In this document: positions 1-64,000 of the stretch, piece by piece
Layout: each line of letters starts with the position of its first letter
Numbering within the stretch: the first letter of the stretch is position 1
Source of the DNA: Dimorphilus gyrociliatus
Lineage: Eukaryota > Animalia > Annelida
Assembly (NCBI GenBank): GCA_904063045.1
Contig: CAJFCJ010000006.1
Location: 3,984,408 to 4,048,407 of the forward strand
Direction of reading: 5' to 3'
DNA: 64,000 nucleotides
The notes under the pieces: model-generated
Told to the model about the DNA's origin: nothing
Seen by the model: only the letters and a program-made list of their open reading frames with translations
The model's database searches: none
Made by a program: the position numbers and the translations under genes

Positions 1-62
1 CGTTGTTATTGGCATTTATTGCTGGAAAATGTGTTCGATAAATGTCTTTGTCAAAATATTAA

Positions 63-1094
63 TCATCTTCGACTGTATACAACAGTTTGCATTTCATGCG
101 TATTAGTTGGCTTGGATTGAGTTAGAGGATGGAATTCGTCACGTCTTTTACAATTCTTACCAAATTTAACGTTAAAAAACCCATATAAAAATGGGTTTAT
201 TGCGCTATTAAGTAAAGCCATAGTCTCCGCAAACGTTTGGACAGATTGTCCCACTTTACCTCCATTCCAAATTCGTAAATGATGTACAACAAAGTATGGT
301 GTCCAGCAAGCGATAAAGGAAAATATAATGCAAATAGTCATCTTGATTGTTTTTACTTTAGCCCTTGTAATAGCCGCAACATGAGATGAGTTTTTCTTAA
401 ATAAATTTGAACGCCCTTGATGCCATACGATTCTAACAACACTTGCGTAACAGAACGTAATGAAGAAAGCAGGTAAAATGAGAATATAACTCGTTAGAAA
501 AGTGAAATATACTAAACGCTGCCAATGCGCTGTGTAGCCCTCGCTTTTGCATTCATAAAAAGTTATGTTGTTATCGGGATTAATTTTCTTCACTCTTACA
601 AAAATGAAAAGCTGAGGAGCAGCAAATATGAATGCTAAAATCCAAGAGCATATAATCATTATTTTAGCGCGCTGTGTCGTATTACTCGGACTTAATGGAT
701 GACAAATAGCCATATAACGGTCAAAACTCATACTGACAAGAATAAAAGTTGTAGAAGCAAGCGTTACTATTTGCAGATAAACGGAAATCCTACAGGCGAC
801 GTCGCTGAATATCCAAGTGCGGTTGAATACAACAAATAATATTTCAACAGGCATAGTAACAAAGCAAACAGTCAAATCTCCGATAGCCAAGTTTAGAATG
901 AATATATTAACTCGATAATTCAGCACTTTTCTCTTTATGCATGTTAGGACTGTTATTATACTAACATTTCCGAAGAATGATAAAGCCAATATTATTGAAA
1001 TTGTAGTAATGCTCTGGATAGTTGCTGAATCCCAATTTTTCGGATATCCAAGTGCCGTTATATTTGTTGAATTATTTTCCGTAATATTCATCAT
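63..1094 (-). CDS. Intronless class A neuropeptide GPCR of the vasopressin/CCAP/GnRH/achatin receptor superfamily (343 aa)
   Basis: Seven hydrophobic segments; N-terminal N-glycosylation sequons (NIT, NNS/NST); GN in TM1, NLAIGD in TM2, SFDRYMAICHPL in TM3, CWTPY in TM6, NSAINPFLY in TM7; AKVKTIKMT before TM6 is typical of this superfamily. Confidence 0.9.
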   Translation of the reverse strand: MMNITENNSTNITALGYPKNWDSATIQSITTISIILALSFFGNVSIITVLTCIKRKVLNYRVNIFILNLAIGDLTVCFVTMPVEILFVVFNRTWIFSDVACRISVYLQIVTLASTTFILVSMSFDRYMAICHPLSPSNTTQRAKIMIICSWILAFIFAAPQLFIFVRVKKINPDNNITFYECKSEGYTAHWQRLVYFTFLTSYILILPAFFITFCYASVVRIVWHQGRSNLFKKNSSHVAAITRAKVKTIKMTICIIFSFIACWTPYFVVHHLRIWNGGKVGQSVQTFAETMALLNSAINPFLYGFFNVKFGKNCKRRDEFHPLTQSKPTNTHEMQTVVYSRR

Positions 1095-1628
1095 CTATTT
1101 ATAGTTAAAACAAGTAGACTGAAAACACCTTGATACATGTAAATTAAATTATAGCAACGGCTTTAGTCTTCATCTTTTTTTATATATAAAGATGAAAAAC
1201 TGAAATAACATTTGGCTTTATATATTTTCTTTCTCTATGTCTACACCACTGAAGTTATTCTTGATCTAATATCCGATAAATCTCTTATTTTGAACATATG
1301 CAGACACAAACTCACCTTTTTGTGCGCTCTTTCCCTCCTTCGACAACGTAATAAGTGGAGACGCTCTTCGCTAGGTGTCTCTGCCTTGCCTAGGTTGTCA
1401 TTTGCAAAACAATTGGGTATTATTAAAATTAAACGACAACTCTACGATTCTATGACTGTATTTTTTCGAGTAAAGAAAAAATCAATTGGTAGAATCTATA
1501 AAATAGCAAATGACACTGGATTTGAGGAAAGTTGATTGGACGTTACACTATCTAATGAAACACGAAATATATTTCGGATTCAGGTCATACTATTCATTGC
1601 AACATCAACACTTTAAAGTACACCAGAA

Positions 1629-2146
1629 TTACTTCCTCAAACTAGCCGGTTGTTCTTGCCTATGTGGATCGCAGGCGGAATCCAAATCGTAATATGAATA
1701 AAGGCCGTGTGGCTCTCTCTTCGGTTGATAGGATGAAGTTTGCTTAGCTGATTCGGTTTTAGCTGTTTTGAATTAATGAGGAATCCTTATTATTTTAATA
1801 ACAAGTAGCTTTCTTTAAAAAAATGCGATAATCTGATATCTAGCGTAATTGCCATTTTCCACCGCAACAATTTATCATTTAAATAGACAAAGAGCTAGCA
1901 TTGTAATCAATAAAATATTTATATGCTATTTTCATAATTATTCTTCATAAAAAACACAAACTTTTCTGGGCTGCATTTGCAGTTTTCACAGATTGGGCTG
2001 GCTCTCCCGCTGCAGACTTCGAAGAGGCAGTAGATGAAAGGCGTATGGTGAACTACGGAAATTTTATTATTGAAATCTTCTTTTAGAGTTTATTACTGAA
2101 AGAGTATACATACTAATCGGATGATTGGGGCTAATTTCAAGCTCAT
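1629..2146 (-). CDS. NDUFV3: NDUFV3-like complex I accessory subunit, 85 aa, 3 exons (2146-2114, 2052-1962, 1762-1629); not in the ORF track
   Basis: GT-AG splicing stays in frame and gives MSLKLAPIIRLFTIRLSSTASSKSAAGEPAQSVKTANAAQKTKTESAKQTSSYQPKREPHGLYSYYDLDSACDPHRQEQPASLRK*. The N-terminus looks like a mitochondrial presequence. The C-terminal YSYYDL...R.EQP.S resembles the remembered NDUFV3 motif (Y.F.DL......R.PQPS). Confidence 0.7.
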
Positions 2147-2483
2147 GTTTTAAATAATATTCTAGAGGACAGTCGTAACCTTGACCCTTAAAAATTAAAA
2201 TAGCCTGGTTTCTTGTTCAAAAAATAAAATTTAACGAAAATCGCTCAAAAGTTGATAAAATTATTTCTATTATTATTAATTTAGATTGTATTAATATGAA
2301 AAAAAAATAAAACAATTTTTTAACAAATTCTTTTTTTTTAGTTCTTTTTAGATTTTTTTTTATATAAATAAATTAATACGGAATGACTTTTATTTCATTC
2401 ATTTCATTCTCTCAGTACTATTATCTGCATGCAAAGAAAGTGAAGTAAAACAACGTAAAGGGAGAATGAAGTTGTACCAACAA

Positions 2484-4995
2484 TCAAGTAGATTGTTCAG
2501 GTAAATCTTGACTAAAATATGGTTTTGCTTCAGGCACAAGCATAGTATGACACACTTGACACACTTTGGCAGGTCGTCTTTGAGGTCCACTAAGCACCGT
2601 GTTAGAAACACAGTCAGCACAAAATATTCTACCACAATGCCTACAGTGATGCTTTCTTCTAGTGACTGTAAATGTAGTTTTACATTTATTACATTCGTCT
2701 ATGTCTTCTTCGTTTTGCCAACGAACTTCCGTTTGCTTTGCCCTTTCACGTTCGAGTTCAATCTGTAAAGATTGGGATAACTTGACGAAGTCTCTTTGGA
2801 CGCACTCACTGTTGTTTAAATCTTCTTGTAAACTTGACACTTTTATTCTCAACGTAGAGACATCGTCCATTACTTGCTTCTTAGAGTCTGTTTCTTCTTT
2901 TAATTTTTTTCTTACTTGCATCAATTCGGTATTAAGAGCATCTTCTACGCGAGATCTCTCAAGTTGTTCCGAGTGAATTTGATCTTTTATAAATAAAATT
3001 TTGGAATTTAACTGTTCCTCTATATGTTCTTTTGCCACTTTAGCTTTTATGAGCTCTTCACGAGTTTGAAGCAAATAAAATTGTATTTCATTTGGATCAG
3101 TGGGCAGTGATATCTCTGCTTCTGCTAGCTGAGCAGAATGAGCACCGTATTTTCCAAGCAATGACTCATTTTCTGCTTGAAATTTACGCAGCTCTATTTC
3201 GGCTTGTTCTCGTTCATCTTTAACTTTATTTAACTCTAGATAAAGTCTATTTTTCATTTCATTGAAATGATGACGCAGACTTTTATACGCATCCGAAGTT
3301 TTTTTAAAGTCTCCTCTTAAAGCACATATTCTTTCATCAAATTCCATCGATTTAACTTTTAAATTATCTTCTAGTTCATCAGCATAGGATCTTAATCTTG
3401 CACTGGCTTGTCTTTCCGAGTCTAAATATCTTTCTAAAGTTTTCACGTGAGAATTAGCCTTCATTTCAGCTTCTTTCACTTCCTCTAATTTCTGACTAAT
3501 TGTACCACACTTTGCGCATTTCTCAGCACTATCTTTAATATTCTTACTTGTGTCCAGAGTGGCTAAATAAATCAAAATGATAAGGAAAAATGATTAACGA
3601 AAAATTGATAATTACATTCCGAAGTGGATAGATCAAGATTACTCAGATTCAAGAAACTACTATTTCCTTCGCTTTCCAATTTTGCTCTGGCCTCACGTAT
3701 TTCATTTAATCGATTTTTCGTTGATTCCCTACCTTTATCCTCTTTTTGCGATTCTAAAAGATTAAAATTATTACGCATAAGTAAATGCAAGTAATGCATA
3801 TAACCTTCTATTTTTATCTGCTGCTCTTCTGATATAAACTGCATAATTCTTTGAATATCTGTGGAAGAAACCTGCTGTGCTAATTGCCATTCTTCCAAAC
3901 TTAAATCATGTAATTTTTGCATATGATTTAACTCCCTGGAAATATCATGAAGGTTATTCTTAAGGCTATCGACATCTTCCCCAGAGGTATCCTTATCGAT
4001 CATGCTATCATTCAGTTTCATTCCTTCGTTCGTTTTCGAACCATCAATTATCTATAATTATAACAGGTTCAATTAAAAAATGATATTTAAATAACAACAC
4101 TAAAAGAATTTCTCAGTGCTTCATTTGCTTTACTCTTGGACAAAGTCAATAATGCACTGAGACATTAATTATTTCCGTAAAAAACAAAATGACACTGTTA
4201 TAGTGTGTCTAGTTTTTTGCTCATTTTATTTTTACACTTGCTTTATGTACGAAAGTACAAAGTTTTTATTTAAAAAAAATTTCCCATCCAACTTAAAGAG
4301 ACTATTTTAAAAATTTTGGCTTAGAATCAAAGTAAATAGAATGAAAGGACTTAGGGAAAGAATCTCTGGGAAAAAAGCATGCAAAATAGACAAAAAAGAA
4401 CACTAGGTACTTCGGTAATGTATGTCTTCAGAAAAATAATTCGATTAGACAAAATTTGCTTCCATAGAACCTATTCCCTCTTTCATAAATTTTCTAATAT
4501 TTCTTTTATATAAGTAATGGTCAGTGTCGACTTACATATAAGCATTAATATTTCTTTTTTAGAATAGATGTTATAAATAGCAAAGAAAGAAATGATATAA
4601 TAGTAAGTTTTGTATCTCATTTCAGCAAAAAAATACATGCCATTATCCTATAAGGAAGAAAGATGATTATACCTCTCCTTCTTTTAGTCGACATAATTCC
4701 TTATCCCGTTCACTTAATTGTTTTTTTAATGACTCGATTTCTTCTTCAAATGGTAAAACAATTGAACGTAAGATTTCTGCATTTTCTTGAGCCTATACGT
4801 AAAGCAATTATCTTAATAGTATATTTCTCAGAATTATTCTATTTCTTGTAAAAGCATACTTTTTTCATACTATCTTCCAGATTTTCTGGTTCACTACTAG
4901 AACTACCCAATGATATTTTCTTTTGAAAGGTTTTGGCGACTGATGACAATAAGCCATCCCTATCAGAGGTTAATACATACATATACTGTATATAA

Positions 4996-5035
<40 letters not shown>

Positions 5036-5832
5036 ATAGATTTAGATATAAAGATATTCGTCAATTTAATAAAAGTAATCACATTATAGTTATTAAGTGA
5101 AAGTAAAAAGCAGAACTCACCGATTTTCCACTTTAGATTTTAATGATATATTTTCGTTTTCTAAATCATCTATTCTTTTACGAAGCTCTATAATGTCATT
5201 GTCTTCTTCCGATCTTTGAAATTGTTCTAATGTGTCATTCATAAGAATTTGAATTGAGGCAACTTCTTCCTTGTGTCTTCGAGTCATGTCTTCTAAATCA
5301 GAGTTTCTAGCTGTTTCTGCTAAAGAAGCAGCAGTTTTTACATCCTCGATCTCTTGCTCTAGTTTTGAAATAATTTTTTCGTATTCTTGACTCTTCTTCA
5401 ACAGATCTTCATTAATCAACGATTGCTTATTTAACTCAGCTAGTGAAAAAAATCTTTTGAAACTCAATATAAAGAATATTGAATACTTACCTTCAGTGTT
5501 TTTAAATAGATCCATGAATTGGGCTCTTTTAAGACCAAAATTGTCCTCATTTAAAGCGTTTTGCTCCAAAAGCTCTTGTTCTCTGCGTTTGTAGTGAGCC
5601 AACTGGCTTTCAACACTTAAATCAGCAATCGCCGTACTTTCGATTTCGGCTTTAGAGGCTACATAGAAACAAAATTCGTGACGATTGATGAAATAATCAC
5701 ACAAAAAATGATATTTAAGATTTAATCGATTTAGAATTGAAAGAAATGTAGCAATCTGGATTACTTACAGGGATCAGCTTCTTCAGCTGCTGTCAAAGGA
5801 CCAAACTCTTCAGTCCCCACGTTATCACTCAT
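2484..5832 (-). CDS. RABEP1: Rabaptin-5 (Rab GTPase-binding effector protein 1) with C-terminal FYVE domain, multi-exon
   Basis: Start MSDNVGTEEF at 5832. Motifs KRAQFMDLF, EEVASIQ, ENLEDSMKKAQENAEILRSIVLP and VQRDFVKLSQSLQ match Rabaptin-5. Long coiled coil. FYVE: W..EED..EC..C...F...RRKHHCRHCGRIFC. Confidence 0.9.
4999..5033. repeat. (TA)n microsatellite, about 17 units, in a RABEP1 intron
   Basis: Directly visible tatata run. Confidence 0.95.
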
Positions 5833-6192
5833 TTTAATTGTCAATAACAGATGAACTACTGCGAGAATTTTAGAATATTAATTTAAATTCATGCTGACAC
5901 TTATCACAATCGTTTCCGGACCGGATGTAGAACCACGATTGTTATTTCTACCTTAGCTCGGAAAAAAGTATTCTGGGTCATCTTGAGAAAACATATTTTA
6001 ATACTGAACACTATACCCGTCTATAAGTCTACGTATTTTCGTATTAAATAAAAACAAAATGAAATTTAATAAACAGAATTCTATAATTAATTAATATTTT
6101 TTCAATTTTATTGTATTACTTTGAAATTTACAACTTTACGACAAAATTAGGTGCGCAAGCGCATTCATTGCCTCGAAATTCCAAAACTCAAA
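5833..6192. promoter_or_regulatory. Bidirectional promoter between RABEP1 and IFT122 with ETS-like (CGTTTCCGG, 5911) and NRF1-like (TGCGCAAGCGCA, 6152-6163) motifs
   Basis: Head-to-head ATGs 360 bp apart; CpG-containing motifs stand out against the AT-rich background. Confidence 0.55.
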
Positions 6193-9100
6193 ATGCGAAC
6201 AGTACCGGTTTGGGTTGATAAAATTCGAGATAGAGACAATGTTGAGCAATGGTATGTTACAACCTAATGTAAAAGTTATATAAACTTATGATTAATAAGT
6301 TGTCTTATGAAACTTGTTACTAAGGACTCTTGATGACAACAAAAAATTACCTTTTCATATTTAGGATGCTATATATTCGAAAGAGCAATTGAAAATTCTT
6401 TATATTTTATCAATTGGTATTAAAGTTATAAGAAAATAACTATTATAAATTATTTTGTATAATAAAAAAAATATACTTAAAGAAGAATGCTAAAGTTAAA
6501 TAATTTTAATTGATTTCTTCTGGAATGTTTTCTAAATTTCCAAGTACACTTTTTTAAATTACCTTCAATCTCATTCCTTTTTAAAATGTAACAAACTTAT
6601 TAAACAGCAACACTTTTAAGCATCATTTATTTAATTAATTTAGTAGCGCTTTCAACGCAAATGTATTATAAGCAATTTTATTCTCTTGTTGAATTGGAAT
6701 GTTTACCAATAAACAGAAAAATACGATACCTCAAAAAAAACTCTTTCTTAAGTCTCTTTTTATTCCTTTAGCATCTGGGACATGGTTTTTAAACCTGATG
6801 GCTCTGAACTCATTATAGCAGCTAGTCAAAGAGTCTTAGTTTATAATTCGGTTGATGTGAATAACTTGAGTCTCATTCAAGCTTTGAAAGGTCATAAAGA
6901 TACAGTTTATTGTGTAAGCTATGCAAAAGATGGTAAAAGATTTGCCTCAGGTTCGGCAGATAAAAGTGTGATTATTTGGACAGATAAATTAGAAGGAATT
7001 TTAAAATATGTGTAAGTTGAAATATATTTTTTAATACAATACTTTTATTAAACGAAAGACAACCTTTTTAAAGCCATAACGATGCTATACAATGTTTATC
7101 TTACAATCCTATAACTCATCAACTACTCTCCTGTGCCTGTACCGATTTTGGTATGTATTTATTATTTATTTATGCCAACTTTATGGATACTATAGTTTTC
7201 CTTCCGATCTAACAAACAATAGGCCTGTGGTCTCCTGAACAAAAGAGTGTGTCAAAAGTTAAAGTAAATGGTAGAATATGCAGTTGTTCTTGGACAAACG
7301 ACGGTCAATATATGGCTTTAGGCATGTATACAGGATATATAAGTATTAGAAACAAGGTAATAATAATTGAAAAAAAGAAATCATTATCTTATTTCTTACT
7401 ATTTGTTTAAAGGCTGGCGAAGAAAAAGTAAAAATTGATAGACCTGGTGGATCATCGTCCGCTATTTGGTCTCTGCAATGGAACCCGAATAAGTATAACC
7501 GTTTATGATTATTCAATATTAATTTCTCATAATGGATCAATGTTATAGGAACGATCCTATGGATATTCTAGCTGTTGTTGATTGGGGTAAAAGATTGGCC
7601 TTTTATCAACTATCAGGAAAACAGGTATGTTATTTTCTTCTGAAGATAATACAATGTATAATAACAAATACAATATTTTTTTCAACAGGTAGGAAAAGAT
7701 AGGCAATTAACCTATGATCCCTGTTCTGTTAGATGGTTTGCAAATGGAGAGTTTGTAATAGTAACAGGGTCAAATAAAGAGGCTTCTCTTCATACAAAGT
7801 CAGTAATTTCTTGCATGTAGTTTATTAATGATGAATAAAAGGAAATACTTCCAGGGACGGAGTAAAGTTAGGAACAATTTGCGAGCAACAAGATTGGGTT
7901 TGGTGCTCAGCTATGAAGCCCGATCCGACCAATAATTATATTGTAGCTAACTTTTTTTTTATCTCTCAAATGCCTACTTTTTTTACAAATCTGACTGTTC
8001 TTTGCCATCAAGGTTGTTGGATGTCAAGATGGAAGTTTAAATTGTAATCAGCTCATCTTTAGTACTGTACATAGCCTTTATAAAGACAGGTTTATTATAA
8101 CTAAAAATAATTCTATGTATAATAGTCTTATTCCCTTCAACGAATAGATATGCCTATCGAGAAAATATGACGGATGTTATTATACAACATTTAATAACAG
8201 AAAAAAAAGGTAAGTTTTTCTTAAACAAGCCCAATAAAAAAACGTTTAAAATAATATTCTCTTTAATTAAATAGTGAGGATTAAGTGCAGAGATTTAGTA
8301 AAGAAGATAGCTGTTTACAGAGGAAGATTGGCTGTAAATATATAAATACATTTAGTTAATAAAGAAAAAGCTAATAATACTTTTATAATTCTTATTAAAG
8401 GTTCAACTGCCTGATAGAATTATTATTTATGAATTAGCAACTGCAGATGTGGATGATATGCAGTACAAATGGACGGATAAAATTATGAAAAAAGTTGAAT
8501 GTAATCTTTTAGTTGTCTGTTCCAAGCACATTATCTTTTGCCAGGTAAAAATGTTCGCAAGGCCCCTAACTTTTATTGACCTAAAATATTAATTTAATTA
8601 GGAGAAGAAACTTCAATGCTTCTCTTTTGCTGGAAACAAAGAAAGGGAATGGACTATGGATTCCATAATAAGATATATTAAAGTCACGGGCGGTCCTATA
8701 GGCAGAGAAGGAATTCTAGTTGGTTTGAAGAGCGGACAAGTAAGCCGAGTATTTTCTTTTGTTGAAAATTTTTTTAAAAAATTACTTTTGCTCTAAATAG
8801 ATTGTTACTATATTCGTCAACAATCCATTTCCTGTGAATATCTTAACTCAAAGTACATCTGTGAGATGTCTAGACATGTCAATGTCTAGAACGAAATTAG
8901 CTGTCGTCGATGAAAATAGCACTTGCTTAGTATACGATGTAAACAGTAAAGAATTACTTTATCAAGAACTAAATGCAAATAGCGTTTCATGGAATACGCA
9001 ATGCGAAGATATGTTATGTTTTGGTGGAAATGGTCTATTAAATATAAAAGCAGCCTTGTTTCCAGTCCATCAGCAAAAATTAGTAGGATTTGTTGTTGGA

Positions 9101-11807
9101 TTTACTGGGTCTCGAATATTTTGCCTTAATGTATATTCAATGTCATGTGTAGAGGTGCCACAATCTGCCTCAATGTACCAGTATCTTGAAAAGAAAAACT
9201 ACCAGTAAGACATCAATTTCCAATCTAATCAATTTCTCATCAGCTTTAATTAATTTTAGGGGAGCTTACACAGTCGCTTGTTTGGGTGTCACTGATGGAG
9301 ATTGGAATACCTTAGCGTTAGAGGCTCTTGAAGGCTTAAACTTAGATATTTCAAAAAGAGCATTCGTTAGAACAAAAAATTTAAAATATCTTGAATTAAT
9401 AAGTAATATAGAAGAAAGAAAAAAGAGAGGTGAAAATGATCCTCAAGTCTTCCTTGGTGATATTTTCGCTTATGAGGGTAAATTTAATGAAGCCGCTAAA
9501 ATGTACAAAAAAGCTGGACAAGAGCAGAAAGCCATGAATATGTATACTGATTTAAGAATGTTCGATCAAGCTAAGGAATTCCTGGGCACAGGTGATCAAG
9601 CAGATAGGAAAAATTTAATCAGCAAGCAGGCCGATTGGGCAAGAAATATTAATGAACCTAAAGCAGCTGCAGAAATGTATATATCGGCTGGAGAATACTC
9701 AAAAGCCATAGACATTATTGGAGATCACGGATGGGCTGATATGTAAGTGAAAATCTAGTAACGATTCAATCGTTGTAAGGAGATTTATATGTTACATACT
9801 TTTAGGTTAATTGATTTGGCTCGAAAACTGGATAAAGCAGACACTGAAAACCTTAATAAATGTGCCTTTTACTTAAAAAGGCATGAACAATATGCATATG
9901 CAGCTGAAACTTATATGAAAATGGGCGATACGAAAGCTTTATTATTGCTTCACGTAGAAGCCAAGCAATGGAGCGAGGTAATATATGAGTGCATTTGAAA
10001 ATTTCTAAATATAATTTGCTATATATAAATATTTATTCCCAGAGTTATTTATTAATTAAAATAAATAATCTTTCATTTAGGCATTTGAGCTGGTTAAAAA
10101 GCATAAAGAGTTTAAGAATGATGTTTACATACCTTACGCCCAGTCGCTAGCAGAAGAAGATAAATTTGAAGAAGCACAACAAGGTTAGATAAACTAAAAA
10201 ACCTGCAATGAAATATGACTACTATTTTAACTTTTATTCAGCTTTTCATGAAGCTGGCTTGGAAGAAGAAGCTGTCAAAGTTTTAGAACAACTTACTAGA
10301 AATGCTGTTACTGAAAATCGATTTAACGATGCAAGTTATTACTATTGGAAATTATCGATGCAGTGCTTCGACATTGCTCAGCGTAACTAATTTGTTACTT
10401 GTATAGATAAATTCTATTAATCACTTTTCTTTAATAATTAGAGGATGAAAATAAAATCTCAATAATGATTAAGAAATTCAAGGATTATCAAAAGAAAGCT
10501 GCAATTTACCACGTTTTTCATTCAATATTCAAATTTGTCGTGAGTGAAGATTCTAACAAGAGACAAAGTAATCTAATAAAATGCCTTATTATATCACTTT
10601 TCTAGGAAGAGCCATTTACTTCTGATACTCCAGAGAATCTCTTTCACATGTCGAGATTTTTGTATCATGAATTACAAACAACTGAAGTCCCGGACGGTGT
10701 CTCTAAAGTGTACGTTTAACAAATAATTGACATAAACAAGTTCGAGTCGAGTTACATATGTCTTCTTTTAAAAAAAATAGGGCAACCCTTTATACACTTG
10801 CAAAACAAAGTAAACAATTGAATGCTTTCAAGTTGGCTAGACATGCATATGAAAAGTTACAGAACTTAAAGATTCCAGCTAGATATCAAGAAATAGTTGA
10901 TATTGGAGCTATAACAATACGTTCTAAAGCCTTTCATGATGCAGAGGTTTGATCATATTATATATACCCTGAAGAAAAAAACCATAAAATTTTTAAAAAC
11001 TCTTTTTAGGATCGCTTACCTATGTGTTATCGTTGTTCAACCACAAATCCTTTACTGAATAATCAAGGAAATATGTGTATTAACTGTCGACAGCCATTTG
11101 TCCATTCTTTCATTTCATTTGGTAATTATATATTGTCAAATGAGATAAAAATAACGTTTCTTGTTTGGTATTAATTATGATTCAGTATAATAATTCAATT
11201 TACTATATGCCAGAGGTATTACCATTGGTTGAATTCTTTCTCGAGGAAGGCATTGATGATGATGAAGCAGTCCAACTGATTGAAAGCGCTCCAAGGAAGA
11301 AAGACAAGCAAACCGCTAGTGAAACAAAAACAGCCAATATGCAGAGTCTACGAATGGATGATTTAAGCGCTTTCGAAGAAGGGGAAGGGAGCAGAGAGAT
11401 AGCAGACCCATTTACAGCTAGTATGATGTCTTTTGAGGTTAGCCTGTTCTAAATAGTACGATTTAAATTGTTAATGGAATTTATTAAACTTTAGCAAGGA
11501 AGCTCGGAGTTTACTCCAGTAGTAGTAGGAAGAGAAGCACTTAAATCACTTCAGAGAACCGAAATTATTGTTATTAAGTGGCCTCCACCGCTGAGAAATC
11601 AATATTTCAAGAATTTCATGCCTGATGTTCAAATTTTGGTTTCTTGTCCAGACTGTAGAAAGGTATTGTAACGTATTGCTTCTATACTTAAAGAACTAAT
11701 ATGTTAATCCTTTCATTTTTCAATAGCTGTTCCACAGCGACGACTATGAACTAAAAGTTCTTCAAGATAACGCTTGTCCATTCTGCAGAAGTGCAGTAGA
11801 AGATTAA
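6193..11807 (+). CDS. IFT122: Intraflagellar transport protein 122 (IFT-A), many short introns
   Basis: [10 protein letters not shown] start; [71 protein letters not shown] and [19 protein letters not shown] closely match IFT122. Confidence 0.97.
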
Positions 11808-12137
11808 AGAAATTACAAAAGTACAAAATTACAAACTATTATAAGGTCTTTCTCAAAATATTTCGTAACTAAATCACCTATCCGTCCTTTAATACACACC
11901 ATTTTGCCAATTATATTAATCATTAAATTTTTAAATGTATCTATTCACGAAGTATTACTAAATAGTTTTTTTCAAAAGTATTTATTTATAAAATAATATA
12001 ACACCAGTTTATTTTTTCTATAGCATCTTAAAAAATAAAATAAGTTATATTAATAAAAAGTTGTATTTAATATCGTTAATTCGTTTTTTAAATTAGAATA
12101 ATAGTAAAACATTATCTAACCAGTTTTGTCTTACGAA

Positions 12138-15100
12138 ATGAATCAAACGAATTTGTTCTGTTCTCTTTTATATTTATTAATTAGTTTAAAAGTTTTATTG
12201 ACTGAAATAACTTGGACTTTACCATATATTAAAACAAGAAGAGATAGTTATAAAACAGATTTATTTAGAGGAAATGTTGAATTGCAAAAATTTAAAAATA
12301 AACATTCAAACGGTATCCGTCAGGCTTTATACGGTTTCGATGGTAACGTATCGTCTTGCGTAGAAAGTTCTATGGAACGTCACCCTTGGATAGCTGTTGA
12401 TCTGGAAGATAATTTCTATCTATTGAAACTTTTCGTGTCTGGTAAAATAAAAATATAAAAATAATTATATAGGATCTCACTAAGAATATGCGTATCTCTT
12501 TCAGGTAAATTTTTAACAGCTCTAACTATTGGGCTTTCGAAAAAATGGCCAGATAGTAGTTCCAATAAGTGGAAAATAGGATTTTCTTTGTGTACATTTA
12601 TAGCTGATACAAGTAATCATATCAATGCGTCTTGTGAGGGACTAAGTTATGGCCGTTATTTCACTCTTGCATCTGAAAGCTCTCAAATGATTTTATGCGA
12701 TATACGCATTTTTATAAAAGAAGGTATAGTTTATTTATAAAATCTTTTGTTTGATGAAAGCGTGAACTTACATAACAGAGAAACCTACCCAAGACAAGTT
12801 AAAGAATGAATCTTTTTTGCTTAATAGCGAAATTTACTTTGAAGGCCAAAGAGTGCTCAAATTAACGGATAAAAAACTTGAAACTTGTTTAAATGCGCAC
12901 AACTTCGCAGCAAACAAGCTGCATCGTATAGTTGTAGGCCTTCAAACTATAGAAGCCATTAAAAGCGTTGTCGTTCAGACTAACTGTAAGCTTTTAAGTC
13001 CTAAAAATTGTCATCACTTTTAATATTGAACAAAATATTTTAGATCCTTTTATACCTAACCTTATTATTGGAGTCTACAATAGATCTTCCAAACTATCAG
13101 AGGAGAGCCCTTCGTTTAATGAATCTAATATTAGATTTTGTGAAGTTAGCAACTGGAACAGTATTGTAAGTAAACATTTTTCTTGTTTGACGAAACAAAG
13201 TACACTGGTTGGAGACACGCTCGTCATTTTTATACAAGGAAAACGTGTTCACTTGTGTGAGATTGCTATTTTTAAACCATCTAGCCAAAGAGATTTTAGT
13301 AATCCTATAAACTTGCGAATTACAAGAAACTTCAATCTTAATGAGAGAAATGGTTCGTTTCAAACGTTATAAAGTTTTTGTAAACTTTAAAATAGAATTT
13401 TTTTTCTCCCAAGAAAAAGATTTTCTTACTTTGCCAATAAAAGCAGATGTAGCGAAACTGAAACCTACTCTCTCCTCAAGGTTTGTAGGAAGTCAACAGC
13501 CATCATATGCAGTAGACGATTCACTGAAGTCGTGTGTTCTGCTGGAGAGTAACATTGGAGTTGAAAGATGGATAGCAATTAACCTTGGCTATCCATTTGT
13601 TTTAGGAATTTTCGAAATATATAGTCCAAATAGGGGAATAAAAACTCTCGATATAGGCTTAAGAGAAAATAAACCAAAGGGAGGTAGGGATGATTCAGTC
13701 GCATGTCAATCAAAGACCGACGCGTACCGTGAAACTAAACTCATAATGGCATGCATTAGTGAAATAACAGCTAGGATTGCGCTTCTCAAGAGCTTGGACC
13801 ACCATTTCGAAATATGTAACATCAGAATCTTTCCTATTTACCCAGAAACCTGTTACGAATACAAGCCTGCCGCAGAGGGTATCGAGATGGACGAGAGGGA
13901 AATTATAGCAAAAAAGGTTCTTCATAATGAAAATTTTATAGATAGATGCGGCGATTGGTGTAGTAGCGACCCAAAATGCGTGGCCATCGATTTCATTCAT
14001 CTTTCGAAGAACAACAATAAAACTGAATGTAGAAAACTTTACAAGACATTGTATCAAACTAAAAGATATGAAAAGTCCACTAATTCAATTCATTATGTGC
14101 GAAAATCTTGTATGATAGATTTGGAATCACATCCCAAAATAGTAGCAAACTCAATTTCGAGTGCAAAACGCATAATTTATTCCGGTCTCCGTGGTCTTGA
14201 TGCTATAACACTATCAAAAATAGTTGATAATAATATATTAACCTGTCTTACGGTTCAATCATCCTTTCAAAGAGCTTGGATAGGAGTTGATATGGGTAAA
14301 GTAAATATTATTGGAAGAGTAAAGATAATTGGTGGAAAGAATGGTATCGGTCCACTAAGAATTTCTGTTGGCTATAGCGAGCCCACTGTAAATTGGCCGG
14401 ACAATGAAGACTTGTATGATTGTTATTTTTTGCCACATGTATCTTCTGAACTTGATATTCGATGCAAACCTTCTTTAAAGGGGAGATATGTCATTATTTT
14501 CTCCAAAATAGGTGGTAGTATAAATGTATGTGAAGTTTATATCTTTCCTTTGAAAGGTAAATTTTCTGTTCAATGGAAGCCTCCCTATAGCTTCCATGGG
14601 AGGATTCCATGTCCTCTATGAATTACATATTATAACCCTTACATATTGTCTGTATTTCAGCCTCAAAAGATGAAAGTAGGTGGGAAAAGAGTAGGTCTTT
14701 TATAAACTTTCCTATAATATACAAATACAATTGCAACTATTGTAACTTTCCCCCTTTGATAAATAGCCAACATAGCCTTGCACAAACCGCCAAGGTACTT
14801 CAATAGCTATTATAGAGAATTATCTGATGGCAATTTAGTAACTTGCTTTAATTTCGGATTACAACCTTCTGAGCCTGATTGGATTGTAGTAGATCTCTTG
14901 CAACCATTCTTTGTCAAAAGTATTGGGCTGACATCCGAAATAACAGAGACCTTGCCATTGATTATATCTGCTGTATCTAAAGATGCTTACAGGTACAACA
15001 TTCTTAGACGAGATTATTCCCTGCAGAAACAAGATTTTCTTTTTATAGAGGCAAGAAATCCATAAATAACGAGCAAATCTGTTGGAAATTAAATAAGCGA

Positions 15101-18100
15101 AAGATACACCATTTAGCGTCATGTAATAATACACGTGGATCAATTTATGGAAATTTTATAATAATAAAGCTTACTGAATTTAAGCTAAACTGGAAAATAT
15201 GTGAGATTGAGGCCTACTCAGGTAATATAAATACGAAAGATTTCTTTTTATTGCTCCTCAAACTTTAAAATAGATAAAAGAAATCTTTGTACATATTTCA
15301 AAAAGTCAAATGCCAAAGAAAAATATCAATTAGTAAAATGGAGTATAGTATCTGAATCAGACTGTAAAATTCAATGTTTAGTATTGGATGAATGTCGAGG
15401 TATTGCTTTTGGCCAGAAGTCGTGTAGACTTCTTTTCTTAAAGAGTAGTGATACTAAATTACCCCAGGAGGAGAACACACTTGAGTATTATGAAAGAACA
15501 TGTGGTAATAACTCTTTCTCGTTTTGTATTTATAGTAAATATATTGAAATTGATAATATATCTTACAAAATTAGATGAAAACGACTGGCGTCTCCAAACT
15601 AGTAACCCTTTTTTCCTTTCTTCCCAAAATATAATTAAATTAATATTCATTATTTTTCAAGAGATAATACCTATTAAGAAACCAACACTGCTTTTTGATA
15701 ACAATTTTAAATCTTGTGTACCTTTTTCCAAAGTTATATTAAAGAAAAACTACTTTGTCACAGTTGAATTGGAAAAATTTTCAATTATTTCAGGCTTCAA
15801 AGCTGAGATAAAAGGTACCAATAATTTTTTTATCGCTTTACCTAAACTGTCAGAATTAAAATGTGCTTCAGTTGAAAGTCCAAAAGCCTATGATATTGTA
15901 AATGTAACAACACATGAAAATAAATTTCTATCGATTGACAGAAAGAGATCATATTCTGTGAAACATTGTGCTACTATTCTTATCCTTAGTAAACAAGATG
16001 ATGGTGATCTTGTAACTGTAAACAGCAGTTGTAAATACTTTTCGCTTAGTAAATTTATGACTTTTGAAAGTCTTTTTGGAGATTCTCTTCTATCGATATG
16101 TGAATTAGAGATCTACACTCTAAACTCAAATTCAGGTGTGATAATCAATATCAATGGGAAAAAATATTTACAAGATAATATTATAGGTAATCTATGCAAA
16201 TACTTTTATCAATGTGATACCAGGGGCGAATGCACATTTGTTTCCGAAAACTCTGTTGAATGCTCCTGTAATTATCCATTTTTTGGCAGAAGATGTGAAT
16301 TTCCAATTACAAGTGATAGTAAGATAATGAATGCTCCATTTTTGTACTACTTAATTATACTCGTTTCTCTTCAGTACAGCGTGAAACACTTTCCAGTACA
16401 TTATTAGTGTTTTAAGGAAAACTAATTTCGGATTTGCATTCTGAATAACTCTCTTTATATTCCCTGTTAGGATTTAACTGCATCTTGTGTACACAAAACA
16501 ATGGCGTATGTGACGTTAAATATGAAATTTGTAATTGTCCAAAACTGTCTTACGGAACAAACTGCGAGTATAGCACAGCATCAGGTTTAATTCTTCGGTT
16601 TTATTGTTTTAATATTTATTCAATATATCTATTGAATAACAAAAATTATATACTTTATTTAATTTATTTCCTAGAAAATGATAAATTAATTGATTTCGAC
16701 AAGGAATTTGATTCTGATAAAAGTAAACAAAATTAAAAATAACAATAAAAAAATGTAAATCTACTATTTTAAAATATTTTAGTGAATTTAGCAGCAGCTG
16801 CAATTGTTGAAGGCATAGGGATCGCTAATAGCTGGAAGCTAGTCGACACTTCATTACAAAGTTGTTATACTGTTAATATAGACAAAGAATTCATTATTTG
16901 GCTAGAGAATTTCTATTTAATTAGAAAAGTAATGGTGTTTGCTGACAAAATGGGTTTGGGAACTAAAATTTATACTCGTATCCTATGTCCAATAAGGTGC
17001 TATTGGCTTAATATAATTTCTTTCAATTTATTCCTGCATAACACAAATTCCCTTGTAGATGGATAAATGATACAGCATCAAATGGTATACTTCAAATAAC
17101 AAATGACTGTCCTTATATTGCGGGAAGCGTCAGTAATTTTGTTCGAATAGTATCTCTACGCAGTAAAGTTAGATTCTGTGAAATTGAAATCTATGCAGAT
17201 AAAAGACGAAGTGAATTAACATGAATTGTCTCATGCAGTTTTCCCATAATTACATTTTTTTCTTTGCGAAACAGCACTTTGCACAACACTAAATTCCAAG
17301 CCAGAAGACGAGATTATACTATGCCGTAAGTGTATGAAATACTAAGATTTTCGGGGAAAAATAATCTTGTATCAAGTTATTATTATGTAAACAATTTTTA
17401 CAGCGGAGATCGACCCCTATATTCACGTTGGGTTTTTACCAGGTTAAAAACTTTTCACTAATAATAATAATTGCTGAACAAGAGGATGTTTTTGTTCTAT
17501 AGATAATTTAATCAATCCTCAATTACAAGTAGATTCAAGCCTCGATATCGATTATAGCAAATCGATTGATGGCGATTTAAGTACTGGAACTTACATCGGC
17601 GGCTTTAGAATTTTGTCCAATTTTTGGGTTACTATTCATTTGGAAAACATCAAAACTTTAGGTCGAGTTCGAATTTCTGGTGAAAAAAATACTGTTGGAG
17701 TATTAGCCGTGTCTGTCTATACGAGAAACTACCGGTATAAGCGCCGTTGCTTTACAATACCTGAAAAACCTTGGAGCGTAGTAGATCGATCTTGTATCAG
17801 ACAAATTGAGGGGATAGCCGTTAGTTTACATGCATTCACATCAAATCCGTTTTATGCTATGTTTATATCAGAAATTCAAGTCTTTTCAGTAAATTCTGAA
17901 CATCCATGTTTAAGATCTTTATGTCAAAATGATGCTGCTTGCGAAAAGTAATAATGCATTTTTTGATAACTTAAAGTTAACAAAATACTTCTTATAGAAT
18001 GGGAAGCTCATATCGTTGTATTTGTAAAGAGGGTTACAAAGGAAATCGCTGTGAGATTCACACATGCGAACTTGGTAATCGGCTGTGTTCCAATAGGGGA

Positions 18101-19400
18101 AAATGTCTTATTGTTTCTGGGAAACGCAAGTGCCAATGCGATCTTAAATACTCTGGGGACAAATGTGAGGCATTTGCTGATCCTTGCGAGAAAAAAAAAT
18201 GCTTGTCAGGATTGTGCATAAGAACGGGAGATGGCAGCTCTGGCTCATGCTACAATATACCAGAAAGTTCATATACTACAGATGGTTTTAAGCTTAATAA
18301 TTTTACAACATTATTACCTAATATTGGAAAAACTGAACCTCCAAAACCATCGCTTGTAGAAAAGAGTGAAACCTGTCCGCAAAAGCAATGCATAGCTGGA
18401 GTGTGCCAGCTGCAAAACAAAAATTATGAGGAAAATAATTGTAATTGTTTCTCGGGTTGGACAGGAAAGTTTTGTGCTAGCCAATTAAATCCGTGTTACA
18501 ATAACCCCTGCCAAAACGGAGGCATATGTCTACCTGGCCCTATAAATGACTACCTTTGCAATTGCCCAGAAGGATACGATGGCATCAACTGTCAGATTAA
18601 TTTGAGATCGGACTTAATGGAGATAGAATGTTCTCCAAATTCTTGTTCAGGTCACGGTTATTGTCGCGAAAACTTTAACAAAGAAATACAGTGCGTTTGC
18701 TACGAAGGCTATCACGGAAAGAGATGTGATAGAGTAATTAGTTGCAATGAAATGAAGTGTAGAAATGGGATATGCCATCAAAAAAGTATTAACAAAGAAT
18801 TATTACCAGCTGAATGTTTATGCTTGGGTGGTTGGACTGGAAAATATTGTCAAATAATAGCTAACCAATGCTTACTGGTGTAATTTCATTAATTTAGCTA
18901 TAATAGATTACTAATAGACCCATTTCAGTTACCTTGTATTTCGGGAAACTGTGAAATAAAGAAAAGTAATGGATCCTATGTTAATGCTAAATGTGTCTGT
19001 GACGCAGAATATGAAGGTAAGTATCTTATACAAAAGATATCTATTTCTTTGAAAAATCCATTATTTACATAGGAGTTGCTTGCGAAGTGCATAAGAAAAG
19101 CGTATGTTACAATCATAAATGCTTTAGAGGCTATTGCATTCCTGATATAAATGGTATAGATTACAAATGTAAATGTATAGCCGGATGGAGAGGAGCCTTT
19201 TGTGATGAACAAACAATCAAGACAGAAAACAAAAGTATTTCTATAATAATATTATATTATACTAGTATATTTTATATATTTTATTGTTTTCAGTTACCGT
19301 TACCTTCAGTGATACTTTTCAAATTTTCATTGTATTCTGTTTATTACTATGCGTTCTTATTATTTCAATTATTTTTGTAAACATCTACTTCTTTCAATGA
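12138..19400 (+). CDS. Large type I membrane protein (about 1,900 aa): signal peptide, 8 degenerate F-type lectin (FTP/F5-8C-like) domains, 2 PAN/apple domains, about 11 EGF-like repeats, C-terminal TM helix
   Basis: Hydrophobic leader; repeated (V/I)D.....C.......W...(D/N)L ... GRY.......(L/I)CE(I/V).(I/V)F units, including NIALHKP at about 14770; PAN-type C-x3-C-x5-C cores at about 13950 and 15370; EGF cysteine patterns at 16190-16570 and 17900-19210. Short GT-AG introns keep one frame; the last exon (19294-19400) encodes the TM segment. Confidence 0.8.
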
Positions 19401-19564
19401 GTGTTTATTAAGCTGATATTTATTTTTAAAGTGGTAAAATTTAACGTGAAAACAGTCAATAGTTGAATTGTTTGTTTTAATTAATCAACAAAATAACTTA
19501 GTGATAGATATTTTAACTTGGAAAGTTTTAGAAAAATAAGGGAAACAATAGACAGTTTGATAGT

Positions 19565-20879
19565 TTACATAATTATTGCTGTAGAAATAATTTCACCAAA
19601 GACATTTGGAGTTTCTTCTGTCACATTTTCACTCTCCGAATCATTTTTATCCAATATACTATTTGTTGCTTCAATAACTTCTTGTTTAAATGCGTCATTT
19701 TCAATTGTATCGTGTAGATTTAAAAATTCTCCATCAAAATGTGATAAATCTGAAGGTTCACTCTTTACTTGCACTGGAATTTCGTATTCACTTGAACTAC
19801 CACTTGATGTATCGTCACTTGGTTCACTAGATGACAATACACTGTCGTTTGGTGGATAAAAACCCCGTCTTCGCCTTCGGCACTTTTGTTTCTGAACCCA
19901 TTGAGTTGATTGTGAATCAGAGTGGTCGATAGGACTGGCAGTTTTCTTACTTCTTCGGCTATTTGGAGGCTTCCTCCTTGGCATCACGGGTAGAGTTGTA
20001 TTTGCACAATCTAAACACTTACACAAATGAGAACATGTTATACCCGCTTCGAAGCATTCGCAATACTTTTTCAGACATCCGCTTTTCCGGCAGTGACAAC
20101 CTTTGTAATGAAGCCTTGAACGAACTTTTGGCTGGAATGCCATTGGATTCCTTTCAATACAAGCCGTAACTGCAGCTCGTCTAAGGTGAGTGTGACCATC
20201 GGCATCGGTGTTATGACAATTATCACAACTACACCATGCACCGCAAACCTCTCGACGTGCGAAACAATCGCAATACAATTTTAGACATTTTGATCGTCGG
20301 CAATTACAAGGTTTTGTCGAAGGTCTGGGAGGTGCTAAAGCTTGCAGTTTTTCGTTAACGTCCTCACTACGTTTCTTAGATCTTTGCCTGCCGGTCCAAG
20401 GCGGAACAAGCGGAGTGTCAGAATATAACTGAGGGGGTGGGGGTGGCAAAAATCCCGGTGGTGGCCCATAGGGAGGAGGTCTCGGTAATGCTTGAAAAAT
20501 AGGACGCCCGTTCATTGGAAATCCTGCAAAGGGTCGACCAATTGCGAAAAATTGTTGAGCATGGCGAAACGGTGGAGGTTGATATAGAGAATAAGCTGGA
20601 TGATGAGAGATGTGATGAGGTGGATGTGGAACGGGTGGCGGTCGATCGTGCGGAGGTGAAGAATCGTGTTGAAACGATGCGAGATAAGTACTCTCTTCAT
20701 TTCGGTTTATGGACGCTTAAGAAACAAAATGTTACGAATAAAAAAAACCCCAATACAAAAACTAAAATTCAAAAGTTTCAAAGACAACTTTAAATTCAAA
20801 ATGTTTTTTTTAAGAAGATAAAAGAGAATAACTCAAAAATTTGAAAAAAATTCTTACTATCTCTTCCTTCCTCTGACAT
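19565..20879 (-). CDS. CRC-domain (tesmin/TSO1/LIN54-type CXC-RNPxAFxPK-CXC) protein, about 390 aa, 2 exons (20879-20858; 20715-19565)
   Basis: PCNCRRSKCLKLYCDCF...RNPMAFQPK...KGCHCRKSGCLKKYCECF. The frame is open upstream of the ORF-track ATG to an AG at 20716 and joins a GTAAG-terminated exon MSEEGRD. An alternative in-frame ATG lies at 20885. Confidence 0.85.
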
Positions 20880-21543
20880 GATCATCAATTGATTAAGAAA
20901 AATATTGACAAAAGATTCAAATATTCAAATAGGCTAGTCGATTCTCCTAATTAACGTCAGTAGTCCGCGTTCTCGTCTCAAAAATTCGCAGAAGAAATTA
21001 GTGATAAATAAGGAAATGACTCTTTTAAAAAGATAAACGTCGTGTTTAACAAAAGAAAACGTAACGTCAACCGAAAACATTCCGAAAAGTATTTCATTAG
21101 GTTATTTAGAATGTTCGATTAATCGAACGTTTTTTTCGTATATTTTAATGTAGGCCTATTTAAAGAGTGAAACGCTATAATCTTAGATAAATCAGTTAAT
21201 ACATAGAAGTTATCTTTAATTCTCACAAACAGTGTTTCTGTTACATATATGTATATTCGACAAACACAAAACATAAATCATACAGTTTTGAAATTATCTT
21301 GTTGCAGAATTTAAGCAGTTATGTTTTTTTGTCATATCTTATAGTGTAAAGAATAATAGGCTACAATCTAAATCGTCATGCACCAACGACGATGACTAGG
21401 GGCGTTAGAAATCATGCACCAAATTTTTGTTTAGTTTTTGTACAACGTTCAAGTTCAACAGTTCGAAATAATATTTAAAAAATAAACAATAAACAATTTT
21501 TACGAAGATGGATGAGTGCTTCTATTACATTGATAAAAAAACT

Positions 21544-24500
21544 TTAGGCATCGGAGGTACCCATATCAGATCTTGATAAAGCAATAGCTAATTCTAAATC
21601 AGCTTTTTCTTGCTCAGCAAGTCTTCGTATCCTCTCCGATTCGCTTTGTTCACTTTCCTTCTTCGCCCATGCCATTTGGTTATCATCGTTAGTAAAAGCC
21701 AATTTTGCAGGATATGTGAATGATGGTGAAAATGAATTCTGTATTGTGAAATATCATTGTACACAGTGTACGGATATATATAGATAATCAAGTCTAAAAA
21801 ATTAATATAAGCCTATGAATATGAGCGAGAGCGAAAAGAAAGAGAGGATAAAACAGAGAACAATATTATTTGTCTTTTTTATGCTATCCATTTTTTCTTT
21901 GCATTTTCATTATTACAAAATTTGTGATGTTCTCTTTCAACTATCATCTCTCTTCCTCCGTAGGATTTAACTTAATTTAACCAACTAAACACTTTTACCC
22001 TTAATTTCATTGTTATTTTTTTTTTGTACCAATAAGCGGAAGTCAACCAAAACAATAGTAATAACAAAATGATAAGCTGATATTAGAAGTTTAAATTAAT
22101 AAAAATTTCTTTAGCAAAAATTGAACAAAAGAATGAAAAGTAAAGATAAAAAAAACTGAAACAAACAAGTGGTAGCATACAGAACTAAGCATCAGATGAT
22201 TCTTGATTCCAAGATAAGTTTTTCACTGTTCCTTTGCCCTCTTCTTTACTCTTCGTCTTATATATAGTACATCAAAAATATAATTATTCGGAAATTTAAT
22301 AGACATAATTAAGCTAAATTCATTATATTTCTAATAGTATTATTGTTACTGTTTCTAGTTTACTAAATGTTCAAACTCAATAAGAAAGAGTAAAAGTAAA
22401 AATTTCAAAAATGTTATTTAACAATAATTCCACTTCTATTTAACTTACCTGATTGCTAAAATCGGCGAATCCAGTGACCTCGTTGTTCTTATCTGTCGGC
22501 ATACTTGCAAACGGATCTGCCCCTCCAAAAGCATCCCGAAATGCAGGGCTTACAGATTTTGTAGCGGGAGGAAAGGCTGGTCTTGGAGGAGGGGTATTAC
22601 TGTTGGATGTAGAGACTGGGGGGGCTTTCTTCTTTACTGCTTTCGGCTTGAAAGGATCCTGTCCGAATGGATCGTCTTGATTAACAGGAGATGTTATATT
22701 TGCAGCTGCTTCGCCAAAAGGGTCGAATGGGTCTGGAAATAAATGAGATAAGTCAAGAAGATATTTGGGTGATAGTGAATAATTGTTTTTGAGATGAAGT
22801 AGCAAGCAAGTTTAGGATGAGGAAAAGGAAGGGAAGGATGAGGGATTTAATTGTCGAAAGATAATTAAAGGCAAGAGAAGAAGCACTACCGTATGAAGAA
22901 TTGACTGGTTTAGAGGTTTTTGCAGAATCAAAAGCCTTGTCGAAAAGATCATCTTGGTCATAAAGCGCATTAGAATTAATCAGACTTGATGGAACAGTAC
23001 GATTATTCGCAGTGTGAATAGTATTAGATGGTGTGCTCGTAGCCGCCATACCATTTCCAAAAGCTGTTGAACCTGAACTGAACGTGCCGTTCTGCATGTT
23101 GGATGAGGTATTGGACGATCCCAAAACTTCGGACTTAAAGGGGTCATTTCCACCAAAGGGATCGGCTAATAGGTTAAAAGCAAAAATTAACCAGGGGGAA
23201 TATCGTAACATTCAAACAAATATTTTCTTACCTTCGTAAAATGGATCTTCAGTTTTACCAGTATCATTTTTGAAGGGATCTTCATTCTTGAACGGATCTG
23301 ATGTAGCAAAAGGATCAGTTCCTTTAAAAGGATCCTCTTTAAAAAGAGAAGTTGTCTCGCTCTTAGTTGAAAATGACGTTGGAAAAACAGTAGAATTATT
23401 CTAAATTAATTAAATAAAAAAAAAAGGTCTATTATACATTCGGATTGAAATTATCAATTTAGTTATCTAAGAATTAACCTTTAAATACTAGAATGATAAT
23501 ACTATTACTCCTTTATCTATATGTACCAATGTGATTATATTTACCAATAAAAGCATTTATATTACCTTTATAAAACAGAGAAATGAAAGGAAATATTCTA
23601 TATATATACAGTACAAATTCAAATATATGTTGAACTGAAAATTTTGCAATGAAAGAACTTTCTGACATCAACTTTTAAATACTTTTGCTTTACAGTTATT
23701 TCTTACAAATCATAAACAATGAAAATTAATAAAAAAAAAATTAATACTTATATATATGTATCTAGTATTTTAAAACTAGAAAAGCTAATACTGAATCATT
23801 AGGCTATTCAATAATCACATTATGGAAAATGCCTGAAACTTGCCAAATTGTTTTTAAACGCTGTACTTACGCTTGAAGCAAAATTATTTTGGTTATTTGT
23901 CTGAACTTCTTGCCCGATGCTCCAGTCGATTGCTTCTGGAATTTTAATGCCATTTTCTCCGCTTAACAATTTTTTATATTGTTCTACGCTCTCTTCTGCC
24001 ATTTTGTGAATATTTTCTAGCGTTTTCTTCGTTTCTTCCGCCTGTTTAAAAAAAAGCATGGCAAAAGGCATAATAAATAGCTTTAAAGCTAAGAGCTGTC
24101 TTTTGAAGCTTTGCCAGCTTGATGGTTTTTTTTTGTCGGTTAAAAATAAAAATTTTATATTTAAAAATAAAAATAAGCAGATTTCTTCTTAGAGCAACAA
24201 TAACGATTGAACTTATAGAAAAAACACCCACCTGTTCTATTTTTGAAGTTGTACTAGTAAAAGTTTGTTTTAATTCCTCAAGTCTCCTTTGTTCAGAGTT
24301 TATTCGGAAATGAAGATCTTTCTCTTCAGAATTTAATGAATCTAATTTTCTTTTCAGGTCATTCAACTCTTTTTCTTGATCCTAAAAAGTTTAAAAATAA
24401 AAAACACATAAATAAAGCGATGCCAACATTAAATAAATAATATTCTACATCAATCTATTAAATTATAATACCTAATTCAAAAAAACTAATAATGATCATC

Positions 24501-27344
24501 TAAATAATGCAAGACACTACATGAATAGATTTGAGCGTTTCTCTTTAAAACAATGTTTCAAAATTCTAATAACGACTATATATTGACTATTCAGCTAATA
24601 ATACAAAGTATTTTGTGAGTAATAATAGAAGAAAAATAATAATAAATTCATTTCATGCACCTTTACCATGAGTTCACTACTGTTCAATTTAGAATTAAGA
24701 TTGTCAATTTCCCTTTGTTCGGCTTCACATTGAGCCTTTGCCTCATTTACACTATCGTTCAGCTTTGAGCGCTAAAAGTGAAAAAATATAATGTTTAGAA
24801 TTATAATTATCTGAAATATCGGTTTTCAATCTAATGAATCTTACTTTATCATCTAATTCGTCTAGCATTTTTTGAGCTTCTCCTTTCTGGCGTTCCAATT
24901 GATGTAGTGTAGCACTAATGGCTTCCAACTCTTTTACGGCAACTGTTACTTCGCCATTTCGAATTCTTACATCAGCTTCTTTCTGAGTTCGTTCCTGTTC
25001 TAACTTTAATTTTTCCCTTTTCAATATAGTAATTTCCTGAGTTAAAGAGTCCAGTTCGTTTAACTATTATTAAAAAGAAAAGAACTCTTTCAAATTACAA
25101 TTATTAAACACAATTAAGCTGAAAAATTTTACTGAATTGGTAGACGAAGCAACCCTCATTGAAGGAGGTATCATATCTTGACTTAAAACAGTTGGAGGTT
25201 CGATGTCGTGTTGGGTCTTTTTCTCAATGAAATGTAACGCTAGCATAAATTGTTCGCAAGTTAATTGACCAGTACCCTTTGAATCACATAAATTCCTATA
25301 AAAAGATAATAATAGAAAAACAACAAAATTTAATTCGAGCACTTTTTTTTATGTTTACCATATATGGGCTAAAACAGATTGATGAAGACCGCTTTGCATA
25401 AATATATCCTTTACTTCTGCACCATTTACTAAACCATCTTGATTTGTATCAATTTGCTTAAACTTCATTTCGTATCTAGCTCTATCAATAGTTTTAACAA
25501 CCCAGTTGGATGACTTAAAAAATATATTATAAATCACAGTTAATTACGAATGACTTCTCGTCAACGTGAATATCTACCATCGATCCACTGAGAGGTGTCG
25601 CTGGACTGCTCCGACCAGAATCAACATTAGGTAATACTGGAACAGCACCAGAGAGAGAGGGCGCCCGTCGACGTTTGCTTGGAGGTATTAATGTCGAAGG
25701 CAGATTATTTGGAAGCGGATCATTTTCAAGAGTTCGATAAATGAGATGCATTGCCTATATTTTCATTAAAAATTCTTAAATTAACAAGCATAGCTTATGA
25801 ATAAATTAATACAAACAAGACAGAATTCATCTCTATCTAAAAAACCATCCTTGTCAATGTCACTTAGGTCCCAAATTTTGCCCAAAACCTCCACATTTAA
25901 TTTAGAATTCATGAAAGCCTATAAAAAGAAACAAGCGAATTGTTAGGTAAATATTAAATAAAACAGATAGGAATTTGCATGTCATACCGGTCGAACTTTA
26001 TCGCCAGATAACAGTCCATTTATAGGTTGTAACGTATCGAAAACTGCATTATATTTATTTCTTTCCGATGGCTAAAGTGATAATTTAACCATCAACAATA
26101 ATACATAATTAAAATAGAACTCACTTTTATTTCCCAATCATATGCGGGAGACATACTCTTTGCTGGACTACTATGTGGACTATCCTAAAAGGAGAATAAA
26201 TGATTTATGTTTACCTTCTCGAACAAATACATTTATTATCATACAGTAAATGTAGGGGCAGGTGTTCTTCTAGATAAATTAGCCATACTTAAGTCAAATC
26301 CACTTTGGTGTAAAGCCATGAATTTTAAAGCTACACAGAAGCGATGCTTATCTAAGAATCCTTTTCCGTGAGGATCTGATAAATCCCAGATCTGAACCGA
26401 AGAAAATCAAACTTTTAATTATGATAATTTTGAAAATGATAATTTTCTTTTTCAACCTTTGAAAGTATATTTTGTGGTAACCCTGACTTTCGTAAATAGT
26501 TTGCTGCATCAACCGCACCAACACAACCTGTTTTATTCACGTCTGCCTGTAAAGTATAGATACGGGTAAATTCTCAAATATAAATCTATGAAATACAAAA
26601 TGTTTAAGTTATATAATGGTCTGTGTTTTCCAAGCCATAGTGCTATCTAAGCAAGTATGAAAACCGTTGATTACGCTAAACGAATATACAAAACAACAAA
26701 ATATCGTCTTATTTACCTAATCCTGTTTTGTATGATTGAGATGTCAAAAAAAAAAAACATATGTATATGTTTATAGAATAAAATTTAATATGTAACACTT
26801 TCATTAATTTATATATATATATAGTTAATTATGTTATGCTAAGGGTAACTTAAGTCTCATTATAAAAGTCACTTACCTCACTGAAAAATGAATCGTAGGT
26901 ATTTAGATGATCTCCCACTATCTGTAATAAAATTAAATATGAGAGTAAGTTATTAAGATGAAAGTATTGTTCAAAGGTTATAAATATACAAAAATCTTTC
27001 TGTGGCTTCCAAATGGGCAAATGACCGAGATCAGATTTAAATTTGCAATAGTCTAATCAGTTGTAAATGATCCAAATACGTTTGCAAGTATGCTATCGAA
27101 ACCACTATAATATAGTTAGTTACTGCTAAGTATTTGAAGACAATATTTTTTAACTGGCCTATAGCCCGTGAGAGATAAACAAAATTGCAGGTAAACTAAT
27201 TCAAAGTATTTCGCTTTCAAAAACTGAGATCATATGGTAACATAATTTTTACGCTTTACAGTACCTATAAATATTAAAAATACATTTTTTGACAGCTATA
27301 AATCATAAAAAATTCACCTCATTTACAGATGGAAACTTCGCCAT
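21544..27344 (-). CDS. EPS15: EPS15/EPS15L1 endocytic adaptor: three EH domains, coiled coil, DPF repeats, C-terminal UIMs
   Basis: MAKFPSVNE start at 27344; [34 protein letters not shown] and AHIWNLCD EH motifs; many DPF motifs at 22500-23350; last exon MAWAKKESE...[17 protein letters not shown]. Confidence 0.93.
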
Positions 27345-27580
27345 TTTGGAAATTAACTGCTCCGGCGACTGCCCCGTAACTAATTATAAAACTCTAAAAT
27401 ATGTATAAAATAAAATGACTAAAATATATTCAGAATCTTTTATTTATTCCAATGAATTCAGTTTCAGTCAAAATGATAGTTGTGAGTACAACTCAGTAAA
27501 ACAATTTCCGTTTCCGGTGCCCTGGGTTTTCGAGTCAAGTTTTTTGACTGTTCAACTATAGGATAACTTTAATTCTTGCA
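27345..27580. promoter_or_regulatory. Bidirectional promoter between EPS15 and the GST gene with tandem ETS-like TTTCCGTTTCCGGT (27505-27518)
   Basis: Head-to-head ATGs about 236 bp apart; 13 bp of the motif recur identically at 41254-41266. Confidence 0.55.
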
Positions 27581-28720
27581 ATGTCATCCAAGTTTATATT
27601 CCAGTTTGTTTTCGTTGTTATTTGTGCTGTTCTGGTCAGTCACTATACTGGAAATCTTTGCTGCATTTGCAGGTACGTGTCACTTATCGATAAACTATTG
27701 ATTTGACTATGAATACTTAAATACATCTAGAAAAGTCAAGGAAATTTATTACGGCAAACCGGGATGTATCCCTCTTCCAAATCCGGGGAATGTGACATTA
27801 CATTACTTTGGCGTGCGGTATGTAGATTCAATCAACTTACTTTTAATAATTCAAAATTGAACCAATAGAGGAAAGGCTGAAGGAATTAGATTCATCATGG
27901 AAGAAGGTGGCATTTCATATGACGAAACAAAATTTACTAAAGCAACATGGCCAGCCGCTAAAGCAAAAGGTGTTGAAAGCGGCTTATATCCTTTTGGCCA
28001 AGGTAATAAAAATATTGAGTCAGAGATCTTCAGCTATAGGTGATTGACCCAAATGTCCTTTCAGTTCCAGCTCTCATAACAAGTACTGGCTCGAAAGTAG
28101 CTCAAAGTTTGGTAGTTGCTCATTTTGTTGCTCGTTCTACTGGACTAGATTGCGATTGTAGAGATTACCAACGTTGCGAAATGCTTGTTCAAGGAATCGG
28201 TGAGACCACAATTTCTTTTGAATGAATTCAATAGTTTTGTTATTATATTACAGAGGATATAAAATATCACTTTGGACTCTTAATAAAACACGCCGATTAC
28301 GATTTTGCTCGACGAAAGGAATTCATAGACAATGTTCTTCCCGTATGGCTAAAACATTTTGAAAAGTTAGCCCCTTCACTTACTCAACAGGTCAGCCGCT
28401 AAAAAATTTTATTCCAAGTTACTTATATAACGTACTAACTCTCTTCGTAATGTCTTTTATAGGATGGTGCCTTCTTTGCCAGTAACCGCATAACATGGGT
28501 TGATCTGCTTGTCTTCGAAGTTCTAAATCAGCAAATTACCTATGCAGCTGACGACTTTGGAGGAAAAACCTACAAGAATACAGAAATATTGAAGCAATCT
28601 CCTAAATTAGCTAATTTCTACCGACAAATGTTAAAGAGAGATAGAATTGATGCATATCTACAAAGTGAACGTCGACATCCTTTTACACACTTTGCCAAGC
28701 CGAAGGAAGTTAGAACGTAG
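27581..28720 (+). CDS. Glutathione S-transferase (Tyr-type, sigma/pi/mu-like) with an N-terminal hydrophobic leader, 6 exons
   Basis: TLHYFGVRGKAEGIRF, LYPFGQVPAL, AQSLVVAHFVAR and ITWVDLLVFEVL follow the cytosolic GST fold. Exon 1 (27581-27672, MSSKFIFQFVFVVICAVLVSHYTG) splices in frame through a 58-bp intron. Confidence 0.85.
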
Positions 28721-29031
28721 ACTTTACTTACGAAGTAAAAAAAATTGCTTTTCAATTTAGTGTTTTCAAGTGATAAAATTACGATAATTTCTTGAAATAG
28801 TATTTTTTTATCTCGCACCAACTCTTCTTAGGCATTTTATCACACTAAACGTTTTGTACGAGTACAAATTTCCAAGAGAGATTTATTCTCAAAGATTAAT
28901 AAAACGTAAAAATAAAACAATAAGGATACTTTCTTGATTATGATAAACCATCAGCGAAAGAAAAACAGAGAATAGAGTAACTTGATGTTGTGACTAATAT
29001 TATTCAGAGAGGTAAGTAGGAGAGATCATCT

Positions 29032-30405
29032 TTAAAGTTCGTCTCTTTGTTTCTTGGGATTGGAGGCTAAATACTTTTCATAAGCGTCCCTGGGATCAAT
29101 CATCCAATGCTTATGAAATGATATTGGTATCTGACTGTTAATAAATATAGCAGCATAATCAATAGGCCTCGCCTGATGAAAAAGTGGCGAATGAACAACT
29201 TTAGCCGATATTCGAGATAACCATAAGCCTATTAGCATATCGTCTGGCGAACTGTGGGATGGACAGCGGCAATCTTGACATTCCATGATAAGCTTTACTG
29301 CTTGCTTGGAAAATATCATACCACCCCCACCGGTAATATAAGAGTACCCGTAATCTTTTGCTAGTCCAAAGCCATATTTTTCACCGATTGCAATTGCTTC
29401 ATTCGGATCATAACAACTTAATATTTTCCTTAATTCCGCTATGTTGATAAGTGTATCATCATCTGTTACTACTAACCAATCTCTTGAATCTGGAAGTTCG
29501 AAGAATGTTTGAAAAATTTCAAAGCACTTTGAGCAATGTCCACTTTCTGTATTTGGAGCTTTATTTAAAATTAAATTTGGAACTGTACTATCTTCTTGAT
29601 CGGAAAAAAATCTCACACTTTTGGAATTTCTAATATCTTTATACCAAGTATCCAATATCACAGGTATTCTATCTTTGTGAAATAGATGACAAGTTTTTAT
29701 TCCGATAAAGAAATGATTATCGCTCGTTTCTCCTCCACAATCCGCTTTAATTGTTGAAAAGTAAGAAGCGCATGCACTCACATATTTTGTACACAACCAG
29801 TTTACTGATTTTAGTTTAGGACCCTTTCCTTCATTGTATATGTATTTAGCTAATTCGTATTGAACATCTATAGTAAAGTCATCAACCTTCTTTAACCAGT
29901 TAGAGTAGTCTTTACCAAGCGTCTTGACAAGAGACATTGAAAATATTATACCACTAGATAGAAGGGGATAAATAAGTTTTCCTGGAGTATCGAAATGATG
30001 TATAATTGTTACTTCCTGATCCTTTAAGCCCAGACCAAAATAAATGGCTTTTTTCTCATTATATTTAGCTAACTTTAAAGAAAGCTCTTGAGTAATAAAT
30101 CGTGTATCTTCTGTACATACTACAACCCACTTTGCTTTGGAATACTTAACTTTTTTTGATATTTCATTTAAAACTGGTATTATTAGGAATGCTCTTTCTT
30201 CGGTCAATAACTCGGAAAAAGAGACTACACTATCGCTCGCTATATCCTGATCGATAAGGTGTTCTTTAAAATTTTTGTATCTTATCAAATGTGTAGATGA
30301 TGGCTCATCTCGAACAGTGAATAATATATCTCCTACACAATCGATTCCAACTGCCAGTAAAGTGAAAAAAATCAAATTTATAAAAAAAAATGATACAGAC
30401 GCCAT
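29032..30405 (-). CDS. B3GLCT: Beta-1,3-glucosyltransferase (fringe-like GT31), intronless, 457 aa
   Basis: Signal peptide; WLVVTDDDTLI, GYSYITGGGGMIFS, PDDML, HSPLFHQARP and PISFHKHW motifs; C-terminal RDEL ER-retention signal. Confidence 0.93.
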   Translation of the reverse strand: MASVSFFFINLIFFTLLAVGIDCVGDILFTVRDEPSSTHLIRYKNFKEHLIDQDIASDSVVSFSELLTEERAFLIIPVLNEISKKVKYSKAKWVVVCTEDTRFITQELSLKLAKYNEKKAIYFGLGLKDQEVTIIHHFDTPGKLIYPLLSSGIIFSMSLVKTLGKDYSNWLKKVDDFTIDVQYELAKYIYNEGKGPKLKSVNWLCTKYVSACASYFSTIKADCGGETSDNHFFIGIKTCHLFHKDRIPVILDTWYKDIRNSKSVRFFSDQEDSTVPNLILNKAPNTESGHCSKCFEIFQTFFELPDSRDWLVVTDDDTLINIAELRKILSCYDPNEAIAIGEKYGFGLAKDYGYSYITGGGGMIFSKQAVKLIMECQDCRCPSHSSPDDMLIGLWLSRISAKVVHSPLFHQARPIDYAAIFINSQIPISFHKHWMIDPRDAYEKYLASNPKKQRDEL

Positions 30406-30670
30406 TTGTTGCCGCGGGGATCATCACATGACCAATAACCACGTGATTTGTACAACCCTTTACAGTTTTAAGAATGTGTTTGTTTTTACATAATTATTCT
30501 TTTTTTTAAATGGAATAAATTATTATTTGTAGAGGTTTTTTTCATTATTATACTAAACTGTTTGTAGGACAATTTAGATCCAACATCACTTTGTAGTTTA
30601 AAACTTCTCTTTGAAAAGATGACATTCTTAAATAGTTAAAATAACTTATAGTATAACTTAAAACACACTT

Positions 30671-32549
30671 TCATTGTTTCTTAAAAAAAGACATTAGTGT
30701 AGATTGATTTTCTGCAACTTTTCTACCTCTCTTCTTGGGTTTCGACGTTTCCACTGGCTTCTTTGATTCCGGTTTCTTTAATTCATCTTCTGAAGCATCA
30801 GTTGAGGCAGATTCGTAGACTTTTTCGGTAACCATATAACCTTCATCGTTGACAAACGTTTTCGTGACTTGTTTTCGTATTCTTTTCCTTCTTTTGACGT
30901 CTACTGGTTGAGATAATTCAGTGATAGATGCTTGAGTAGAATCTTCAACACTTTGTGCTGGTTTGCTTTCTTCCTCTTCTTCACTGCTAGTTTCTATAGC
31001 TATTCGCTTTCTTCTTTTGTTAATAGAGGAATCACTCTCCCCCTTCGACTTCTTTCTTGATCCTCTGGCATTTTCTTTTTTCTTTTCTTCCTATAGGAAT
31101 GTAATGAGAATTTCCATAATTGACAAAATAAACATAAAAGCTATTTGAACCTTTATATTATGTTTCTTTCCAATCTCCTCTTTATCTTGAGCCGAAGATT
31201 TACTGCTCTGTAAAATAGCATAGTGAAAAATTATAATGAAATTCTACCCTTTCTACATACTTGGAAGGAATTTTGTTTCGTTTTATTCGGGACAATATCA
31301 TCGCTACTGTGATCTTCTATTTGGGCCGTTCTTTCATCTTTCTTATTCTATATAATAACATTTAACTAATGGTTTATTAATTACAAAAAATATGTATTTA
31401 TCTTACCAATTGAGTAGTTTTCTTTGGGTTTGTAGTTGCTTTAAAAAAGTCAGATGATCCTTTCCTTTTCTCTGTTGTTTTCGTTTCAGCCTTTGCAAGT
31501 TTGGCTGAAGTTGCCTTTGTTTCCTGTTTTTTAAAATATTAGTTGAACATTTCAGAATAGTTAAAATTCGATTAATGATTACTTTAGGCTTCGCTGTTGT
31601 CAATTTTTCTTTATCGTTATTTTCATTAGTTGTCTTCTTTTCCTGCTCGCTCTTTACGACTTCTTTTCTTTTCTGAAGTTAAAAATCATTACTTGATACA
31701 AGCAAAAAAAATATAGAATAAATATTGTATTATATATAGAATAAATATCTGGTAAAACCTCCGTAACGACTTCTTTCTTTAATGGTTTATTTTCACATCT
31801 ACTCCCCGTTTCGCATAAAATAGCAGACATGACGGCTTCTGTTCCTTTATTATCCCCTTCTAAACATACTTTCATATTATTTTGCTCGATTCTTCAAAAA
31901 ATGTTGACTATTAGAAGATTACAATAAAATAATGTATATGGTTTTTTACTTTTCATTTGAATATAGCATAGTATATCCCTATTTGGAAAATAAAACAAAT
32001 TAACAATATTAACTCTTTGTAAGTGAAAAGATTTTATTTACCAAAATTTTCGTCTTTGATACACTGTAAACATGGCAAGAGGAAATATTGGAGTAGTTCT
32101 GTTTTACGTCTTCCAAACAAGGCTCTTTACAAAACTGAATTTTAGTTACCTGAAGTATAATTTTCAATAATAAAAGTGTTATTATATTTTAAAATACATT
32201 ACTTTTTTGCGATTTTGTTCAACAGAGCCTATTAGTGTATAGATTACTTCAAGATCTTCTCTTTTAGAAGCATATTCACCAAGTACCCTATAAAATATTA
32301 TTATTTTCCATTTTCTCTTGAATTATTGTAGAGAAATATCTTACTCTTTCGCGTGATTGACTGGAATATTTCCTATGCAACTCAATTTTTTATAAGTGAC
32401 CTAAAACAAAAAATCCCATTATCGCTCTATTCATAACAGCTACTGAATTTTTTAAAACAAAAATGTGACAGCGATTTACTAACAATCTCATCTTTGTCGT
32501 CGATCAACTCATTCAAGATTTCTAGATACTTTGAAGCAAATCGTTTCAT
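30671..32549 (-). CDS. POLD3: DNA polymerase delta subunit 3 (p66/Cdc27)
   Basis: N-terminus YLEILNELIDDKDEIVTYKKLS...VNHAK and CHVYSV; C-terminus KRKRIRKQVTKTFVNDEGYMVTEKVYES; terminal PIP box QSTLMSFF. Confidence 0.9.
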
Positions 32550-33329
32550 AGTTTACAGTAAAGCCAAGTTTTACTAGCAAATAAGATAGTTTTGGCGGTA
32601 CAAATAGTAGACGACTGTTTTGAAATACGCTGTGATCCTAATTCATTTGATGTTGGTATATTTAGAGTCTAATACTGAACCCTATTTTTAGTGTGGCTCT
32701 ATGTTCCACACACTTCGAATAGCTATACTATTTAATAACAAAACTACGGAAAATATTTTCGACTTATAATTTGAAAATAGCAGTAACTAAGCAGCTAGTC
32801 TATGTTTCAGGTTTTATAGATATCTATGGCGGTTATAGAAATAAACACGAACATTATATTATAAAACTTTCCACAAAAACTTTTTTTTACGAAACTCAGG
32901 ATTTCCCAAATATATAGCTTTAGTCCATTCCTGTACTTTTATTCTAAATTTTTACAAGGTTTTTTTCAACATAAACAAAAAAAAACAAACACTTATTTTG
33001 TATGGCATAGAAGCAGCTGACAAATTTAATAAGAAACAAACAATACAATGTATCATCACATAAAAGTATATCAAATGTAATCACGCTGTCTTTTTACAAT
33101 AAATACAAATCTGAAATTATTGTTAAAGCTTCTTGAAATCTCAATTCACTTTAACAGCAAATCCAAAGTGTCATTTAATGTACAATTCCCTTATACTCAA
33201 ACATATAGAATATATAAATGACTATGCTACGCAACAGATAAATGATAATTGAAAAAAAATAGTCACTTCATTAGAGATTTAATATCTATTATTTTCAAAT
33301 AACAAACTCGACTATCTGGAAGGTTGGTT

Positions 33330-34631
33330 TTAACCAAAATTCGGGTTGTTGGAATCCATATCAAGGAAATCAGTGAAAGTTGCTAACATTGGGTCATAAT
33401 TATTTGAATCGTCATTCAAAGTATTGGCGAATTCGTGATTGGAATCAATTACGCTTGGATCTACAGTTGAGCCAGCGGGTCGATCATAATTATTCAATTG
33501 GTCTTCATATGGAAAAGTAGGTAAAGTGACGGGGATGGTAGGTGTCGGAGTTGCTCCCTTGCCCTTAGTTATTTTTTTAATAACTCTTTCTTTTACATTG
33601 TCTGAAACGGTACTGGATGAACACTGAAATTCGGAACCACTGAAAAGTGGAGATTTCTTCTTTCTTTTTATAGACATTTCGTAGTCGTTATTAGGATGAT
33701 AAGTAAATTCGATTGGTTCAGACTTCAAATCTTCCGACATTCGTTTTAAGTACATAAAAACTTTGCACGGCTCAGTTATTTGGAAAGGGAAGGGTGGTGT
33801 CTTAAAAACGATAGCTACTTGATGATGAACATCTGTTGACCCAAAGTTGCCTTTATCCATCCAGTCTTTACATTCAAAGATAATTTCCACATCATCTTTT
33901 GATGTTAACTTGTCTGTTAGCATGAAAATTTCTGTGCCACCGTTCACAGAACCAGCACAAGCACTAACTCGACAAATCTTCATTTCACCAGGTGTTTTGT
34001 GGTCAAATATTGGCTGAGTTACAATTGGTGGAACTACTTTTCTGAATTGATTATTTGATTCAGGATCGGGCAGAAAAGCTTGAAAACATATTCTCACACA
34101 ATGAGCATCAATATTACTCGGATCATTTATATGATCAAAACCATTACCATATGGATCTACCCGAATTTGCTGTCTTTCTTGTAGTTTATCTTTTACTGCT
34201 CTTTTCTTGGCGCACCTAATTCCCAGATTTTGAAATTTATAAGTAGTCTCACCATTTTTTAACTTGACTGTGCAAACACCTTTGTTACATTCCTTTCCAA
34301 CTAAGGAATGAGGATGAGCTCTGTATGGTTTATCCCTAGTTACGCAGGAAGCTACAATTATAGCCTCCGTAGCATTGCCCATGTTACATAACCGTATAGT
34401 AGGGTAGCTTTTGTTCTCCTCTGTCGATTTTTCCCCAGGAATATGACCTGCATATCGTCCTTCGCATTCATATCGAAATCTTTGTCCTTTTTGTCGAGGT
34501 TCTTCTATTATCTCCAAGTACGGCTCTGGATACGAAAAGGGATATTCGGCGCATATCGCTAAAAATATCAACAATTAACTATAGCTATTAATAAATACGT
34601 AATGTAAAATTTACTTACCATGCTCATCCAT
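33330..34631 (-). CDS. Rel/NF-kB transcription factor (Rel/Dorsal subfamily: RHD + IPT + NLS, no ankyrin repeats), about 420 aa; start uncertain
   Basis: PYLEIIEEP.Q.GQRFRYECEGR, HPHSLVGK.C, FQNLGIRC, VRICFQAFL, VHHQVAIVFKTPP; NLS KRKKK. An upstream exon ending MDEH joins at AG 34559-34560. Confidence 0.92.
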
Positions 34632-35927
34632 CAGTAGCTCAGGTGTAATATGCAAGTCTGAAATGAGAGTGATTCACGGGAATATTGGCAGCGGGCTTTA
34701 TATGAGAAACTAACCAACTAGAAGTCTTCTCTGTTATGCAGGTAATAAATTTATCTAAATCAGACTTTCGATGTCTAAAAACGAATTATTTTCTACTAAA
34801 TATAGGTCACAGTGAAAAATATACTGTAAAAGAAACTTATAATCGCAAAAATGTCATCTAAATATGATATTTTTAGTCTTTATGTACAATGGTTTAAGTA
34901 TTAGTCATCTCTTTCTAATAAACATTAATCGATGAGAGAGTCTTGTGTAATATTTTAATGATATTTCACAATGTTTTCTACCTTCCTTGTTTAAAAAAAG
35001 TGAAAAGATAATTTAAATCATCTTTGAAAATTGCTTTAACGTAGAAAGTTTTGCGACGATAATCATAAAATTATAAAAAAAATGAATCTTATGCATTAAA
35101 AAACAAAATTCCCCTATTCTATCGACAAAGCGAAAGTATCAAAATAAAGACAATATAAAATAATTTAGCTTACAAACAAACGTGTACCTTAAATAAGATT
35201 ATTTTTATATATTATTGATACAATCAAATGTTTAAAATATAAAAGTAATCAAACTTATTACGCTAAAAAATCGTTCAACAATTTTCTAGTACGGCAGACA
35301 TCTTGATTTGTTCAGGTATTTTTGATCTAAAAGCTGATTGGCTAAAAAACTGTTCTATTTTAAAGAAACAACCACTCTACAATAAATGATTATCTACAAA
35401 TACTAAAATACAGACTTTTTATACTTTAGCTCAAGACAAATTTGTAATTACTATTCAAGACCATAAAAGATAAGCTACTTAGGACTATCTGAAACAATAC
35501 TTGTACTCTGATACTTGAAAATTATCTTGATTTTTTTAAAGATTAAGTGAAAAAAAACTTTTAAAAATTGCAAAACGGAAAATAGGGAAGTTTTATCCTT
35601 CGTTTTATTTAATGTTAATGTTTCTATTAGAATTTATTTCCTGTAAAATAATCTATTATATTAATATTTAGATTTTATTGCTATTGAATAGGATTTGTTT
35701 ATTAAGTAATGGTAAAACTTATCTAGTCGTATTTGTCAAGCTTTAGATTAGGCCTATATTTGACGACTGAGCTAATCAATTGTGTTGTCAAGCGACTAAA
35801 ACGTGAATATATATGAAAATATTCACTATAATCTCATTACTTTGGGTAGTTTAAGTTCTATATCTTTGTTAGTATTTTGCCCAATTGCTCAATTTTAGAT
35901 ATAAATTATTTATAAACTTTAAAATTA

Positions 35928-36335
35928 ATGGATGGTAATGAGAAAACGGCAGATAATACTAGGAAAAGTATTGTTAGAATAAATGAACAAGAAATTAACG
36001 TTAAAGAAGAATCTATAAATGGCGAAGAAAAGGAAGATGAGGAAAATGAAATTGAAGATGATTTCAAGGGAATTGACCCTTACCAAAGAGCTATGGAGTA
36101 TCTATCCAAGAATGACATCTTTGAATTATTTCAAAGTTTAACTGCTGGATTGGTGCTGAGTCGACCTCAAAAGTCTATACAATATATGATAAATGAAATA
36201 GACAAAATAAGACAAGCTAAGGAGGCAAAAAATGGATCCTTAGTGCCAGACCAAATGGATCCCTACAAAGATCCTCCTGAACATAAAGCGACAATACAGG
36301 AAATGTTCACGTCAATAAACGTTGATAATAAATGA
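35928..36335 (+). CDS. Small RIIa/Dpy-30-type dimerisation-docking domain protein, TEX55/EFCAB10-like, intronless, 135 aa
   Basis: DPYQRAMEYLSKNDIFELFQSLTAGLVLSRPQKSIQYMINEI matches the YL..H.I..LF..LT..L....P..P..FM pattern; acidic N-terminus. Confidence 0.65.
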   Translation: MDGNEKTADNTRKSIVRINEQEINVKEESINGEEKEDEENEIEDDFKGIDPYQRAMEYLSKNDIFELFQSLTAGLVLSRPQKSIQYMINEIDKIRQAKEAKNGSLVPDQMDPYKDPPEHKATIQEMFTSINVDNK

Positions 36336-37021
36336 TATCGTCAGTTATTTTCTCTATACTTGTTATAATATACATTTAGAAGTTATCTTATGATTAGATT
36401 TAAAGGATTAAATGTCTTACTATTAGACTACACTTTACTTATTTGCGAGGATTGTTTATATCACAAACATACACAATAATCAAATATCAAATCCAATGAC
36501 ATATATCATATATTACTACTATTGTAGCTTAACAGATAAAATTAATCTTATTCAGGATCTAAATAAGTGTTGAATACTTAAAAGCAATATTTTATTATTG
36601 CTACTAAATTTCTTCTAAGTATAGAGGAAAAGTATTCGAATTCTTTAGTAAAATAGACCACTCACTTAAAGTTTTCTGTCTTTGAAAGAGGATTTCAAAA
36701 CTAAAGAGGAATCAAAGTCCACACTTTGCTATCGAAGTTAAAATTAACTATTATATTACTTCAATGCTAATCAGCTTTTGAAGTGACCAGTTATTTTGCA
36801 TTGTTTTATTACAATTGAAGTTTACTTACTGTTAAACAGTAGTATTAACTACTAGTGCTCAAACATAAGATAATTTGCTGATTTTCCGAAAAGGTCGTGT
36901 TTCAAAACCGAAATAAATTCCAGTTGAAATAAGATGTCCACAAATTCTATTGTAACCGGTGCTTATTTTTCGGTGCAGTTGTGTATTACATATAATTTTT
37001 CAAATTTTGTAAAATCTGCCA

Positions 37022-37512
37022 ATGGCACAGAATTCCCTATCTAACACTTCCGACAAACTTCCGTCTCACGAAGTATTAAAAGATGTACCAGATAATTTAA
37101 AGGAATTAATAGCGGACAATGGCAAAAATCTTAAGTCCATTCGTTGTTCTACATGTAAATCATTGATACTTAATAAGGACACAGCTTCTTTAGTCAAGAG
37201 AGAGGTTTTTAGATTAAATAGTTAATTAGATAGTATTTAAATTATAAATTTTTTTACAACAAATAGACATTCCTACCCTACCCTCAACAAAAAAAGAACC
37301 AAAAAGCGGAGGAGGCAGAGGGAGAAACTGTCAATAGCTTTTGGCATGTACAAGATATGTACACGTTTGAGAATGTTGGATTTTGTAAAACAATAGGAAC
37401 TGTCAAGTTTTTAATGTGTGCCGACTGTGAGATTGGGCCCGTAGGAGTGTGTGACACACGGGGACCAAGAGATTTCTTTGTTTCAACAGATAGAATTGCG
37501 CATGAAAACTGA
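37022..37512 (+). CDS. RABIF: MSS4 / Rab-interacting factor, 2 exons (37022-37204, 37267-37512)
   Basis: KNLKSIRCSTCKSLIL and FWHVQDMYTFENVGF...FLMCADCEIGPVG zinc-binding motifs. Confidence 0.93.
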
Positions 37513-38224
37513 TATTTATGACATTTTAGTTTTCAATTATTAACTACATCGAAATACAGAAGTAGCCAAAAGTTTATAACATATTTATGAAAATACTAAA
37601 AAAGTAATCTACCCCGTTCATACTATAACTGCACACTGCTGGAATCGTGTTGGAACAGCGTACCCAACTATAATACATTCCGTTAAGATCTTAAAGGCAG
37701 GAAATTCTTGTAAAAATTTACTTATAAATTAACAAATGTACTGTAAAAAATATATTTTATTTTTATTTGTAATTCTACATTTTTTTTTTAAAAAAAATAT
37801 AAGGAATTGAAACTCGATCCGGACTACAGTCTCTAATCCAATAACAATTATTGTCTATTAACGGTGAGATAAGGTAAGCAATGTTCTCTATCTAAGTACG
37901 GTTATCTAAGTAAGATGAAGATAAGGAACTTTATAATCGCTTATTATAGAGCTTTAATTATTTTTTGCGCCAAAATGAAATTCTTTGTTTTTGATAAATA
38001 CATGACCTGGTCAATAAAGTATGGCTTCCTTCATTTACCCAACATTCACTATGCGTTTAAAAAAGTTGCTATTGTATTAATTTTCATTCTTAAACATCTC
38101 AATACTCATTATGCTTTTCAATAAGTCTTCTCCTTGGGATCATGACTCATTAGGATATTCACCTCAATTTCATGTCTACTATTGTTATAAATAGTTTTTT
38201 ACTCCAGACATAACCTAAACCACG

Positions 38225-39010
38225 ATGAAAGCTAACGATCCTGAGATGCCGCCTAGCTATGAATCTTCAACTGCCCAAAAGTCATCTTGGTTCTCTATTC
38301 AGAAGGAATATGTTACTACTATTCCTGGAATTCTAAAAATAGCTCAGATGGTAAGTATACAAGTATTTGTAAAATTCTGATAATAAGTTATTTTATTTTT
38401 CAGGTCATTTCAATGATAGCATTTATATCCTCCATGGTTGATCCGTGGGCTGGAGCTGGATGGGTAAGGTTTGCTACCATAAGTGCATTTATTGGAACTC
38501 TCATATACTTTCTACTCTATTTATTGAACTACTACCAACGTATTCCTGGGCCTTGGACCCTGGTGGTAAGCGATTCTTTCTTACACTTGTGTTTATATTC
38601 TAAATCTAGCTTCATTTAATTTTCACAGGAATTCGTTTACTACTGTGTATATACGGTTTTCCTATTTATTTCGGCATGTGTATCAGCGGCTAAAGGTGGG
38701 GTCTTTGACTCAGCAGCAGCCTCTGCGGTTAGTTGATGCAATTATTGAGTTATTTGCAAATAATAGTCCTCTTATTTTTAGTTTTTTTGCTTCTTGGCAA
38801 CGGCAGTCTATGGAGTTGATTGCTTTTTCAAGTTTAAAGTCCTCAGGTTAGTAAGCCAAAACTTACTAGAGACAAACATTTAAAGTTCTTTCTTTTACCA
38901 GGAGCGAGCGAGCTGCTGCTGCTGCAGGGGGTCCCAGAGGAGTACAAGCCGGTACGACTGTCACTACCACTCAGACTACGACTACAGTTGAAAGAGTGGA
39001 AACTTATTAA
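38225..39010 (+). CDS. MARVEL-domain tetraspan protein (plasmolipin/CMTM/MAL-like), 5 exons
   Basis: EYVTTIPGILKIAQM, four TM segments, FFCFLATAVYGVDCFF; N-terminal PPSY; Thr-rich tail. Confidence 0.85.
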
Positions 39011-39213
39011 ACGCTTTCAAGTTACATTATAGATTATCAAAGTTATCAGATATAAAAGGAATATTATAACAATCTCTTTCTCATTCTATTGACTTGTCCA
39101 ATTGTGTTTATTATTATTCAATAGAATAAATTACTGTACATTGAAAAGCATTAAAAATTTTGCATTGCGAGCATGCTCTATTTAAGCAACAAGGCGAATT
39201 AAAATATATCTAA

Positions 39214-41154
39214 TTAATAGCAACCGTCATTCCAAGTATCATCATTAGTTTGCTTAGAAGAGTTAACATATCCATATTTACTAGGCCTAGCGAGACGACT
39301 GGCATTACCAGAAGGTATTTTAGACAGAGAGGATGCGCTAGAGGGTTTCGGAATTCCTCTAGGTCTTATTGCTCCTAAACGACTGGGTTGAGCGCTTTGT
39401 TTAAGGTTTGGTAATGAACTTCGATGTTTATCTCGTTCAAGACTTCTATTTGAACTGGAGTTCGAGTTAAGGGAATCTTGTGAATTCGAATGATCTTGTT
39501 GACTTTCGTCTGAAAGATTTTCAACGGATGGAATCGAACTTGGTTTCACTGGAATACCATAAGTTCCTTTTCTGGTTCGAGGTTTCACGGAAAGTTTTGG
39601 TTTGTTTGTAGGAATATCTGAAGTAGTATAATCGGAAGGTGGTGGGGATAATGATTCACCTGTCGATGGTGGTGACGGTGGCTTAACTCTTACTTTTTCC
39701 CGAATTTCAAAGTCCGTTAAACTTTGCTTAACATCTACCATAAGAAAAACAGTTTTTTTTATATATATACATAAATGTTAAATCTAACGTTTTTCATTTT
39801 TCCGACTTAGATCCTCTGAATTTCTGTGTCCTCTACTACCATTAGGTATAATTGACATGTTGTTGGATTCGTCAATATATTCTTCAGAAAATAAACAAAT
39901 TAAAATTACGTTGAAAGATTGAGGGTCTCTTTACCTTTCGTATAACTATCTTCATCGTTGCAATCTTCCAAATTTAAATTGGACGAACGATTCGGTGTTG
40001 ATCCACTTGAGTTCAGAATATAATCTGGATGAAGTAGTGAACAGATTTAATTGCTAATTAAATTTTGTTGAAAGAATTTACTAACATTCTTCTTGTTCAC
40101 GAAATTTGTCTTGCATTTCTTGGTATCGTTCAGAACCAGGAGAGAGTACTGTTCCTCCGGGACTTTTAAACGTCATGCTTTGTCGTAGTTCACTACTTGT
40201 AAGACTTTTTCTTAAATCTGCAATAGTGATAATATTTTGAATCTCTTTAATTAAATAATGACTAATATAAGGCTTACACTCTTCTTGCTGTCTAGCAAGT
40301 TCTTGCATCTCACTATATTGTTTTGCTCCTTTCTTTGTTACATCTTTTGTAAGAGCAGCAACAGCAGCTTTTTTAGATTTCTTTTTGCCAGCATTTTCAA
40401 CTTCATCCCCTCCAACAAGACATTGTTTTAGAAAATCAGAAGGTAAGGAACAAGATTGTCGTAATTTTTTCAAATATGATCTAACATCCATGCTGATTCC
40501 CATAGGATCATCGTCGGAATTGTAACCGTATCTAGCAATAGTACAAATTCAAACGAGTGCAACATTGTATAATGTTGAAAAAAATGCTCATATAAAAACA
40601 CCTGCTACCTTTCACAACAAAAGCAATAAACGCAAATATTGTATATGTGCTAATGCTTACGTTTCGTCTAAAGCGTCCTCCAGCCAATCAACGATTTCGG
40701 CATCCATATCATCTTCCTGGATTTCGTGTTGGTACCCAGAGGGTTGTTCCCATTCACTCAAGTAACAAAAATAGCAAAAATTTGAACCTTCTCTCTGACT
40801 CAGGGCTTCCGTTACTAACTTCTTCTGTTTTGAGATGGTATTGTTAGAGTTACTAACTTCCAAATTTGATCGCTCTTTGTTAGGAGAGTGATTATGAGAG
40901 TCAATAAATCCATCATCAATTCTCTCTGGATCGCGATCAAGGAAGTTATCGATCTTTATCATACTAGGAGGTACGTCAATCTCATTCTTTAAGACATTCT
41001 CGGTATCTGACAATGACGTTCCATTTAAGCGATCTTCTTCTTGGAACTCTCGTTTTCTTAGTTCCTGGTTCTTGTCGACCAATTTCTGGTATACAGCTCT
41101 AAGTTTCGCTATTTCAGCATCAGGATCATCAGGTATGACTCTCTCTTCATTCAT
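39214..41154 (-). CDS. SLAIN: SLAIN-motif microtubule plus-end tracking protein
   Basis: N-terminal coil DAEIAKLRAVYQKLVDKNQELRKR; QELARQQEE; RSSLPNL; SxIP-type motifs (SSIP, SKIP); C-terminal WNDGCY*, matching the SLAIN W.DGCY end. Confidence 0.85.
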
Positions 41155-41448
41155 ACTGCCTCTTGGTAGTCAACGTCGTTTCGACGTGGTAGAATAAATT
41201 ACATAAAACTTTATAGCAAGTTCATTACTTACGGAAACTCCCAACTAGATTACTTCCGTTTCCGGTAAACGTTTTTTTCGGAAAAGGCGGTACCGACTTC
41301 CTCGACAAGGGGCAATATTACAACAAAGTCAGGAACTGGTAATAACCTAACAAAACTCTTAATCCCGTATGTTTAAATGGTATTTAAAATTAAAATTTAG
41401 AAAAAGTCATTTTTATTTGCGTATACTTAGAACTGATAACAAAAAACA

Positions 41449-43356
41449 CTAATCTTTATTATAATTTGTCGAAATTGTACATTTTAGTGAATTCAATTGA
41501 GTTGAATTACATGAAAAGGCAGAATTAAATAGTTTACTACTGCTGAACGTTCCCATTATTATATCGGTTATTTGATGTAAATATATCCCACTAGATAAAT
41601 GGCTAATAGAAGTGTAAGCCCTACAATGACTTTGTATTAACACTAAGTAAAACAGTTGATTATCATTTAAAGCAATCCCTGGTAGAGTAGAATTAGTACC
41701 ATTTTCTTCCATTTCTCTTTCATAAACTGTTTGAGATATTCTTAAAGCTAGTCTAAACGCTAACGCTTCTCTGATGAAGTTTTTATTATAGTTATCGTTA
41801 AACTTAAACTGCCCTACAACACATTGTTTTTCTTCGGGAAACAAAGAATCATTTTCTCTTAAGACGCTTTGTATCAGATGGTGTGCTAATAAAGTTCCTA
41901 GATAGCCATATCTTAGAGAAACCGGAAGTTTATTTAAGGGAGAAAAATGAGCAATAGCCTCAGGTGATATTAATAATGCCTTCTTCTCATAATCATCCAA
42001 TAGAATATCATTTTCTTGAAGACTACTATTTGTATAGGACATGTCAAATGATCTCTGTTCTCTTAAATGAATAATCATTTGAATAAAGGTTAAGTTTTTT
42101 TTAAATGGCCTCTCGATTAAATTTACTGTTTCAAAGTCAATTTCGACATTGATATATCTAAATCTTTCAACTCTTGCTCCTAAGACATTCTCAACCTCTC
42201 CTCTAATCTTATTGAAAATATCATTTATAGTATCTCTGTCTAATTTTATCGTAGTTTGTTCGGTATCTTTATAGAAAAGGTATTTAAAAAGATACGGAAA
42301 GTATTGGTCAGTTAAGTGAAGGCATCTTGTTTGATATTTAGCCTTGAATGATCGTTGAAAGTCAATTATATGCCGAAGTTCAAAACTTGCCCTAAAAATT
42401 AGATAATTATGTAAATCTTCAAAAGGAGTTTTCTCAATTAGTTCAATTAATTTATCAATTTTATAAAAATCTTTAAAGACTATATATTCGTAAATTTCCG
42501 GTGAAATATTATTAATTAATCTCTGAAAGTCAATAAGACCATTAAATTTATTTGCAATATCATCTAATCTTAATGGTTCTTCTGTTTCTTTATCGTTTGA
42601 TTTAGAAAATTTCAATAGTTCTTTCTCTATATTAAATATACTATTAATTATTTTTGAACGATGTTCACTATTCAAAGAAGGATACAAAGAATAAAAGAAA
42701 TGAGACGCAATATTCCTCAATGGAATCGAATTATCTTCATTAAAAGAATTAGATAGTGTTAAATAGTCTTTATAAACTTCTATTCTATCTTTAGTCAATT
42801 TTAGTTTAAAGAAAACGAATATTTTCAACTGATGAAGTTTGATTAGCGTCTCTCGAAAGACTTCTTTAAGATTTAGTGTGTCCCATTTTTCTGACGTAAG
42901 ATACTTAACTCCTATTTCGTCTAAAAGCACTTTCAAATGATTCGATTCATTTTTACGAAAATATTTTAAACATGAATGAAAAAATCTCTGTTGCTGTTTA
43001 AATATAGTTGTATTTTCGCTTAGCTCTTGTTCAATTAAGGCTAACTTTAGAGCATTGTAAACGTGAACATTGTTTACAGAGTCTCCGTTAAATGGAGATA
43101 AACCGCATGAAAAATAATTAAAGTTCGTACAAGGGTTCTCATTTAAATTCATAAGCTTTAGCATTGATCCAGCAAGTTTTACACAATATTCACTACTACA
43201 AATATTACTAGCATCGTCAGTTTTCAGTAATTTACACCATTTAGAGTTTGCCTTTTTAACCTTTTCTTCATGTGACAAAGTTATATTTAGAATATAATTT
43301 ATTACCAGAATGATTATTAAAATATAATGTATGTTTTTTATAAAATCTAGCATCAC
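41449..43356 (-). CDS. Neprilysin/ECE-like (M13) protein lacking catalytic motifs, intronless type II membrane protein, 635 aa
   Basis: N-terminal TM; C.SEYCVKLAGSML..MNLNENPCTNFNYFSCG; LPGIALNDNQLFYL..IQSHC. The HExxH position reads AHHLIQ. Confidence 0.85.
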   Translation of the reverse strand: MMLDFIKNIHYILIIILVINYILNITLSHEEKVKKANSKWCKLLKTDDASNICSSEYCVKLAGSMLKLMNLNENPCTNFNYFSCGLSPFNGDSVNNVHVYNALKLALIEQELSENTTIFKQQQRFFHSCLKYFRKNESNHLKVLLDEIGVKYLTSEKWDTLNLKEVFRETLIKLHQLKIFVFFKLKLTKDRIEVYKDYLTLSNSFNEDNSIPLRNIASHFFYSLYPSLNSEHRSKIINSIFNIEKELLKFSKSNDKETEEPLRLDDIANKFNGLIDFQRLINNISPEIYEYIVFKDFYKIDKLIELIEKTPFEDLHNYLIFRASFELRHIIDFQRSFKAKYQTRCLHLTDQYFPYLFKYLFYKDTEQTTIKLDRDTINDIFNKIRGEVENVLGARVERFRYINVEIDFETVNLIERPFKKNLTFIQMIIHLREQRSFDMSYTNSSLQENDILLDDYEKKALLISPEAIAHFSPLNKLPVSLRYGYLGTLLAHHLIQSVLRENDSLFPEEKQCVVGQFKFNDNYNKNFIREALAFRLALRISQTVYEREMEENGTNSTLPGIALNDNQLFYLVLIQSHCRAYTSISHLSSGIYLHQITDIIMGTFSSSKLFNSAFSCNSTQLNSLKCTISTNYNKD

Positions 43357-43783
43357 TTTCTTCTTTCTATAGAGACGTTAATATTCTAATCAAGTTCTTT
43401 TTATAATATATCTATTAAAAGAAGATATAAACTTAAATAGTAAAATATTGCAAAATCATTGGTCATTGATAAGCTGTTGTTATTGTTTATTTACCCAGTT
43501 TAACTTTAAGCATCTTAGAAATATTACAATTAGTATTTTGAGAAATTTAAAATTTAAATCTATCTGAATTTTAATGATAAAGTAAAATATTCTATACATT
43601 ACTAATATTTAAAAAAGACTATTAATCTATTCTTTATAATTCGATCATGCCGTTCTAAAAAAAATCGAATGTCTTCTTTCTGTTGCCAAATGATTAGGCC
43701 TATTTTATTTAATACGTTGATAATGGAATAGCCATACAGTCTGTGTTTTTACTGTACATGATTTCCAACTCGGAGAAGAAACA

Positions 43784-44597
43784 ATGAATCGTGTTGTTAT
43801 TTTACTATTTTTGTATTATTCCATGGTTGATGGAGATTATTTGGATAAATTTGGCTTGTCAAAAGTACGACGCATATTATCATTATTTGTTGATAAAAAA
43901 TATTTATTTTGCACCTTTTTTTATAGTCGAATGATATTTTCCGCCTTGAAATTCCTAAATGGATCAAAAGAATTGAAAAAGAAAATCCCAAAATGTCTTG
44001 GTCTAATTGTGGTTCATCATCAGATCTCATCAAATTGGATAAGCTAGAAATACAACCATCGAAAATAAAGATACCAGGAAATGTAACGGTATCGGCTTCG
44101 GGAAGTTTGAAAGAGGACATTACTTCAGGAATAAAAGTAAGTTTTATATATTTTGTTCTATTTACTTATTTATAATAATGAAAATGACAATCTTAATATA
44201 GTTGGATCTCAAAATCGAAAAAAAAATTCTAGTATGGATCAAGATTCCATGTGAAGATAAAATTGGCTCCTGTACATACGATGTTTGCTCAATGCTTAAA
44301 ACTATTTTTCCTGGTGGAAAATGCCCAGATGTTTTTGTTAAAGCGGGTGTACCATGTCATTGTCCCTTTTTAAAGGTTAAATTGTAAAATGAACTTAATA
44401 ATCTGCAGTATATAAAGTCTATACTCTTTTTTAATTATCTATAGGGAAATTACTCACTGAAGAAGGCCAATGTTTTTGTCAATCCATCGATTAAAATACC
44501 CAGTTGGTTGGAGGAAGGAGAGTACAAAATACAACTCGATGTATCTCATCAAGGGAAGAGACTAATGTGTTTAAAAATGGATCTTTCATTAGCCTAA
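43784..44597 (+). CDS. GM2A: GM2 ganglioside activator-like ML-domain lipid-binding protein, 4 exons
   Basis: Signal peptide; SWSNC, IPGNVTVS, WIKIPC...IGSCTY, GVPCHCPF, IPSWL..G.Y and GKRLMC motifs. Confidence 0.9.
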
Positions 44598-44906
44598 ATA
44601 TTGAGTTATAAATTGGCTGTTTAATTCATACTTCTTATTGTACATGCATGCTTTATCTTTACACTTTTTTTCCTTTGCGTTATCATTTTCGTCGGTATTT
44701 TTGTTTTTTAATAAGTATTATAAAACATAACATTAGATTCCTATAGATATATGAATTAAACTTAATACCTGGTACCCGTCTAAGTTTACGATGCAATCGA
44801 ATTTAGACCAGATTTCTCTCGAAAGTGGTCTTAAATTAAATTCAAATTGAAAGAGAATTTGCTTCATTATTCACTTATTATCGCCTTCACTACTCTGATA
44901 ATAAAA

Positions 44907-45817
44907 ATGCTACAGTTTCGAACTACAAATCAGCATTCTTGTAGCAAAGTTATTGATTCAATAAACAATCTATATGATACAATTATTTTAGCTGCATCAA
45001 TAAATACAGAAGGTACGCTTAGATGAAGTGCAGTTGTCTATCATTGGTTTAATTTTTATTTTATATAGAATCAAAGAATATAAGTCAAGATTTAGGAAAG
45101 GAACTGAAAGAATCATTAACAAATGGTATGATAGAGTGTATCAATGCAGAAAGGGAGAATCTCAATATCAAAAAAGCTTCCCTTGAATTTACTTCAAGAG
45201 TATGATATTTGTTGTGTTTTTATAGTTTATATATTATGTATGTACTAATTTTATAGGCTGAACATGAAACACAAACAAATTTCGATTATTCTAAGGAATT
45301 TGAAAAAATGCTTAAAAAGAATACTAGCAAAATGGATCCAAAAACTAATGAGCAATATACGAGATTGATAAAAACACTGAACAACGAGCCAACCAATACT
45401 TGTAAGAATATCTCTAGAAGATTCCTTTTAAATATTCTAATGCATTTGATTTCTTAGGTGAAGATAATGATGATGTGGTGCAGATGGACGAAATAAAATC
45501 AACTATTTGCCCTTATTCTCAGCAAGAAATGGAAAATCCGGTTAAAAATAAGATATGTGGCCATTCGTATGAAAAATCTGCAATTGCAGAATATATAAAA
45601 GCTAAGAGGCAAAGGGCTTTTTGTCCTCATGCAGGTACGTGTAGAATTCAGCTACTCTACTGCCAACTATGTAAAGATAATCTTTTCAGGATGTTCGAAC
45701 AAAAAGCCTCTTTCACCTGATTCTCTAATAAGAGATGAAGAAATGATAAGTATTATTGCTGAAAAAAGAAAAACTCAATCTACTGGAAATTTTATTACTG
45801 TAAACGATGCTAGCTAA
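44907..45817 (+). CDS. NSMCE2: SMC5/6 SUMO E3 ligase NSE2/MMS21 (SP-RING), 5 exons
   Basis: ICPYSQQEMENPVKNKICGHSYEKSAI...CPHAGCS. Confidence 0.88.
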
Positions 45818-46102
45818 ATCTTTGATTTTTAAGAAACAAACTGCCCAGATAGCATTTAACAATAAACAAAATTTGCAAATTTTTTAACAATATTTATTTT
45901 AGATTCTTACTATTGAGGGAACTTGTTCATAATTTTACCATCATTAAATGATGACTGTAAGCTATATGGGTATTTTTTGATGAATAATACGGTAATTTAT
46001 GTAATATCTTGGACATTTCAATAAAAAGTGGCAACCCTTCCGCGTACGTGTCTCATAATAATGATAACTTATTATTAAGGTTAGTTTTTAATATATATAC
46101 CG

Positions 46103-46122
46103 TATATATATATATATATATA
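46103..46122. repeat. (TA)10 microsatellite
   Basis: Directly visible. Confidence 0.9.
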
Positions 46123-46217
46123 TTTCTTTAAAAAACATTCTCTAGACTAGATAAATTCAGACGAGGTATAAACACAAATAAACGATAATTTCAAAGATAT
46201 AGTCCTTTTCACAAAAC

Positions 46218-48779
46218 TTAACGAGAGTCATCTCGGCAACGTGACGAAATCGCTCCAGTTGAACGTAAAAATTGGTCGACATCCCTTTCGTGCTTATGTT
46301 TGGGCTAAAATTAGAGATAGATAGCGGCTTAGTTATTTATTTGTTTACCTGTTTGTCCGGCAATAGTCTAGAATGATGTGCACCATAAGAGGATACGTAA
46401 TAATCAGGATAGCTGTAACTTGAATGGGATAAATAGCTACTCGACGAGGGTTGTGACCAACTTGGTGCATATCCTCCACTTCTCTGCTCATATTCTCTAA
46501 CATATTGTTCGTACGACTGTGTAAAGAAAATTTAATTTACTAATAATGGAAACAAATTTTATCTTCTATAGTACTTACACCATGTAGCATAGTTTCTTTG
46601 CGAACCCCTGCACTGCTATTATTATACCTGTCTCTTTCCCTCGAACGGCTTCTTCGAGCTTTTAAATAATGTCAATTAAATAGAATTATAATTTAAGATG
46701 GCAATTATTTTACTCGAGTAATATCTTTCTTTTTCTCGTCTTCTGTCGTAGTCTTCTCTCTCAGATGTTCGCCTATGCCTACGATCCTCACGATATCTCT
46801 CCTCTCCGTAATCGTCTCTATAAGATAATAAATACGCATTTCTCTTAACCTCATGAAACAATATTTAACTATATGTTTACAAAGTCCGCGAAAGGAGGCA
46901 CAGGTAAATTAATCATAAACACCAAGAAGTTGAAAGCCTCGCCTAAAAATATTTTGAAATGATTTCCCCGCTGCCGGAAAACACTCATACACGAAGTCTT
47001 TTTTAACATAATTTTTAAGTCATTATGTAATAGTAAGGTCTTTCACACTACTTAAGTCCTTATTGCAATGGTTTTCTCCTTCATTCACTAACAAGTTGAA
47101 AGATAGTCCATTAGTTTCAATTTAAAGATTTGTTTTTAAGTCCGTGCATTAAAGCTTTAGGATTTGAAATTCGTTAACCCTTCCCTCACGTCATACCCTA
47201 CTAAGTTGTGCAGTTTATCATCATCATCGTCACTGTTTCTAACCTCGTCCGATAAGAACGGTAACGTTCGTGATCACGCGGTTCGCGTCTTTCCTCCCAT
47301 CGAGCAGTTTCAACATGGCGGCTACTTTGATATCGACTTGGATGGTCAACAGGTTGATAACGATTGTCCGGTTGCCTTAAGTGCTCTTGTCCATTTTCTC
47401 GTCTTTTCATATTTTCTTCGGCTAAATCATTACGATCTGACTTGGCACGATGAGCTATTTCTCGTAAATCAATGTTTTCATCAGGGGGAAAGAGTCTACA
47501 CAAAGCTTCCCCACATACAGGTTCGATTTCCTGTTATATATTATAGATTTTCTTAGATGCTAGTGTAAGAATGCAATTTTTACCTGACCGTCCCGACCAA
47601 TCTTTACTGGCTTATTTTCGTTCCATGTATTTTGCAAATGAGCACACTTACTAAATGGAAGATCGCGTCTGTAAAATCAGTCACTATAGAGTAAGCATTA
47701 TAAAAAAATACAATAGACTACCGATTTATCCAATCGAGAGTGAAAACGCCCGATAGTGCTCTCGCGCTAATATTTCCAGGCAAAACCCATCTTATAGGCG
47801 GATGATTTTTATCTGATGGTCCTCGAACACGAGCAAAACCTATTTAAGTTAATTAATTGATGTCGCATGATGTGAGAGTTTATTTTAAACTCACCTTGAA
47901 ATTTGCCACTTTCTTTAACGGAAAATATTAAAATGACGTTTCGACAATCTTGATATGCGCGATTTAGTTTAATTTCGTTTTGTGGGGGTGTGGACCAAAC
48001 TCCTTTTGCTTTTGCCAAGGCAATGTTTTCGTGATTGTTACTTTTCATCATATAAAAGCGAGCACTTTTAAAAATATATTTCAATTTTGAGCTTTGTCCT
48101 GTTTAAAAGAGTGGAAGTTTTATGATCTGTTTTTAAAACTCGTTAGATAATCAACTTACTGGGAACTTCTTGTTCTCTATCTTCATTATCTCCAGAAGCA
48201 TTTTTAATTGAATCTGCCGTTGGAGGTTCAATAGGAGATATCTGCCTTTTACTGGATCTTTCATCGTTGTCGGAAGTCTGTTGAAGAGACTTTTGGGAAT
48301 CGCTAGAAGATACATCGTCATCTTCTTCATCATCAGATATGGAAGAATCATGATCACTATTCCGCTTTTTTAGTCCTAGCCTTTCCAAATCTATCAATTT
48401 AAAGAAAGACTAAAACAAAGCTCCTTTAAAATTTAATTTTTGCATACCTGATTGTGAAACTTCGCGGTCGTTTTCGCTCAATCTTTCAAGTTCTGCAACG
48501 CGTCTTTGCCTCTTCTCATTTTCTTCTTTCAGCATTTGCCTTTTGTATATTATTTTTGTTTTCGGGCTGTTTCGACATTCTTCCTCGCTCTCTAATATTT
48601 GGTTATCTACTTCGTCCATCATATCATCACGACCAGGGAAATTATAATCTTCCTCTTCGAAATTGAAGGTATCATCTTTTTTATCAAAATAGCATGGCCG
48701 ACATTAAATAAACGCATTAACAGTTACAATATTAAAAATACAAGAAATTAAAATATCTCTTACCGTCGTTGCTATCCAT
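46218..48779 (-). CDS. YTHDC1: YTH domain-containing nuclear m6A reader, multi-exon
   Basis: [31 protein letters not shown] and [17 protein letters not shown]; C-terminal [19 protein letters not shown] and DVDQFLRST; R/E/D-rich segments. Confidence 0.93.
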
Positions 48780-49465
48780 CAGATTTAGCAATGATATTTA
48801 ACCTAAAAATAAAAGAATCCACTTCGTATCAATGATCCTATAAGTTCTCTTGGCGATGTTTCGCTCTAAAGTAGATATCGAGTGCGGGCCTATTTCGTAT
48901 ATATTTTATAATACTCTAGTAGTTCTTTCTTGTTCGAACTTAGAATGCAATAAATATTCATTCACAATACCTGTTTTGGAAGAGTTCTTAATCGGTTCCT
49001 CACACTTAGGTTAAATAATAAGAGTGAAGTTTTCCCGCGAAAGGTACTCACGCCACCTAGACTAAAACAAAAATATAGTACACAAAATTTTCACAAAAAC
49101 ATTCGGAAATTGTAAATTTTAAAAATTTCGGTGGATATGTTACTAAATTTTCTTTTTAATATTCTGTTAAATGTTAGATTATATTAAACCGCTCATGAGT
49201 AACAACCGGTACACACCTTTCTAACCGTTTTCAATCGGGTATTATGTTTCTGTTAAGAAAGGGTAAAGCGTCTATTTAATCTCAATATAAGCTTGAAGAA
49301 CTCTTTGTTTTCATCCTAAAAAATCACTGTTCATATATTTAATTTAATCCCAAATCATTGATATCGTTATGAGATGCGATTTTTAAATGAAACTCAATGA
49401 AATAGAGAACGATAATAGGAATATTTAAATTGTGAAGCTACTGTTGATTGGGATATTTTAATACA

Positions 49466-52400
49466 ATGCCTGATAAAGAGGAAAACTCAAGCAATATATC
49501 AAATACTTCAATCCTAGTGTGCAATAAAGTTTGTTGTTTAATTATATTTTTTTTATATAATTGTTTGTGTTCGAAAACAGTTTAAGGAAATAGAGAGTTT
49601 GCTGGCAAACTGCTCAAATGAAAATCAAAAAGTTGTCCTAAGTGCCTTATCTAATTTAGTGGAAAAGACTATTGCTTGCTTTACTAATTCATCGTAAGTT
49701 TTTAAAAACTCACAAATTCCAAAACACTATATTACTGCAATTTTTTAGCCGATGTATCAATGGTTATCAGATATCTAGTCATATCGAAAATGGTAAAGAA
49801 TGTTCTGTTTCTAACTTGTCAGATATTGTTACCGTCCAAAGCGATGTTGCTTCGAAAATCGAGAAAGTTAGTTCACAACCTTCAAAACTTTCAAAAAAAA
49901 ATGTACAAGCTCCCAAAAGCATTTCACCAAAATTAACAAGAGTTCCCATCGATAAAGTTGAAACTCCACCGAACAAAATCAGAAAAAGCCAAAGACTAAT
50001 TATGAGTAATAAAAATTTAAATAATTCGTGCGTTGAAAGAATAGATGAAGAATTAGAAGGAAAAGCAAAAGAAGAAATATTCGAAATCCAAACAAGTTAT
50101 AATTGTGTTCTTTGCAATTTGGTATATGAGAGTGTGGAAATGCTTTTGGATCATGTAAAAAGTATACATTTAGTTAAAAGAACAAAAATAAGCAAAAAAA
50201 TAACAAGAACAGAAACTGATGCTCTGGTATGTCGAGAGTGTGATGAATGCTTTTTCAAGACGAAACATATTGGAATCGTACTATTAGATGTATGAATATA
50301 ATTAATTATTTAAATGGCAACTAAAAAAATTACTTGCCTTTTTTTCTCTACAGATAATTAAACATTTATATTTAAAACACCAAAAGGAACTTCCGACATA
50401 TGTCAGAATATTTTATTGTACTGAGTGTTGCAATGAGTTCCTATCTAAAGATGATTTTGTCTATCATAATAAGGTAACAAATAATCTCGAATTGTCTAAG
50501 AATTATTATTATACGTTTATACAACTTAGATGTCTCACAAATCAACTCTTACAAACGTAACTATTGAAAAGAGAGATGGTCATTCGATTTACAAATTTTC
50601 TTCCAATCCGAACTCGATATCTAATAAAAATCACAAGGAAAAAGTCAAATACCTTACAATGGAGTTATACAAAGATGAAGGACCTTTCTTGTGTGCAATA
50701 TGCAAATGTATGGAGAAAGATGATTCTGATGTTGATCATCTGAGTCTATTCGAGCTGTTAGCTGTAAGTATATCATTAAAAATTGTGTAAGATGTAAGTG
50801 AGTCTAAAATAGATATATTTTTTAAGCATATAAAAGAAAACCATCTTATTGTCAACAACCAACGCAAAGCATTGAAGTGCACTCTGTGTGTCAACTCCAG
50901 GCAATTTCGATTTCACAAGGGTAACGCCCTCAAGAGAGGGATGGAGGTTAATTAATAATATTACGTTAGTTTCAGTTAATTTCTCTAAAGCAAGAATAAT
51001 TTGTACTCACAGATAGCTTATCAACAACTTATTCATCATTTTATAAAATCTCATAAGCTAGCGGTACCATCATATTGTTTTTTATTAAAATGTTCCCAGT
51101 GCTCGTATGAGACGGTTTCTCATAAATATTTACAACAGCATGAAAGAACCCAGCATAAATCAGATATGGTATTAATTTGATATTAAATATAACTCCAATT
51201 TATATAATATTAATTATATGTTTATATGAACTGAAGTCTACTTTTTTTTTGCACCAGATGCTGTGTGATTTGTGTGGGCAAAAAATAAGAAAATGCAGTA
51301 TGAAAAGCCATTTGTTGAGTTGTAGTAAAAAAAATGATTCTTCAGATTTATTTGAAGCTTTATCTGAAAGGGCGTTCAAGTGTGACGTATGTGGACTAGT
51401 TGCAGATAGAAAATCAATAATTACCAGGCACATAACAAGAATGCATCAAATGAAAACTGCATTTAAAGTTTGTCTCATTGACCGTCATTTTTCAGATCAA
51501 TAATCAGTTTTTTATGGAATTTTTCTTTTAGTGCGATTATTGCAATTTGACTTTTTTTAACAAGCAAGAAAAAGAAATGCACACGTTTAAAGTACACTCA
51601 GTCGCAATGAAGGATGTTATTAGATGCCCGTTTGTTTTAAATTTAGCATTCTCAATGTATTCTTAGCTTTCTTTCCGATTTTTAGTCACTGCGATTACGA
51701 AACGATCACAAAGTGGATGATGAAGAAGCATCTATTAAAACATGACACAGGAAAATTTTTCTGTTCTATTTGTAAAAGTGAAAGTTCTACCCGTCGTAAG
51801 AATATTATATACTTAGTTCAAGTTATAGTGAATAATTATTAACTTTTTATTTTAAATTGTTACGTTGCAGGGGGTCTAATGGAGCATATGAGAAGATCTC
51901 ATAAAACAGCTTTAAATAAACACTCTTGTCCTGTTTGCCCCTTTGTTACTCAATTGCAGTTTCGTTTGCAAAAGCATATCGAGAAGAAACATCCAGAAAA
52001 ATTGAGACATTGTACTGTCTGTTCTTTTGCAGTAAGAGTTATAACCTGTCGAAGAATATTCCCAGCTAATTCCACTAATTTTTAAAAATTTTCTTTTTAG
52101 ACTGTTTCTGGAGACAATCTCGAAAAGCATTATGCTAAGATTCATAAATTACCTATTAACTCATCTTCTACGCCCATTCAAGATAATATTTCAATTGTTA
52201 GTCCCTCAGAAGTTGCAAGAAAATCAAATACTTATATAATTGAATCACAACTTTCACAAGAGCCTCAAGATACCTACCTTCTACAGAATGGCAATGATAA
52301 GTTGGCTCAAGCAGCAATACAAGCGGGCCTTGTTCCACCGACGTCAAAATATAATGCAAACAATCAGCAAGAAATCATTGTAAATCTGCCTCCTGAACTT

Positions 52401-52520
52401 AGTGATCAGTTATCAACTGGACATGAAGTAATAGTCTTAGCCGATGGAAGTTGTGCAATGTACTTACATACACCGCAAGAGACGATAAATGGGGAGGCAA
52501 CGCAAGAAACTTTTTCATAG
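49466..52520 (+). CDS. Multi-C2H2 zinc-finger protein; start uncertain
   Basis: About a dozen C-x2-C...H-x3/4-H fingers across short-intron exons (e.g. CVLCNLVY...HVKSIH, CDVCGLV...HITRMH, CPVCPFV...HIEKKH). Confidence 0.8.
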
Positions 52521-52993
52521 TTTTTCTTCACTATTTTTTTTCGATATGAGGTTTAGATATGATATAGATACTTTAGACTTGTTCTACTTATACTGTAAAT
52601 ATCAACAATGCAGAATGTTAAGTGTCACCTTTCCATCGAAAATCAATACTCCAACCTGATTACTACTTGTTTTTTTGTCTGAAATACAAACTTAATGAAT
52701 AGATCTATCTATACGGCTTATGCCAGTGATTCAGAGTAAATTTATTCTTGTGTATAATTGACTTAACGAATAATTCTCTAAATGACAAATGATATAAAAG
52801 AACATGATTTGAGAATGAGGATAATGATTTATTAACAAGTTTTTGTTTGAAATATCCCTATGAAGGAAGATCTCTCTTTAGAGGAAAAATATGTTATCAA
52901 TCCTGTTGATTACAATATTTTCTGCAGAATTATGGCACACAGAAAAACTAGAGAAATCAAGAGTGTAAGAAAAAGTGCTTCAAAATTGCTAGT

Positions 52994-55478
52994 TTATAAT
53001 AGTCCTTCTTTTTTTAGTATCATATGAACTGCCTCATATACGTCAACAGCTACCATTTTAGGTTTTCTTAACCTTGGATCAGCTGTATAATCTCTGTGAA
53101 CATATGAGATTTCCCTTTGGGAGTTATAGTCTCTCATGTCATTATAAACACCAGTACATACGAGTACACTATTACATTCATCGACCCACTTGTCATCATC
53201 TTCTATGATGTCTTCTCCCCCAGCAACTCTCTTTTGACCCTGCCTCCTTAGCGCGATTAATTGGTTGTAGAGATTAGCTCCATAAACATCAACATCGGGA
53301 TTATCTCCAATGAAGTATATTCTTCTCAATGATTTATCAATACCTATTTTTTGAGCTTCTTCTTGTAACACGCATTCACTATGATGATAAGTTATTTCAT
53401 TTGGCTTTCCAATCAAAGATGTATATTTCAAGTCCATTCCACTTATCTTCTTGTATAAACTTTCTAAACATAATAAGAATGACCCATGAGCTAGTCTTGG
53501 CATGCAAGCTTCGGCCATCCATTGCAAGTCTGTATTGCAAGCAAGAACAGGTATATGAGGATCTGGTAGTTTTTCTGGTGCCTTATCCGGCCGACCATTT
53601 GTTAATAAAACGTCTATAATTAACTGCAGGTTAGTTTCCCATCTAATAGGTTCTCCAAATAGAACTACAGCTTCTATTGGAGGAAAATACTTTTCAAACG
53701 CACAGGGCTGTAAAGAAAAATATACTTAGAATATGAAAAGAATAACATGTGTGTTCTATGGACCTAAAAAATACCATTTCTTTTATGTATATAATCTTTA
53801 GGGACATTCTTCATATATCATTTATTAATTCAGTCTAGTTAATTGTTTATCAAAGAAATTATCTCTTTCTTTCAAAGTATCTAAAATGAATTATTAGGAT
53901 TAGTTATTATGCGTCGTTTGAGATTAAATAAATATTCTCCTATTATTCGACTAACTAAAAAAATTAGAACTGATTTTCTGCAATCTTATGTAAGATAACA
54001 AAAAAAAAAAGATTATTTTTATATAAGTGGAAAATAGAAAACCCAGGGTTTTACTAGAAATTTCGTTCAAGGTCATAGCAAGTACAAATTGATTGGTTTG
54101 TAAATACACAAATATAGACTATTTGCATAAGATTCGCACTAGAACAACATATTCTCTTCTTATGAGAGTTAAGGAATTTTTCAATGGATAGTTTTTTTTT
54201 CTCTTAGGAAATTATTGTCTTGAAATTGAGTTGTAAACATAAAAATATATAAAAAAAATAACAATGGAGATGTTAAAATTGATTATGCAATTAGAACACC
54301 TATATTGGGTATTTTGATACTAGCTTAAAATGAGTATAGGTCGCCGAAAGAGGGCAGTTGGAGATTCTGAAGGTCACTCATTGTATGTTTTTGTCTTAGT
54401 AGAAAATATTGCTAATCAACTAATGATAATCATTTTAAGTGATTTTATAAATATTATATACTATCAATCTGCATGCAATGAATACTCGAAATGTATTGTG
54501 CGTTATTAGAATCACTTACTGCAGCTCTCCGTCGGGAATGGTCAACCATATCCAAGTTAGGAAAGGCTTGACGTAATGTTTCTATTGTTGTAACTCGTTG
54601 AAATCCTAAATTCCTTGCAATTTCCCTAACAGGCCCTTGTCCAGTAACCAAAACGTGTTTATGAAATAATTGATTAAATAATTTCAAGGGAGAATGCGAC
54701 ATAACCACTTGATTTTCCGTTACCTGTAAAATGTAATAGCTATAGTTTTCAAATAGGGTAAAACTAGAACAATTAGGGTTTACTCAATTTTCAGCAAGTC
54801 ATTATATTATTGCAAAAGTTCTGGATCACTAGAGACGATGGATGTAGGTATTTATTACACCTTACATTAAGGATATTTCTGAGAAGCATATTTTGTAAAA
54901 AAAACAAAATAAGCCTGTCAACAATTGATTCTCTTCCCGCACAAAATCATATTATAAATCAAATATGTTGCATACCTCAGCATTTACCCATTTGGATAGT
55001 TGAGCAGCCTTTGCTTGACGTAGTGCACTTCCGGCGTTTGTAACAAAAACGGTTGGAACCCAAAACCTGTCGATGATTGATAATTAAAATTTTTGTATAA
55101 AATTGTTAGAATAAAACATACTCTCTATTCTCGTCTGTTAATAATCTAAACGCATCTTTTGCTCTTGGTAGAGTTTGTCTTCCCCGAACTATTACTCCAT
55201 CAATATCGAAGAGTATACCAAATTCTGGTCTAACTCCAGGCTAAAAGTACAAAAATATATGCTAAAATACAAATTAAATCGAATTTTAGTCTAGTCAATT
55301 AATTTGTGTTATCGAGAAAATTGCTTGATTTTCTGTTCATTTTTAACATAATTTTATAACCTACCTCATTTACAATTTTCGAAATTTTTCTACGTTGACT
55401 CCCGGTCTGAATTAGGCTACAAGTTTGGCCAAATCGGTTTAAACTGGAGAAGATCCGATTGGCACAGACGACCGCCAT
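52994..55478 (-). CDS. HDHD5: HAD-like hydrolase class IIA (CECR5), mitochondrial-type leader
   Basis: FGILFDIDGV, FVTNAG, VVMSHSPL, EPIRWETNLQLIIDVL, MAEACMPRLAHGSF, GKPNEITY and YFIGDNPDVDVYGANLY. Confidence 0.93.
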
Positions 55479-57188
55479 TGTTGATATAAGATGCGAAACT
55501 ATACAGAGAGTATATAGAAAACGACTGTAGTCCCGCACTTATTTTGCAAATGTTTCCTTTTCCAGTTTGTAAAGCAGTAATGTTCGAAAGTCTACAGACA
55601 ATATCTATAGTAAATTTTTCGAAGGGTATCATTAGGTTTACGTAGGATAAAAGTACCATTAATCAAGTTTTATTCAATTTTCAATATTTTAAAGAATGGT
55701 TGAAATCATAAAAATAAATATGGTTACATGTTCCCCAAAGTTGATTGTTCGAGCAGTCATTAATCTCTCTGACCCACTAACGAACTATTGCATTTATAGG
55801 CTTAAATACTAATACTCATACTGAATTTTAGCATTAACGGACAATTGTAAACAATTAATGGCAGTCACATATAATGTTTTTGTTTTCGTTCTAAATATAA
55901 ATATTTATAACCTGTTTGTAATGTACCATACACATTGACAGCTTATAGATGCTATTTTACAAGCGACTTACTGAATAAATGTAGTAAAAAACATATAGAA
56001 AAGCGAAAATAAAGTTATCTGATAGATTGAATCGATTAAATTTGTATTCATTAAGACATTAAAATGAAAATAAATATGAATCATTTTAAATAAAGATCAC
56101 TATATAGATTATTTTATTTAATCTTGCAAATATTTCAAAAAATCAATATTGATTAACTAGTTAATAATTTTTATATTTATTGTATGCAGGCATTATCATT
56201 TCAGTTAAAAAGAAACAATTCACTTTGTACTATGAGTTCAAAGTTTATAATGTGGTTTTCTTGTTTACATCCGATTAGAAAGGTTATGTATCTTATTTAC
56301 AAAATGATAATGTTTACATTTAAATTTTAGCTATAGTGCAACAAGTCATGGTTCAGAATACTAATTCGTCCTATTTCTATTACTATTATTGAACCCAGGA
56401 TACTGACATGATTTAAGGAAATCAGTCTGACTGCGTGTGTATATCTTTGTCCCAGATCTCTCTTTTTCATTGAAAGTATTACTTCTTTACAGCTGAATAG
56501 TTAAAATACTTGTTCTTAAAGATTGTTTTCTGAGTTTTTATTTTATTTTCTCTCTACTTGCTGTCCAACCAACCTTGTTATAAATTATTGAAAGATCTAG
56601 TTTTATCCACAAATCAATAAGACTTATTAAACGAACCAGGTTATTTTAAAGGTTAAAATGAACAATTGAAGATAAATCTTATACATACATATTAGTATAT
56701 ATTCTATTTTCATTCAAAAGTTGACCTTTAAACATTTTAAGAAAATTTCTAGACTTATTACTTAAAGGCTTTTCAATAATTGGACTTATCTAGATCGTGT
56801 TTTTGAATAAACACCTACTTTTCGATATAAATGGAAGGAGCTAAATATTCTGTATATTTATTTACATATGATTTTTAATAAGTTAATAATTGTTTTTTTT
56901 TTAAACTTGAGATTGTTAACAATATTTGAAATAAAACGAGATATAAGTTATGCAGAAAGTTTTAAAAGGATTTTAACGCGCCAAATTAACAGGACAGCCT
57001 CTTCCTGTGAAAACATACAATTACAGACATATGTGAGAGAATCGAACGATAAATTTAAAATGGTTTCCTGTTCCGGGTACTTTTTTCAACAGGCTGTTAC
57101 AAAACATATTTACTAGCAGATGTAATATCACCACTCTATTATTGTATACGCCTGCAAAAAGTTTTCATCTATTATCGTCCTCAAAATA

Positions 57189-60100
57189 ATGTTCAAACTT
57201 GAATCATACATTACACCTTTACTGTTTAGTTATGTGGATAAATACGTTAAACTAAAGCAGGAGGACTTTAAATTATCATTATGGGGAGGCGATGTTACCT
57301 TGCACAAACTCGATTTGAGGTTAGATGCTGTAGAAAGAGCTATTCAATTGCCAATCACAGTAAAAAGTGGCCACGTTCATGAATTAAGGATACATGTACC
57401 ATGGACAAAGTTAACTTCAGAACCAGTAGTAATTACTATAAACACAATGGAATGTGTTCTCAAAGTAAGAGACACACCACAATCCAGCTCTTCCAGTTCA
57501 AATCCAGAGACCAATAAAAATGTAAATATATTTATGTTGTTCAATTGTTACATTCTCCTTTATCATCTTATACGTAAGTATACGTAAGTGATATTTATTT
57601 CTAAAACTATTGAACAGAAAAGCGTAGAAGAACTACCTCCTGGATATTTGGAAAGTATAGTTAGAAAAGTAATATATAATGCAACTGTTGTTATAAATAA
57701 CTTGATATTGAAATTCGTTGAAGATGACATTATCCTCAGTATTAATGTAAAAAATGTTGAATGCTATAGGTTTGTTAATTTAGACTCTAAAAAGGTTAAA
57801 GTAACGTTTTTACATATTAAATTGCAGTGTTAACAATAACTGGGAGTCGGATATAGTTGATTTAGCTTTGAATAATCTTGTTCTTAAAAGAATATTAAAT
57901 GTTCAAGATTTGACTTTATGTTTAGATAAATGTTCTGCTAGTGGTAAAATAGAAGTATACGAAGATCCTTTATTTTATCGATGCTCTTTATGCGTCCGTA
58001 TTCATATGGTTTATGAATCTTCTAGCGCGCGAGTGCCTTACATTACGAAAGCCAATTTAAATTGTGATAAATTAAATTTTTCTATTTCGAATATTCAGGT
58101 AAGATATTATGAATAACATCAAATATACTTTATTGCACTAAACTCTAATTTTGACTAGGTGCCAATGCTACATAGGTTAATTGAATTAAGTATTGCCATA
58201 TATTACGGAAATCTTAAAAGGCCATCATCAACAGAACCAACAGGTAGGATATATTAGTTATCTATATATAGATTTATAATTGCTTTGAAATAATAATTGA
58301 ACACTATCGATAGAAAATAAAATGGAAAGGATATCATTTAATGATGAAACTTACAAGATTGATCCAGGAGGGCAAGGTGGCCAAGGCTGGGCATCTTGGG
58401 CTTGGTCTTACGTACCTCAAATATTACCAGTCGACGAGGAAGAAAGTAGCATGAGAAAAGGACCAGGAATTTTTGAATTTGCAATGTTTTGTCGTGAAAT
58501 TTGCGTATCTTTTAAAGTTAATATTCTTTTAAATTCTCTTCTAATTAAAACTCTTTTTCTAACATGAATAATATCTTGCGTATAGATAAGAGAGAAAGTT
58601 CAAAGAAAAAAATCTCCCACTCCAAAATTAATAAGCAAAGGAAGTATGGATGTTATTTGGCAATGCATCAGCGCGCATTCTGTCTTACAAGGATTCGAAT
58701 GGATTAATTTCACTTTTGGAATATCGAATACGTTAATTTATTTAGCGAAAGAAAAGGAAAATGATAAGACAAGCGAAACTGAGAGATTACTCTTAAAAAG
58801 TGGATTAGAGATTACTGATGAAAGTCACCATCTTCAAAATTCTTTATTCGATAGTCAAGCTCCCGAAAATAATAAAGAATTACCGTATTTTGTTACTGGT
58901 CGAACAGTATATTTTGAAAAATATACGGAAGGTTATATCCTTGAAAAATTCTCTAGTCTTTGGTTCGATTACGTTTATTATAATGAAAAATTGGTTGAAA
59001 ACGAAGAAGGTAGTTCCGTTGATAAACCGGAAACGGATTTAAATAAAGAAAATTCCAATCTTCGATTCCTCACTGGTCCTTTTAATTTATATGTTTCATC
59101 GAAAACCGTTCAAGCCATGAAAACTTTCTTTGATTGTTTAACCGATCCCTCTTATGAACCGTACTCAAAAGTATTTACCGGTAATTATTTTACGCTTAAT
59201 AAATAAATCTCTAATTAGCGGTAAATTAATTGCAATTCCAAATTTTAGATACGATAAATAGCAACCCAACTTCAACTCCAACTCAACAAGATATCCATTA
59301 TCTACAATCATACATTCCAGTTAGAACTTATGATTTTATCTTTTATCAACCGTCCGTTATAATATATCCGAATGACCGACCGAAAAAGGTGCAAATTAGA
59401 TCAAGAGATCAATCAACAAAGATTTCTTGGCTAATGAGCTGCGAAAAACTGCAAATAACTACTGTAATAGCAATGTACGCTAAAGACGTTGTCAATATTG
59501 CTTATCGTTTACCAGCAATTTCGGAAGAAGTACTACGACATTGCCATTCTCATACACATATATATGTTTGTATAAAATTAACCATAGAGAAACTTTTATA
59601 TTAAATAATGTTATTTTAGCTGTATTCTGCCATTTTAAATTTGGAGGATGAATGTTCAAAATGTTCAATTATCCATCCAGTTAGTGTGGTTTTATATAAA
59701 AGAAATTTATTATATCCCGAAGCATGGTATGTATTGATGTTAATGAAGTTTTCTTAGAATACTAATTAGAGTATAAATAATCAATAAATTTTGTTTATGT
59801 TATAGGAAAAATCCTGTACAAGCTCAAAAGGAGATAGTGTTTGAAATGAGTCAATTCCAAGCTCATATAAGTAAAGCTCAATTATATTTGGCATATTTTA
59901 CATTTATTACATGGTGGAATCGTATTTTACCTGAAAATGATTTAATACCTTTATCAACTTTACGTTTGGATTGTATTAAAAGTATTTATTCTATTAATTG
60001 ATTTAATCAGCGCAAAGAAATAAGTATTAATTTTCAGACGATCATCTTCAAACGAAATTAGAAATTACTCTCGCTGGCCTAGAATTTAGGGATTGCTGTT

Positions 60101-63100
60101 GCATAAATTCCAGATCATTTAATGGCAGTTTAGAATCTATTTTATTAAGAATTAAATGCAAAAAATTTCAAGACTTTACAGAAATTTTTAGAGCTCCTTT
60201 AAAAACTGATAATTTAATATCAGAAAAAGGATTACTTGAATCTCAAACTTTTACCAATAGAAATTGTACTGATTTCTTAAAATTTACAGCTCAATTTCCA
60301 GATTTAACTAATGATACAATAGGTATTTTATTAATAATATTCAATAGATTAATTATATAGTATTTTGCATTCTCTCCCAGTTCCAAGTGTAATGTTCGTG
60401 AATATTGAGGGAACCGTTGTTTGTCTAGATTCGTTATTAAATGAATGGCTAGCTTACAGTCCAACCTATGAGGTGGTTGAGACTATTCCAGTTATTGAAA
60501 AGAAAGATGAAAATTTATCACAAGTTTCAGCTTCATGTAAACAAAATTGTTCTTTTAATTATTATAGGCTTAATAGATTTATTTTATTGAATTTTTTTCT
60601 TCTTTTTACCTAAATAGCAACTCGAGAAAGTCAAACTTATTCTCGATCCGTTTCGATTAAACGTCCAGATTCACCAGAGAAAGAGGAATATATCAGTGAT
60701 TGGAATTTTCATCATTTGGTTTTACGCTATTTCAATATAATAAAAAGGATACACTTACAAGTCAATATAAAAAATTGGCTTATTGTAATTACTGAAAAGT
60801 CTATAATGTCGGATATAGATCGTTTAAAAAATACAACCGATGCTCTTGTTGTAGCTACTCCTTCTATAGAAATTTATAGTCAAGATCATAAAGAATGTGA
60901 CGCTATTCAAGACTTACCAATAAAAGGTGCTCAATATTCATTGACATCGGAGAAACTACCCTGGAAAGTGAAAGTTTCGAATGCCAGTGCATATTCAATT
61001 CACAAAGGAAAAGGATCGACAATGGTCGAACCAACTTGCCTGACTGGTTCAGTTGCTGTATCTGCTCGGTTTGTTTATTTTGAAATTTTTCCCGTAAATT
61101 TTATAATTGAATTTCCTTTAAAAAATTAATAATTAGGTATAAAACTGCTTTATCTGATGATGTAAGTTCATTGGGTTTTTGCCTTCATATTGATGCAACA
61201 CCAGTTATTTTACGTTTGGAACACGATCAAATTCAAATGTTTTACGATTCATTCGTAAGAATTTTGTCTGGCTTATTGAACGGTTGGAAAACGACAAAAA
61301 TATTCATACAAAAATGTCTGAAAAAAGAGAGAGAGGAGTCTTTCACCGAAACAACTATCAATCCTAAAATTCAAACAGATATTAAAAAAGAAAGTAGTAT
61401 CAATTACGAAAGTACTTTTGTTAGTTTTACCGAAACTTCCGAAGCTAGTAGCATTCAACATTTAGATTCGTCGAATTCAAAAAGAGATGACGATGCAAAA
61501 ATTTCATTATGGTTACAAGCAACAGCACCCAAGTTTATTGTCAAATTATTATCGAAAGATGGTTGTATTGTTACGGAACTGGAAGATTTAACTTCTTCAT
61601 TCGATTTGCAAAAAGTCTTTTCAAAGATAAATATTAAATTAGGAAAAGCGTCAATAAGACATTTTTATAAGGATGGTAATAAATGGTTGTTACATAAACG
61701 AGGTGGAATGATTCTAATGAGTTATGATGGATTAAAAGTAAAAAAGTGCGCTCAGAGCGGATTTCTTGTTGTTACAATTACTAGAGCTTTAAAAAGGGAC
61801 TTGAAGAAGAAGCTGAAACAGGTATAAATTGAATATTTACTTTAAAAAAAATTTAATTTAAACCTTATTCGTATCTTTTAGAATTCCGATTGTAAGGATG
61901 ATAGTCGAAGAATTTATATCACTGAAATATGTGTCACTTTACAACCATGCGATTTGGTTCTGGCAACACGTCTTCTTCATACTCTTGTTCATACATTTAA
62001 TGTTGATACATCAACGTATTCACTTTTAAGTTTAGGAGAATATTTTAAAGGAACTGCTGATAAAACCGAGCCAGAAACTTTAATACCTATGATCAACTCA
62101 TCTAATCTTCCCCTAGTTTATATTGAAACATCAAATACTAGAATTTTCTTATTACCTAGCGATAAATCTATAAGAGATGATAAATCAGATTCTGGATTTT
62201 GTGAGTCATCTACACCTATAGAATTAGATGCCTCTGTCATTGAAATAAGTAGTATTAAAGTTACCCCAAGAGCAACAAATCCCCTATCAAGAATAGTCGT
62301 AAACGAAGAACTCTATAAGAGAGCTGTTAGAGCTTCAATAACTTTATATCCTGGAAGTGATATTGAGGATAGACAATATCAATTGGACTTTTCCGGCGTT
62401 TCATTAATGTGCGGCCGTTGGGAAGAATTAATGAAATCGGAAAAGATTGATGATGATTCAACTATACAAAATCCAGCTTTTGAATGGAATAATTTATTTT
62501 CATATAATAGGTTCATTATTTTAATTTGTTTGAGTAATTTCTATAGAAATAGTATTAATTATTTTATCAAATATTTCAGTTCAGACAATCCTAACTCCCT
62601 TCAATCGATTGTCAATCAGATGGATATTAGACTTGTACTTGCTCCGTCAATTGTTTATTATCCTCCTGAAGGAGCTGCTCAACTGGTATGTGGTCATTCA
62701 ATGGAAGGCTGCGCTCTTTCGGATGTTAACGTTAATTTGAATATTACTGAAATTAAACTGCTTTATTATATAGTATTTTCTAATTTACATTTTGTAAGTC
62801 TACTACCATTTTTCTCCGATTTTTTTACGGAGAAACTTAAAGAAGAAAAATCTGTAGAGAAGATAGCTATTGCCAAAGAAGCGAATAATTATTCTATACC
62901 AATTGGAGCGTTAATTACTGCTAATAGGATCAATTTGACAATATCTGATACACATTCTAAAATACTAACAAGTTTTATTCAACCTCACACACTTTTACTT
63001 AGCGGAAATGGCGAAGAAAAAGTTGAAATAAGTTGCTTTGACGCGTCACTTATAGTTCAACATTTTGGTTTGTATTATACATTTAATATGATGAAATAGT

Positions 63101-64000
63101 ATATATATATATATACAGTAATATATATATATTCAAATATTCAATAGACAATGAAAAAACAGTTGATTATGCACTGTTGGAGACGAAAACGGGCCGGCTA
63201 AATCCAAAAACTGGTATACCTCCAGCCTTATGTACATTGGTCTTTTTTAACTTTCTCTCTCCAACGGATTGTAAGTAGTTTTTGTATTTTTTGTTCTAAA
63301 TTGTTACAAGTTTATTAAACTAATTTCATTTCTAGCCCGATTTGAATTAAGAATAGAAAGACCAGTAAGATTTTCTCTATGCGATAAGAGATTAACCTGT
63401 CTATTAGAAACAATTGAAAAACTAAGACCAGTTTTTGAAGTAAACTTTAAACCAACAAAAGCGGAGAAAACGTCAAAAACTGTTAAAACTAAAGATTCTA
63501 GCTTAAAGATATTAGCTAAAGAATTTGAATTGAAAGCTACTGAATTAAATATAGCACTTTACGGAAGTGACTCAAATGATAATAAGATTGTTTTGACGAT
63601 ATTTGAACATTTTGGTCATTTTCATTTCGATATTAAAAGTCGAAAGAGTAATATTCAATACGATATTCTGGATATGAATATTAAATGTTTTAAGAATAGG
63701 AAAGAACAGCTCCTATTACTTCCCACATCAATTAGGATGGAATGTTCCATGTTTGAAACGGATATAGATATTGGTTTTCATATAGATGATATACTTATCA
63801 AGATGAGTGAAAATCAATATGAATGTTTATTAAATGTCTATACTCATTGGACAATGCAAATAAATGAATTTTTGAGTAAATTGTCCAACAATCCAACTGA
63901 AGATTTAGAAAATAAGGCAAATGTTAAGTACGATAGGTGCATATTCGCTTTTCAAACATCTTACGACGATCTGAGAAATGGTGAAATGGAATATTCGAAA
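57189..64000 (+). CDS. VPS13B: Vacuolar protein sorting 13B (5' part; runs off the window end)
   Basis: MFKLESYITPLLFSYVDKY...SLWGGDV...ELRIHVPWTKLTSEPVVITINTMECVLK chorein-N; QGWASWAWS; IEDRQYQ; NPKTGIPP. Confidence 0.95.

Follow-up and report, generated by a model that had tools for sequence, protein, structure and literature searches.

Between positions 12138 and 19400 of the 64,000-nucleotide stretch of the Dimorphilus gyrociliatus genome analyzed here (the window), the forward strand carries a broken series of open reading frames, the longest of which (436, 321, and 300 codons) lie far above chance in an AT-rich window; the 436-codon frame alone has a probability of ~1e-13 at the stop frequency of the window. 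This raises the question of whether the fragments belong to a single gene and, if so, what kind of protein that gene encodes. The original prediction held that they splice into one giant surface protein, built from eight F-type-lectin-like (FTP) modules together with PAN and EGF modules in an unfamiliar combination, and that this protein may be a receptor serving glycan recognition, adhesion, gamete recognition, or immunity.

Gene structure

We rebuilt the locus as a 19-exon model on the + strand of 5,721 nt and 1,906 codons, with an ATG at 12138 and a TGA at 19398-19400. Each of the 18 introns has GT-AG ends, the reading frame and phase are unbroken over all 18 junctions, and none of the 19 exons contains an in-frame stop; on this evidence the fragmented frames would indeed form one protein. 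Introns of the gene are 50-210 nt long with a median of 60.5 nt, and the published median for D. gyrociliatus is 66 bp (PMC7854359). GC content is 34.7% in the exons versus 25.2% in the introns, and every intron contains stops in at least two frames. The neighbors of the gene are IFT122 on its upstream side and, on its downstream side, a CXC/LIN54-like gene of the - strand. The exons of the model are as follows.

12138-12441, + strand, exon 1
12505-12723, + strand, exon 2
12779-12985, + strand, exon 3
13044-13352, + strand, exon 4
13414-14556, + strand, exon 5
14767-14992, + strand, exon 6
15049-15221, + strand, exon 7
15274-15504, + strand, exon 8
15662-16318, + strand, exon 9
16471-16584, + strand, exon 10
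16783-16996, + strand, exon 11
17059-17210, + strand, exon 12
17275-17325, + strand, exon 13 (tentative mini-exon)
17404-17442, + strand, exon 14 (tentative mini-exon)
17503-17947, + strand, exon 15
17998-18877, + strand, exon 16
18929-19016, + strand, exon 17
19073-19234, + strand, exon 18
19294-19400, + strand, exon 19

Certain of these choices are provisional. The frame is also kept when both mini-exons are skipped; a further in-frame intron of 39 nt is tentatively possible at 15815-15853, inside the module termed D6 below; and the final intron (19235-19293) is uncertain, the unspliced version likewise having a hydrophobic end. Four introns are two to three times the usual size, namely 14557-14766 (intron 5, 210 nt), 15505-15661 (157 nt), 16319-16470 (152 nt), and 16585-16782 (198 nt). 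Intron 5 contains an alternative open exon. Known RNAs hosted in the longer introns were considered and rejected, since a search with Rfam over 11500-20000 returned no match except a sub-threshold SNORD19-like one outside the gene. Overall, 12138-19400 can be read as one compact 19-exon gene in a model that is internally consistent, with the single transcript and several of the splice choices taken from sequence logic.

Domain architecture

Homology searches were run exon by exon, and the modules that are split by an intron (D1, D2, D5, and D7) were analyzed as halves. The resulting map of the predicted protein is given below.

12138..12206 (extent approximate), + strand, N-terminal signal-peptide-like hydrophobic segment; maximum mean KD 1.99, the only hydrophobic 19-mers besides those of the C-terminus
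12258..12723, + strand, D1, F-type-lectin-like, split by intron 12442-12504; PF22633 E 0.0021, HMM halves 22.0 and 23.7 bits
12779..13285, + strand, D2, divergent F-type-lectin-like, split by intron 12986-13043; weak, halves 8.1 and 13.5 bits in the right order (alignment A1)
13414..13835, + strand, D3, F-type-lectin-like; leave-one-out HMM E 2.3e-8, inside the exon-5 stretch matched by protein P0006
13836..14111, + strand, PAN1, PAN/apple with six Cys; PAN_4 E 0.056
14112..14556, + strand, D4, the best-preserved F-type-lectin-like module; PF22633 E 2.2e-5, leave-one-out HMM E 4.3e-18
14767..15221, + strand, D5, F-type-lectin-like, split by intron 14993-15048; PF22633 E 0.027, halves 21.6 and 14.7 bits
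15274..15504, + strand, PAN2, PAN/apple filling one exon; PAN_1 21.6 bits (cut-off 21.4), E 2e-4
15662..16134, + strand, D6, a longer F-type-lectin-like module; leave-one-out HMM E 1e-6
16195..16584, + strand, EGF1 at the end of exon 9 and EGF2 in exon 10 (16471-16584), with intron 16319-16470 between them; six-Cys pattern, weak Pfam EGF matches
16783..17210, + strand, D7, divergent F-type-lectin-like, split by intron 16997-17058; weak, halves 9.7 and 12.2 bits in the right order (alignment A1)
17275..17442, + strand, two tentative phase-1 mini-exons joining D7 to D8 (17275-17325, with two Cys, and 17404-17442); placed by GT-AG and phase only
17503..17897, + strand, D8, F-type-lectin-like without the first conserved Cys; leave-one-out HMM E 1.4e-11, F5_F8_type_C E 0.22
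17898..19234, + strand, membrane-proximal array of ~9 EGF-like modules (end of exon 15, exons 16-18); Pfam EGF and Cys patterns
19294..19400, + strand, C-terminal hydrophobic anchor; ~24 hydrophobic residues, maximum mean KD 3.55

The rebuilt model reproduces the domain order that had been predicted (SP-FTP1-FTP2-FTP3-PAN-FTP4-FTP5-PAN-FTP6-EGF-EGF-FTP7-FTP8-~9 EGF-TM, the last here being a hydrophobic C-terminus), for a total of eight lectin-fold, two PAN/apple, and eleven EGF modules, with about nine of the last in the membrane-proximal array. Leave-one-out or paralog-only HMMs give good support to six of the eight lectin-like modules (D1, D3, D4, D5, D6, and D8); support for D2 and D7 is weaker, each half scoring just 8-14 bits, though the halves are correctly ordered. 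PAN2 passes the curated Pfam cut-off for PAN_1 and PAN1 is sub-threshold; the two share five invariant Cys with P0006 and with the PAN repeats of protein P0004. An AF2 model of PAN1 (pLDDT 65.6) gave weak Foldseek matches, all with E >= 0.24, in a list made up mostly of PAN/apple folds that includes the apple domains of FXI and prekallikrein, the HGF N domain, plasminogen, a leech antiplatelet protein, an Eimeria PAN, and SML-2. Six-Cys EGF patterns are found in exons 9, 10, 16, and 18, and in Pfam exon 16 scores 74.5 bits for EGF (E 7.4e-21; cut-off 21.5, five stretches) and 78.3 bits for EGF_TEN (E 8.8e-22). The array in 17898..19234 also includes one degenerate module with four Cys and a Cys-free linker of ~35 residues.

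This map bears on an alternative that we regard as improbable, in which 12138-19400 holds two or more genes or mis-joined neighbors, for example a secreted lectin-like/PAN protein followed by a separate EGF membrane protein. The four longer introns favor such a division, as does the observation that the frame would close after 21 codons if intron 5 were retained. Against it, no exon past the first starts with Met and a hydrophobic leader or signal peptide, no internal exon terminates in a stop, and phase is continuous at every junction; moreover, the only two hydrophobic segments of the model lie at its extreme N-terminus and extreme C-terminus. With D7 and D8 placed after EGF1 and EGF2, the module types are also intermixed instead of falling into two blocks, and paralogous genes in the same genome bear the same module types (see below).

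At the C-terminus, only one residue separates the hydrophobic run of ~24 residues from the stop codon, and no cytoplasmic domain follows it in either the spliced or the unspliced ending. The run may serve as a transmembrane anchor or as a GPI signal. As it terminates the protein, the idea of a signaling receptor is unsupported: a type I receptor would combine a transmembrane helix with a cytoplasmic domain, and the sequence instead points to a membrane or GPI tether.

Identity of the repeated module

On single open frames, the lectin-like modules give only sub-threshold Pfam matches to PF22633 or F5_F8_type_C, and a self-built profile was therefore needed. Compared with the PDB, a profile of the eight modules found 1K12 (the eel agglutinin AAA; E 1.9e-5) and 3CQO (striped bass MsaFBP32; E 2.2e-5) as its top matches, and the next matches were ~1,000-fold worse (E >= 0.025). 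The four conserved Cys columns of the module align with four cysteines of 1K12 in the HMM alignment. An AF2 model of D4 (pLDDT 75.7) likewise had 1K12 as its top Foldseek match, with a VIA Z of 12.4 to 3CQO (rmsd 2.5, 120 aligned) and 12.1 to 1K12. Bacterial CBM32 modules, which share the same superfold, tie structurally with the F-type lectins against this model (Z 12.1-12.4), so that it is the sequence profile and the Cys pattern that support the F-type assignment. Similarly, phmmer with D4 alone against the PDB returned neuropilin discoidin domains and F-lectins inseparably, all with E > 0.3. Discoidin (F5/8 C) and CBM32 were both considered as the best label for the module and rejected on profile E-values and Cys pattern, although the fold cannot separate them.

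The modules are thus nearest to F-type lectins by profile search and by the predicted structure of D4, in agreement with their original naming as FTP. By these predictions the repeated module is an F-type-lectin-like jelly roll and the protein an F-type-lectin-fold mosaic. It shares with 1K12 and 3CQO the profile similarity, the jelly-roll fold, the four Cys, and the tandem arrangement of FTLDs, along with the hhDGx motif in D1, D5, and D8. The two known lectins are small soluble serum proteins, however, whereas the D. gyrociliatus protein would be a membrane-tethered PAN/EGF mosaic of 1,906 residues without the fucose motif or the vicinal Cys.

Sugar-binding residues

The canonical fucose-binding motif of F-type lectins is HX24RXDX4(R/K) (PMC5712786). 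We took His52/Arg79/Arg86 of AAA as the reference for the basic triad and Cys82-Cys83 as the vicinal pair that contacts fucose. No exon contains a strict or loose match to the motif, so that none of the eight modules carries it. In the alignment, the column of the motif His, two residues past the first conserved Cys, holds E, N, L, T, N, P, T, and G in D1 to D8, and the columns of the motif Arg residues hold residues other than Arg. None of the eight modules has the vicinal Cys-Cys pair, and the two modules of P0006 lack both this pair and the triad. The calcium-type motif hhDGx is present in only three modules, D1 (GFDGN), D5 (LSDGN), and D8 (SIDGD); at this position the other five retain the Asp and have lost the Gly. 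Elsewhere in the genome, one of eight strong PF22633 loci examined has a near-canonical motif, and PF22633 in D. gyrociliatus is therefore mostly non-canonical too.

Since no module has the fucose-binding motif, the predicted glycan recognition is unsupported in its canonical sense, and we infer from the sequence that the modules no longer bind terminal L-fucose canonically. Despite the missing triad, they may bind glycans through other residues. A stronger form of this idea, which we consider unlikely, is that the protein is a working multivalent lectin, active for instance in immune pattern recognition, whose eight modules bind glycans at a non-canonical site. Its closest relatives in fold and sequence (F-type lectins and CBM32) are carbohydrate-binding, and the hhDGx calcium motif is retained in three modules. 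PAN modules can also bind carbohydrates, as illustrated by the galactose-binding SML-2 in the PAN1 fold list, and FTLDs with altered motifs and altered specificity are on record (PMC5712786), a precedent that favors this possibility. Nevertheless, the His-Arg-Arg triad and the Cys82-Cys83 pair are missing from every module here and the motif from both modules of P0006, and motif-deficient FTLDs such as that of Drosophila furrowed have been judged unlikely sugar binders in review (PMC5712786, PMC12221842).

Paralogs and related proteins

When exon 5 was compared with 1.84 billion protein representatives, only five proteins matched at E <= 1e-3, in a collection where short representatives may hide longer members. 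These five include no full-length annotated protein of this gene. One representative of 91 aa, P0001, stood for P0006, a protein of 392 aa, so that absence from the match list proves little. P0006 is collinear with exon 5 and 64% identical to it over all 382 aligned residues, and its open frame stops within 4-6 residues of the exon-5 ends. It is probably from a related species, which suggests that the family extends to that species. Word-index searches with exon 5, exon 9, and module alignment A2 gave no matches within a length window that leaves out proteins of ~1,900 aa.

The same genome contains at least two paralogous genes that combine multiple modules of this kind with an EGF array. The first lies at C6:1.685-1.697 Mb, 2.29 Mb upstream of the gene described here, and the second at C15:0.894-0.899 Mb, with P0003 as its counterpart protein. 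In both, long EGF arrays come after the divergent FTLD-like module described here (E 1e-11 to 1e-7), and the FTLD-to-PAN junction of the C6 paralog aligns with D3-PAN1 (E 0.002). They differ from the present gene in module number and length, and module identity is just 20-30%. We infer that the gene belongs to a small paralogous family whose members each have several modules and an EGF array.

Some of the same domains are combined in more distant proteins. Among the ESM Atlas clusters, mollusc 'fucolectin-like' and cnidarian ones of ~230-250 aa combine PF22633 with PAN_1, and mollusc clusters named 'MEGF6/11-like', 'PEAR1-like', and 'SREC-like' combine PF22633 with EGF families. By language-model features, the nearest clusters reach 0.95 and 0.92 against exon 5 and 0.88-0.89 against P0003, a similarity that comes without alignment or E-value; the clusters are also much smaller, with one or two modules, and their names are automatic. 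No link from these mollusc and cnidarian clusters to the gene emerged from phmmer and word searches. The top Atlas matches for P0003 are MFG-E8/lactadherin and EDIL3 (0.91-0.92), extracellular adhesive proteins that also join EGF modules to galactose-binding-like jelly rolls (F5/8 type C). These proteins, however, begin with EGF and carry discoidin domains at the C-terminus, the opposite of the order here; they are secreted rather than anchored, and their modules are discoidin-type.

No named family with precisely this architecture emerged from the sequence, word-index, and literature searches, in line with the original prediction. Its unfamiliarity is only partial, however, as the paralogs and the mollusc and cnidarian clusters pair the same domains.

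The narrow spread of the family is relevant to a role in gamete or mate recognition, comparable to that of oyster bindin with its tandem F-lectin repeats, which we judge very improbable. In oysters, tandem FTLDs serve sperm-egg recognition according to reviews, and this precedent favors such a role, as do the apparent restriction of the gene to close relatives (the five matches above) and its substantial divergence from P0006. The existence of paralogs with the same kinds of module argues instead for a general structural or adhesive family, and both gamete-recognition and immune roles are at this point pure speculation.

Discussion

One explanation for these observations, which we consider moderately probable as a whole, is that the gene encodes a cell-surface-anchored mosaic of motif-less F-type-lectin folds that serves in adhesion or matrix anchoring and belongs to a small paralogous family. 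A distal 'head' would consist of the eight jelly-roll modules, with both PAN/apple modules and two of the EGF modules placed among them; the ~9 further EGF modules would form a membrane-proximal stalk, and the C-terminal hydrophobic segment would hold the protein at the surface. The diverged modules would then act as multivalent protein-binding or non-canonical glycan-binding surfaces. As the protein would not be able to signal by itself, it is probably a cell-cell or cell-matrix adhesion molecule or an apical-matrix anchor, to judge from its architecture and from the analogy to furrowed. That Drosophila protein is a membrane mosaic active in adhesion, with an FTLD from which the canonical sugar-binding residues are missing (PMC5712786, PMC12221842). 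As a cell-surface mosaic with a motif-deficient FTLD it is the closest functional analogy, although it pairs a single FTLD, against eight here, with CTLD and CCP instead of PAN and EGF, and the comparison was made at the level of the module. If the gene model is right, the absence of the motif from all eight modules and from both modules of P0006 would support the idea drawn from furrowed, that the fold can be reused for adhesion rather than sugar sensing.

One may postulate a more specific scenario, although we hold it to be decidedly doubtful, in which the F-type lectin fold has been re-purposed for sugar-independent protein recognition and each of the eight modules presents a different surface for species-specific cell recognition. 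Examples could include recognition between gametes or between dwarf male and female, or the attachment of epidermis to cuticle. The family concerned has so far been seen only in D. gyrociliatus and one probable close relative.

Invertebrate genomes commonly encode lineage-specific extracellular mosaics built from shuffled phase-1 modules, and for this reason the gene opens no long-standing question; the protein is lineage-specific but a fairly ordinary mosaic. If the model is right, it would nonetheless add a clear example to the few F-type-lectin-fold domains that have persisted under selection after losing the fucose site, and it would define a small annelid family of lectin-fold/PAN/EGF mosaics that offers an entry to surface adhesion in a miniature annelid.

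Gene model and genomic surroundings

The gene on the + strand at 12138-19400 was modelled from stop-to-stop open frames and the raw sequence, and the placement of 18 GT-AG introns gave a predicted gene with 19 exons, whose coding sequence is 5,721 nt long (1,906 codons plus the TGA stop at 19398-19400). The window is AT-rich (GC ~31%), and a spacer of ~470 nt lies 5′ of the ATG at 12138. The genes flanking this one, together with others recognized in the window using Pfam, are as follows.

Genes surrounding the 12138-19400 gene
63-1094, - strand: rhodopsin-type GPCR (Pfam)
2484-3575, - strand: Rabaptin-like/FYVE protein (Pfam)
final coding stretch stops near 11668, + strand: IFT122, upstream neighbor
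19565-20515, - strand: CXC/LIN54-like gene, downstream neighbor
29032-30405, - strand: Fringe-like glycosyltransferase (Pfam)
33330-34574, - strand: Rel-homology (NF-kB/Dorsal-type) factor (Pfam)
41449-43356, - strand: M13 peptidase (Pfam)

None of the 19 exons contains an in-frame stop, most junctions are phase 1, and each of the 18 introns carries stops in at least two frames; GC content is 34.7% in exons vs 25.2% in introns, and at the stop frequency of the window an open frame of 436 codons would arise by chance with a probability of ~1e-13. Intron sizes (50-210 nt, median 60.5 nt across the 18 introns of the model) are consistent with the published genome of D. gyrociliatus, in which the median is 66 bp (PMC7854359). 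Hydrophobic segments are limited to residues ~4-28 of exon 1 and the final ~24 residues, and no internal exon opens with a Met and leader or closes in a stop. The stop-free exons, the continuity of phase, and the confinement of hydrophobic segments to the two ends fit a gene that would encode a single secreted, C-terminally anchored protein; we regard a mis-joined model spanning several genes as improbable. Searches, alignments, and folds were run on single exons, with split modules treated as halves.

Some details of the model are tentative: mini-exons at 17275-17325 and 17404-17442 may be skippable, with the frame kept either way, and 15815-15853 is a candidate 39-nt in-frame intron. The final intron (19235-19293) is uncertain, and the C-terminus is still hydrophobic if it is retained. 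Within the unusually long 210-nt intron 5, an open stretch at 14661-14794 (+) matches the phase of exon 5 and has a good donor (AAG|GTACTT); its use would shift the frame of D5, and the stretch could be either an alternative exon or a decoy. Separately, a sub-threshold SNORD19-like box C/D match at 19531-19603 (+; score 25.2 bits, cut-off 35 bits; E 0.4), which sits at and just beyond the 3′ end of the LIN54-like gene and downstream of the 12138-19400 gene, is probably due to chance.

Family and fold of the F-type-lectin-like modules

Matches of the F-type-lectin-like (FTLD-like) modules D1-D8 to Pfam PF22633 (F5_F8_type_C_2) were all sub-threshold (D4, 2.2e-5; D1, 0.0021; D5, 0.027). An alignment of four uninterrupted modules and eight half-modules revealed a common pattern, D-x-N/G...C, W-I-x-V-D-L, C...C...G-R-Y-V...L-C-E-I-x-I-F/Y, and the profile built from it, when compared with all PDB sequences, placed eel agglutinin (AAA, 1K12; E 1.9e-5) and the striped bass lectin MsaFBP32 (3CQO; E 2.2e-5) at the top, with the next matches ~1,000-fold weaker. 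The four conserved cysteines of the module line up with four cysteines of 1K12. For an AlphaFold2 model of D4 (10-row alignment, pLDDT 75.7), Foldseek ranked 1K12 first, and VIA-align gave Z-scores of 12.4 for 3CQO and 12.1 for 1K12; bacterial CBM32 modules, which share this superfold, tie with these, and the modelled fold by itself therefore indicates a galactose-binding-domain-like jelly roll and nothing finer. The F-type label, a sequence-based assignment, rests on the profile and the four aligned cysteines.

Using leave-one-out and paralog-only HMMs, with E-values calculated at an arbitrary Z of 1,000, D1, D3, D4, D5, D6, and D8 were well supported; D2 and D7 were marginal at 8-14 bits per half, with the halves correctly ordered. 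The eight modules of the original prediction are therefore better described as six solid modules and two divergent ones.

Sugar-binding and calcium motifs

Two motifs define the F-type lectin family (PMC5712786; PMC12221842): HX24RXDX4(R/K) for fucose, which corresponds to His52, Arg79, and Arg86 in AAA, and hhDGx for calcium. The fucose motif, whether strict or loosened, was found in none of the 19 exons. When the profile is aligned to 1K12, the column of the motif His lies two residues past the first conserved Cys, where D1-D8 have E, N, L, T, N, P, T, and G, respectively; the Arg columns and the Cys82-Cys83 pair are also substituted, and the calcium motif is kept only in D1, D5, and D8. The motif His is likewise missing from both modules of P0006, a related database protein. 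Judged on these motifs, the protein is not a canonical lectin, and glycan recognition of the canonical kind is unsupported. Motif-deficient FTLDs such as that of Drosophila furrowed, which functions in adhesion, are held to be unlikely sugar binders (PMC5712786; PMC12221842), and D1-D8 share this deficiency. A functional non-canonical lectin or pattern-recognition molecule is given here as an unlikely reading, albeit the least unlikely of the alternatives.

PAN and EGF modules and the C-terminus

PAN2, which occupies one whole exon, narrowly exceeds the Pfam PAN_1 cut-off (21.6 bits vs 21.4), and PAN1 is weaker (PAN_4, E 0.056). Five invariant cysteines are common to PAN1, PAN2, the P0006 counterpart, and an unrelated PAN-repeat protein; a low-confidence model of PAN1 (pLDDT 65.6) had no significant Foldseek match, with PAN/apple folds dominating the list. 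EGF modules are unambiguous by Pfam and were counted by hand as two between D6 and D7 and ~9 past D8, one of the latter degenerate. The protein ends in a hydrophobic run of ~24 residues followed by one residue. This segment could be a transmembrane anchor, as originally proposed, or a GPI signal; in either case no cytoplasmic domain follows, and the term receptor, in the signaling sense, is therefore unsupported.

Paralogs and counterparts

Matches to the module profile identified four paralogous loci in the same genome.

Paralogous loci (contig, position)
C6, 1.337-1.340 Mb: module profile match
C6, 1.686-1.690 Mb: module profile match
C15, 0.894-0.899 Mb: module profile match
C10, 0.980-0.991 Mb: module profile match

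The paralog at C6:1685000-1697000 (loci L011, L023), immediately downstream of a Smad (MH1/MH2) gene, is much larger, with several FTLD-like modules and >30 EGF modules, some of them calcium-binding; its FTLD-to-PAN junction aligns to D3-PAN1 (E 0.002). That at C15:894000-899300 (L010, L012) has at least four FTLD-like modules, after which come ~10 of the EGF type in an open frame of 949-978 aa. Genome-wide there are at least 83 PF22633 matches at many loci, several in ~460-aa open frames, and only one of the eight strong loci fetched (L020, contig C99) comes near to the canonical fucose motif, its His-to-Arg spacing being 25. Among the PF22633 matches, one lies at C6:4307783-4308508 (- strand), 260 kb downstream of the window.

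With exon 5 (D3-PAN1-D4) as query, an exhaustive phmmer search of 1.84 billion representatives returned no more than five proteins with E <= 1e-3. One of these, P0001, is a fragment of 91 aa whose 90% cluster includes P0006 (392 aa, from a 32.9-kb Logan assembly contig). P0006 and exon 5 align collinearly over 382 residues with 64% identity, and the P0006 open frame ends no further than 4-6 residues from the predicted exon ends. P0006 is most likely a conserved orthologous exon of a related species. P0003 (1,053 aa; two FTLD-like and ~17 EGF modules) appears, from by-eye comparison of translated modules, to be the counterpart, in another species, of the C15 paralog. The other matches were bacterial discoidin-type proteins and one PAN-repeat protein; word-index searches with exon 5, exon 9, and the module alignment gave no match.

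Architecture and predicted function

No named family that shares this architecture came up in the literature and database searches. Its pairwise domain combinations are not unique, since ESM Atlas neighbors of exon 5 include mollusc "fucolectin-like" PF22633 + PAN_1 clusters (0.95) and cnidarian PAN/PF22633 clusters (0.92), and those of P0003 include MFG-E8 and mollusc "MEGF/PEAR1/SREC-like" clusters pairing PF22633 with EGF families; these are feature-level leads without alignments. The architecture is a new arrangement of modules that are themselves known and commonly shuffled.

Gamete recognition in the style of oyster bindin seems very unlikely. The function we favor, with reasonable though far from complete confidence, is membrane-tethered adhesion or matrix anchoring, in which the EGF-module stalk would hold the head away from the membrane, and the eight F-type-lectin-fold modules of that head, all motif-deficient, would act together with its two PAN modules as multivalent binding surfaces.
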